Source: Trichosphaerium sp. ATCC 40318 (Eukaryota > Protista > Tubulinea). From it: a DNA stretch of 64,000 bases. Positions within the stretch are counted from its first letter, which is position 1, and every line of letters begins with the position of its first letter. The translations under genes were made by a program, and so were the position numbers. Location: the NCBI GenBank assembly GCA_038496445.1, contig JALMLS010000074.1:124001-188000 (forward strand), in the 5' to 3' direction. This document shows positions 1-64,000 of this stretch, in pieces. The notes beneath the pieces were generated by a model that saw nothing but the letters and a program-made list of their open reading frames with translations, did no database searches and was not told the DNA's origin.

Positions 1-16
1 GCCGTGGAAGAAGTTT

Positions 17-340
17 ATGGCATTTTTCGACGACCAACAACTCCGTTGGAGTGTTTTCAACATTAGGTATAAAACAAACGATGGAGGTATCAGAGAGAGG
101 TTCGCTGTCCTCAGGTGGGTTCCAGATAAGCTTACAAGGTCTACTCACAAAGAAACAATCCGTGTGAAGTCAAGTGGAGTGATGTTTGGATCAAAAATCC
201 AAGGACGTGCAACAGATGATGCAGCTATTAAAGTACAAGCAAATGACCAAGGTGATCTTGAGCTTGATAATATTATGGAGATAATTACAAAGCGTGATAG
301 AGATCCAATGGATCCTTCAAGCATTGACTATCTAAGATAA
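17..340 (+). CDS. ADF-H (cofilin/coactosin-like) actin-binding domain protein, probably the 3' part of a gene starting upstream of the window
   Basis: Translation has an ADF-H-like pattern (RWSVFNIRY..., RFAVLRWVPD, KVQANDQGDLE) and ends in TAA at 338-340. Confidence 0.6.
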   Translation: MAFFDDQQLRWSVFNIRYKTNDGGIRERFAVLRWVPDKLTRSTHKETIRVKSSGVMFGSKIQGRATDDAAIKVQANDQGDLELDNIMEIITKRDRDPMDPSSIDYLR

Positions 341-774
341 ACAAAAGACGACAAAACTTGTTTTTTTTTAAATGCTTGTAAGTTGGCACACGTGTCAACC
401 ATCGTGTCAACCATCATAATAAAATGACCCAAAACTCTTTATAATTTGCTTCGTTTTTACTTTGACAAGAGGTTATAGTCACGGCGTATGAGAGCGTATT
501 CTCTAAAAGAGTAAAGTTAAAATGAAATCTTGTTTTTTTTAAACTTTACTGTCACGTGCTTGCCTAGCAATGATCATACGCTTGTTGGAATATTTCCACA
601 GACATAAATGTGATGCCTATGTTATCACTCACAGCCAGTTTGAAGTACTAGTTTGGCCTGTGCGAAAAATTTGAAATTTCTGGATGTAAACTTGTTGATG
701 AGTAATCGAGAATTCTGCAGACCTGTAATCCCTTTTCATATTTCGTGCTAATAACCCATTTCCACACTAATACT

Positions 775-1653
775 ATGCGCGCACGAGCAAGTCAAGCACG
801 CCGTGAAGATGCCGAAGAGTTAGAGAAACCGACAAATTTCATTGGAGATATTGTGTTCGATACGCCTATTGAGACGGAACAAGAGGAAACAACTGCAAAC
901 CAAAACGAGCAAAACGAGGAAGAAATTACCCAACCGGAAAACAAAAAGGCCGTTGTGCGTCCACAGACGTCCACGCTATCAACCCTTAGTGCTAGAATTA
1001 AAACAGCACTTCGTTTACAAAGAACAACATTCAAAGGTGTAGAAGGATACATAGCTGGGACAGAGTGCGTTTAAGCTTCTGTCGGAACCACTAACAGTTA
1101 TTTTGCGTAGATACATTACAGCCGTACTTCACATCGAAGAAGACCTGCCAAACGGCCCTTATTGCGTAGTACTCCAACGTGACCCTCCTCTTGTAAACGC
1201 CCGAGAATCTGTTTCTCGATTAACAGTGAGGTGCGTCAATTCCTGCTTCACACGCTACCAAACGCGTCTACTAATCATAAAACAAAGGCTTGGGTGCTCT
1301 GGTGAAAGTACTGTCGAACAGCTAACTGACGCTATGGTCCTCGTTATTGAACAGCAAGCTCTATCTCCGGCAATGCGTACGCTTTCATCGGCTTATTCAT
1401 TTGCTCTGCGGAATTCGAACTAAAACCGTTAAACGTGCTTCCAGCAATTCCTTCAATTCGTTCAATGAGTTAATTAGCTGTATGCTTAGGCGACAGGCGG
1501 TTTATTGGATGTGATGTTTCTCAAATACACTACAAAGGTTCTCCAGTACCTGTTCTTGGCACTGTTGGTGCTTTAGGCTTCAAACATAACGATGCACTCG
1601 AAGGGCGTGTACGCGCTTACAAACACCCACGTTTGAGGAGCTCAGCGAAGTAA
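775..1653 (+). CDS. Spliced gene: acidic disordered N-terminus plus a possible C-terminal ubiquitin/SUMO-like domain
   Basis: ATG at 775; E/Q-rich first exon; GT-AG introns near 1066, 1231 and 1377; last exon ...IHYKGSPVPVLGTVGALGFKHNDALEG...* loosely resembles a SUMO-like C-terminus. Confidence 0.35.
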
Positions 1654-1904
1654 CGGTTGAACCCAAATAAGAATCAACAATTTTTTTTTGTAGATTCGAC
1701 AAATTGTAAATTTAGTAAGTGGTGAAAGAAGCCGCCAAGACGTTAATGGCATGGATAGTATCATAGCAGTTAGAGGAGCGTAATTGCGGTGAATAAAATT
1801 GTGCTATGAGAAAGTTAAGATTTACTTTGTTTGACCTCAGCTGTCTTTTTAAGATTTGATTGTCTACGTAGTCAGATGTATTGTGTAATGACGTAATAAA
1901 CGGT

Positions 1905-3530
1905 ATGGGGAGTAAAGTAGGACAATCGAGTGTGCTTTTTACAGTATGTTTACTGGGTTCTTGGATGATACTTAATATATCGTGCAATTTCTTCAATTGG
2001 TACCTATTTCAGCGTATTGGATGGCATTTCCCGATTTTATTGACAGCAATACACGGATTCGTTTGTATGAGCTATTACCTACTCGCTACCAAGTTTGTAC
2101 GTGTCATAACTGTTCAATCTGCTAACGAGATGATAGAGACTAGTAGGACTTAGATTTGAGACCGTCACACGCCGTTATTTTATACGGTTCATAGTACCAA
2201 GCGGTTTCATGCTCTGTAGTAAGCTGAATAACTAAAAAAGCTTTATCATGTTTTAAAACAACTTTTAGGTACCATTGCGCTAAACAACAGTGGCCTAGAT
2301 CATATAGACGTTGCTACAGCGCAAATAATAAAGTCGTTAACTCCTTTATTCACCGCCTTTTGTGCAATTTATCTACTGGGAAAGGTACGTGGTTTTGCGT
2401 TTTTTTTAAACGCAAAAACGAGAGCAAAAATTATCGAAAAGTTTTTCTTGAATACTTGACTCGTTTCATTGTTTTTGGATTTTTTTCGATTGTATAGACG
2501 CTCACTGTCGTTTTATTTCGAAAAAACAATGTAGTTGATTAATGTGTTTTCTATAGAAGCAGAGATTGGCTGTGTTTCCTTTGTTTCTTCTTTGTACAGC
2601 TGGTGTAATTTGTTCAACGAATTATGACAAGGATGCTTCAAATTCTGCTAAAGGAGTTGAAGGAAAGCCTAAAAATGTCTTCCTTGGTTCTTCGTTAGTT
2701 TTAGGATCATCTGTGGCTTTAGCACTTGTTATTACTCTGCAAGAGATGATATTAACGTCAAACACAGAGTTCACAAAGGTCAGTAATTTCTCCCCATTTT
2801 TGGGTTAAAACCACGTTTTTTTTTGAATCATTTTCGAGTTTTCATTCTGGCCATTGATCATCGACATGAGTCTTTTTTAACAACCTCAACTCGTGGCTAT
2901 TTGCATTACGTATATTTCGCTTCTAAAGTTGTCATAAAACGCAGTACATTGACCTTTCGCTTTTTTTCTTACTTTATTCAGAAGAAATTTTCTTTCTTTT
3001 CTTTTTAGTTTATTTGTCATTAGGTCAAGAGATTACATCCTTTGTCGCTTGTATTTTATACTACGCCAGTAGAGGTACGTTTTTTTTTGAATTCTATTGG
3101 ACTATTTAAACACGTGAAGTTAATGATCTAAAAATAGTTATGTGCTTTGATTCCTGCTACTTTTTTCTTTGAAATATCAGAATGGAAAACACGTCAACAA
3201 TCTGATCTTTCCTTCTATTTTCTTGGTTTTATTCTTATATTAAATGCTACAGCTGTTTTCTTACTAAGATTTGTACAAAATACTGTCATCAAGCATACTT
3301 CTGGTCTTTCTTTGACTGTTTTCTCTCAAGTCAAATTTATCATAATTATTTGTATCTCTGCTTTGAGCAGATCTTATCGTCTTACTTTGCTTCGTTGTTT
3401 TGGACTTGTTTTACTTACTATGGGTACATCTATATATGGGTTATTAAAGTTGATTGATAAAAAGAAAGAACACAAGAAGGATGACAATAAAAAAACTGTA
3501 ATTGTAAAAAATAAGCTTGTAAGGCTTTAA
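1905..3530 (+). CDS. SLC35/triose-phosphate-transporter family nucleotide-sugar transporter (multi-exon)
   Basis: Hydrophobic exons with family-like motifs FFNWYLF...FPILLTAIH, AQIIKSLTPLFTA, VIKHTSGLSLTVFSQVK; Lys-rich tail; stop at 3530. Confidence 0.8.
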
Positions 3531-3935
3531 AAAATAATGAAATAGTAGTGTTCTTGTTTTGTACTTTATCAGTTTTAGATATCACTTTTGTCTTTTTCTT
3601 TTACCCACACAAGTGCCACAAGCCGCTTTATCATTGCATACAGCCTTATTCTGTAAAAAGACTGAGTGGTCATCTAGATATTACCACTGTTCGGAATATT
3701 AGAAGTGATACTAATTGCTGCCACTGTAAATACACTAGGAATTTACCAAATGCAATTCCGGGACCAGTCTGTTTTTTACAGACCTTGAAGAAACATACAA
3801 TATTCAACATGCCTCGTACAAAGGTACAATGTTGGATTTTTTGAACATTGTTGTTTATTTTGATTGATTGTTTTCTGTTAGACTAAACAATAACCTTTAA
3901 GAAAATATCTATAATCCAACCAAATACACAACCTC

Positions 3936-5630
3936 TCACAGGGTCATCGCAATTACTATGGGCAATATTACTAAAATAACCCACGATATACCTGTTCGAG
4001 ATATACTCGCTGAACAAGTATCTTTGAAATTTAATAAAACTGAAAGACTTGTTGCACTGTATTCTGAGTTAGCGATACCAATACCGTTGCATTGATCTGT
4101 TGAGGTTGCTCTTATTTCTGAGAATGTAGATTCAATACACGTGTACTTAAATAATTCTATTCTCTTGCCATCTAAAATAGCGTTTGCATCAACTTCTATC
4201 TCAAGGTTTCCGTCACCAGCAATCAAGCATCCTTTCGTTGTTTAGAAAGTGATACCTTGTGATTTATTTCGTACCTGTTACTGTGATTACAGTATCTTGT
4301 GTAATCTGGAGTGTACTGTTATTGGTAAGTGTAAGGTTTCCCACAATTGTTGTTGCCTCAATGAAAGCAATATCCGAAATAACAACCAAATCTGTCTATT
4401 GCGAAACAATTACTTCCCACAAGTAGAATGTCTTTAAGGTACTTTAGGTGGTTTTGTAGGCGGTCTTGTTGGTGAAGCAGTGGTAGTTGGAACAGGTGTA
4501 GGAGGATATGTTGGACAGTGAAGTATTTCTTGAACTAAATTGAATAGTGAGAAGAGAAATACAAAGTTGACATGTACCATTATTAAACATATTTGCGAAC
4601 ACGTCGAGTGATACAGGATTGAAGAACAGATCTTGTGAGAACATAGTCCCATCTCCAATAAGTATAACTTTACCCATCCCCCACTTTACTTCTATTATCG
4701 CTGGAACAACTGAATCATGTTCATGAGAAGCAAGAATCTGATATGTCAAGTTTGTGTTCGAGCTGAATTTAAAAGCAACTGTTTTATAACAATTAGTACA
4801 TGTGTACGACTGAAAGGATGAAATGGTACATACCAGAACCTCCCTCTATTATTAGTCGATCTCCTATAGTATAATTTTGAAACAAGGGATGATCGTCTAC
4901 CAACATGTACACCTTCAAAAAACCAATGTTAGATTTTTACCAGTAAACAACAAAAAAAAAGTTGTACGTGATGGACGTCCGTAGCTGTATCATGGTAGTC
5001 GCTTGCTAGTAAATCTACGTTTTGTAATAGTAAATTTAACTGTTTATAAGGAGCATCACGTTGTCACGTGGTACCTGGGAATAGTTTATCGCAATAACTT
5101 TGGTCTTTTCTGTCACACATGATGTAGGCTAGTTTACCTTGAGAAATCCAATCCAGAATGACAGATGTTTCCCCATCTCGTTCGTTCATAACTCCAGTAA
5201 CAAGTATATCTTCATTAGTTGTTAAAAATTGAGTGGTAATGTCCTCGGATAGAATGACAGTGTGGTTGGTGTTTACTAACAAAAAACACATTTAGTAAGC
5301 AACTTTTGTAAATACAGCTTTCTCATACTTAGTTCGTCTCTTGCAAATGCAAACGCTGAGCCACCAAAACTCCACCTGAATCGATCACTGTTCGCATAAG
5401 CATCCCTACAAACGTTGTAAATTAATTAATTGCTAACAAGCAGATACAAAAAACCAGCATACGGTTAATGGAAATGTCAGTGTTGTAGTTAAATTGAAGT
5501 ACCTTTCTGCTGAAGGGCCTGCTACTCTCAAACCCGACGCTTTTGGTAAAAGGGACAAAGTCGCCAATACTACTGTTATAAAACAGATGAAACGAAGTGA
5601 TTGCTCTCGTGTGTAGTTTAGGTTGTACAT
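3936..5630 (-). CDS. Cell-surface protein: N-terminal hydrophobic signal, P/T-rich linker, Cys-containing beta-rich domain and C-terminal hydrophobic anchor (multi-exon)
   Basis: Exons FICFITVVLATLSLL, CPTYPPTPVPTTTASPTRPP, GNLTLTNNSTLQITQDTVITVTGC and WVILVILPIVIAMTL*; joined by GT-AG introns. Confidence 0.6.
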
Positions 5631-6568
5631 TATTGTTTTTTTGGTCAATTTTGTAGGACTTCAGTTGTAGGTTATAAAGGGCAGGGTTTATCTTAGTTAA
5701 TTCGGGAGCAAAGAATGCCAATACTTTATCACGTACATAAATAAATCTAGATTTACAAATCACGTGATACAACGACTTGCCTTAACTCCTTAAGCGCACT
5801 TTTTTGTGAATAACATTCTGTTGTCTGAAGGTAGGCAATAACAAATCTGTCGTGCCAGTGAGGTGATCTTGGATAACACTATTCATGTCTACAAAATCTT
5901 TTGAAACGGCTCGGCATTTAGCGGCTTGTTACCTTACGACACTTTGTACAGCAGTGGAGCGTCCATATTTGCAAATTCCATATTTTTGCTTCCATAGAAT
6001 TTATGTCCCAAGTCTTTTTTCGTTGGTCTCAAACAAATTTTGACTATGGTGTAGCTCTGTTACATCACTGCAAAACTGCGAAAATGAACCATGGAAACTT
6101 TTCTCCGCTTCGTAACAGTATACAGGTGAACTATTATAAGAACTACAGCATAGTCACTATTAATAATAAGAATTCTTGGGAGTACGTTGTATGTTGCAAA
6201 ACGGCTTGATGCTGACCAACAAATACCATCTATTTGTTCGAAAAGCAACTTACTTCTGACATGGTTGGTTTCGCGAGTATCACGAGCGCCGTTGTATGTT
6301 GCTGATATTGAGGCTATGTCTTTTAAGAAGGTGGCGACAAATATAAAAATACAGATATCTCTTACCCTTTCCACAGTACAACCAAGTCTTGACTCTTCGC
6401 TATGCTTCACAGTAATGGGTTATCTAAACAGCCATAATATCATGCGATGTTTACAAGTGGAGTTAAGTTCCAAAATTGGCAAAGAAAAAAGGGTCACAAA
6501 AATGTTGCAATTTGGAAACTCGTTGACTGTATGTAGTTTTATTTGAAGCAACCTACACGTCGCAAATT

Positions 6569-9046
6569 ATGTTCTCAGGGCTTAACAAGATACAAGAAAA
6601 GCTTGAGGGCATTACAGATGTTCTTAAAGAGGGAGTTGCTAAGATTAAACAGCGTAAACACTTTGACGTTGGTTCTAAGCGCTACAAGAACAAGAAAATC
6701 GTTGCAGAAGGTAAATGATAAATCGGAGTACAAAACTCAAAATTCTAGGTGGGTTCGGGTTTGTACACCTCACAGAAGATGAGAAAGGAGCCGAATACGC
6801 CGTAAAACGAATTATTATACAAGACACGGAACGTTTAAATATGGTGAAGCAAGAAGTAGAAATAATGGTATGAAACGCTTGTTTACAACAAGTGTTACGT
6901 TTTTCCCTTCACAACGAGCGAAAAGTGGAAAAAATAAGATTAGACGCCATTAATCTTATTTACCACGCGTAAAACGCTCTTTACAATTACTTTCGCGTGC
7001 ATTCTTATTTTCTTTTAATAAAAAATAGCGTGCTCTCCCAATTCATCCTAACTTGGTGCGGCTGTATGGCGCCTGTACAACAAAAATAAAGGAGCGTATG
7101 AGAGAAGGATTAATAGTTATGGAATGGTGTCCGGGAGGTGCACTTATTGAAAGAGTGATAAACGCTACAGGTCCTATTGATGAACAGGAGGCAATGCAAA
7201 TCTTTTACCAAATAGCTACTGGTGTATCAATACTTCATGGACTTGAAAAGCCAATAATACATCGAGATATTAAATTAGAAGTACGTACAGTTAGCGACAA
7301 TGTTACTTACATTTAACATTTCAAGTTTTTTTTTCTTCTTTTTTTTTGGAAAATGTTGTTTGGTTTTTTCACTCGCTTACTCACCAATTAACTTGACTCA
7401 CAATATTTAGAATGTATTATTAAAAGATCATAAATTAAAGCTATGTGATTTCGGAAGTGCCACAATGAAACGTTACCTTCCAAATGAGAAAAACAGGTAA
7501 GATGTCATTATTTAATTTTTTTTTTTGAGAAATCAGAATGATTGATTTACACTTTGCTAAAACTCTTTCTTTCTAGAGGAGCTATTGAAGAAGACATTCA
7601 AAAAAACACAACTATGGTAATGATATTTCAATAACACAGCCGTATTAACAATTAAATGTAGTCGTATAGACCACCAGAGATGGTTGATTTATACCTTGAC
7701 GAATGGATTGGAGAAAAAGTTGATGTATGGGCACTGGGATGTGTCTTATTCAAGTTACTCTATAGATTTGGTCCTTTCGAAGAAGGGAATAGGTTACAAA
7801 TTATAAACGCAAACTATGAGTATCCAAAAGATGATCCATACTCGAATACAATGCACAAACTCATAGGCACGATTTTTATTAAGTTTTTGTAAATTCAAAA
7901 AAAAAAAATAACATTCTCCTTTAGGATACATGCTTGAGGCAAAAGTAAGCATAATTATTTACACGTGTTTTTCGCTGTAAGTATTAACAAATTCCTTGTC
8001 TTAGGTTAAAAAACGTCCAGATATATTCTCTATTGTAGCAGCCGTTGCGAAAAAGCTTGGCAAAAAGTACACTAAACCAACAAAAAAGGTAGTTACTTTT
8101 AACTCTTAAGACACTATATCATCAATTCTTACGACTTTTATTAGAATGCTGTACCTAAGCGAAATAAGCCAGCTTTTGTTGAAAAGGTTAAACATGCAGC
8201 TACTCCAGCAAACAGTCCACAAGTTGAGAGTTTTGCAAACTTTGCAGATTTTAATGCACCAGGTAATCTTTTCTTCGCTGTACTGTTCTAACAGTTCATT
8301 AGCTCCTTCTTCTTCAGAACCGCAACAATTCACTGATCCATTCGCCCTACCACAGACTCAACAAGAAGCTAATAATAGTACAAATAATACAACGGAAGAA
8401 AAGGTTCGAGTTCAGTGTCTCAACAAAGTTTCTTGCTCTGACATTTCCGTAGCCTCAAAATGATAGCCTTGTATCATTTGCATTTCCTACAAATAATTCC
8501 ACATCCACCAATGTTGCTACGCCTTCTGATGAAACAACTCAACAACACTCACAACAAAACGGATCATTTGATCCTTTTGGTGTTATGTCTAGTAATCCCG
8601 AAGTCACTTTTGAAGCATTCGCTACAGCAGATGAACCAACTACTTTTACTGCATCTAATTCATCTACAGACCCTTTCGCTGAGTTTTTCTCATCTCCTGC
8701 ACCAACAAACACAACTCAAACGATAACACAGCCACAAACCGTACGTTCAATTTCGTTAAACAAAAGAGTTTCTTAATATTTTCTTTGTAGTCTTCTCCGG
8801 TTGTCAGTAAATTACAGATAAAGAAAAAACCAATAGCAAGGCCTGTATCTCCCACATCTGGCTTAGATAACACAGAGCACCTAGAAACGTCAATGTCAAA
8901 CTTTAGTCTTGATGGGGATATGTTCGATTGTAAAGATACCAGCAAACCCACGTTTACGTGAGTTTCCTAAAAATAAAAACAATAAAAAAAAACCATGAAC
9001 AACTAACAGCGTTAGTCTCGTACAACTTACCAAGCGGTGTTTATAA
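6569..9046 (+). CDS. NAK-family (AAK1/BMP2K/GAK-like) Ser/Thr kinase with a DPF-motif-containing tail
   Basis: Spliced motifs AEGGFGFV, YAVKR, PIIHRDIKLEN, LCDFGSA, YRPPEMVDLY, EKVDVWALGC, KRPDI. The low-complexity tail has three DPF motifs (TDPFA, FDPFG, TDPFA), typical AP-2 binding motifs. Confidence 0.88.
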
Positions 9047-9104
9047 GTAAATATAGTCATCATGATGATAAATAAATAAAGGAGTTAGTAGCTGCATGCA
9101 CAGG

Positions 9105-9153
9105 TTCTGGAACATTCCAGAATTCCAGACGGTGCAGAACTTCTGGAAAATTC
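9105..9153. promoter_or_regulatory. Heat-shock-element-like nGAAn/nTTCn arrays
   Basis: TTCtgGAAcaTTCcaGAA at 9105-9122 (4 units in phase) and TTCtgGAAaaTTC at 9141-9153. Confidence 0.4.
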
Positions 9154-9295
9154 TGGTATTTCTAGTTCATCTGGAAAAGTATTTGTCAATAGAAAATTCC
9201 AAGTGCCACGTAATAAGTCAGTTAACAGAACAGACCCACCTTGCTTGTGAAGTCGTTGTATAACTTTAAATGGGTTTGTACAAGTCTTACATTAG

Positions 9296-9538
9296 AAAAA
9301 GGTAAGCCGGTGTATCGCGTTTGTCTGAAAATTGTGCAAGTGTGGGACCACTAATGCAAGCAGTAGAGGGCTCGGTTCGCTTTCGGTTGGGCTCGCCGCT
9401 TTGCTCGAGACAAGAACCCGCCCATTAGTGGGAATCTTTGGTTTTTCGAAAGTAACAAATTTGCCAGCCATGGCAATGTTCGGGCAAATGACTTAAAACA
9501 ACGTGTTAAGTTGTTGAGTGTACAGAATTCGCCCTACC
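9296..9538. ncRNA. Candidate structured non-coding RNA or foldback element (family not recognised)
   Basis: GC-richer intergenic island. Perfect 9-bp stem 9348-9356/9423-9431, further hairpins at 9459-9490 and 9497-9515, complementary ends, and T5 after the minus-strand 3' end. Confidence 0.3.
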
Positions 9539-9871
9539 AACAGCTGTAAATACTCCTAGTACATGGATAATTTCAAAACGTACGCATTAACATCAGGAAG
9601 TGCGCAATAGCCAGTAAAACAAAAAGAAAACTATTAAAACGCCACAGGCAAAGTATACACGTGTTTACAAACGTCACAGTATATTTTGTTGTTCACTTAA
9701 CAATTCAAGCGAAATGGGTTCGAATCACGTGTTGGCGCTTTCAACATTTTTTTTTGAGGAAGTTTGTCGCGTACTAACCACTACGCTATACAAAACGTAT
9801 TAACACACTCACTCTGGAGTATGGTGGAACCTTATACGACAAGTTAATCCCAGCTAACTTTGATTAGTTTC

Positions 9872-11137
9872 ATGGAGGGTGACACGAACTTGTTACACCT
9901 TCCAACAGAGATGCTTGCATTCATACTCATGTATACTAGTATATCAAGATTTAGTGTAGCACAGACATGTACAAGGCTATCATCTATAATCCACGACATA
10001 ATTGGATACGTCCACATAAAGGTTACAAGCGACGAATACAATATAAAAAGAATAAGCCAATCAAAAGGTATTCTGAAGAATACTCTTATCAAACTCCGTT
10101 CAGGGTTATATCAGGGTATCACACCACTTAATGATGTGCTTTGTAACCTAGTAGGAGTAAAGAAAATCAACCTTAAAGATTTTGCAATGAAAGACGAGGA
10201 TTTAAAGTTTATAGCTGGTGTTCATACGATTTACTTAAATAGAACATTTTTAAGAGATGAAGGTGTTAAGCCGTTGGCTGGAGTACATTTTATTGATCTT
10301 ACAGAGACTTATATAACTGATAAAGGTATTGAGTATCTTGTCGGCGTACATACGATTATACTGAATAACACAGCTGTGACGGATAATGGAATGAAACTGT
10401 TAAGTGGTGTTCACACAATAAGTCTTGATTGTACAAAAATAACAGATGAAGGTCTTGCTTCTCTTTCTGGAGTTCATAGTATAAGTCTTCAAATGACTAA
10501 TGTCACAGATGATGGTATTAAACTACTTAAAGGCATTCAAGAGATAAACTTAGGCTATTGTGATGTGACAGACGAAGGTGTAAAACATCTGTCTGGCGTT
10601 CACACACTTAATCTTTCAAACACAAACATCACTGACAGATGTATCAAATACCTATCTGGCGTCCATACCATTAACCTACAATGTACAAAAATAACTGATC
10701 AAGGTCTTAAAGACCTTGTAGGTGTTCATAGCTTAAACATTAGTGAATGTTACTTAGTCTCAGATGAAGGTATTAAGCTTCATGCAGGAATTCATACTAT
10801 AAATATTTCAAAAACAAGAGTAACAGATGTTGGTATCAAAGCTCTTTCTGGTGTTCATAGTATTAATTTAAATTACACTGACATTACAGATGAAGGTGTA
10901 AAAGCGCTTGCTGGAGTACATATAGCTGATATGAAATCAACAAAAGTGAGTGATGAAGGGATTAAGGCGTTGGTTGGAATTCATACATTACACATACGAG
11001 ATTGTCCTTTAGTCACTGATGACGGTGTTAGTGCACTTGTTGGTATTGATACCATTGAAATAGCTGGTACAAGCATAACTCTGGAGGGTGTTGAGATGCT
11101 TAAAAAACTTGGCGCATACCAGGTTTGGGTGTATTAA
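9872..11137 (+). CDS. F-box plus leucine-rich repeat protein, intronless
   Basis: F-box-like LLHLPTEMLAFIL followed by about 14 mostly 22-aa LRRs (GVHTINLxxTxITDEGxKxL); one uninterrupted ORF; first ATG at 9872. Confidence 0.88.
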   Translation: MEGDTNLLHLPTEMLAFILMYTSISRFSVAQTCTRLSSIIHDIIGYVHIKVTSDEYNIKRISQSKGILKNTLIKLRSGLYQGITPLNDVLCNLVGVKKINLKDFAMKDEDLKFIAGVHTIYLNRTFLRDEGVKPLAGVHFIDLTETYITDKGIEYLVGVHTIILNNTAVTDNGMKLLSGVHTISLDCTKITDEGLASLSGVHSISLQMTNVTDDGIKLLKGIQEINLGYCDVTDEGVKHLSGVHTLNLSNTNITDRCIKYLSGVHTINLQCTKITDQGLKDLVGVHSLNISECYLVSDEGIKLHAGIHTINISKTRVTDVGIKALSGVHSINLNYTDITDEGVKALAGVHIADMKSTKVSDEGIKALVGIHTLHIRDCPLVTDDGVSALVGIDTIEIAGTSITLEGVEMLKKLGAYQVWVY

Positions 11138-11619
11138 AGAACTCTTTCTGTTATGTTTTTTTTTTTGTGGTAGGGAAGTCTGAAACACACTTGATTGCGC
11201 ACTAATACAAAGTTAGAGTAGAACATAGGTACCTTAGTGCGGTGAATTTATGTATTTCTGACATTATAATGTGTCCTACTGACCTCGGTTGTAGTAAACG
11301 TTAGTTTGGTATTTGACTTAGGCTTAAATACAAGCGAAATCCGTGTTTCAGTGTAGTACAAGCTGTCCATCGAGCTTGGGGAAAGCCCTACGGTTATAGT
11401 AAACACGCTGGTAAGAACAGTCAACTATTTACTGTTCACACATACTCCTAACCCTGTTGCTGTGCATAAAAATGTTGCTATCCCAAAATTTCTTTTTGCA
11501 AGCATTTTGCTTCAATAGTGCAATGGCATTCAGTCGTAACCCAGACTTTAAAAAAGTTCAAATCACTTTAATTGACTACAGCACTTTGAAGATGGTGGCT
11601 TTATTTTACTTTAAACACT

Positions 11620-12910
11620 TCAAGTTGCAGCGCTTATCACTTTCTTAACAAAATTGAGAAGTTGCTCACTTCCAGGTGATACATCAGTTATGCTTGGAGG
11701 CAACTCACGAACATACCATGACACTTGCCATGATACAGAGCCTCCAACCTGTACATTCTTTGTATACATACCAGTATTTTCTAGCTCGAGGTAGCCAGTG
11801 GCTTGGTACAGTATTCCAGGAAGCTTATCTACAGGAGAAAGTAAACAAAAGTCAAATCGGTTGAAAAAAACAAACCTGGAGAGCAGTCCGTTGGTTTGAC
11901 GTTAGGGAAGGTTTTAATAAATAAAACCCGATCTATTAAATTGGCATTCCATCCGTTAGCATCTCTGAAAAGCATTTTTCCTTGAGAAGATGGAGAAGAA
12001 TCAAAGTAATGCCAAACCTGTTTTGCGCAAAAAGTCAGTAATAAAACAGAAATGGTAAAACAGCTTTTCAGAGGTACACTGTTAGCGTCTTCATAAGTTG
12101 GTGTTATGGGTTCAGAATGATACACAGGAGGCCTTGTTACGTTGGATTTTTTTCCCATAAACAAGAGCCCACGTGTCACACGTGTGATTTCCCACGGTGC
12201 AACATCAGCAGGCTTTGTTCCTATGCCAAAATCAGTCGTAGAACAATAAACTTAAAGAATCTTTAGTATGACTTTTCACGTGCCTGAATTTGTGTAGGTG
12301 TACTTGATGTCGAAAGTATTTTTATCTTCATTGACAGTTATTACCTTTGAAAGTTGCCAACCAGAGGCACTGACAATAAAAGTTAACAACATAAAAAAAC
12401 AACAACCTTCTTTTTGTCGTACGGGTTCATAATTGTACTGATTGTAGTACGGTTACCACTTGCACTCTTTGGTGGAGAATTATCCCATTGAGGCGCTGGA
12501 GGCCATGTCCATGAGTACTGAGGCGCTGGCCAAAAAGTAGAACCCCAAAAAAAGAAGTCTCCGTGATTCTTTCAGATTTCAATGAAAAACTTGTGTCAAG
12601 AAAAAAAAAAAGGTTGAGTTTGCGAATTTCTTTACCTGCGAGATAATCTCTGTTTCATCTTTGTCTAAGTAAACAAAATGTCACAAGAAATTTGTTGTTA
12701 GGTCATCACACAAAAAAGCCACGTACCCGTTTTGAACTTTAGAGACGTTATTCTACAACCAGAGTCAACGTCTACTTGTAGAGTAGTTCTATCTTTTAAT
12801 TCAAGGCTGAGTATTCTTTTTTCGTTTGCTTCTCGCTCAATCGAGATTTCTTCGCTGTACAATGGTACCCAAAGGCATGTAATAGCGATTAGTAACGCCC
12901 AAAAATACAT
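11620..12910 (-). CDS. Secreted DUF4380/galactose-mutarotase-like protein (multi-exon)
   Basis: Signal peptide MYFWALLIAITCLW; spliced motifs GCRITSLK, WGSTFWPAPQYSWTWPP, APWEITRV, LFIKTFP, YLELENTG..SWQVSW; TGA at 11620-11622. Confidence 0.6.
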
Positions 12911-13215
12911 TTGTACGACGTTTAACTTGGATGAATACAATTAGCACTAAAGGTACAGCGCCCAAGTGGTAATCACGAACAAAGTGTTGGATTCCAGATT
13001 ATGTAATTCTATCGAAAAGTCCGCTGTTTTCTGGACAAAACTTGTTTCAAAAGCAGATAAGCTTGCATTTAAATAAAATGCGTAGTAAACAGAATGATGT
13101 TTATCAATTTTATTAATCTCGTTTGACACGTTCAGTGGTTTATTGTATAAGGTATCTTGCACTTGCTGAAACGAAGAAATCTTCATGCGCACATGTACTT
13201 TCCTGTACTCGTACT

Positions 13216-15605
13216 TAACTATGTAATGATCCTTAATAACATCAGTTGATACCGCTAAACCAATTGCCGTTCATCTGTATTACACACAACATAAATCCGA
13301 GGTAAAAAAAACCCAAAAGTCACATCGTTTGAAGTAAAAGCAAAGTTACTTAGTTACATTAAGACCTAATCCCCGAATAAACCCAGAATCTGTTGAAACA
13401 TCAATTGTTGCTCTGAAAGATAAGAAAGCGCTTTTGAAGGTATCTGTTAACTGCCCACTAAAGATATCTATAACTTCTGCAACATCATCTAAAGAACGAC
13501 CTAAAAAAATCATATGTAAACGGATTTTTGATGTAAACAAACTCTGTTGTTAAAGCTCAATAAGGTCAGTGTTATGTACCTCTTCTCCAAAATAGGTGGT
13601 ATGCAATCCAAGCTTGTTTGCAAAACGACACTTTGAGGATTCTTTGTGTACCTAGCCTTTTTAAATAATGTGCAAAAGGTTGTATAATATCTGCCCATGA
13701 TACATCTGGAGAGTCCTGTAAATCAAGTAAGAAGGTTTTATACCAACTCGCAATGACAAGGATTTAAGGGACCTTAAAGAACGTACAATTATAGCCAAGT
13801 GGATTGGAAAGAACGCTATTATTTGCTGACTTAATGCAAATCCACCCTTCAAGAAATTTTTGTATTTTGCTTTAATTACTGATAGAATACCCGGGTATTG
13901 TTCAATTAAAACAAGAAGTATTCTGAAAATACTAATATACACTATACAGTAAATCATGTTAAAGTAACAAAAGCCACACATCAGAAATCAGTTCAGTTTT
14001 TGAAGCATTTGAAAAAAAAATTAAGTACGCACGTGAAAGAACACTCTCAAAATTAGGAGGATTGTTAGTCTGAAGTATTTTTGTGAGTGTTTGAACAATA
14101 CAAGTATTTCTTTTTGCTTTTGGTTGACCATTATATTGTATAAATCCTGTAAACTCTTTCATAAGCTTCAGCAAAAGCGGAAGAGCCCTTTTCGAAAATG
14201 AAGTTATTAGATAAACATTTTGACTCTAATATTACAAACTGCCACTGTTCACATACCTCTTACCATGTGAGCCGTTTATCCAAGCAGGTAGAAATACATG
14301 ATCTCCCTCGGATTCCTTTTTACTGATCATCTGAGCTTTATTATACCTATGTATCGCACGTGTGCTATGGAAATCGTAAAAGGAATAACCCAGAAGTCTA
14401 TCTTTCCAAGAGCTACAATTAATTGCACACATTGACATTTTTGACAGTTTTTGCAGTTGCTATTCAAAACAACTATTAGAAGAGTGTATACAATTAAAAT
14501 ATATTGCACCTGTTGGAGAGCATCATACCATGTTTCAGAATCAAAGGATTGCTGGTAAGGAAACGCATATTGAAGCCGGGACCACAACAACCTAATAGTT
14601 GTCATAAAATCATAAGATAGCGATATTTTTTTACCTCTTATCAATTGATATTCTATTGTATAAACGGCAAACAATACCAGCTTTGGCAATACACTTGAGT
14701 GAGAGAAAACTGAAAATAGAAACCAGTAATTCATCAGGCAGGTCTTCATTATGTTCTTCATTTTCATTACTTGTAGATTGCTGTATAACTTTGCTATCAT
14801 CAGCATCAAACTCAATAACATCCCACGTGTCAACAGTATGTTTTTGTTTTTTTGTTCTGCCTCGCTTTTTATGTACTGACTTCATGCGTGTGGAACGCAT
14901 GGAACGCATGTGGGACAACAATGAACTATAGTTACTTCTTGATAGAAAGTTTACCATGTCTACAGTACCCCATGTCTGTAAAGGAGGTGATGAAGTTGTA
15001 AATAATGGCAATTTCTTAACAAACTTATTGTTAAAAGCAGGACATGGTTTTTCGTAACAGTGGTCACACGTGTCGCATTTAAAACTCTTGCACACAACCT
15101 GAAACGAATGACAAGAATTATTTAAAGAGGTAACAGTGGTAGTACTATACTGACACGCACATTAATTAAGTGAACACGTGTACTATTTTCGACTTCTTTC
15201 AACGCATCATAAACTGCTTTTATCTGTTTTGGCAAGTCATCTCTGAACTTCTCAAGTTCTGAATAAAAGTGTGGAGAGGAGTAAATAATTGTGCCATCTT
15301 CTGGGTTGTTTGTAGTGAAACAGCTGGGCACATGTATCTGTGGTAATTCTTTTCGGTTCCGGCTAACATCTACGATGATATGAACGTATGACGGAGTGTC
15401 CGGTGATCTCATGTTAATGTGTAGCTGTTTTTTGCTTGGTAGAGCGTGAATGAATACCTAAATACTGTTTTAAGCGCCGAAAAAGCAAGTTTAGTACGTT
15501 TTCAAAAGGATTTGAGCCAAGAAACGCAACTTCATTTCTAAAGCGCTCTGTTTCTGAGTTTTCACGTAGTTCTGTTTTAAAAGGCCGATAGTAATAAGAT
15601 GCCAT
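13216..15605 (-). CDS. F-box-containing protein with an N-terminal Cys/His-rich segment (multi-exon; 3' end approximate)
   Basis: F-box DLPDELLVSIFSFLSLKCIAKAGIVCR; upstream CKSFKCDTCDHC..PC; ATG MASYYY at 15605. Confidence 0.65.
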
Positions 15606-16358
15606 TCTGTTGTGTTGGAAGATTGGAATAAATGTCAACCGAAGTCTAGGCAACGCGAATTTAATTTTAGAATGTACCCAATTTTTTTTAACCGAAATTG
15701 TTTTCTTGATTTTTTTTCAATTAATGTCCTCGAAATAACATTTTTTCGCAAGTTCGGAACATCTCCCTTGTAAGTCTATGTCACTATTTGTTTCACATAA
15801 GAGCCCTTTAGATCTCTTTAAATTGTTTGTACACTTTGCGGGTTGGTGTCAACACGCAGATAATGCTCCAACTTGTCATTCTCATAGTACGTATTCATTC
15901 CTGACAAGGACGTAAATCGTGTATGACAAACAAGCAAAATGCAATCAAAAGACTGTTTAAGCACGTGATTAGCCGGTATTAATAGTAGCGATATACTGTG
16001 GTAAGTTCTCCAAATTTCGAAAATGTACACAGTTAACAGACCGTAACACTAAAAATAGTCACTCCAAATTAAACACTTGACATTGTACTTTTATATCTTT
16101 AGAGCCAACAACATCATAAATAGAGTCACAGCTTTAAGGTGAAATGTGCTATCAACAGCAAAAGTTGCTGGGTCGAATACTTTCAGTTTTTTTCTCATAT
16201 TGACACAGCTAATGAAAGATTCAATCATACTGACATTGGTGTATATGCTGTAGGCAAAGCAATTATAGAATATTGGGAATTACTGTTCAGGTTATTATAC
16301 AAGACTTTAGTAAAAGAAAACTGTCAATACGGCTCACGTGACATCTCAATACTCAGAT

Positions 16359-17010
16359 TTACTCTTTTGGTTTATTCCACATGATTTGGCCGTACTTACC
16401 AATAGTGAGTGTTGTTGATCCTAATTCTTTAGTCTCAACTTCAATGAGTTGTCGTAGAAAGCCAACATTTGGAAGCGCAACTCTACGCCTTTCTTTAACA
16501 TGCTTGAAAGCTTGATACAATGTCATTCTTTCAATGGTTATAAGGTAGAACATTACAAAAGCCGGAGATCCTTTAACGGGTTTAGCAATAATAAAATAAA
16601 ACAGTTTTGTATTAACGCACGTGATATGCCTTGGTTGCAATGAACTAGAATAGCTTTTTTATCTGCTCTCACTTTAGCAATTTTATCCAAAACGGAAGTG
16701 TAAATTTCTATTATCGGAGTTTCTTTTCTTAAGCGTTTTTAGTCAGTATACGGTTTTATCATGATATAAGTGCCTGTCTAGTATAGACATCTCATGGTAT
16801 TCTATTGGAGGGTATTTTGCGAGGTCTGGAAGGGCGCTTATGTCTAAAACAAACCCAATGTTCATAGATTCTAGCTGTGCCTTATCTGCGCGTGCTAAAA
16901 TGCCGTGAGATACTTATATTACGTTTTTGAGCTAAATAAAGCGTACAGTGCCTACTTCCAAGGAATAATACGCCTTCCATTATCTCGTTAGGTGCGTACC
17001 CGTTTTCCAT
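16359..17010 (-). CDS. Atypical dual-specificity protein phosphatase
   Basis: Spliced PNEIMEGVLFLGS, catalytic VHCNQGISRS (split by an intron), and KERRRVALPNVGFLRQL. Confidence 0.9.
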
Positions 17011-17803
17011 AGCGTTATTTAGTTATATGTTGATGTAGAAAAAAGTAAGCAAATGGTAAACGACGTTCACTGAATTTTTGACGAAACTCTTTGAAAACCT
17101 TTGTTAGCCAAACGTCGTTCTCTACTGGCTTGTATTATGCTGTACTAAAAATAGAGGTTCTTAGAAATACAACGTCCTAACTCGAAATGTTGTGCAAACC
17201 CTTTTGTGGATTGTTGTGTTTAAGGAAAATTGGTTATATTTTGGCACTTTAACAAACTAGTGTTATTGTTACATACCAGTAATAGTATTAATTTTATTAC
17301 TGCTACATAACCAGTTTTCGCATACTTGCAACCCCTAAGTTAACTCAACCATGTGCATCTGCTTTGATATCATTTTATTTATTTAACAGTAGTGATAGTG
17401 TAAATTAACCTCATGTATTAATTTATAGCCTCCACTAGTATTGGTGCCAGTGTTATTGGTGCGGTAGGAGCAATACTGGGTTCACCAAGTTGGAGATGCT
17501 GTTGTTGTACTGCATGTATTGGATTACAGCTGGGGTGTTGTTATTGATATTGGGAACGTTGCTGATGGCGTAGCAATACGTACATGGTCATTTAGTATCC
17601 ATGTAGCAAGAAAAGAGTTAGACGAAGAGGTTGCTGTAGTAGCAGTTTCGATTATATGGACTGTTCACATTCCAAAGAGTCATGTTCTTCTTTATTCATT
17701 TTGAAATCATACAACTATTGAGGGTAGACGTGATTTTGTACTTTTATGTTGACTACCGTCATGTTTGGAAGATAAGCATGACACTTTATAATTTATTTAT
17801 ATG

Positions 17804-19459
17804 TTACAGCAAATCAAACAAATTATCTGGTACTGGATCAATAGAAGTTTGATAATGTTGTCTTATATTATCAAGAATAGGGTCAGTTGGATCTTGAAAA
17901 TTAATAACACACCCAACCTTACCATAACAACCACTTTTACCAACACGTGTTAAATAGTTATCAAGGCTGTAAGACAAGTTATAGTTTATAACCAATGATA
18001 CAATAGGTGCATCCCTCAATAAATGATCATCTGCTAGCAAAAAACGTGCATCACCTCTTCTGAACATCTGGAATACAAATTACATCAATGACATCAACTT
18101 TCAAAAAAAAGTTATGTGTTTGACTTACCTCTAACTGTATTTTACGTATATCTGCTGGCATACCATAATGAACACAACAAATCTGTAAAAACAATAAAAG
18201 ACAAATAGTGAATACTTGAACTTTATTTGGACACTTACTGGGTACTCTTCAAGCTTTCCGGCCATATGTATTATGCACCTTCGAGTGTTAAAATATATGA
18301 CAACCTGAGCTGATGAGGAAACTGATGATTCGAGTAAATCAAGCAGGACATCAAACTTATCACATACATCAACTTTGATGTAAAATTGCTTTATGCCCTT
18401 TTTGTTTTTCAGCGTTAGTCATACAAGCAACAAATGATGTTTTAAAAATAATAAAAGAATAAACGTACTTCAAGGGATAATTCATTTTGAGGTGGAAACC
18501 TACACCTAACAGCATTTCGTGTGTACTTATCAGAAAAAGCTTCAATTTCACGTGATGTTTTACCAAACCTTACAATAACTTGTATCTGAAGTGGGAGCTT
18601 AGAAATAATATCCTTTACACCCGTTTCAAATCCCATATCTAATAATCTATCCAAAGAACCAATACAAAGTATTTTTAGACTTGAAAGATCCAATACCTAA
18701 GAGACATCAGTAAAAAAAAAAGCAACTACTTTAACAAAAAAAAACCAGGCAAGTACAGTAGATGAAAGGTCAAGTATCCTTCCAGGTGTACCAAAGACAA
18801 CATGTACTATATTTTTAAGAGATTTCAAATCATTTCTTTTTGGTCTTCCGTCAAAACAACGAGCTGTTTTAACATCTGTAAACTGAGCTAACTGCAAAAA
18901 CAAGCATTCAACATTGTATATAACCTCACGTGTAGGACATATGATAAGCGCTTGTACACACGGTTTTTTTGTATCAATAGTGTTTAGAATACCCAATAGA
19001 TAGGCATCAACTGAGTCACCAGAGAATTCCTGTTCTATAATAACATCCGAACCTAAAACAAACAGTGAGTTTCACAGAAACTTTAAAAAGTTGAACTTCA
19101 GAAAAAAGCTTCAAAACTTCTCTTTCAGCAAGCTAATTTACCTTTTTCAGCACACTTGATAATAAACAAAGGGTTTTTGCGCCTTGACAGTTATTTTGTG
19201 CTGATTAAAGGTAAACGCCCATTAAAAATGATGTTATTGAGCCCTAACAATATTATGCGCGTACCAGAGCAAATGGGGGCTATTACTTGCTGGTGAATGC
19301 GTGATGGTTTTTCATAGCCGTAGGCATATACTCCCCTGAAAGCTTGTTACGTGTTTAACGCATTGTAGGCTGATATTACCTTAAAACTGGCTCTTGTAGA
19401 TTAAGATCATCAAAATGTTCGTACACGGGCTTACTTCTGTTAGATACGTCTATGTCCAT
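17804..19459 (-). CDS. eIF4A-like DEAD-box protein with degenerate ATPase motifs (probable pseudo-helicase)
   Basis: RGVYAYGYEKPS, QALIICPTRE, GTPGRILD, GIKQFYI, VSLVINY are colinear with eIF4A, but motifs I, II, III and VI are altered. Confidence 0.85.
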
Positions 19460-20281
19460 ACCGCAACAATAGATTAAACAGTTTACAAAGAAGCCAATGC
19501 CTAACTTAACTGGGAATAAGTGACAAAAGAAAAAACTGAGAAAGTCTCATCAAAAGACAGGTGTACAATTAACTGGGCTGCTTCAAATTTAAGAAGTGTA
19601 CTCAGGCTCAACAAATGTAGTGATTAGGCTTGTTGTCCTTAAAAACGGTGAAGATATGATACGTAAGGAACGTTTATTGACTCATGTTAACAAGTACAAG
19701 TTAAGGGAACAAACTAGCAGGGCTTCATACATCCTGGACTTGTTTACATTCGACAATGCGTATTATTTTATTACAAGCAATTACTCTGATGCCAGACTAA
19801 TATTGCTTTAAGAATAAAACCCGAACGTTGAATATCATTTACAACTTTGTATTCACTACTTATGTAAATTGAATACTACAATATTTTACTTCAATGCATA
19901 GTAGCAACGAAGGCCCACCATGCTCCAAATAGAGAGTAATACGTTTTGTAGTGTAGTTGTTCGACTTCACAACATGCAGCAACAAGAGCACGTCAGCTGT
20001 CAATACCGGTTTTCTATGCAGATAACTGCAAATACTTCACTGCTAGCCTGCAGATCTGTCGCTTCTTATTTTCTCCACAAACTTGCATACGAAAGATAAT
20101 GGTACCATAAGTGCTGTTATTTACTGTAGTATAAAACTGGTATAATTGTACCTTAAAAACCTGCGGTACAAAACACCCAGAATGAAATTTCTTGTGCATT
20201 TGAATGATTTTGCTACGAGCTTTTTTATTCAAATATTGTTCCTACAAGTGCTGCAAGTCTGCGTTTCAGTTGCCACAGATT

Positions 20282-23200
20282 TTAACGTGTTGTTCGTGAC
20301 CCAGTACTGCCATTTGTCATATCACTGGAATGTGTTCTGATACTAGAATTATCCATACAAATACATGCTCTTGTCTTGTGAATAAAGAAAGAGTTTACTG
20401 TGATCGCTTTTAGAATTTAAGGGTTAGCATCATACGCGATAATGAGGTACTTGAGGTGTACCTGAACCGAGGATAATAAACAAAGAAACAAGAAGAAATC
20501 TCGTAAATCTGTCAATGTCTGCTGTAGCCAATACAACACTCAATATCGCAAAGAAAGTGACATTGTAAACAGTAAAGAAGATGATCTTTGATTCGTTGAA
20601 TCTCTTAATAGGTATAGTGCGTATTCTAAAAGCGTACACGCTACATACCAGTAGCAAGAATGCCTATGTATCATTAATATCGCTTAAAATAAACCAAGGC
20701 AGATGTACATTGGATGCACCGATGATGTAAAGTATGACCTTAAATGCAATGTCATAATCACACGAATGGTAGTTTTGATAGACTCTGACAGTATCAACAA
20801 CAACTGTACTTCTTTCAAACGTTCCAACTGCTGTCTAAATATTACTTAGACTGGTTGTGTTTAAGTATGATATTTTGTACCAATAGCACAAGTAGTACAA
20901 GGTGACAACCAACAAGACTACTGACCCACAAAAGAACCATCTTGTCACTGATTCTTATAATGTCGGTTGTTTTCACACGATAAAGTCTATCAAGTCTCAG
21001 AGTCTTTCCAAGAAGAGGCCTAAGGTGGTTAAATAAGGATTCTTTTCAAATGTATGTCTCACCCAAAAAGGAGAATGAATCCAAGATCAAGCATCCAAAT
21101 GGATATTGAGCAAGTTGCTTTTGAGATGACGTTTGGAAGCATTGTGAATACTGAACAGTACAATAAAGAGCTTCCAAGGATCATCAACCCCATGAACAAA
21201 GGCGATGATGCCTTTACTTTACTATCACGTAAGTTGAGAGGAAGAAATATTGCCCATCCAATATTGATACAAAAGAATAAAATGGCAATGATTGTCACGA
21301 CTATTTCTGTCCAATGGCCTAAGTAGAATAAATACATAGAATAGTGCTTATTGGATGTCGCTTACCATACTGTGGATCAAAGATACGTTCATGCCATTTC
21401 GGAATCGGGTAGATCAAGTCTGCTTGCTTTGTTGTTGGTGGTCCTACAATTTGAAAAACCGCACGTCAGTCAAGATGTTCGAAACTAATCAATTCAATTG
21501 AGGTAATACGTTACCTATTAGATCCGTTGTATAATTTTTCTTCAGTTGGAGATGTAACCAGTCTCTGGAAAAATAAACTTTAGCTTTGCCAGAACACGTG
21601 ACATTTTTAATATTTAGTTAAAACCAAATTGAGTTTACCTTTGTTGTACAGCTTTCCCGTTCCATGAGTATTGCCCAATAATAGTATCATACTTTGTACC
21701 GAGTATTTCATCATAAAGAAACTCACTTAGCTACATGAAGCTTAACAACTTTGAAAAATAAAAAGTTCTCGAAACTGTACATTTAGCTCGTTGCAATTGC
21801 AGGTAGTTACGTTTGATGAATTGCTCGTTTTGAACTCGAGTCCAGAATAAGAATTAAACTACACAAGTTAGTACAGGTATGAGCATTGCTCTTATAGCAT
21901 ACTCTGAGCAAAGTGCTGTGATCCTCGCTTGCACGTTTAATGCCATTGTTTAAAACAGAAAACAGTACGGCATACACTGTACTTGTAGCAGAAAGTTGAA
22001 ATCCATGCTGTTCATAAAAACCCTGTCTCAGCGATGTGATGCTACCATACTCTTTTGTTGGAGGAAACCTCACATTATTCGAGAACTGTGAAGTTGTATT
22101 AGTATGAGCAAAGTAGTCCATGTACATTACCTAATGAACAATTGTGACATATTCCCAAATTTCGCTGTCCATAGCTGTTATACTTTGGAAAGAAGTGTGT
22201 GTGGTAGCAACATACTTCGGAGTGTAATCAACCTCACGAACTGTGCTCAATACCCCTCCAACAATATCAGTTATTGGACTGCAAACGAACCTGTAAGAAG
22301 CAATCAGTGTTAAGAACTTTCGCCGAGTTAATAAGACCTTACCATGCATCTGCGTTATCGTCCATTGCGAGAATTGCCGTTTGAGTGATATTTACCTTTA
22401 GATCTTCGTGTAATTTTGTAAAGGGTAATTGTGTATAGCTTGCATCATAGTTCTCGGCTAAAAATAGGTTATAAAACGTAATGAAATATCCACAAGTACA
22501 AGTTATGACATATTCACTTATGACTTCGAATCCTTGAAGTCTAAGTTCATCCTTGAAAACGGAGTTAGTGCACCTGCAAGAGAGATTAGAATCATATCAA
22601 CAGATTACGTAGGAATAAAACAAAACTACTTTGTAGATTTGAGTCAAGCTAGCTTATTAACTGTTGTAACTGTACATACCTGGTACCAATAAAGTCAATA
22701 GTGTATATCATTGTGATAGTTTGCGCTCCAGCAATTCGAAGAGAGGGTAGTGTAGCAAAGAAACTCGAATTAGAAGAGAGTCCAATAGGGAGACTGTATC
22801 TTGATCCAGATGCTTGTGTATTGAATAAACTATTTGTAGATACTATGACAGACTGGTCAGATGGCACTTTGAGATATTTTCCAAAATTAGAACTAATTTT
22901 AGCGCAATTCTTAACTAGCACGTGATTTGGACAGACTCAACATTTAAGTTAAGCACTAGCCGTCGTGATTTACTTTAGCAAAGTTTAGACCAAACTTACA
23001 TAGTAGCCGTTTGCTTTCGGACATTACTTGAATAATGGAGGGTGCATGGTCAGCGAGGATTGGTGATAAAAAGAACGATACTGAAGGATCACTTAGACCT
23101 TCTCTGTATAAATGTTCTGTAAGGTTTAAGCTATTTTCGCCATTAACGAGACTAAAAGGAAACTGAGCACATGGGTTGAATACCAGAAAAGAGATGATAG

Positions 23201-23617
23201 ACGTACTCTATTCTTAGCCTTATTTTTTCGCCGTTAACCTCCGCTGCTTCACCACTTTCTAGTAACACATCTCCTAAGTATTCGATACCGTCTCTATTAC
23301 TATCATCAGGGGAGGTAAACAAAAGTTGCAAAAAAAAAACAATAGAACTCCAATTGAAGATGCACGTGGGTAAAAATAACCTACCGAAATCTAGCTATTA
23401 CGGCTTCAAAGCCAGGAGGCCAAGCACCAACCCAAACTATTTAGTTGTAAGCACAAAATAGAACTGCAGCTAATTTATGTTGTTATCGGAGTCACAGAAA
23501 AAACGTAAACGATTTTGTATTAAAACAGCATTCCTACGCACGTAGAGTTACGTTCTTATATCCATGTGTCCCAATAACCGCCAATAGTATTAAAAAAGTG
23601 ATAGTAGAGAAGCGCAT
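20282..23617 (-). CDS. Class C (GABA-B/Grl-like) GPCR with a large periplasmic-binding-type ectodomain (many exons)
   Basis: Signal peptide MRFSTITFLILLAV; 7TM motifs KVKASSPLFMGLMILGS, C..SIWMLDLGFILLFG, LLGKTLR, FNESKIIFFTVYN. Confidence 0.85.
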
Positions 23618-24561
23618 TCTGCCCTATTGATGCGTAAGGCGTAAAAACAAAAAGCACGTGTCATGACTGTAAATTAGGTTGTTTTCCAACAAACTACAAA
23701 TCAAAGGTATTGTATTCAACCGGAATGCTTGCTTATTAGCATAAAGTAGTTTAAACAGCAATGCGGAAAAAAAAAACCCAAACGGGTATGTACGGAAATT
23801 TAATACTTGCGTATGTACGAAATATGTACTTTATCCAAAGATGTATGGTTGAAGCGCTTTACGATTTTGAAAATAGGAGTTATTAATGCACATTTCCCAA
23901 AAAAATAAATCAGAAATGTAAAACTAGCCACATAACGACACACCGTCAGAAGTTTACCTAATTTAATTCATCTATCATACCTCAAACGACTGATTCAGAA
24001 CTGACACTTTTGACGAGCACTTGTGAAACGTGACAGTTCTGAAAGAACTTGCAAGTTAACATTTTCTCGAACGAAATAGCCACTTTGCATATTTTTGCAA
24101 TCTAGATTTTACAGTATTGTACCATGTATGGGAGTTGAAAAGTTAAGACCAACATTAGCTTTCGATCCCTATCGACTAACCTCCCCTCCTGTACTCCCAA
24201 ATAAAACACGTCATTTCCTAAGACAACCCGCCACCACCGCTACACTCCCCAACTCCTTCTTGGGGTACACGGGGGCTAAGCACTCTGGCATAGCGTCTTG
24301 GGTCTTGTCCAAAACCTGTCTAATTTGCGTCACCCTTTTTGCTGCCGACTGCGTCGTTTTAGCCGCTAGTAGATGTCAGCATAATCCAGTAACACATGAT
24401 GGTAACTTGGTAGAGCTTGTCTTGGTTACATAGTACCAATGATCCAGGGTTAAGTGTCACGATTGATTTAAGCAGGACTTACGCATACGATTCATTGAAT
24501 TCATGCTATTGTTACAAGCCTTCATTTATTGTTTATAAAGCCGCTTTCGGTCGAATCATTG

Positions 24562-25884
24562 ATGGATAAGCTAGATCTATGCCAGAAGCTTCCACCTGAA
24601 GTTATTGTTCTAATTTTGAGTAACCTTAGCTTTCCTGACCTATACGCGTTTAGTTCTGTATGTTTACAGGCTTTATCGATCTTTAAAATTGTACCAAGCA
24701 TTATAGTACGTTAATCATAATATGGATAACGTTTTTACAGTACCATTGCGTCTTAAAGTCCTTTTTAGAGCTCTAGAAAGGTTTACAACCTGAAGTTGAT
24801 ACCAGGCACCTACGTACGGGTTACAGGGCTGGATAAACTCTCAACAGGCGAAGTAAGTGATGCACAGTTGATTACAAACCGGAATAACCAAATCTCAGAT
24901 TCTCATCATTGATCACACCTCTCATACAATAAGCTTGGTTAATAATTGTTGTACAAGCTCCAAGACGTTGATTAATAATTCAGTTACGAGCTACAATGAT
25001 GGTCCTTTTGAGTACACACGTGCGTACTTTCATAATGGTTTTTGTGTTGACTTTTTTGCGTACTTAGGTGTGTTGTTCCCCGTGTGCTGCGTTATTGACT
25101 CCGATGATAATGCCATTTTCAGCGACAGATCTCATCATACTATAAGAAAGCTTGACATGAAAGAGAGTATTACATCAACAATAGTAGGAAAGCCATATTT
25201 ACGTGGACCCTTAGAAGACGGATGCTTGAACTTACCTTCCGGTATTTGTAAAGCAGACAATGGCAACATACTTATATGTGATGAATATAACGCAGCTATA
25301 CGAATTCTGACTCCTGAGGGACATCTTAAAAACGTTGTAGAACTAAAGGGAAGGCAATTTGTACAGAAAACACGTGCGGCTTTTCTTTCTTTCTTGGGCT
25401 TTTTTTTTCACACTTGTTTCAACAACATTGGTTCTAAGATTGACAAATTTATGTTTGACCTAACGATGTGTTAAGCTTCCATGAGGCCTCCATACCCAAG
25501 ACGCATTGCTTATAACTCTCAAACTGGTGACATGTACTCACTTACTTCCTTGACTTTTTGGATTCTAAAGTTCCTAGGTACTTTGTTGTTCGTAGCAATA
25601 TTGTTCATTTCAAAAATGGAAAGGAAACACTTGTGCATCAACATACAGACAAAATATTTGGCCTCGTTGTTGATGATAAATCAGGCGATGTATTTTTTGG
25701 ATCCGAGGCCAAAGCAGAAAGTAGCACCAGTGGTTTGTTTAGAATTTATACAAAGATGGATGGTTATCCAGTAGTTTCTGTGAAGCTTAATGACAGTTGT
25801 ATAACTCAAATTACAGGTCTAGGGTATTCTAATGGTACTATTTTAATTGGATCACATAGCAAAGCCTGCATGGTTGAGCTATAG
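24562..25884 (+). CDS. F-box plus NHL-repeat (beta-propeller) protein (multi-exon)
   Basis: F-box KLPPEVIVLILSNLSFPDLYAFSSVC; NHL-like FSDRSHHTIRK and LNLPSGIC...GNILICDEYNAAIR. Confidence 0.75.
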
Positions 25885-26134
25885 TATGCACACGTGAGAA
25901 ATAAACATTTCCTGACAAATATTTTTGTTTACGAGCTGTTATTTTCGATTAATATCAGTGGCATTGTTGACGTATGAATTAAAGAGAATCGACATAAAAC
26001 ATAATGTAATAACGTTAATTCTGGGTCAATCGTGAATTCACAAACTGCCAAACCCTTAAAAAAGCTTTTCAGGCAAAAGCGCTGGCGCTTCTTGTAATTT
26101 TCAAAAACGGTCCGACAAGTGGGTTGAAATTTTT

Positions 26135-29100
26135 TTATTGGTTAGGTGTAAGATCCTGAAGATACAACCTACAATGAAGATGAAGCATATCCCATGCAGC
26201 ATCATAAACCCTTTTATCTTCTGTAATTAATTTTTTAGCAATAGGATAAACAAATAAATTATGTATAATCCAATGAGCACATACTTGTCTCAAGTATTTT
26301 CCATTAAACTCAAGACTAAGTATAAAAATATCAACAATTGTCTCTTCATTAATCATCTTCTCAAGCTCTCTCTCTGCATACCATTTTAATCCATCAAGAA
26401 GGAATTTATCTGATATAACAAGTAATTGAATAGTCTCTTGATCATCTTTCATATCAACAGTACCAGAGTAAAGAAATTGAAGTATCTTAAAAAGAATATC
26501 AGGGTGTACATCTTGTATAACAATAATAGACTCTGAACTCTCTTTAAGTTTACCAGATAACATCATTTTGAAAAAAGAAGACCTATTAACCAATATATCC
26601 TTACGTGCATAAAAAGAATGATTATCACACATTATTGTTAAGTCATTTTCATTCTCATCTAAGTCATCTTCATTACCATCTGTGTTTTTATAAATTAACC
26701 TGTTCTCTTCATCATGTTCATGGACATATTCTTGTGTATAGAAAACTGATATATCTGAAGATACACACGGATCAGGGAAGAGTTTGTATAATCGATGAAC
26801 AACTGAAGCAGCGTTTGAGAAGTGTGATGGAATCTGAAGTGCTTGTAATACTGGTAATAATAATTTACGTTCAATAAGAAGCTTGTACAGAGCGCCTATG
26901 AAAGAAGAAAAGATAAGAAGAAGGGTGAATGAAGATACGTAATATACGAAGGAAACAAAGGAAACAATCAACTTGAAAAATCTGTTGGTTACCAGGCTGC
27001 CACAAAGTGTTTGGTTTTGGGAAGAAAAAAATGGTTCTTTTATCTGTGTTTACCTTTCTTTTTTACCAGATCAAACGCTGCGTCAGCGAATTTGAGAAGC
27101 TTAGCAATACCATTGGAACTCTCTTTTAATGATGTAACATTTACAGCAAGAGCTTAATAACCGTAAGTACAACACGTGTATTAAAAAAAGTAGAAAACCT
27201 TTAGTACCTTTCGTTCGGATTTTTGATATTAAATCAGCGTAAAGCGTTCCTTCTGTTTTTCTCAGGCTGAGACGTAAATCATATAACTTTCCTATAATTG
27301 CACAATCCATGAACCAAGACACATCAACTAAAACATCAATTGTTAGAACACAACAACAACACCATCACCAAAAAGAAACAAGAACTCTCTTTTTTTTTTT
27401 ACTATTCGGACGTACCATTCCTAACAAAAATCTCAAAGAACCGGAATGCTCGACGCACAACAATGGCACGATGCTTTTCCGATAAGGTGAGTACAAAAGT
27501 ATTTATACCTCCCCTGTGCAAAAATCGGGTGCGATGTGTTTCTAGATACAAATCAGTAAGCACAACAAACTCAAAAAAAAAACTAATGCCAACCCAGTTC
27601 TTAGGGTACTGTGTCAAGTTTTTTGATTCAAACACAAAAAGAAGGGTACAAAACAAATTGAAGGAAAGGAGGAAGAGCATGCGTACTATTTATACAAAGG
27701 CGGGAAATCGCTAGCATTGCTTGTCGGTAAACCCAATCATCAGCAGCGTTCTTTTCCGTTGCTACAAGCAAGTGTTCAATTGCTCCAGCAGCTACAAATA
27801 CATCTACATCAAGGTTATTCATCATGAAGACTACAAACTGAAAGTACGAAAATAAATACTTACCTGGTACAGGCACCGTTTCAGGGTTACCATCTTCACC
27901 AATAACATTGACAGTTAGAGAATGACTGTTTCCAATCTCAGCAACAAGAGAACAACCATAATACTGTAATAACTCATTACATGGGAACGCGCCCATGGCT
28001 TGCATAACACAAGAAGCTACTTGTTGAGTAGCAACTTGAAGAGGATCTAAAATGAAGTGTTAAATAGTATTTAAAAAAATCGGAAAGAAATAGGAATAAA
28101 TAGTGAAAATGTGATAGCAACGTACACTTGACAGCAATGTTCTTTAATGCGCTTAAGGCATGCATTAAAATGTTTTTATGTTCCATGAACTTTAATATTG
28201 TATTTTGGACAACACTTATACCACCTTGACGAACAACATTGTTGCATAATTCATCTAGAAGAAAAAATTAGGAAGAGAGAAAAAAAAAAAAAAAAGAAGA
28301 AATCTTTGTATTATATTTTTGTTGTTCGTGTACCTTGTGTAGCAATATTACTTATTGTGGCACAACCCAAACGATGTATTTTAGCTACTTTATGATCTAT
28401 CATAGCCAATAATAGGATTTTTACAGCGTCATTTGATATGGTAGCATAGCGGCAATCTAGTAAGCAAAAAGTTAAGTAACATCAATATATTTTAACTAAA
28501 AACGCCTTCATCAATCATGTAAGGTACGCCATCGGAACTCCAATAAAATTATAGTAATATAATAGAAATTTGGGGCCACGTTATAGCTCCACAAAACAAA
28601 TTCAACAGAATAGAAATTCAAGAAAAATTATTATGGTTTTCGTTCATACCTTCACAAACAAAGTTCCTTATAACCGCCAAACCTTTACCCAATATAATAG
28701 GATTTGTGGGATGTGCAATCATGGCAGCAAGTACATTGTCCAAAACATTATTTTCAGCTAACACAGGAATGAAGGCACCTATACAACAAAAATCAATCAA
28801 ATACATGATGAAAGTAAACGAAAAGAATCACGACATTGGTTAAAACGTACTTGATGCATGTGCTACGTTAGCCAATGCTGCACATGAAGATCCAGTTAAT
28901 TCTTCATCATCAACAAACTTTCGAAGGCCTCTAAGGATCAATGGAATACCTTGAAGCTCTATAAATTTAGCGCTATTCTTTTCTATCGAAAAAATCAGAA
29001 TATGGTAGGAACAACAAGAAAGTATACCACAGTGCTTGCACTGCATTAAGACATGGCACTGGTTGTTAAAACAAAATAAAAACAAAGAGATAGTAAGACA

Positions 29101-30039
29101 GATAGAACTCGCGGAAAACTTAACGTTTTTTGGGTTGTGTTAACACAAAGATCCAATAGAGGAGTGACAGGTGCCGTGAGAAAGAAAAGAGAAAAAGGTT
29201 TTGTTTTGGTGTTAGTAAGAACGTACCGTCAGGTAAAATATTAACAAGTGCAGAGCATGCGCTTTTTTGAATGTACAAATCGTCTGAAAAGTTCTCCATA
29301 GCAAGAGTAATTTGTGTTATTATATTAGTTGTAGTTACATAAGTGATATTATCCTCTACGAGTTAAAAATCAGTCAATAAAGGGCTTAAAAAAAAACAAC
29401 AAACAAAGGAGAAAACTAAAAAATAGTGAGGTGAAGAGGATGAAAAACCCTCGTTTCAACGTCAGTTGACACTTGACGCCCAAGTTAAATATGTATAAGA
29501 GGCATAGCACAGTTAATAGTAAAATTCTATACGCCAATGTCCTGAAAACATAAAAGTGGATCTCACGTGTTTCAAGAGCTTTTTTTTTTCGTACCGACGC
29601 GTGAAAATATCTTGATGATGTGGAATAATTGCCCTAGCAACTGAAATTCATCCATGTCAGTTTTATACTTCTCAATAGCATCGCGAGTTAACGAGGCAGT
29701 GTCAGGTACTAAAACCTCCATTATACGCTCCAAATGCTCTCGTATAAGCATAATCACATCGCTTGAAACGAATTTACGTTGTTCTTGAAGCGAAATCGTT
29801 TCAAACTTCTCCAAATCAATATGCTACGCGGTTATAAGCCATTGGGGGTATTCAGCAGCGCGTGATGACGAAATCTTTAAATCAAAAAAAAAAAAAAAAG
29901 TTACCTTTGTAAGGAACGGCTCTAGTTCTGTTGGTTGTGGTGCTTGCGCTGCCAGTGTTTTTTTAACATGTGTTACTTGTTCTTCAATTGACATTGTATT
30001 AAAATCGAGGAATTCCTGCATTGTAGATGGCTGTAACAT
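26135..30039 (-). CDS. Armadillo-repeat plus C-terminal BTB/POZ (BACK-like) protein (many exons)
   Basis: ARM-like exons (GIPLILRGL...SSCAALANVA); C-terminal BTB DLTIMCDNHSFYARKDILVNRSSFFKMML...ILQFLYSG...LDGLKWYAE. Confidence 0.8.
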
Positions 30040-30587
30040 GGTTGTACTAAACGGAGTCGTTATTTTAAACTAAAACGTAAATTTGTTTTAAAATAAAACA
30101 TTTGTGGTTATGTAATTGGCATAATGTCGCATATGAATTAACGTACAAAATACGAGCGCTATATTAGCGCTATTTGAAGAGCTTTGGATATTTTTTTTTT
30201 GGTTGTAGCCGTATTTATGTAATTAATAGATTGATAACAGCGTAGAGGTATCTGATAGATTGCTTAGTTAAATAAACAGCCGTTTACAATCTAAATTCTA
30301 CTCTTTTGAGTAATAAAACTCCAAGCTTTATCCGTTACGGCCTACCAAGTTGGAAGGGAGGTGATATAATTCGTTGTGTTACAATAAGACCGAGAAAAGA
30401 AAAAAAAATCCCAACGTTTGAAAAAAGTCAAGCCAAAACAATGTTTTATTTTTTCACTGTTTTTTTTTGGATCGTTTGTTGTTTACACAAACAACCTTTT
30501 TTTTCCTGAAGATGTTGACTCAAATCCTCATCTTAGAAATAGGCTTTTTTCATTATGACTCTTTTTGAAAGGGAAATGATTACCATT

Positions 30588-33500
30588 TCAAAAAGTTATG
30601 GTTAGAGACCAATCAACTGTGCTTATAGGTAGATCTGGTTTTCTGATTGTTATCATATTTTGAAGTGATTTATCCTTTGAGAAATCAACTGATCGTTGTT
30701 TTCCCTTTTCTTCAACACTGATAGACTTAATAGTCTTTTCAAGACCTGTAAATCACAGTTAGGTGAGAGTAACACAAAACGACTAACGTCAGAAAGTATA
30801 AATAAGGGCGAAAAATTTTTCAAAAAAGCGGAGAAAAAAAGTTTCTATTTAAAGCGAATATTATTCTGATCTCCTCCCGTACCAATAATACGTATTTCTT
30901 GGATTTTCTCACGGTTGTAGATCTTACCTGTTGCACAAACGTAAGATTTTTTATTTCTGCAATTCTTCAAGGCAGAAAAAACGTACCGTCACCAGGAGGT
31001 GCTGAAATAGTTAATACCAATTTACCGTCTTTTGGAGCTACAGAAAAGTCTCTAATAATGAACTGTCCCTTTTTATGGTTGAATGTAAAACCGTCATCAA
31101 CATACAGGCGACCATTTGCTTCTTGCTGTTGTAGTTGTCAGTCAACGAAAAAAATGAAAACAAAAAAATTAAAGGCTGAATCAGGACTTGAACTGATAAC
31201 CGCCAGGTCCCAACATTCAAAAAACGATGGCGACAGGATTCGAACCTGCGAACCCAAGGGTACTCGCTTAGCAAGCGAGCTGCTTTAACCTGCTGGCTAC
31301 ACCATCTTTGTTGATAGTATAAACCCAGCACCAAGCGACCAGCCGCGAAAACAACAAAAATAACAACTCACAAAAAGTAGTTCTTTGTTCAAAAAAAAAA
31401 AAAAGGAATAGGGAAACGTACTTTTTCATCAAGTGCTACAACAAGAGTGTATGGATCGTTAGCCATCTGTGTGGTACTACGTCTTGGTCTATCCTTGCGA
31501 GGAATAATACTTCCAGCACGTTGGAAAGCAACGATTTTCTCAGGTGGCGTTTGAAGTGTGTAAGTTTGTCCGCCTCTGTATGGCAAGTTGGTGTCATAGT
31601 CGAACCACTTGGACGATGCTATATTAAAAGAAAATTAGTATACACCCTTCTAGTATTGTAGTGAGTACCTGGGAAGTAAATTTGTTTGCTAGTTTGATCC
31701 TTTGTTACAACAGGAGAAACAAGAATATCTGAACCAACAAGGTATGTGTATTGAGTGTTAAATGTGTTCTCATCTTGTGGGTATTCAAACCATAGAGGAC
31801 GAATTACTGGTGTAGCTAATAGGAGTATAAGAGGATAAATACAATAACATCTTATCAAGTCGTACCATCAACAGAAGACGCATGGAAGAGAGTGTACCAA
31901 TATGGAAGCAAAGCGTAACGTACACGCACAGCAGCACGTATGATATCAGTATAGGTTTCTCCGAACAACCAAGGTTCTCTACGCTTAGTATCTAAACAAA
32001 ACGGAAAATGTTACCTCAAGACAACATTTGTACGAACTGTATGTATACATACCGATATGTCCGTGAGCTCTGAAGAAAGGATACCAAATACCTGCTTGAT
32101 ACCATCTGGCTAACAAATCAGGTTCTGGGTCTCCAAAGAAACCACCAACATCGGCACCACTAATCAACAAAGTTAGTTGAGTTGTTTTCACATATTAGCT
32201 GAATGTGTACCAGAAAGGAATACCAGACATAGATACCGACAAGAGCATAGGTAAAGAGGACTCCAAATGGCTCCACTCTCCTGCGTTGTCACCTATTCAC
32301 CAGCTTAGCCAACGAATCTATTGAAGACACTGTACCTGTCCATATAGCACCGTAACGTTGTGTACTTGCATAAAATGCACGTGATAGAACAAATGGACGT
32401 GTATTTTGTCCAGGAGATCTAATGATATGACCATCATGCGTTGCTTTGTGCTAGAAAGCCAATTAGAGAAGTACAACCCACATATACATTTCAACATACC
32501 AAAAACAAGCCCCAAACATTGTGGACTTCTCTGTGCTCAAAACCATCCTTGTGTATTGCATCCTTGTGCATAGATACCTCTGGTCCATCAAATACAGATG
32601 GCTAGAATAAGGTTTAGAGCCAGTGAAAATGCAAGAAAGGTTACCTCGTTCATGTCGTTCCATGTGTATAAGTCCAAAGTGGAGCCCTTGTAGTTCTCCA
32701 ATTTGAATTGTTCAGACCACCATGTGCGCACTTTTTCGCTGGTAAAGTCAAGGTATGCACTAGGACCAGGCCAGCAAAATCCCTTGATTAGAATTAGATA
32801 AGGAAATATAAATCCTATAAACAAACATACTTGGTATTCGTTTCCGTCTTTGTTCTTTACAAAGAGGTCAAGAGCTACAAAGAAGTTAGTTGTATTAGTC
32901 TACTTTGAAACAAACCTTTAGCGTTAGAATAAACGTAGTAGTTGTCATCTTTCTTGATGTGTGGATCAACAATTGTTACCATCTAATCAAACATATCAGT
33001 ACTCCAATATTTCTTACGCGTTTGGCAAATTATTGTTCATACCTTACGACCCTTTGCTGAAACGAGATCGAGCATACGTGTAGGTGTAGGGAACTTGTTG
33101 GAATCCCATGTGAAATAACGTTTACCATCAGTATGTTCAATATCCAACCTAAAAAAACAATTAAATACCACGTGGTTTGTTATTTGGATAATGCATACCA
33201 AATAACATCGTATGGGATATTATGTTCATCAAATCCGGCATCAACCATCTCTACATCTGCTTCGTCTTTGTAGTTCCATCTACACTACAAATAACGTTAG
33301 AGAAGAGACAAGTTAGTTGAAGTGGAAACATACTTGATGATACGCAATAGAAAACAATGGAGGCAAGTAAGGAAGTCCAGTTACGCTAGAGTATTGTGCT
33401 AGGACATCCTTTGGAGTAGGTCCAAACATTACAAATACATCAACAACACCGGCTTCAGACATCCAATGGGTTTGTACACGTGGGGTAGAAGTACCTGACA

Positions 33501-34968
33501 GAGGTATTTAGAAACCAAAAAATAAATTCCAATCATATTTCAAAAAAACTTCATACCCAAAACACTGGAGATAATTCCACTTCCAGAAGACTTATCAATA
33601 TCAATCCATGTTTCAGTAGGATTCAACCAAAACATCTAAAATAATCATCAGGTTAATATAGGCATTGATTAAAATAGAAAATGGAAAACGAACAAAAATA
33701 CATAAGTTCAGCATTGATAAACTGTAAAAATAAGGAGAACGTACACCAATTGATCTCTTTTTGTTGTGAGCAGTTACGAATGGAACACCACCGTAAAGTG
33801 ACATAGGATTATCGAGTTCAAACTCGAAAACGTCGAGATTGTACAATCTGAATGGATCACTCAATTTCTCATCACCATTTCTAGTGGCCTTTAGAGAAAG
33901 GTCGCTAGCGTGTTCTGCCAATCCGTAAATATTCTTGTAACCTTCAAAAGTGAAATCCATGGCAACCTAAACAAATTAAAAACAAAATTCGGAAAAAAAT
34001 AAAAAAAATTCTTCCAAGCCACTTGTGGTACGTTGGTTGGTTCAAACTCGATTATAGGTGTAGGAAAAAAATACTACAATACGTACAGCTGTAGGTCCAT
34101 GAGGTTTACTATCGTGGTGTGTCTTGAAAGACTCTTCAAAAGCGTTGTCCAAGTTGAGTGTCTTGACTAGATTAGCAGCATCTTCAGCGGATGAACCTTC
34201 ATCATCGTCATCATCTACACGATCTAGAGAACGCATTTGCGCACGTGCTACATCTTGAGGTGTTTCCTCAACAGTTTCCTCGCTCTTATCTTCTGGATCA
34301 GCGGCTTCATCGCCCTCTGCCTCTGCTTCTACCTCCTTAGGAGGGTCCTACACTAGTTTGAGCTAAAACCGGGAAAAACTGTCGCAGTAGTATTGGGTTT
34401 TCGTCTTGTTGGCGTCCAGTACGCGTGCGTACCGGTTTAGGGATATTAGCTTCAAAGTTAAATAGTCCGCGCTTGTTGGCGCGTAATACTACTTCTCCAC
34501 CTGCTGCGTATGTAAACTCTAGCGTAGCAGGGTCAAATTGAAGTGTTAGATCATCTCCAAAGCTCAACGTGTTCGTGGCACTATCAAACCCTTTAAAGTC
34601 AACTGTTTCAAGGTCGGATAGAACCTCCGCTGGTTCATATCTACATTACTTCAGCTGATTGGCAAAGAACGCCTTTTCGATTACCTTTCGTGCTTTGCAT
34701 TTGCTTCTTTTATTTTAAAACGCACAACGTCGTTTTTGTAAAGTGTTATTTCGAGTGTAAACTCTTGGTTTTGCACTCCTTCCTTGATCGTGGCACTGAG
34801 GGTGCTACCGGCCAATTTGATGCTCGTTGTATCTATTGAGAAGTCCCAAATGCCTTTTTGAAACTCTCTGTTGCGTACGCAAAAACTGGTTTGGTCACAG
34901 GTGCGAAAGTTATTGTGGTCGACACACAGTGCGACCTGCACCAAGACTAGCAAGAGGAGAAGTCTCAT
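30588..34968 (-). CDS. GANAB: Glucosidase II alpha subunit (GH31)
   Basis: Signal peptide then [19 protein letters not shown]; [11 protein letters not shown]; catalytic WNDMNE; [19 protein letters not shown]; LYVDDG; TGA at 30588-30590. Confidence 0.95.
31225..31306 (-). tRNA. tRNA-Ser(GCT), intronic in the glucosidase II alpha gene, with an atypical D arm
   Basis: Minus strand folds as acceptor GATGGTG/CGCCATC, anticodon stem CTCGC/GCGAG with loop TTGCTAA, long variable arm, T arm GCAGG-TTCGAAT-CCTGT, discriminator G, followed by a T6 terminator. Confidence 0.85.
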
Positions 34969-35366
34969 CCGTTATCTTGTTTTGAAAACAGAGAGAAAAA
35001 TAGTATTTGTTTAAAAATGATGACTCATCAAACGATTGTGTCGCTATTTGGTTCTGATTAAACTCGAATACACGCAGAAAATAACCAAGGGTAGACTAGC
35101 CTTCATTCAATGAAGTTAAGACATGAATAGAGCTACTGTCCTTCTCGCTTTTCGCTTTAAACTATAATCACTTATCTTGCGTTTGTTTCAGTTTACAGTA
35201 TGCGAAGAATGTAACAAACATTTTATTTAAAGTGACATTTTGACATGTCTTCATTAGTAAAAGTCAAAAAAACGTTTGACATGTCATTTGGATGTTTACC
35301 TTTATTCTTTGTACAATTTCTAAACCTTTTCATTATGTCCCAGGCAAAAACGATAATTAATAGTAA

Positions 35367-36235
35367 CTATATATCACTATCCAAGGCTCTGTTGAAACCG
35401 CCTCTTCTGTTCATGTACTGCCTATATTTTCTCTTATTTCTAATCATAACTTTACCAACATTATTTCCATCAACTTGTTTCCCTTTTGTAGTCCCCATAT
35501 TCACAGGTAATCCCATCATTGCCATCATTTTTTCTTCCTCTGTCATATCTTCTGTGATTTCAGTTGCTGCACCTCTATTACGCCTAGTAAAGTAAATCAG
35601 TTACAAAACCTTAAAATTGATTCATCGAAAAAAGAAAGAGCGTTTTACAGCTTTACTTACTTTGCTTTTGCTTCTTTACGTTTCTTCCTACGTTCTCTGC
35701 TTCGTGATCTACTCTCTTCACGCCTTCTTTTTCTGTTTTCTTCTTGTTTAGCAAGCCATTTTTCGCGTTCAATTTGTAGCTCTTTTTCTTTTTTTCTGTT
35801 TACCTGTAGATATACGTTAGAGTGATGCAGTTAATATGCGAATAGATAAAACCAAAAACAAAATTCATAAAAATTAGCTTTCGCTTTGAAGTAGCAACGT
35901 ACTTTAATTAATGTCGTATCACGCCCAAATTCATCGAATTGTGGCTCGCTTGAGCGTCTAGAAGGTTTTCTGTCTCTATCGCGATCTCTGCCTCTTTTTT
36001 CGTCCTTATCTCGTCTACGTGAACGATCTTTATCCTTGTGTCTACTATCTCTGTCTCTTCTGTCTCTACTATCTCTGTCGCGGTGTCTGTCTTTGTCATC
36101 GTCCCTACGTCGACTCTTGTGCCTGCGATCGCTATCTTTATCATCCCTGTCTCTGCGTGATTCTTTTTTCACGTCATTTGTTGATTTATGGCTATCATCT
36201 TCAATTTCACCTTCTTCTCTATTGTCATCAGCCAT
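35367..36235 (-). CDS. SNRNP27: U4/U6.U5 tri-snRNP 27 kDa protein
   Basis: RD/RS-rich N-terminus; C-terminal MMAMMGLP..MGTTKGKQV...RKYRQYMNRRGGFNRAL signature. Confidence 0.88.
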
Positions 36236-36384
36236 GGGTGCGTTACAGAAGCTAACAACTGCGCAATATTAGTCTTGCTCAGTAAATAGGTTGAAAATTT
36301 GTTAAATCAGCAAGCAGTACACTATTACATAGCGGTGTCGGTAGCCAAACTATCACTACGTGAGTTCAAGCGCAGTCGTTTACT

Positions 36385-38520
36385 ATGGGTAATTCGGCGT
36401 TTCCTAAACCTGAAGAGCCTCCAAAGGTATACCCTTACCGTAGAACACGTCATCAAGGACCAGCTACGGCAGTAGAGATTCATACTCCTACAGACGAAGA
36501 GCGAGAGTATTTAGATGACCTTGTGGCGGAACACTTGCCTATAAAGCAGCAGCGAGCGAAAAATAGGCATAAGCTTATTGTGCAATACCAACCATTCAGG
36601 CGGTACGCTCATTGATGCGCTACAATTCTAATTACGCTTGTTAGCGACTTTGAAACAGATGAAGAATACAATGAAGCCTTAGACAGATATATGAGCGAGT
36701 ACTTATACCCTAAGTTTATACGAGCTTTTCAACAGAGAATTGAAGGCGCTTATACATGGATGTACAAGGGTAGAACAAAAATGAAAACTTTCGTACGTAA
36801 ACACGCCAAACAAGCGCAAAACAAGCGCAAGACAAGCGTAAAACTAGAGCTTCAACTTTTTTCAAGCGAATTGAACGACATTTGTGGCGTGGCTAATTTT
36901 TTTTTCAATAGTCATTATTCGAAGCGGCAGATATATACGAGGCGTACTCCAACTCCCAAGTTTCTAAGGGAGAACCTGAACCAGCTATAGACGAATTACC
37001 TGACGTTATTACACATGCAATGACGAATGCATTACTAGATGAAGAGGGTGATATAAAACGTGAAGCTCAAAGAGCCTTGATGCCGATTAGGTAAAGTTTT
37101 TTTTTATTTTTTTCAGAATTTTTTTGTTGAGCTCACACGCGGTGTGTATCAAAAATAACATGAAGGATTTTATTGATTTAGATACCTAAAATTCTTGTGT
37201 AGATATATACAATGTTTTTGTATGATTCTAATTGCTTGAAAGATTTTTAAAGTTGTGTCTAATTTTTTGTTGATAATCGCTTTTATTTTCTGTTTTTCTT
37301 TTTGTTTTGATGTTTGTTTACAGGATGAGCCAGTACTATTATGAGTTTCAAACTTGGTTATATGATATGATGGTATACACTTGGTTCAAGAGACCAACAA
37401 CTATAGTAGAAGACTGGCGTATTGGCCTTAAAGCAGCACAAGATAATCTTGCTGCTATTGAAAATGTTGATGGTGGTTATTATTCAGCCACATACGCTAT
37501 GAACTCATACAGACAATTTGCATACTTGAACAAACTAAGAGCATATTTTTCTTTATTAAAGAAAATGGGAGTACGTACCAGTAAAAACACACGTGCTTGT
37601 TTCAACGCACTTCAAAAAAAACCAAAAAACTTGCAATATCAATATCTTTTTCTTTTTTTCTTGAACTCTTTCTTTCAATTCTTTTGAGTCTTAACCTGTT
37701 TGAAAATTGAGTTATTCTTTTATATGGATGTGATTAATTTATGGCTTAAGTTTGAACAATGAAAGTTGTCACTAACAGTGTCTAGGACGATAATCTTACA
37801 AACGTTTTGTATCCAGAAAATTTCACTTGGTTTGGTCCTACTCCAATTCTTCAAAGAACTTTAGATGATCTTCAAAATAGGAGAGATCTAAAAATTTACC
37901 AAATAGATAGTTATTTGCAAGGGTACGACCTCATACAAATCATCGAAACGAATTATCTTATTTTTTTCTTATTTTTTTTCTTCATACGCTTTTTTGCCTT
38001 TCTGTTTTAACCTTACCGTACAGAAAGTGTTCTGAGTTTATAGTAGTGTAAGTTGATGTTTTATTTAGGATTCAGGATACGAAATACTTATACACAGGAG
38101 ACAAGAAACCTGGACCTAAACCAGTCACATCAGTTACTGATTTGAAAGAAAGCCTCGATTTGAATAGCTCGAGTGCATACACTAGTAATAATTTTATGGA
38201 TGTACTAGCTGGTGTAACAATGTATGATCCAGAATCAGTCAGAATGGACCGTAGAAGACAGTTTAAAGAGCGTAGCAAAAGTCAGTGAAAGAAAACAGTT
38301 TTTTTTCTTTGACAAGTCAGTACACACGAAACACGTGAGAAGAAAATGCGCAAAAACAAATAAAGGAGCACAATGAGCTATTGTATGTAAAAATGAAAAA
38401 TGTAAGAAAAAGAGTAAACTTTGACAACACCTTGTGATGCTTGAGATACACGAAAGAAAGACTGAAAAACTTGCTGTGGTAGTTGGTGTCACTAAAACTT
38501 GTAGCTGTATATAGTAGAAA
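36385..38520 (+). CDS. Uncharacterised multi-exon protein with a possible N-myristoylation start (MGNS); 3' end uncertain
   Basis: Series of coding-like exons flanked by GT-AG; no family recognised. Confidence 0.5.
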
Positions 38521-38817
38521 TATAGAAGGGTAGCATACATAACTCGTTAATTATTGGTGGTAAATGGGTGTAAAGTCGGTAGGCAATGCCAATTGGAAAA
38601 GAAGGTCAACTATGTCATACGTAACTAAAAAGGGTCCAAGTGTAGGACTCCATCAGGCAACGAAAACATTGACTTCACCCTATTGAGCAAGAAGCATAAA
38701 TATAGTGGAAAGCGGGTTTCTATGCGTCTTTGTTAACAATACTTTAAGCCTGTTTATTGTAAAACATCTTTAACTGAAATTTTTTTGTAAAACTGCTTAG
38801 CAGGTACTATGATACGT

Positions 38818-40211
38818 TTAATTTTTATTCTTGATTACTCCATTAGAGTCAATATTTATACTATATAAAGGGTTATTGTCATGTGTACCCCAGAAGTCTA
38901 CTTTCACTTCTTTTTTTGATACTTGGAATGTCATAAATCCATGCTGTTTGTATGCTTTTACAAGCTTTTTATGTTCTGTGTCAATAGTATGTAGGTTATT
39001 ATAACCACCTCCACCAGAACCAAAAAGGTGTGTTACACTACCAATATCATGATTAACCTTTAAATGCTGTAGTAAATGATCATGTCCAAAAAAATAAAAC
39101 AAGACATTATATTTTTTGAATAATGGAAGAAAGTGATCTTGTAGCTTAACAAAATCGCCGTGACCATTAGTAGCTATAGATAATAAGTAACTAGAGAGGA
39201 CTAGATAATTGTTATATCAAAATAAGACGTACTTGCGCTATAAATAGGCCAATGGTTGATAACCATTTTGTAAGTTGCCTTTGAACTGCTAAGTTCCTTC
39301 TCGAGCCATAACAGCATTTCGTTCGCGTATTCTGCACTCAATGCATCTACACAATCTATATCCTTCTCTGGAGGTTCTTTTTCTATGTCCACATTACACT
39401 CTAAAGTGCATCCTTCCATAAAAAAAAAGTCTACCAAAGAAGTATGAATACTAAAGTAACGGTTTGGCATATTCCACTTATCAAAGATTTCAGAGTATGC
39501 TATTTGAGCTGCAACAGAACCTAATAAGTAGTTAAGATATATGTAAGATAAACAAAACATGACATAGTTCAGAGAAGGAAGAGTGAAGGCTCTAGGAGCC
39601 ATAAACTTCAAAAAACTTTTCGATGAAAAAAAAAAGGAAAAAAAACTACAGAAGTATTAACCGCTACCGCTTTTATTTTACCTTTTTGACGACAATCGTG
39701 GTTACCAACAGTCAAATACCAAGGTAATCCAAGCATTGCCTATAAAAATAACCTGTTTTAACAACAAGAAAATGAATAAAAAACAACTTACCAGTTTATC
39801 TTCGTAAATGCGTTTAAATAGAGGATCTTGTAGGTTTTTGACGCCCTCGTGGTAAAAGTTATCGCCTACGCTTATTCCCATTTGTATTTGTTTAGATGTA
39901 TTTAAAAAGTCCGTTTTCACAGTTTTTAGGCGTTTGAGAACGTTTTTATAAGCGTTAGTGTCCTCTCCATAATCGCCAAGCAGAATAAAGTTTAAATGCT
40001 CTTCTACAACCGGTTTCGTAGTCTCTGCTTCATATTCAGGCGATTCAGATGTACTTATGTCTGTTGCGTCAATTGGTTTTGTAGTATCTGTTAAACGAGG
40101 TTCAGATGTAATTCTGTCTGCTACGTCAACGTTTATAGTAAACGAGACCAAAGCAACGATGCAAATGAATACAGCCAATCCAGCTAGCCCAAGATGACGC
40201 GTAGAGGGCAT
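38818..40211 (-). CDS. Purple/tartrate-resistant acid phosphatase-like metallophosphoesterase, type II membrane anchored
   Basis: Motifs GDYG, GDNFY, GNHD, NHWPIYS, GHDH, GSGGGG; N-terminal TM GLAVFICIVALV. Confidence 0.88.
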
Positions 40212-40681
40212 TGTATAACAGCTTGCAACGCTGTTTGTTGAATCAGGTAGACCAGTTTTTTGTACAGTCAGCATTGAAGGCGTAAGTATTAGATCGCGTA
40301 CATTCATATCAGCTTACATTGAGCACATGCTCACTTGTAAATGAAAGAAGACTCTACCAGTTTTTTGTCACATGATATCACGTGAGCTGTGATGCAAACA
40401 CGTGATTTCAAAGGAGATTTAAAATGAAGTATGCTTGTAACTCGGCAAAGGTTTGGAACTTATCACGTGTTAACAAAACGTGACAAGTTAAAAAGGTTCG
40501 AAAAAACCTCTAATTTCCTTTGTATATATCTACCTTTAACGTGTGTTTATTATATTACCTACAAGCTTAGAGAGTCTATATCATCTTGGAAAGTTTGTGA
40601 GAGAATTGCACCTTTGTGATGCTGACACAAAGGTGCAATTTTTGAGAATGTTTAAACACTACAAATACAAAACTCATCCAA

Positions 40682-41950
40682 ATGAACACATCTCTCTTTC
40701 TTATTGTATGTGGTCTCGCTATCGTGTCGTGTGGGTTACCACGTAAAATGGTAGGTTTCTACCTATTAATCGCTGACGATACCGTCCAGAACTATACAAG
40801 GTACGCCTAACGCTAAGAAATTATCATAAAACTCCAACTAAATAACGAAAACGGTTAGTTCGGCTGTATGGACACCAATGCTTTTTGATTATCAACAAAC
40901 AGGTGGTAACGTGTTCTGGCTCGCTTTTGTAAACCCAAGCGACATGCCTAATGTACGCAAAACGGCAATACAGAACGTAACTTTTCTTGACACTTTTCTA
41001 TTTCAGGTACCACCCGCAATGGCTTCTCTGGCTAAAACGAAAGGTTCTGGCAAGCCTGGTAGCATTCCTTCCCAAGCTAAAGTGATATTCTCAATTGGAG
41101 GCGAAGCTTACAGCAACAAACCTAACCCATGGCCTTTCCTTGCATCACAACAAGCGGCAGAAGCAATGGCTGCTGAGGTACTATACACTTTGTCACATTA
41201 ATAAGAGCACTAAGTGTTTCACAGGTCGCCACTTGGTCAGAAAAGTACGGTTGTGACGGTATTGATATCGATATTGAAACTGGAGCTGGTAGCGCTCCAG
41301 GTGCTGGAGCAAATATGGTAGCGTTCATGCGGTAAGAAATCTCTCTTTTTTCAGTTTTTGAAAAACTTACAAATCACGTGCTAATATTTTTGTTTCGTAC
41401 AGTGCTTTGAAACAAAAGAACCCTAATTTCATAATCACATTACCTCAATACGGGTATCCTCAAGTTCCAGCTGAGATCGAAGGAGTAAATGAGTCATGGG
41501 ATGAAAATCGCAACTCTAAAGGTATACTGGCATCTTTGTTCCTTTTAGCTCACTCAATAATAGGTCTTGGTGATGCTATTGGTCTTATGGTATACAGTGG
41601 CACGAATTCATTAAACTATGTTAAGGATTACGCCAACGGTAAGACTCTTCTTAGCGAGATTCTTGGTTTTTTCTTACTGCTTTTCAGGCACCAGTCAGTG
41701 GCAAGGGTTTCCTATCAAAGTGAACGTACCTACAAGTGCTATTACAGTAGGTATAGGAGGCGGCGATACAAGTGCGATTATGACAATGGCAAGTGCTATC
41801 AACAGCAAACAGCTTGGCGGTATGATGGTTTGGTTTGCTAGCGTACAAGATTCAAGAAACCCTGGCAAACCAGCGTATCAATACGGAACTACTAATGATG
41901 CTTCTGAAGCTAAGAGTGGAGATTGGCAGAAAGCCCTTAGTATGATGTAG
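40682..41950 (+). CDS. Secreted GH18 chitinase-like glycoside hydrolase (multi-exon)
   Basis: Signal peptide MNTSLFLIVCGLAIV; KVIFSIGG; catalytic DGIDIDIE (DxDxE intact); LGGMMVW. Confidence 0.85.
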
Positions 41951-42239
41951 AAGAGAATAAATCTTTAACAACATGAGAAAGTTGAAACCGAAGAAATACG
42001 TTTGCGGATAAAGTATGACACTCGTGTTGATACGTCATTTTTGACTTTAAAATTCTGGCTGCCAAACGGTCCCGGCGGCCATAGACCAAGGTCTATATTG
42101 GAAGCTAGGTGCATAACTTGAAAAGCGTTTGACACGTGACTGGCAAACACCAGAGAAAAAAATGATTAGACGCGGTATGATAAAAAATAGTGGTGTTTAT
42201 TAAAACAAATGATACAAGTTTGTTGTTGGTAACAATTGT

Positions 42240-44256
42240 TTATCGTGAGTCTTGTAGTTCAACCGTGGAAATTTCTTGCGGTTCTACTTTTCCTTCTACT
42301 ACATCATGTGATGTTTGTTGTCCTTTGTTAATATAGTAAAAGACACAAAAGAGCAGTATCAATAAGACAAAGAGGACGAAAACACCGATTCCAATGAGTA
42401 CTTTTAAAAGAGGAGATTCACTTGTTACAGATTCGCTCCCATGTTGCTCTGCGGTACAATTTGTTCCTATGGATGTGATCACGCTTGGAAATATAGATGT
42501 GTCTCGCACTGTGACCTTTGCGTACTCTAGGGAAGCGATCAGTACTTTTTGGTCTAAAAATAGAAATACCTGTTCCGTATACGCATTGTTTTACTTCTAG
42601 AGTACCGTGTTCATCGAATATCATTTCACTACCTTGTTGCCACCTCATTGAACCTTATAGATTTGTTAGTAAACATGGTTATTGATTGTTAATAAAAGAG
42701 TACCTTGGACAACCATAGGAACATTAAGCGGAAATAATGTTGGCACATTAAAGTCACCAATCACAGTCCAAACGTCATCAATACACACACACAGTTCTAA
42801 AGGTTGAGGATATCCATTGCACATGCACTGACCGTCAGTTAATACTCCTGTTTGTTGTGCACATGGAATCGAAGGTAGAGGTGGCGCTACTGGAGCGCCT
42901 GTTGGAGGAGGTGTAAGACAGGTTCTTCCAAATAATTCAAATTCCGCAGCTCCGAAACGCTCTGTCCCAACTAGGAACAGAATACTACAAGCTCCAACAG
43001 TCACGTTAGAAAATGATGGTTCAAATGTATTTATCCGAAGTGGCCCAAGGGATTCATTTCTCACACTCCCAACACTAAAACAGTATGAGCGAAAGTGTAT
43101 TCTCACTGTTTAGGTACATACTTAGAATCCATTGTATACGCCTCACTAGTATAAGTACTTTGCTGAGGACTCTTTCCACCCCACACAACAGAAACAAATG
43201 AATCGATGTACGGATAGTAAACAGTGTCTACAGGTATCGAAAACCCGAGCTCTCCATTTCTATATTTGAAAGGGTTGCCACCTGTATTTAGTTAGACAAC
43301 ACAATCGTAAACAAATTACATACGTTGGTTTCCGTACTGATCTAGCAATTGACCCCATAAATGTTGTTCGAAAAAATTAGTTATGGTTGTGATACCAGTT
43401 GCTATATATTCGCCAGTACGTGTATTTGGAATGATTGAATTTCTTTTATCTCTTTTTACACCATCCTGAAAAGCAGCCGAGATACCAGTAGCAGCATCTA
43501 CAATCGTAGAATAGAATTCAACTTCAGAAACCACGTGATTTACTATGAACTGTTCCGATACGGGATTATAGATTGATTTGAGTCTGAAGATAGAAGTGTG
43601 TGGTAATGCTGCTACATCAAATCTGTGCTCGACTGTACCATTCTTTGAAAGGAAAATACCTCTTACTATTGATTGTCGATATCCAGCGTCCTCTCTATAC
43701 GTGATAAAAAACCGGTTTCTGTGGCTGTCATATGAAATAAACGGCTTAACGGCTATTCTGTCTTTTCGTTCTGTAATCTGAATGTTTCCGTTAATTATTT
43801 TTCCTTCCTCGTCCAAAAAAGTTGCAACGAGGAAAGTACTCGTTGCAGCCCATTTTTCCAGTTGACATTGATGTATCATCAAGTATTGTCCTCCTCCGTA
43901 TACGATATGCATTGGATGGGGCGCTACAGAACTAGTCGCTATGTCGCATGGAACATGAATCTCAAAACGAATTGAGGCTTTTGTGAACTCGTGATAGAAG
44001 TATCCTTCGAAGAAACTACTCATATTTAGTTTTCGCTGATTGAAAATTGAAAAACGAAAACTGAAGAAAGATTATTTTTGCTCCTAACGTACTCTACATC
44101 CTTCCATAGTACCAAGAACTGATTAGTAATCGGGCTGTACGTTGATATAGATTCTGCTGCAATTTTGTCGACGATTAAACCAGCTGAAGGCGTTGCGAAG
44201 TACAATAGCGATAGTACTACAAGCGTTGAGAGGTTTAAAAAGCAACACACTTTCAT
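42240..44256 (-). CDS. Single-pass type I membrane protein with a propeller-like ectodomain, Pro-rich linker and Cys-rich juxtamembrane domain
   Basis: Signal peptide; repeats ISTYSPITNQFLVLW, ISYDSHRNRFFITY, SIYNPVSEQFIV; TM VLIGIGVFVLFVLLILLFCVFYY. Confidence 0.7.
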
Positions 44257-45611
44257 TTTGTTTTCGAAGGTGAGTTGATGCTTAGGTTGTATATTAAGGT
44301 TAATTTTGGTAATTTTAATAGATGACTTAATCTTCTCGTTTTGTAAAAGGTTAACATCGCTTTGTATAGATGCGTTGAAGCTATTGTGATGGAGATTTGC
44401 TTTTTTTTTATTATTATTTATACGTCCAACTTAAGATATTCCGTTCCCGTTTTGGAGCCAGGCAAGGTCAGAATTCTAGTTAGTGATTATGCCCGAGTTT
44501 AAAATATAGTGTTAGGCACTGCCAGCAGTAGTTAACTAAACCTCTTGGACGTATGTTAACTGATTGAGTTAGTCTTGAACCATTGCAATAATAAAAACGC
44601 TCGAAACTGTCCGATAGTAGCTGTTAGACTCATCTAGAACTCTTACACGCGTGAAAACACAAAAAAAATCTGAATTAACCGGAACTACAAAAAGTAAGAT
44701 CACCAGCGTAGGAAATAAAGGAACAAACAGTTAAAAGAGTGAAATACAAGAGCATCTCCAAGTTTAGTATGTTGTGAAAATAAGTTCTTTTCGGAAAATT
44801 AAAAATCCAAGAAATGCTTACACGAGGCAACTTTCGTGCTCACACAATTGTCAACAATATGTATTGATCGTATGTATGACTACACATTCACTAGATTAGT
44901 ATGGTTTGAATTACAGTTACGTTACCGTAAATCGTGATGAAAAAATAAAAAGTTCAACGTCCGATTCAGCTACAATGCGTTGATATTGTAGTTTTAGGCT
45001 CACAAAAGTGAAAAAATTAACGAAAACCTTGCTTTTTTTACTCCAATTCTGGTATGTTCTGAAATACGTTTTCAGTAGTAGCTACAACCTTCTACATACA
45101 GTGCACGTACGCCTATTTCAATCTCAGCCTTTCAAAAGAAAATTTATGGTTTGGAGCTAGGCGTATGGCTATTGTTATGAGGAAACTAATGTTACAGAAG
45201 CAACTGACGTGTGCGCCGGTGTTGTCGGCGAAACTGTAGCAACTAAGCTGTTGATGAAGTACGCGGGTTTGTTACTACGAACAACGACCTCCGTAGTTGG
45301 TGGAAACTGTTAGCTGCGTTAGAGGACATTTACTAAAGTAAGTCTCACTGCCGTGATTCTCGCCATCAATCTGTTAGTCGTAATGAACCTGCGCTTGTAC
45401 TCTTAAGAATATCTCAAATAACTAACTCCTTTTTGTATTATGCTCTTTACTGTAAGCTTGAGAATCGACCATACCCCGCCTACAGCAAACAGTAACAAAA
45501 TTTTTGTATCTAGGACTAGATAAACAATCAGTGTTGTGGTTTTAAATAACAATGGTGAAATGTCAAATGACGGCCTTTTTATTTTACATGTTACTATTTA
45601 GGCATATTAAT

Positions 45612-48600
45612 CTATGTTTGCCTGTTACCAAGGTAGTACACGCTTCCTAAAACAACTAGTGAGTATACAGCGTTGAAATTGGAAACTTTGTTTTCAATAA
45701 ATGTTGTAAACAAAAAAGAGGTACTTACCAGACATTGTCTGAACAGACTCTATTTGATCCATTTTAGGTGGCTCAACAGCCCAAGAGGATGACGTTTTAT
45801 CCATGTAATGGAATCTTTGTACTGTAGATGTTTTGTAGAAAGACCACGCCTTACCTTCCAAGTATGTCTGACCTAGAAAAAATATTAATTTACGAACTTG
45901 GCTTTTTTCCTTGAATAAAACACTTTACCTGCTTGATCCATATTAACAAGAACCCAGTCGTTAATAACCTTTTTAGAAGGATCGCTCATGAGCTGTTGTA
46001 GACGTTCATCAATCTTGAAACCTCCTTTACCTCCAGAAGATTTGGCTTTATCCTAAAACAAACAAAAGTTAGTTCTCGTCAACACCAACATAAAAAAAAC
46101 CAACAAACTTCCAACACACTTGGAATTACAACATTCTGAAAAGATGCAATACAAAAAAGCCCAAAATACGTACAGCCTTATAAGCAGCGAATACACGTTG
46201 GAACTTTTTCAAATGTCCCTTCTTCATACCAATATCCTTCAAATCTTGAACTTCTAAATCTTCAATATCTTCAAATCCCTCAGCTAAAAGCTTATTTGCG
46301 TAATCATCCCAACCATACTGGTGCATCCACTCACGGAATGCCTTTAAAAAACCCAGAAGTCAAAACATCGCCTGGAAGGTTCAACAAAAACATACCTTTG
46401 TCAAGCTATCTTTGAGACTTTCCTTCTCGTCTTGAAATACTTTAAGTTCTGCTTTTAATGAAGCAATCTCTTCAGCTGCTTTTGATCCCTTAGATACTTC
46501 AGCCTTGGCTTCATCTAATGCTTCCTTTTGCTTAGAAAGCTCTTCGTCTTTATTCTTAACGACTACTTCTAAATCTTCAACTTTCTGACGTAGGTCAGCG
46601 TGTTTTGCTTCTAATGCTTTCTTGGCTTCTTCAAGGGCCTCAATCGCAGCAGTATCAACTACAGGCATTGGTGGTGGCGGAGGTGGCCCACTAGTAGTAT
46701 CTACAGCTATTACTGGGGGTGCTGGAGGTGCTGGGGGAGCGCCAGAAGCCTCTTCTGGTACAGGCATAGCTGGAGGTGCTGGTGGAGCACCAGACTCTTC
46801 AGGCTCAGGCATGGCTGGCGCTGGTACTGCCTCTGTTGGAGTTGGTTTTGGTGCTTCTTGTTTGGCTTTTAAGCTTGATAAAGCTTTAGATACGTCTAAT
46901 TGACTACCAAGTATATCTTCCAGTGACGCAACATCAGTTTTAACACCTCCTATTGAAAAAGAACATAGTGAGGTCAAAAGAAAAGATTAATATTTGAACG
47001 TACCAACGTCAACTTCATAGATGCCATCACCAACAACTGTACCACCTACGGTGACTACAATACCATGTGTACCATTTTCAGTTGGTTCCCATTCAATATC
47101 ATAAGTGTCATCCTCGTTGTCAAACACAACTACCAAGCAAAAAAGTTAGTACAAGGATTTCAGTTTGATAACAAAAAAAAGCAGCATTAACTAAGTGCGT
47201 ACGTGGTAAGACTACGCCAGTAGGTCCTTTAATATGAGCACTGAGCTCGCTCTTTTTAATAGAAACACCAGGTTTCTTGCTTAAAACAACAGTGAAGCAA
47301 CCAATTTCACCAATCTTGGCCGGCAGCAAATTGTACCCACTATCCAGAAACAAATATAAGCGACCAAATAAAACAACAGATACACAAACAACGTACGTAA
47401 CCTTACACTTGTCAGGAAAGACTTTACAGTTTTTGTCTTCTTTTGGAGCTTTGGGTGGTTCTGGTGTTTCAACCTTCTTTGGTTCCTCAACCTTAGTTTT
47501 TTCCACTTTAGGCTCTACTTTAGCAACCTCTTCCTTCACTGGCTCATCCGGAGCATCTACATAAATGTTAAATAACTTTACTTAAACCTAACTAACAGCA
47601 AACCAAACGTACTTGGAGTTTTAACAGTAAATGGACTCCCAATAATGTTTGAACCATTAATCAATACTTTAACAACATAAGTACCCTCGACGCTCGACAC
47701 CCACTCGATATCCCACGATTTATCGCCATCTTCATTATCATAGGCCTAAAACAGCAAATTAAATACCACAAATTAATTTTTAATCATTACTTCAATTGTT
47801 GGATTTCCAGGCCCTTCAACAGTGAATGTAATCTGTTCTTTCTTGACGCTAATAGCGGCACCGTCCTTATCTGCAAGAAAGAAAAATGTTAAAAACAAAG
47901 TAATCTCAAAACAAAAGTAGTTTGATTGTTTGTACCTTTTGGGAATACACTGAAAACATTTTCGTCTGTAAGGATAGCCTTTTGAGTACCAGATCCTCTA
48001 GCAGTAGATTTGGAACCAATACAACCAGGACCATCTTCGGCAGGTTTTTTCTCCGCTGGTTTTGCTTCACTCTTGGCACTAACATGCGTAAGAATTACAA
48101 AGAATAATAAATTGTTTGGCCTTTCAGCATCTGGTAAATAGCTAAAAACGTACGCAGCAGGTTTATTATCACCACTGGCTGGCTTAGCAGCTTCTGGTTC
48201 AACGCCAGCTTTCTTTGAGAAAAAGGCATCGATATTATTACGTGCATCGCCTACATCGGCCTCAATCTCGCCCATTTCAGAGATATCAACACCACGATTT
48301 TCTAATCTAGCAAGACGTTCCTTATCCCTCGCCTAGAAGAGCTCCATCAGCTACAATTTATTTTTTTTTCAAAACAAAAAAAATGACATTTTGATCATTT
48401 GAACAACGCTAGTCGGATAGATAGCCTCAATTATAAAACAACGTACAGCTTCTTCAGCTTGTGCTTCCTTTAACCGCCTCTGTGCTTCAAGCCTTGCTTT
48501 TTTTCGAGCTATAAGCATTTTTCGACGCTCTGGGTCCATTTTCTTTTTCTATACGTACAGTCTTTAGCGCAAAGAAATTGTAGAGTCCAAGAAGAGAAAG

Positions 48601-49235
48601 AGAACAAAAAACGAGTAAAACAACGCTTTGAATTTTTGGTGCTTGCAACTAAAACTACAAAAGTGATAGAACAATGCGCATTAGAGCGTGCAGGGCGTTG
48701 TAGAGATTTAAAACGTGTTTTTTAAAGCTTGAATTGGATTTGCTGCTAATACGCGAGCAGGTTGTTCTAAGATAGATATTGCGTGAACAGTTAACGTACG
48801 CCTTTCTTTTTTGCTGCAAGTTTCGCCAACCGTCTTTTCTTTTGCTCCTCTCGTTTAGAGTTCCAGTCCTTTAGATGGTGTTAGCTAGCGTACTGAAATT
48901 ATACAGCGAGAATAGAAACAACGATCGAGTTCATCTTTTTGAAACGATCGCAATTATGAAGATTGTAGTTGCTATTAGGCACCAGTAACATAAAAGCAAA
49001 GTTCTTTGGTATGTTTTTTCACCTGAAAAGCGTACGTCGTCGCGTGGTGGCTCTCCTTCTTCATCACCGTGCATAGTTAAAGCACCAGAAGCAATTTTAG
49101 ATTTAACATCTTCTGCTTCAGCTTGAAACTGTGCAGAAGGCGCTTCGCCTTTTAGGATAGCCAACTACCACTTTTATTAGCCCAACAACGTAACTGTTCA
49201 CTATTACGCACTAAATCAGCAGCGTCGTCACCCAT
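45612..49235 (-). CDS. Protein with filamin (Ig-like) repeats, Pro-rich and coiled-coil segments, a SAM domain and a C-terminal SANTA-like domain (many exons)
   Basis: Filamin-like STARGSG, GTYVVKVLINGSNIIGSPFTV, DDTYDIEWEP; SAM-like WMHQYGWDDYANKLLAEGFE..LKDIGMKKGHLKKF. The first exons (MGDDAADL...) can splice in frame to KKKMDPERRK; TAG at 45612-45614. Confidence 0.7.
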
Positions 49236-49454
49236 TGTTTTTTAGGTTAGTTTAACTGTATCAAGCAGTAATTTGAGTTTTTCGGTCGAAAACACTTAAA
49301 ATCGCTTAAGTCAACAAAAAAGTGCCACAATGTGTCAAGTACGTTACAAACTGACATTTGACCACGCGTATATGTCTGACGTGGTCGTTTAAGCAAACTT
49401 TGGTTAAGTTGCTTAAAAAATGGCATTTACAAGTTTCTAAAACGCAGACAAAGC

Positions 49455-51748
49455 ATGTCATCATTCGCTCCAGGTTCTTCTACGCCTAAAAGCTACGTAT
49501 GTGTCGAAGATGTCGCCAAATACTTCGACGACGCAGGAATACCTTCCCAGATTAAATACGAAGGACCAGAAACGAAAAACATTCTAGCGTTCCGTTATTA
49601 CAACCCATCTGAGGTAATACTCGGTAAAACAATGGAAGACTGGTGTAGATTCTCGGTACGCTTTATAAAAATGAAAAAAAAGTAAAGTTTGTAGGCCGTC
49701 TAAACCGCGTGCCTTTGTTTTTTGTTTGTGAATTTTTTTTTGATTTTTGTAGCCCGTTCCCACCTATCCATAATTTATTGATTTCATACTAGGTCTGCTA
49801 TTGGCATACTTTCAGAGGTGTTGGCGCAGGTAAAAAATATCACGTGGATAGTCATGTGACATTTCAATGGAAAAATCTTTTTGGATTTTTTTTTATCCAA
49901 GTCTAACTTTTTTGTTTCGTTATTAGATATGTTCGGGTTTGGCACTATCGAGAGACCTTGGGAAGATGGTACAGACAGCGTTGAAAACGCTCAAAGAAGA
50001 GCAAAGGTAGCTATTGAATTCACGAGAAGGCACGTGATATTTTTTTTTAACCTTTTTTATCCTTCTGATGTTCTTTTGTAGACTTGGCGTTAAGTACTTT
50101 GCTTTCCACGACCGTGACATTGCCCCTGAAGTACGTTTTTTAAACTTAGACTATGAACGTGTACATTTACTCACGAGTTCACTTTCTAAAGGGCAAGAAT
50201 ATTGTCGAGTCAAACTCAAACCTAGACAAAGTCGGTGCTACCATTAAGGAAGAAATGGCGAAAAAAGGAGTCAAACTACTGTGGGGAACTTCAAATCTCT
50301 TCTCTCATCCTGTACTAACACTTCACTACTTATAAACCCTTCCTCCAATCTGACCCTTGCTCCTAAGCGTTACATGAATGGTGCTGCAACCAACCCAGAT
50401 ATTAACGCCTTTGCCTATGCTGGTGCACAAGTTAAGAAGTGTCTTGAGTTGACCAAACTACTCGGTAAGTGAAATGCGAACTCTCAACGAGGTTGTACAA
50501 CTAACTATGTTGAAACAGGTGGTGAGAACTTCGTCTTTTGGGGTGGCAGAGAAGGATACCAAACTATCCTTAACACCAACGTCAAAGCAGAGCTCGATCA
50601 TTTTGCTGCTTTCTTGAAAATGGCTGCAGACTACAAAAAGAAAATAGGTAAATGCTTTTTTTCGCCTTTCGACCTTGTAGAGGTTTACAAAACACGAAAA
50701 ATAGTCTTGAACCAATAGTCTCTCTAACTCACTTACAGGTTTCACTGGACAATTGCTCATCGAACCTAAACCACGTGAGCCTACTAAGCATCAATATGAT
50801 TACGGTAAGTTTGTACCAAAAATGTTACTTCTGCCTTTTTTCTGAACTTAGTTGTTAGATGCGCAGACCGTCATTGGCTTTTTGAAACACTATGGTTTGG
50901 ACAAAGATTTTAAGCTTAACATTGAGCCAAATCATACTACTCTCGCTGGACATGACTATGAACACGATATTGAAGTAGCTTCAAGGTACGTTCTTTTGAT
51001 AAAAACCTCTAGATTACTGGTTATTGCCTTGACCAATACTCCCAAAACAGGTATGGTATGCTTGGATCTGTAGATTCAAATACTGGAGATACTCTTCTTG
51101 GATGGGATACTGATCAAGTATGAGTTGTACCTTTTTCCTTGTTTTTTTTTCCCCTTTTTTCATAAAGCTTGTACCAGTTTTCCTTGGTTCAATGTCTTTC
51201 TAATATTGACTGTTTTAGTTTCCTATGGATGTTAAGAAAACTACTCTTGTTATGCAGGTACGATGTTAAGTTTCAGAACAGTGACTTATTCTTTTTTCCA
51301 AGGCTGTTGTCAGACAAGACGGGCTAGCTCCTGGTGGTCTTAACTTTGACTGTAAAGTAAGACGTGAATCAGTTGATATCGAAGATATGTTCATAGCTCA
51401 TATTGGAGCAATTGATGCTTTTGCACGTGGTTTGAGAAACGCTGCAAAAATCAAGGAAGATGCAGTACGTTACGATTTTTGTATCAAAAGTTTTTTTCAA
51501 TATTCTACCTTTTATTCCTTTCTATAAAATCACGTGATTTTGTTGTATAACTCTTTTTTTTTGTTAAGGTTATTCCTGGTCTTGTAAAGGCTCGTTATGC
51601 TTCATGGGACTCTGATCTTGGAAAGAAGATTATGTCTGGTGAATGCACTTTTGAGGATTTAGATAAATACGCTCAGGAGAAGGGAGAGCCTGCAGTAACT
51701 TCAGGAAAGCAAGAAAAATTTGAGTTGTTGTACAACACATATGTTTAG
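49455..51748 (+). CDS. xylA: Xylose isomerase (class II), intron-rich
   Basis: Spliced motifs [63 protein letters not shown]; TAG at 51746-51748. Confidence 0.95.
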
Positions 51749-52026
51749 ATACAAGAGACTGTGATTGCACGATTGTTTGCTGTAGAAATCATTACATTAA
51801 TAAAGAAGTGCAAAGTCAAGCATTAGCACGGAGTTAAGTATTCTAAAAAGATCCAAAACATGAACAACAAAGTGCCTTCACCTGGTACATGTTATGTTTT
51901 TGCAGTTGCTAAACTAGATCGTGTCAGCAGACAACATAATTACTACAAACTAGGGTTTGTTCGCGCATCAACGAAATAATTGTCTCTGTGTGCTTTTTGG
52001 TTCAAAACCAAATGAAGAGTTCTCAA

Positions 52027-52268
52027 TTTGTGACAAGTGGATACTGATGATGTTGTACATTCTTGTAACTTGTCACAAAAATGTTACTCGATTAAGCAAA
52101 AGTATCCTCCCCAGGTGAGGACACGGTATTTTTGTTTGTTTTCAAATGCACTACTAGCTTAGGCTGGGTTATTTTGACTTTTTTTTTTAGGGAACAAAAA
52201 AAGTAACCTATGTTCACCGATGCAAGCACCCTGGTAGCCGCTAATAGATTTGTTACTTTTTTTTGTTC
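52027..52268. repeat. Two inverted-repeat hairpins in intergenic DNA
   Basis: TTTGTGACAAGT (52027-52038)/ACTTGTCACAAA (52068-52079); GAAC(A7)GTAAC (52192-52207)/GTTAC(T8)GTTC (52252-52268). Confidence 0.6.
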
Positions 52269-53124
52269 TTGGTGTTTGAGACTGCCATGTCTACTTTCAT
52301 CGGCCACTACGAAAGCTTTGTGGTCGCTCCGGTTAGTCAAACTGAAACTAGTGGAGAACTACTTCCACTTGATATATAGAAGAAATTCGTTTCGGTTTAT
52401 ACGCCCATATTCTATCCAAAAATAAATAGTGGGATACACTTCACTGAAATATCCAGTTAAAATGCTCGAATATGGATAATGCACATTGTAAAAAGCCACA
52501 AACCCTTACGCTAGCTGTTTTCTTCCGTTGTAAACCGTTTCAGCGATGCTTTTGTTCCAAAAACGTGCAGCAAAACAACATATACTTTCTTCAGCTTTGG
52601 AGCATGCTAAGAACTAAATAGTGCTCCTGTAAGTTTATTTTAGCGTTTTCGATTCTTCTCAACTACTAATTGGCTTTGCTAACATATGCAACTCCAGAAA
52701 TCTACACTTAGCGCCTACTAAAAGCAAACAGATGGCCATTTACTCGCTTGGATTTGTTCTCCTACAAAAACTAGGTACCTTTTTTTCAGTTGATGTCCCA
52801 CATGAGTAAGTACATAATTTTACCAAAGGAATAATACCAACGATAGTTTCGATGCCTTATCGTGTTTTACTAACTGGATATATTTGTTAAAATGCGTGCA
52901 CTCATTAATCTCAACGTGATTCCTCTACATATGCATTGAAGCAAGTCAGCTCGAATGACCTTGTTAAATAAAAACCGAACTTTGTCAACACCTCTTCCCT
53001 TTGGACATAAAAGTTTATGGACGGTTTCTATAGAACTTCCAACCAAGCTTATAACCTATTTTAAGCCTAGTTCACCATTCCTAACAAAACGTGATTTTTT
53101 TATTCAGTTACAAATCCTTTTAAT

Positions 53125-54009
53125 TTATTTTGTTTGTGCCTCACCATCAACCCACATAGTTTGTGCCTTGAGTTGTCCATCATCATACCACTCTTTTTCT
53201 ACACCACTTTTCTCACCATCAACCCACATAGTTTGTGCCTTGAGCTGTCCATCATCATACCAAACTTTATATTCACCATGTTGTTTACTGTCAACCCACA
53301 TACTTTGTGCTTCAAGTTGTCCGTTTTCACACCATTCTTTTTGTACTCCATATTGTTTATCATCAACCATCATAGCCTGTGCTTTAAGTTGTCCATTTTC
53401 GTACCATCTTTTGGTTTCTCCATTTTGTTTATGATCAACCCACACACATTGTAGCATAAGTTGTCCATTTGGATACCACTGTTTATCTTGACCATTTTTG
53501 TTGCCATTTATCCATGTAGTTTGTGAATAAAGTTGTCCACTTTCATACCACTCTTTGGTTTCACCGCTTTGTTTATTATTAACCCACATACTTTGTGCAT
53601 TAAGTTGTCCATTTTCATACCATTCACTTTGTACTCCATTTTGCTTATCATAAATCCACGTGTTTTGTGCCTTAAGTTGACCACTCTCATACCATCTTTT
53701 ATATTCACCATGTAGTTTACCATCAACCATCATAAATTGTGACCTTAGGTTTCCACTCTCATACCAAGTTTTCGAATGTCCAGTTGTATATTCATGACAT
53801 GCAACTTTACCACTTTTATACCATCTTATCCATTTACCTTTGGATTTCAATCCTTCATCAAAATGTGTATTGATAGCTGCTCTTTTTGAAAGTGTATGGA
53901 ATTTTGTGAATGCTTCAGCATTGAAAGTACAAATGTACTCTTGAATCTCACAAGGAAGAGAAAACAGAAAACACTTTCTTTTTTCGTCAGTGTTTGTTTG
54001 GTTGCTCAT
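53125..54009 (-). CDS. F-box-like plus MORN-variant repeat protein, intronless
   Basis: N-terminal LFSLPCEIQEYICTF; about nine 24-aa repeats of the form WYENGQLxAQxMWVDxKQxG. Confidence 0.85.
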   Translation of the reverse strand: MSNQTNTDEKRKCFLFSLPCEIQEYICTFNAEAFTKFHTLSKRAAINTHFDEGLKSKGKWIRWYKSGKVACHEYTTGHSKTWYESGNLRSQFMMVDGKLHGEYKRWYESGQLKAQNTWIYDKQNGVQSEWYENGQLNAQSMWVNNKQSGETKEWYESGQLYSQTTWINGNKNGQDKQWYPNGQLMLQCVWVDHKQNGETKRWYENGQLKAQAMMVDDKQYGVQKEWCENGQLEAQSMWVDSKQHGEYKVWYDDGQLKAQTMWVDGEKSGVEKEWYDDGQLKAQTMWVDGEAQTK

Positions 54010-54102
54010 GTTCTTTGCCTTGTGATACAGGGAGTGGTTCGTTTAAAGGTGATCCTCTAAACGAAAGCCGTTACACATTAGATAAGGGCATTCAAAGCTA
54101 AT

Positions 54103-54336
54103 ATGTCCAGTTTCACGAGAAAGTGTCCGAGAAATGGATAAACAACTTTTTGCAAGTTTTCTGCTACAAACGGTGAAAAAACTTCGCGTGTGGCATTATG
54201 CAGCACAAAAAACGCGTTACAAAGTGTTTATTTCCCCTTTTGCTTAAAACTCCATTGCTGGTGTTCTAATTGTTATTGTAGTACTCTATGCGCATAGTAG
54301 TGTATAAAGTAGAGTCATTCTCGTGAAACCGGACAT
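54103..54336. mobile_element. Possible MITE-like element bounded by 19-bp inverted repeats
   Basis: ATGTCCAGTTTCACGAGAA (54103-54121) and TTCTCGTGAAACCGGACAT (54318-54336), one mismatch; non-coding interior; no target-site duplication identified. Confidence 0.35.
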
Positions 54337-54825
54337 GTTGTAGCGTTTTTAAGGTGGTTTTATGTTAATCGGGTTGCATACGTACCTCAATCAATAAGTG
54401 TATTACTAAACTATCCAGATGTTTAATAGCCACGTACTCGTACTATTGCTCATAATTAAAAGTCTACATCGTTCAACTTAAAAAATTTCACGCGCAATTA
54501 CAACCTTGTGACATACCCACTGAGTTCAAGCACAACAGTAATTCGACAACAAAACAAGTCCTATCCGCCACTACATGGATCACACAATAATTGTAGATCA
54601 CAAAGATCTTAGCAATGTATGCAGATGAAGTGCTTTTGTGTGAGCAACAGAGAGACCAGGACTGGTTTGGCGGAAGACTAACGTCTTGCTTGAGCGCGAC
54701 ACAAGTAAGTGTTTATCTCGTCCAAAAACAATAACTGAGGTAGCAAGGAAAGTTACATATTTATTTTAATTTATATGACAGACAATCTAGATGGAAAGAA
54801 AAAAAAAAGTTCAAACATATCAATA

Positions 54826-57800
54826 TTAATCTGAACCATCCAAATCTAGATGTGTCCGTACAAGACGGTCTAACCGACCTCTTCTTACACGTTTTGCTAT
54901 TTTCTTAAAAACTGGGCTTTCTCTAGCAGCGCGTTGTGCATTTACAACTTAAAAGAAAACAGAGTTAGCACTACTCAGCTCGAGAGGAAAAACCCAAGAT
55001 TTTTGTACTTACCTTTGTGTATAAAAAATTCGCGGAAGTCTTCGTTCAACTCAAACTCTGCGGGTTCAGGAAGTCGTGGTCCAAATGGCATAACACCTGG
55101 TTTGGAACTTACAGCTACCCTATTACATTATTAGAGGATTCAATCCCAACAAAGCAAAAAACAAAGGAAAGAAGTGTCAAAAAAGCAACTTTTTTGAAAT
55201 TGAGTTCTTCTTAGAGGCGTACTTGAACCATGTTTTTCCAGTTTCTTGTATTTTAGAATGTACAGGAGATACAACAAATATAATATCTTAATTCGTTGTT
55301 AAGGATTAAAAGCAACAAGAAAAATTAGAACAAAAGGGAAAAAAAAAAAAAGACTATCTAACAGGATACTAATATACTCAGAACGCAGACTCTCAGGATC
55401 ATAACTATCGCCTTCATCTACAAAAACGATAACTATACTATCGTTTCCAATATGTCTCTTTCTTTGAATCTGAAAGAGGTAATAAGCACCACGTGATATG
55501 AAAAAAGAAAACATTATTTTTTTTTGAAACGTACTTGTTGTTGTTCGTATTCATCATAAGGTAGTAATGTTGAAACGTGATATAAAATTTGCCAATCTTC
55601 CCAAGAGTTATAGTAAGTAGTCTTACCAGTTCTATTACTCTCAGTGTCAAGCCCACCGGCAAAGAAAGGCCAATTTAAGAGGTCTAAAATGTGTCAGGCT
55701 TGATGTACTTTTTTTGTGAAATAATGTGATCAACGTTTGCTTAAACATACCGATTTCTTCACCGAGAAGCGTTAAAAATTCACCAAACAGCTTTGAATGC
55801 TCTAAAGAAAAAGTTAAAACAAAAGATCAACAAAAAGAATACAAACAAAAAGTAACGATTGTGTACCTCTGTTACTATACATCTCAGTCTCAGTCTGTTT
55901 TGTATTTGTGGCGTATAATACACCAACCTTTGTAAATACGTTAGCAAAGGAATTTACCAAGAAAATGTCACGTGTCAACCACAAAAAAGAAGAAAATTTT
56001 GAGAACTAGAAAATCAAGGTTGTTTGTGTACCTTTATGTGTGTTTCGTCAAACATGTTTTCCATTTGAAGTAGGTGATCTTGTATATCAGTGTTTGTTGT
56101 TTTTATAAGTACAGTATCTTCTAGCTCAGGTACGAGCTCTTTAAGCCTCTTTAACACCTCTGATGACTTATCAGCAGCTGGTATAAAAGCCCATTTATCA
56201 CAGATGTCAATCTTTATAACAACACGAAGATTGACACGTTTTCTGTGTTTTGACTGTTTCTCTACTGAGACAACAATAGGTCCAAGGTCATCATTATAAC
56301 CCAAAAAGTTAAAGTGATCAACTAATGCAGGTAAATAAGAGGAAGGAGAAAGTAAGAAAATTATTGGAAAAAACAAAATGATGAATGACACTTACATCCG
56401 TAGAAATAGTCTTTATAGTAATGTAAGACTCTCTCATGTTGATCAATGTTAAGATGCTGACATTGTTCTTTATATGTTGTAGTAGTATCGCCTAGTTCTA
56501 CTAAGTAGTCTTCATTTGTTGTGAAAATTAGAGGCGGGTCTGAATCTGCAAAATCGTAATCCTAAAGAAAAGAATAAATCAATACTCTCACAAAGACCAT
56601 AAAAAAATGCAGGTTGCGGTACTTGTGCCTTATAATTTGAGGGTAAAATAAAACGCTTTGTAAGGATGAAAAATGGCATGTGGTGAACTAGCATAAAAGT
56701 AAAAAAAAGTACCTTCATGGATTTAGGTTGTGGTATTGTTGCTTTTACAGCAACACGAAGTGCTTGTTTTATTGAAGAATGTCTGCTTATAAAACTCTGA
56801 ATACGTCTATTTTTCTTAGCCAAATCCAAGTTTTGCCAATTCTCAAGCTTTGCAACGCCCAGCTAAACACAAGAAATGTTAAATGATATCCAAAAAAAAA
56901 AAACACCAAGAAGGCTTTTACCTTTTCATTTATCTTAGCTGGCTTGTGTTTAATCATCTTATTGTTAAAACTATCTCTTGAAAACAGTCTACGGTAATCA
57001 AGGTCACCTAAGCGGAAAAACAAGCATGTCAGGAAACCAGTTGAACGAAAAAGAAATCTTCAAAGAAGTTGCCAGTTGTCTCATTTTTTTTCTTCAAAAA
57101 TGGTTGATTGTGGTAGTAAAAATGACGTACTGAACTTGGTAGCTCTACCAACATAATCAGCTTCAAAAACAGATACAATAGCAGACTGTGAGTAAACACT
57201 ATCAAGTGACATATTTTCTTCAATATCTGTAAGTGTAGAAGGTCTTTTAGCGCTTGAATGTGCTGTCCTCTTTTTTAAAATAATATTTTTACTACTTTGA
57301 TGATCACGTAAGTGCCTAAAGACAAGGAAGTGAGCTAAAAAAGCCGAAAGTTGGTAATTTTTTTTTGATTTTTCTCCGAGTTGCACAACGGCTAGTTTCG
57401 CTAGCACATTACTCAACGCTGTTTTAAAGCTTATGATGGGTAGTTATAAAGCGTATAAAGCGATTTTTGATGATAAATCGCAACGAGAAAAAGCGAGCAA
57501 AACTACAACATTTGTAGTTATGTAGTAGTGACTTCAAAGTGTATCGCAACCAAAAGCGAAAAGGTGTAAATGAAATTCTGTATTTCTTGACAGTGTTTAA
57601 CGCCGGAAAACCCCTTGGTGGCTGCAAAAGAGCGTATTAAGTAGTTTGGTGCGTACGCGGCAAGATTACTATCACTTAGTGACTTTCTCCGTCTGTTTGT
57701 CTTGTATTTCTTGCGTTTTACTACTTTTCGTGTTGTATTCACTTTCCTGCTCCGTACGGAGGAAACTACGATTCCATTAAAAATCAAGTGATGGAGTTTA

Positions 57801-58054
57801 CGATTTTGCTGAAAATGGTGCTGTTGCGTACGAGGTGAAGTGTGCTTCTTTTTACCCTTTGCAGGCTTACTTGCGCTGTCTTTATGTTTTTCTTTCCCAT
57901 CAGGCGACTTGGTCTTCCTCTCGCGCTTGGAAGGCGTTCTTGTAAGGGACGGTGAGCGTTTGGGTTCCGGCTCCACTACAAGTTTTGTCTTTTTTTTCCT
58001 CTGTTTATGTAGATTATTGCTGTGTTTATCCTTATTGGACTCTTTCTTGCTCAT
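54826..58054 (-). CDS. Rap/Ran-GAP domain protein with a Lys/Ser-rich N-terminus (many exons)
   Basis: HFNFLG...GPIVVSV, FYITFQ, RKRHIGNDSIVIVF (catalytic Asn thumb), KVVNAQRA; TAA at 54826-54828. Confidence 0.85.
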
Positions 58055-59262
58055 TGTTAAGAACTTCCAATGGATACGTGGTGATTTTACTTCTAATCGC
58101 GTTTGATTGCTGTATAATACATATAATAATGTAAAAGCGTAAAAGCGAAGGTGTTGTGCTACTTGGGTAAGTCTAAAATCCTAAGCGAGCGTTTTCTGAT
58201 ATCAAAAAAGACTTAAATCGTTTTTGCTATGATTTCACTCCCAATAACTATATTATACGCTAAAATAGCGTTTACCGATACATGTTTTATTCTGGAAATA
58301 GCAAAACGAATTCGACTTTTTCGATAAAAAATTTGAACCTTGAGCTTTGTTGGTTTAAACGAAAATACGCTTTTCGTGCAATACACAAATCAAGAGTGTT
58401 CTGTTAGTGTTTGAAAGTGAGTTTAATGAATAGCAGTTTTTCTGACTACACGATCTTTGATAAATTATGTACCTCCTTAATAAAGCATTGTTGATACAAA
58501 AACCGCTCCGTAATATCATTCTAAAAGTTTTGTAGATTAGCTAAATTCGCGTAGACAAGTTTCTGTTTGTTACAAAAAACGGTTCGCAAGTTGTTTCAAT
58601 AGCTTGCTCAGGAGACGCAACCAGTACGTTATCGCGACACATGATGAAATACGCTTTTAGACCTATAGCACGAGAGTACAGCTCCAAAAATAGTATTATA
58701 ACTGCAGAGGTCTTGGAACACCACAATACTAGTAAGATAATTGTGAGCGAAGGGTTTGTAAATAAAAACTGTTTAGCCTTCCAAAATTGGCGATTAAAAT
58801 CAAAAAGATGAAAAATAACTATTTGTTGTTCCTGTTGGATCTTGAGATTGTATTTATGAATTATCCCCTAAGTGTAGTATCTCCTTAGTTCATGGGGTAT
58901 CATAATAGATAAAAACAAATGTTTCATTGTTTGACACTTTCTGTAAATCAAATACTTTGTCAACCTTGTAAAACAACAAAAAAAATCTGAAAATAGCGCT
59001 CACATAAACAATCACGGTGTTGTAGTTGTACTCCACATACCCATGAGTATCGGACAACTTATATGACAGACAGTAATTACTGAAATTAAAGGCAACTTTC
59101 GGGTTTTACAGAACGAAATTTCGGTATTTAAAAAAATAGATCCAAATAAAGAAACACAACGTTTTGTCAATATCATGTTTCTCTAATATTAGTTTTGGAT
59201 ATTTTCTGTATTAAAGGAGGTACACAGAATACACATGAGAAATATAGAATGGCTAAAAATAT

Positions 59263-60649
59263 CTACCACGGCCAATAGTATCTTTTCAATCCAAAAACTT
59301 TTTTGCCAAGGTCTGATGGTTTAAACTCGTCTAATATAATTTCTGCCATACCCTCTTCCTGTGCTAATGGCAAGTAAGGCCTTCCACTGTTAGGGTACCT
59401 AAGCAATATTGAGTTGTTTTAAAACAGAGAGTAGAAGAAGCCCATCATTTGACAGTCAACTTTTTTTTTTCAATTTTTCAAAACGAGGACTGTTATCATT
59501 CATTCTTATGACGTACATTCGAACATACTGAACAACTCTAAATCTTTCACTATCATTTGGATAATTAGCATGAAATGTAAGAGAGTTCCAAATCACCAAA
59601 GAACCTTTCCTCATTGATACTTTTTGAATATAATCTCGAACCGGATGGTTTTCTGGAAGTTGAACGTTTCCTCCAGCACTTGGTACCTCCAGAAGTATAT
59701 GAGGTAATTTATGTGATCCAGGAACACAATGGAATCCGCCATCTTGTACACGTGCATCAGTTAAGGTAAGTAAACCTTGAACATAAAGCGTTTTTTCAAA
59801 ATCTAACTTTTCTCCTTGTTTGAAGTGTGGATGGTTTCTATCTTTCTTAAAACCTGCAACATCTATTTTACCACTTGATGGATTACAATCAGTATGAAGC
59901 CATCTATCTTTTGTCTTCCAAGACGGCATATCAACAGGTTCTGACTTTTCTGGAAATTTTACATTTCTTGTTGGTCTTAGTACTCCTAAACGGTCGTAAT
60001 CGACCCATAATTTTGTAGTGTTATGTATAATACTGTAGGCTTTGTGTCTAAACCAAATTTAAGAGGAGAAGTTATAGTCAGTGAAAGTTTAAAAATACTA
60101 TTATGAATAGGTGTTTTGGTACGCTCAATTCACTGTCACCGAATTATTACGTCCACAGAAGCGGTATTTTAAGAGTTTTTTGTAATTGTTCGTTTTTTTT
60201 GTGTTTAAATCGTTGAGGAGTTTAAAAACAACGTACACGTTAGGGTTTTGTCTGTTGGCCATTAGGGGAGCGTCGAATGAGTACATAGAACCGATAATGC
60301 CGAGTTTACCAAATTGTTGTTTGTTCCAATACGGCTCCCACGTATTAGGATCATCCTGTTACGGCGTAAGGTTGCGTTTTAAGATAAAATGTACCTTATC
60401 TAATTCTGGTTTGTCCCAAAACGAAGCGAGAGTATTGTCAATATCCGTTGTAGATAGTACATCTCTAATAACGACGAATCCGTGTGTATCAAAAAATAGC
60501 TTAATTTGTTTCGATTCTGACACTTTAAAGCTAGGGTAGAACCCCTCGTCATCATAGCTTTGTTGTGATGCCTTGAGTATACTTACGTCTTCTCCAGACA
60601 GAGAAAACTTGTTTTCTATCTCCGCTGCATCTTTTTTCGGTTCAGCCAT
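59263..60649 (-). CDS. PhyH-family Fe(II)/2-oxoglutarate dioxygenase
   Basis: FFDTHGFVVIRDVL, WLHTD, GGFHCVPGSH, GSLVIWNSLTFHANYPN..RFR. Confidence 0.85.
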
Positions 60650-61550
60650 AACGTTAGCGTGTTTAAATGATGAAGGAAAAACCCGTTCAGGTACGTTTGA
60701 CGGGTATTGACTTGCCGAGAAGTTTGTAGCACATTCACCAGTTAACTGACTTACTGAAGTTGGCGTACACGGATTGTCAATACTCAAACAGTTTGCTCGC
60801 CAGTACTTTACGCTGTTTAAGTGTCATTGAATCCAAAGCAGGCACGTTGTATTAGGAAAAAAAGTATTATTGCAGTGTACTCTCAGGAACTTCTCGAATT
60901 TCTTCCTTATTAATTGCTAAGCCAAAAGACAATGCGAATGCAAGTAAGCTTCTATAAGCCTTTTGAGTGTCATGGACATACGTTTACTCATCACGTGATC
61001 AGTACAAAGAAGCAGAAAGGATTTTGTGTTGACAACAATAAACAGGCGCAAACGGCATGTTTAATATGGTCACAATACGTAGTATACGATAAAGCGAAGC
61101 CAGTAGGTTTTTATCTAGTTGCCTAAAAATTACTCACTTCACAGACAATAGCGATGATACAAAATGGTACTATTACAAGCTCCTGCAAACGCCATCTGTG
61201 ACTATTCATGAGATAAAATTGCCTCATTCCAGCAGCACCTATTAGTATATTAAGATCCAAAAGGTAGCAGTATACCAGTGGAAGATTAAGTTTGTTCACA
61301 AATAACGCTTTTCATGACCAGCGTGCAGCCTGAATTTCACTTCACGTTACTGTAAACCGTTTTCTGCTAAAGTTCAATAGCATGGATGGCTATTGTATTT
61401 AGGCGCGCACATTACGACATCCACTGTCTGTTTGACTACTCACAAAATGTGTTTCGAAAATTGGACCTTAAACAATGCATTCTAACAGTGAAAACGAGTA
61501 AAACTTGGGTACTTTATTTAGTTTTACATTCATATTGGAGTGCCAAGATC

Positions 61551-61954
61551 TCAGCAACTTCCACAAGCAGCTTCGCTCCAGCAGCACCATTTATCACTTC
61601 TGATGCGGAAGCATAATGGTGATCCAGGGTAGCAGTAGGCAGTTGAACCTAATAAATGTAAGTAAGAATTACCAACCTTTGATTTTCAAGTACATTGACC
61701 ATTCTTTTCACGACCACGTTTACGCCATCCAGGAGGACACCATCCATTTGTATCACATGTTTCACCACACAATAATGGCCCTTGCTAATTGGGGCGTTAA
61801 TTAACATACAATGTAGAAGTAGCAAGTGTCGACATACCTCAGTTGATCTCTTTTCGTGCATGTCTGGCATTTCTTCAGAGTCTTTAGATTGGGTCGTCAA
61901 GGCAATTGGTATCAACGCCAAAGTCACCAATACGAATAATATTGTTGTGTTCAT
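61551..61954 (-). CDS. Secreted Cys-rich prepro-peptide, copy A (3 exons)
   Basis: Signal plus acidic pro region ending KRSTE, an intron, then a 62-aa 10-Cys core identical to copy B; TGA at 61551-61553. Confidence 0.85.
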
Positions 61955-62312
61955 TTGTTGTTTGTTTAAAGAAGAGGTTTGTTGTTGGTTGAGGTTTGTA
62001 ATTTGGTTTTGTTTGAATGCTTTTACATTGACTTAAAGTCATGTTATTCACTGAAAAAAACTATCATAAACTATTTACCTCATTTCTTTTTCGCTAATTC
62101 AACACGAATTATCCATGTTCTCTTGTTGTAATTACACTGCAAACAGCACCGCTGTTCTATTTGAGTTTATATTAGGCAATAAAAAAATTACAAAGTTTCG
62201 ACACGATAAGATGAAAAAATTTACCATAACTGCACATGAAGTGAGACTTAAATCATCTTGACCTCCCAGTCACAAAACAAACCAGAACAGAACAACCACA
62301 CCTTATAGAACA

Positions 62313-62700
62313 ATGCAAACAACAATACTTTTCGCCTTTGTACTCATGGCATTGACTGTTGCCTTGGCGGTCCAATCTAACGAGCTCAGTGAAAGAGCTA
62401 AACGAGCAACTGAAGTAAGTCATGCTCTGATGTTACATTTACTTCGTATTCTAACGCCCCTTTTAGCAAGGACCATTATTGTGTGGTGAAACATGTGATA
62501 CAAATGGATGGTGTCCTCCTGGATGGCGTAAACGTGGTCGTGAAAAGAATGGTCAATGTACTTGAAAATCAAAGGTTGGTAATTCTTACTTACATTTATT
62601 AGGTTCAACTGCATACTGCTACCCTGGATCACCATTATGCTTTCGCATCAGAAGTGATAAATGGTGCTGCTGGAGCGAAGCTGCTTGTGGAAGCTGCTAA
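62313..62700 (+). CDS. Secreted Cys-rich prepro-peptide, copy B (exons 62313-62414, 62467-62557, 62603-62700; 96 aa)
   Basis: MQTTILFAFVLMALTVALAVQSNELSERAKRATE|QGPLLCGETCDTNGWCPPGWRKRGREKNGQC|STAYCYPGSPLCFRIRSDKWCCWSEAACGSC*; canonical GT-AG introns. Confidence 0.85.
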
Positions 62701-62873
62701 GATCCCAACTCACATATGCCTGTCATAAAATATCAATTCTCTGTAACGCTCTGTACTTAACTACGTTACTTAAATAAATAGTTAGTTTCCATACCCAAAA
62801 ACAAAACCGAACGCGGTCACTATAGTATACAATCACTATGATGTCACTTTCTTTCATTTTCAAACCAACGGAA

Positions 62874-63040
62874 CAAAAAAGTTGCAATAGCGCACGTGCG
62901 TATAGTATCATCTACGCACAGTGATGCATAAAATACAGTTTAACAGATACTTTCTCGCAAGTCGACAATTTAGACCGTACCAATACAAAAAGCTGCAATA
63001 ATGTGCGTATAGTATAATCTACGCACAGAGATTACAAAAA
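62874..63040. repeat. Direct duplication of a roughly 55-bp unit, each copy containing a GTGCGTA...TACGCAC hairpin
   Basis: gtgcgtatagtatcatctacgcacag (from 62896) and gtgcgtatagtataatctacgcacag (from 63003), each preceded by caaaaa(a)gYtgcaata. Confidence 0.65.
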
Positions 63041-63161
63041 AAAGGTTTTTTGCAGTTTTTTTTTAGCTTCTTTGGCGCAGAATAATTGGACACAAAAAAT
63101 GCTCTAACGAGCAATAAATTATTGTTTTTTTTTTAACTATTTATTGACTGTTTTTTACTAT

Positions 63162-63874
63162 TTACTTTGTGCCGCCAGATAACAGCATTATGCGCATTTC
63201 GCTCATCATTGGATCTATGGGAGTGCATGCTGGAAGTGTTGGAGGTGTTGTCAACATTATTATTGCATTAAAATTTGGACTGTTGATTGGAAACTGAGGC
63301 AATGGCTGACTTGTGAGAAGTGTCAACAATAGTTTAACAAGAATTGAAAGCAAAGACGGGTACCTGAAGGTATTTGGATTTGGAAAACTGAGCATTCCAG
63401 AGAGAGGTATACTTGATGAGACGAGTGTTGAACCTATTTATCAAATTGTTAGATGTTGGTGAGCAAATATTAAAGGTGTATTACCGCTGATATCTGTATT
63501 ATCGAACGTGCATTCTAATGTTGCAGTAATAAGACTAAGTCCATTAAAAGCGATATTGATTTCAACTTGCGTTGGATCAATATCAATGGCAAATTCCCTG
63601 CGAGATGAAACATAAAGGTACTCAGAATTCGGTGTTGAATCAGCATCATTTATAGCGAAGTTTGGAAAGTTTGGTCCCGTTGTTCCAGGCAATGAAAACA
63701 AGTCAGTCCCACTGGCGATTTTTAAGGCACAACGACCAGTTTCACCAACACCTATTTATCAATTAATCTAACCTAACACGTGTTGTAGGTTGTTTAGAAC
63801 TTACTAACTTGCGCAAAAGTTGTGCTAATAGATAGTATACATATAAAGGAAACAAGAGTAGCCACTTTTGCCAT
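63162..63874 (-). CDS. Uncharacterised secreted protein (3 exons)
   Basis: Signal peptide MAKVATLVSFICILSISTTFAQ; two GT-AG introns link it to the ORFs at 63441-63701 and 63162-63395. Confidence 0.6.
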
Positions 63875-64000
63875 GATGGACGATAAGCTGCGTATGTGAA
63901 GTGTAATGTGAATTTATTGTAAGGTGTGAAAACAAGTTACAAGTTTGCGTCATCATTTTCTGACTTTAGGCGTTAGAAGTCCATGACTGTACACTGAAAA

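Follow-up and report, generated by a model that had tools for sequence, protein, structure and literature searches.

Small secreted peptides of free-living amoebae are little known beyond the saposin-like pore formers and acanthaporin. The latter, from Acanthamoeba culbertsoni, has about 61 residues, five disulfides and a helical fold. It is antibacterial and pore-forming and uses a histidine pH switch, and the amoebapores and naegleriapores, also small and disulfide-bonded, are abundant amoeba killers of ingested bacteria (PMC5198042). Outside this group, peptides processed by Kex2 or furin, including defensins, macins, knottin toxins and KR-processed effectors of fungi, share a common order of parts: a signal peptide, a pro-piece, a dibasic site and a multi-disulfide mature part. 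Among amplified gene systems, silkmoth chorion comprises many divergent gene pairs with a spacer of about 300 bp and a signal-peptide exon split off by an intron, which undergo gene conversion and serve the bulk synthesis of secreted protein. For gene dosage, the closest analogy to the locus described here is the 'dominant toxin' Nv1 of Nematostella vectensis, whose copy number tracks its expression (PMC9842752).

The marine, multinucleate amoeba Trichosphaerium has a complex, polymorphic life cycle, and the draft genome of Trichosphaerium sp. comprises 70.87 Mb in 710 scaffolds with 37.69% GC (PMC10521059). The sequenced isolate bears a smooth fibrous test, and the words 'cysteine', 'antimicrobial' and 'secreted' are absent from the paper that presents the draft genome (PMC10521059). 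Within a stretch of 64,000 nucleotides of this genome (contig JALMLS010000074.1, positions 124,001 to 188,000; C96:124001-188000 in our numbering; 36-38% GC; hereafter the window), an earlier note made from the letters alone had pointed to a head-to-head pair of hidden genes for an identical cysteine-rich secreted peptide. Here we report that this pair belongs to a family of about 50 genes, which includes at least 11 such head-to-head pairs. Two distinct leader types recur together in nearly every pair, a feature that the earlier note had missed, and the mature peptide behind them has been held almost constant by selection. Taken together, the data make this almost certainly a real, expressed gene family.

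The two genes in the window were rebuilt by splicing, by hand and by script (Table 1). They are indeed divergent three-exon genes (minus gene 61551-61954, plus gene 62313-62700), with an ATG-to-ATG distance that agrees with the roughly 360 bp first given. All four introns run GT..AG and measure 45-53 nt, and the spliced products have 101 aa (minus gene) and 96 aa (plus gene). Both show the proposed order of signal peptide (judged by inspection), pro-piece, KR and STE or ATE, and both end in the same 62-residue, ten-cysteine core. As had also been suspected, the list of open reading frames misreads the mature parts, since it runs through the introns in wrong frames. The five silent differences between the two cores were located at 62472, 62613, 62643, 62694 and 62699, and each is silent or exchanges one stop codon for another, but as proof of the reading frame they are weak by themselves: the 3' halves of the partners have been homogenised recently, as their identical second introns indicate, so that five changes make thin coding evidence. 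Just downstream of the plus gene, a 46-nt element occurs in two direct copies 107 nt apart (62896-62941 and 63003-63048). Its first 26 nt can pair as a 7-bp hairpin (GTGCGTA..TACGCAC), and it is found at five places genome-wide at up to 2 mismatches and at none in a reversed control; an Rfam scan of window positions 58000-64000, this element included, gave no match.

Table 1. Features of the gene pair, in positions of the window. X1 is a public sequencing run described in the text.
Feature	Position	Strand	Description	Support
Minus gene, exon 3	61551..61648	-	core residues 31-62; stop TGA at 61551-61553	
Minus gene, intron 2	61649..61693	-	45 nt, GTACTT..AG; identical to intron 2 of the plus gene	
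Minus gene, exon 2	61694..61784	-	core residues 1-30 and 1 nt	
Minus gene, intron 1	61785..61837	-	53 nt, GTATGT..AG	
Minus gene, exon 1	61838..61954	-	type-A leader, 39 aa: signal peptide MNTTILFVLV.., then acidic pro-piece ..DSEEMPDMHE, KR, STE	script splicing; X1 contigs end exactly at 61838
Spacer between the two ATGs	61955..62312	.	358 nt; contains both promoters and 5'UTRs	
Plus gene, exon 1	62313..62414	+	type-B leader, 34 aa: signal peptide MQTTILFAFVLMALTVALA, then pro-piece ..NELSERA, KR, ATE	
Plus gene, intron 1	62415..62466	+	52 nt, GTAAGT..AG	
Plus gene, exon 2	62467..62557	+	core residues 1-30 and 1 nt	
Plus gene, intron 2	62558..62602	+	45 nt, GTACTT..AG	an X1 contig skips it
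Plus gene, exon 3	62603..62700	+	core residues 31-62; stop TAA at 62698-62700	
Inverted repeat, left arm	61547..61799	.	253 nt, 97% identical to 62452-62704	
Inverted repeat, right arm	62452..62704	.	253 nt, partner of 61547-61799	

When the window's own genome (70.28 Mb in 642 contigs) was searched in all six frames, 100 exon matches were obtained, and genes were then modelled in 30 regions. Exon 2 is present in 49 copies, and a strict filter kept 39 intact three-exon models; as this filter missed two further genes with leaders, 39 is a lower bound. The genes of the pair described earlier are thus real, but with 49 copies of exon 2 in the genome they are not a lone pair. A few family copies are broken or fragmentary. 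Exactly the core of the window pair is encoded by 25 genes, a variant with N28R by six, and a 63-residue variant ending in CGQTC by five, while the core coding sequences of the 39 intact genes fall into 38 distinct versions. The copies are dispersed on at least 20 contigs, and genes of variant 2 also occur singly, without a partner. We considered whether copy number is inflated by haplotigs, which holds for a few loci only: the loci on C15 and C584 are 99.7% identical, and these and a few others may be haplotigs. The remaining pair units are 82-90% identical between loci, which marks them as paralogues rather than haplotigs, and old ones.

Decayed copies, with in-frame stops, lost cysteine codons or a frame-shifting deletion, lie at L045:1152-1241 (C601), L047:1004-1245 (C185) and L032:23-244 (C524), so the family also sheds members. 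Degenerate exon-3-like fragments with no exon 2 nearby are found at L048:997-1077 (C25), L049:1036-1113 (C3) and L050:1067-1147 (C131). Each is enclosed by a copy of another repeat, about 0.9-1.4 kb in length and with 92-95% identity among the three loci; the copy on C25 (L048) yielded no telling open reading frame, and the repeat may be a mobile element that captured a fragment of a family gene.

The core is preceded by one of two leader types, or in a few genes by a chimera. Type A, with an acidic pro-piece, is 39 aa long and ends in KRSTE, against 34 aa and KRATE for type B. The exact type-A leader of the minus gene recurs at 12 loci. Searches of the genome with the leaders gave 22 type-A and about 28 type-B matches, and a wider use of these leaders by other gene families is excluded: every match sits beside a core exon, and both leaders therefore belong to this family alone. 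Both genes are intact in 11 head-to-head pairs. Without exception a type-A gene stands opposite a gene with a type-B signal peptide, although in three of these pairs the latter is a chimera bearing a type-A pro-piece; an additional pair on C55, made up of variant-3 genes, is type B on both sides. The pair unit spans about 1.16 kb, and likeness between loci stops near the stop codons. Alignment of the 11 pair spacers shows conserved blocks at 62045-62055, 62074-62097, 62220-62230 and 62243-62256, and the segment 62030-62040 is a rough mirror image of the last of these. Blocks that are conserved and partly mirrored in this way suggest that each gene of a pair has kept its own copy of the promoter.

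In the window pair, the arms of the inverted repeat take in the last 15 nt of intron 1 and extend 4 nt past the stop codon. Over exon 1 and most of intron 1, identity between the partners is only about 70%. Intron 2 is 100% identical between them and at most 85% identical to that of any other family copy. The 253-nt arms mark a recent tract of gene conversion between the two genes. Across the family, the core of the partner is the closest relative among all copies in six of the 11 pairs, that of the window included. Together with the identical second introns, this indicates that partners convert each other locally.

Conversion of this kind does not by itself account for the constancy of the peptide. 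Nei-Gojobori means for the core are 0.0077 for pN and 0.248 for pS, and a ratio of 0.03 at so high a pS shows strong purifying selection, not to concerted evolution alone, as what keeps the core nearly invariant. In the 34 genes whose core has 62 residues, variation touches 34 of the 62 codons and is exclusively synonymous at 29; almost every amino-acid change is a singleton. Synonymous-only variation on a family-wide scale settles the reading frame. Introns of the family are about 0.7 identical and 44-77 nt long (44-71 nt and about 0.71 for intron 1), and the 150 nt downstream of the genes are about 0.65 identical across the family. Judged from these comparisons, synonymous sites, introns and leaders drift while the core stays fixed. 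An invariant mature peptide behind variable leaders is the opposite of the pattern usual in toxins and antimicrobial peptides, in which the leader is conserved and the mature part diversified.

Evidence on splicing comes from the sole public run that matches part of the window (X1), which dates from 2015 and is stored as contigs; these derive from paralogues of the window genes, and the label of the run as RNA is a guess. One contig of 132 nt covers exon 2, joins 62557 to 62603 with omission of 45 nt (GT..AG), and carries at its 5' end the final letters of a type-A exon 1 joined straight to exon 2, so that both introns are absent at exactly the predicted borders. The splice junctions proposed earlier, including the donor at 62558, are therefore borne out by a cDNA-like contig, albeit one that represents a paralogue's transcript in a run labelled RNA by guess. 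Four contigs of 55 nt end at the exon-1 border 61838, and another of 190 nt covers exon 1 and 5'UTR (61863-62020) and then continues like the paralogue on C99; the type-A 5'UTR thus probably measures about 100 nt. Transcripts of the family are spliced as predicted, with several paralogues represented, and by extension from these contigs the two window copies themselves would be transcribed as well. A further contig of the run (397 nt, word depth 110) matches the window only over the 54 nt of 62740-62793, downstream of the plus gene, and is otherwise unrelated; this segment is probably a short repeat common to another abundant transcript.

The ten cysteines of the core are spaced C-3-C-5-C-14-C-4-C-6-C-8-CC-5-C-2-C, and its 62 residues include seven aromatic residues, eight Gly, five Pro and no His. 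The peptide had been called cationic, which is correct in sign, but it is only weakly so, with a net charge of +2 to +3. A basic loop, RKRGREK, lies between Cys16 and Cys31 and gains a further KR in variants 2 and 3, a change that is neutral on internal cleavage; a cut at the internal RKR into two chains is speculation. By inspection, all 39 leaders have signal-peptide features: a short n-region of polar character precedes a hydrophobic stretch of 15-17 residues, and the residues at -3 and -1 are small (in type B, for example, ALA before VQS). In each of the 39 intact models, and for both leader types, KR or RR followed by xTE closes exon 1. Matches to the Pfam domain P_proprotein (PF01483) exceed the cut-off at C36:153211-153381, C188:94006-94185 and C27:38486-38665, with a weaker match on C11; given the three P-domain loci above the cut-off, the amoeba probably has several kexin/furin-like enzymes. 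The layout of a kexin- or furin-processed precursor that the earlier note had recognised is thus matched on both sides, by the KR-xTE ending of the leaders and by convertase loci in the genome. AlphaFold, run from the single sequence without an alignment, gave unreliable models, the core at pLDDT 55 and the precursor at 58. The core model shows short strands only, and in the precursor residues 3-33 form a helix, with block-mean pLDDT of 81-83 over the first 20 residues and 60 over residues 21-30. A Foldseek search of the PDB with the low-confidence core model (pLDDT 55) found nothing at E <= 0.001.

Searches for relatives returned no homologue. The whole precursor matched none of the Pfam-A families in hmmscan at E up to 10, and this covers the profiles of defensins, macins, knottins, hevein-type chitin binders and small protease inhibitors. 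No homologue came from a word-indexed search of 5.8 billion proteins, nor a true one from an exhaustive phmmer search of 1.84 billion representatives, whose three matches were judged spurious, being internally repetitive, unrelated proteins. Against all PDB chain sequences, phmmer at E up to 10 gave chance matches only (MBD6, aerolysin). Of 475 pattern matches among JGI metagenome contigs none was confirmed, and four motifs of the core were not found in the texts of papers. The cysteine spacing, which the earlier note did not recognise, corresponds to no defensin, macin or knottin family in Pfam. Such blanks are provisional, because gene callers overlook three exons of fewer than 40 codons each, and the window's own genes are absent from the protein libraries. 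We would accordingly place the peptide in what appears to be a new, lineage-restricted sequence family within a well-known kind, that of secreted cysteine-rich prepropeptides, with the reservation that the libraries searched omit unannotated genes. Within that kind it is unusual in its invariant mature part, its paired alternative leaders and its copy number.

The explanation that we prefer, at a probability of about 0.4 as a whole, is that of an amplified family making one convertase-processed peptide in bulk as an effector against prey or competitors. The N-terminus would act as a signal peptide, cleaved on entry to the secretory path, and a kexin/furin-type convertase would then cut after the conserved KR, freeing a peptide with five disulfides, about 65 residues and a mass near 7.2 kDa, rich in aromatic residues and carrying the loop RKRGREK. 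The many copies would serve dosage, that is, bulk output of one fixed product, which is the reading that some 50 genes for an unchanging peptide speak for. Finally, the target of the product would be the envelope of prey or of competing microbes, reached either inside the phagosome or extracellularly. The parts of this explanation differ in strength: secretion and processing at KR are quite probable from the features of the precursor, whereas the role of a prey- or competitor-directed effector, which ranks highest among the roles considered, is a tentative assignment. Constancy of the mature part speaks against an arms race in which the target varies, and in favour of a target that stays the same, for instance a membrane, wall polymer, enzyme or receptor. 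Against an effector, the net charge is low for a classical cationic membrane-active peptide, and the diversification usual in toxins and antimicrobial peptides is reversed here.

Bulk output could also serve the amoeba's own cover, with the peptide as a structural or lectin-like part of the fibrous test that binds polysaccharide or cross-links fibres and is made in quantity as the cover grows. About 50 genes for one invariant product would be expected if amount and exact fit matter, and the share of aromatic residues, Gly and Pro in the core is reminiscent of hevein, CBM1 and similar small carbohydrate-binding modules. The smooth fibrous test of the isolate (PMC10521059) makes a bulk structural product a serious alternative. 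We nevertheless hold it to be somewhat unlikely: even at E 10 the precursor matches no carbohydrate-binding or structural family in Pfam, the even number of cysteines suggests closed intramolecular bonds rather than cross-links, the core is without the repeats or low-complexity stretches typical of matrix proteins, and the combination of pro-piece and KR site is found more typically in bioactive peptides. Peptide hormones and pheromones have just this prepro/KR layout, and the extreme conservation of every residue (pN/pS 0.03) would suit a lock-and-key ligand. A secreted signal acting through a specific receptor, be it a pheromone, an autocrine density factor or a morphotype factor, would also fit the complex, polymorphic life cycle (PMC10521059). 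Signals act at low concentration, however, which makes about 50 gene copies hard to explain, and no receptor candidate is linked to the family loci; such a role seems improbable.

Alternatively, RKRGREK, taken as exposed between Cys16 and Cys31, might be the reactive or bait loop of a tight-binding inhibitor of proteases or other enzymes that shields the cell from its own or foreign hydrolases. Many protein families of 50-70 residues with 3-5 disulfides are protease inhibitors, but neither Pfam (Kazal, Kunitz, TIL, WAP, antistasin, Bowman-Birk and other inhibitors) nor the PDB sequences yielded a match, and we consider this very improbable. The idea that the pair only looks coding, and is really the two inverted termini of a mobile element or repeat, or else an assembly duplication, could draw on the 253-nt inverted repeat, the recurrence of the unit on many contigs, the few near-identical loci such as C15 and C584, and the exon-3-like fragments inside another repeat. 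It is rejected on the data for selection and splicing, and we give it hardly any credence. A pN/pS of 0.03 at a pS of 0.25, with 29 codons varying synonymously only, speaks against it; introns are precisely removed in the cDNA-like contig; 39 copies retain both the GT..AG borders and KR-xTE; likeness between loci ends at the gene borders; and variant-2 genes exist singly, without a partner. The preferred reading, a bulk-made effector, can be carried further, to a core with a new five-disulfide fold that stands for a novel class of antibacterial or algicidal effectors in Amoebozoa, and whose two leaders, paired at every locus, route the same peptide to two destinations or regulatory programmes. 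This extension is unlikely as it stands. If it were true, the paired leaders would, for example, separate secretion to the outside from delivery to food vacuoles, or feeding from another stage of life.

Whatever its target, a peptide kept letter-perfect by selection over about 50 genes must matter greatly to the cell. The core offers a compact new disulfide-rich scaffold for folding and assay, and one product behind two leaders in each pair makes a tidy system for the study of leader function. The family is also a natural dosage amplification that would be upheld by purifying selection rather than by concerted evolution. That a whole family, probably highly expressed, can escape gene callers follows from its structure, in which every exon has fewer than 40 codons.

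Among described proteins, acanthaporin is the nearest in size, cysteine count and type of host, being likewise a small disulfide-rich protein of a free-living amoeba. It shows no sequence likeness to the core even at E 10 (phmmer, PDB chains), and it needs its histidine switch, whereas the core has no His; its fold is helical, whereas the weak core model (pLDDT 55) shows short strands only. The saposin-like proteins have six cysteines in an alpha-helical bundle, while the core has ten in another spacing and is without a saposin match in Pfam at E up to 10. With the peptides processed by Kex2 or furin it shares the order of parts, but its cysteine spacing corresponds to none of theirs in Pfam, and most of them vary the mature part where this family varies the leaders. 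Silkmoth chorion is alike in gene architecture only, its products being structural eggshell proteins of unrelated sequence. Nv1 bears no sequence relation to the core; as here, massive duplication serves one small disulfide-rich secreted product. The Nv1 copies, however, form one tandem cluster and owe their homogeneity, as it has been ascribed, to concerted evolution, whereas the genes described here are set in divergent A/B pairs on at least 20 contigs and differ at a quarter of their synonymous sites, with a protein that is held constant by purifying selection.
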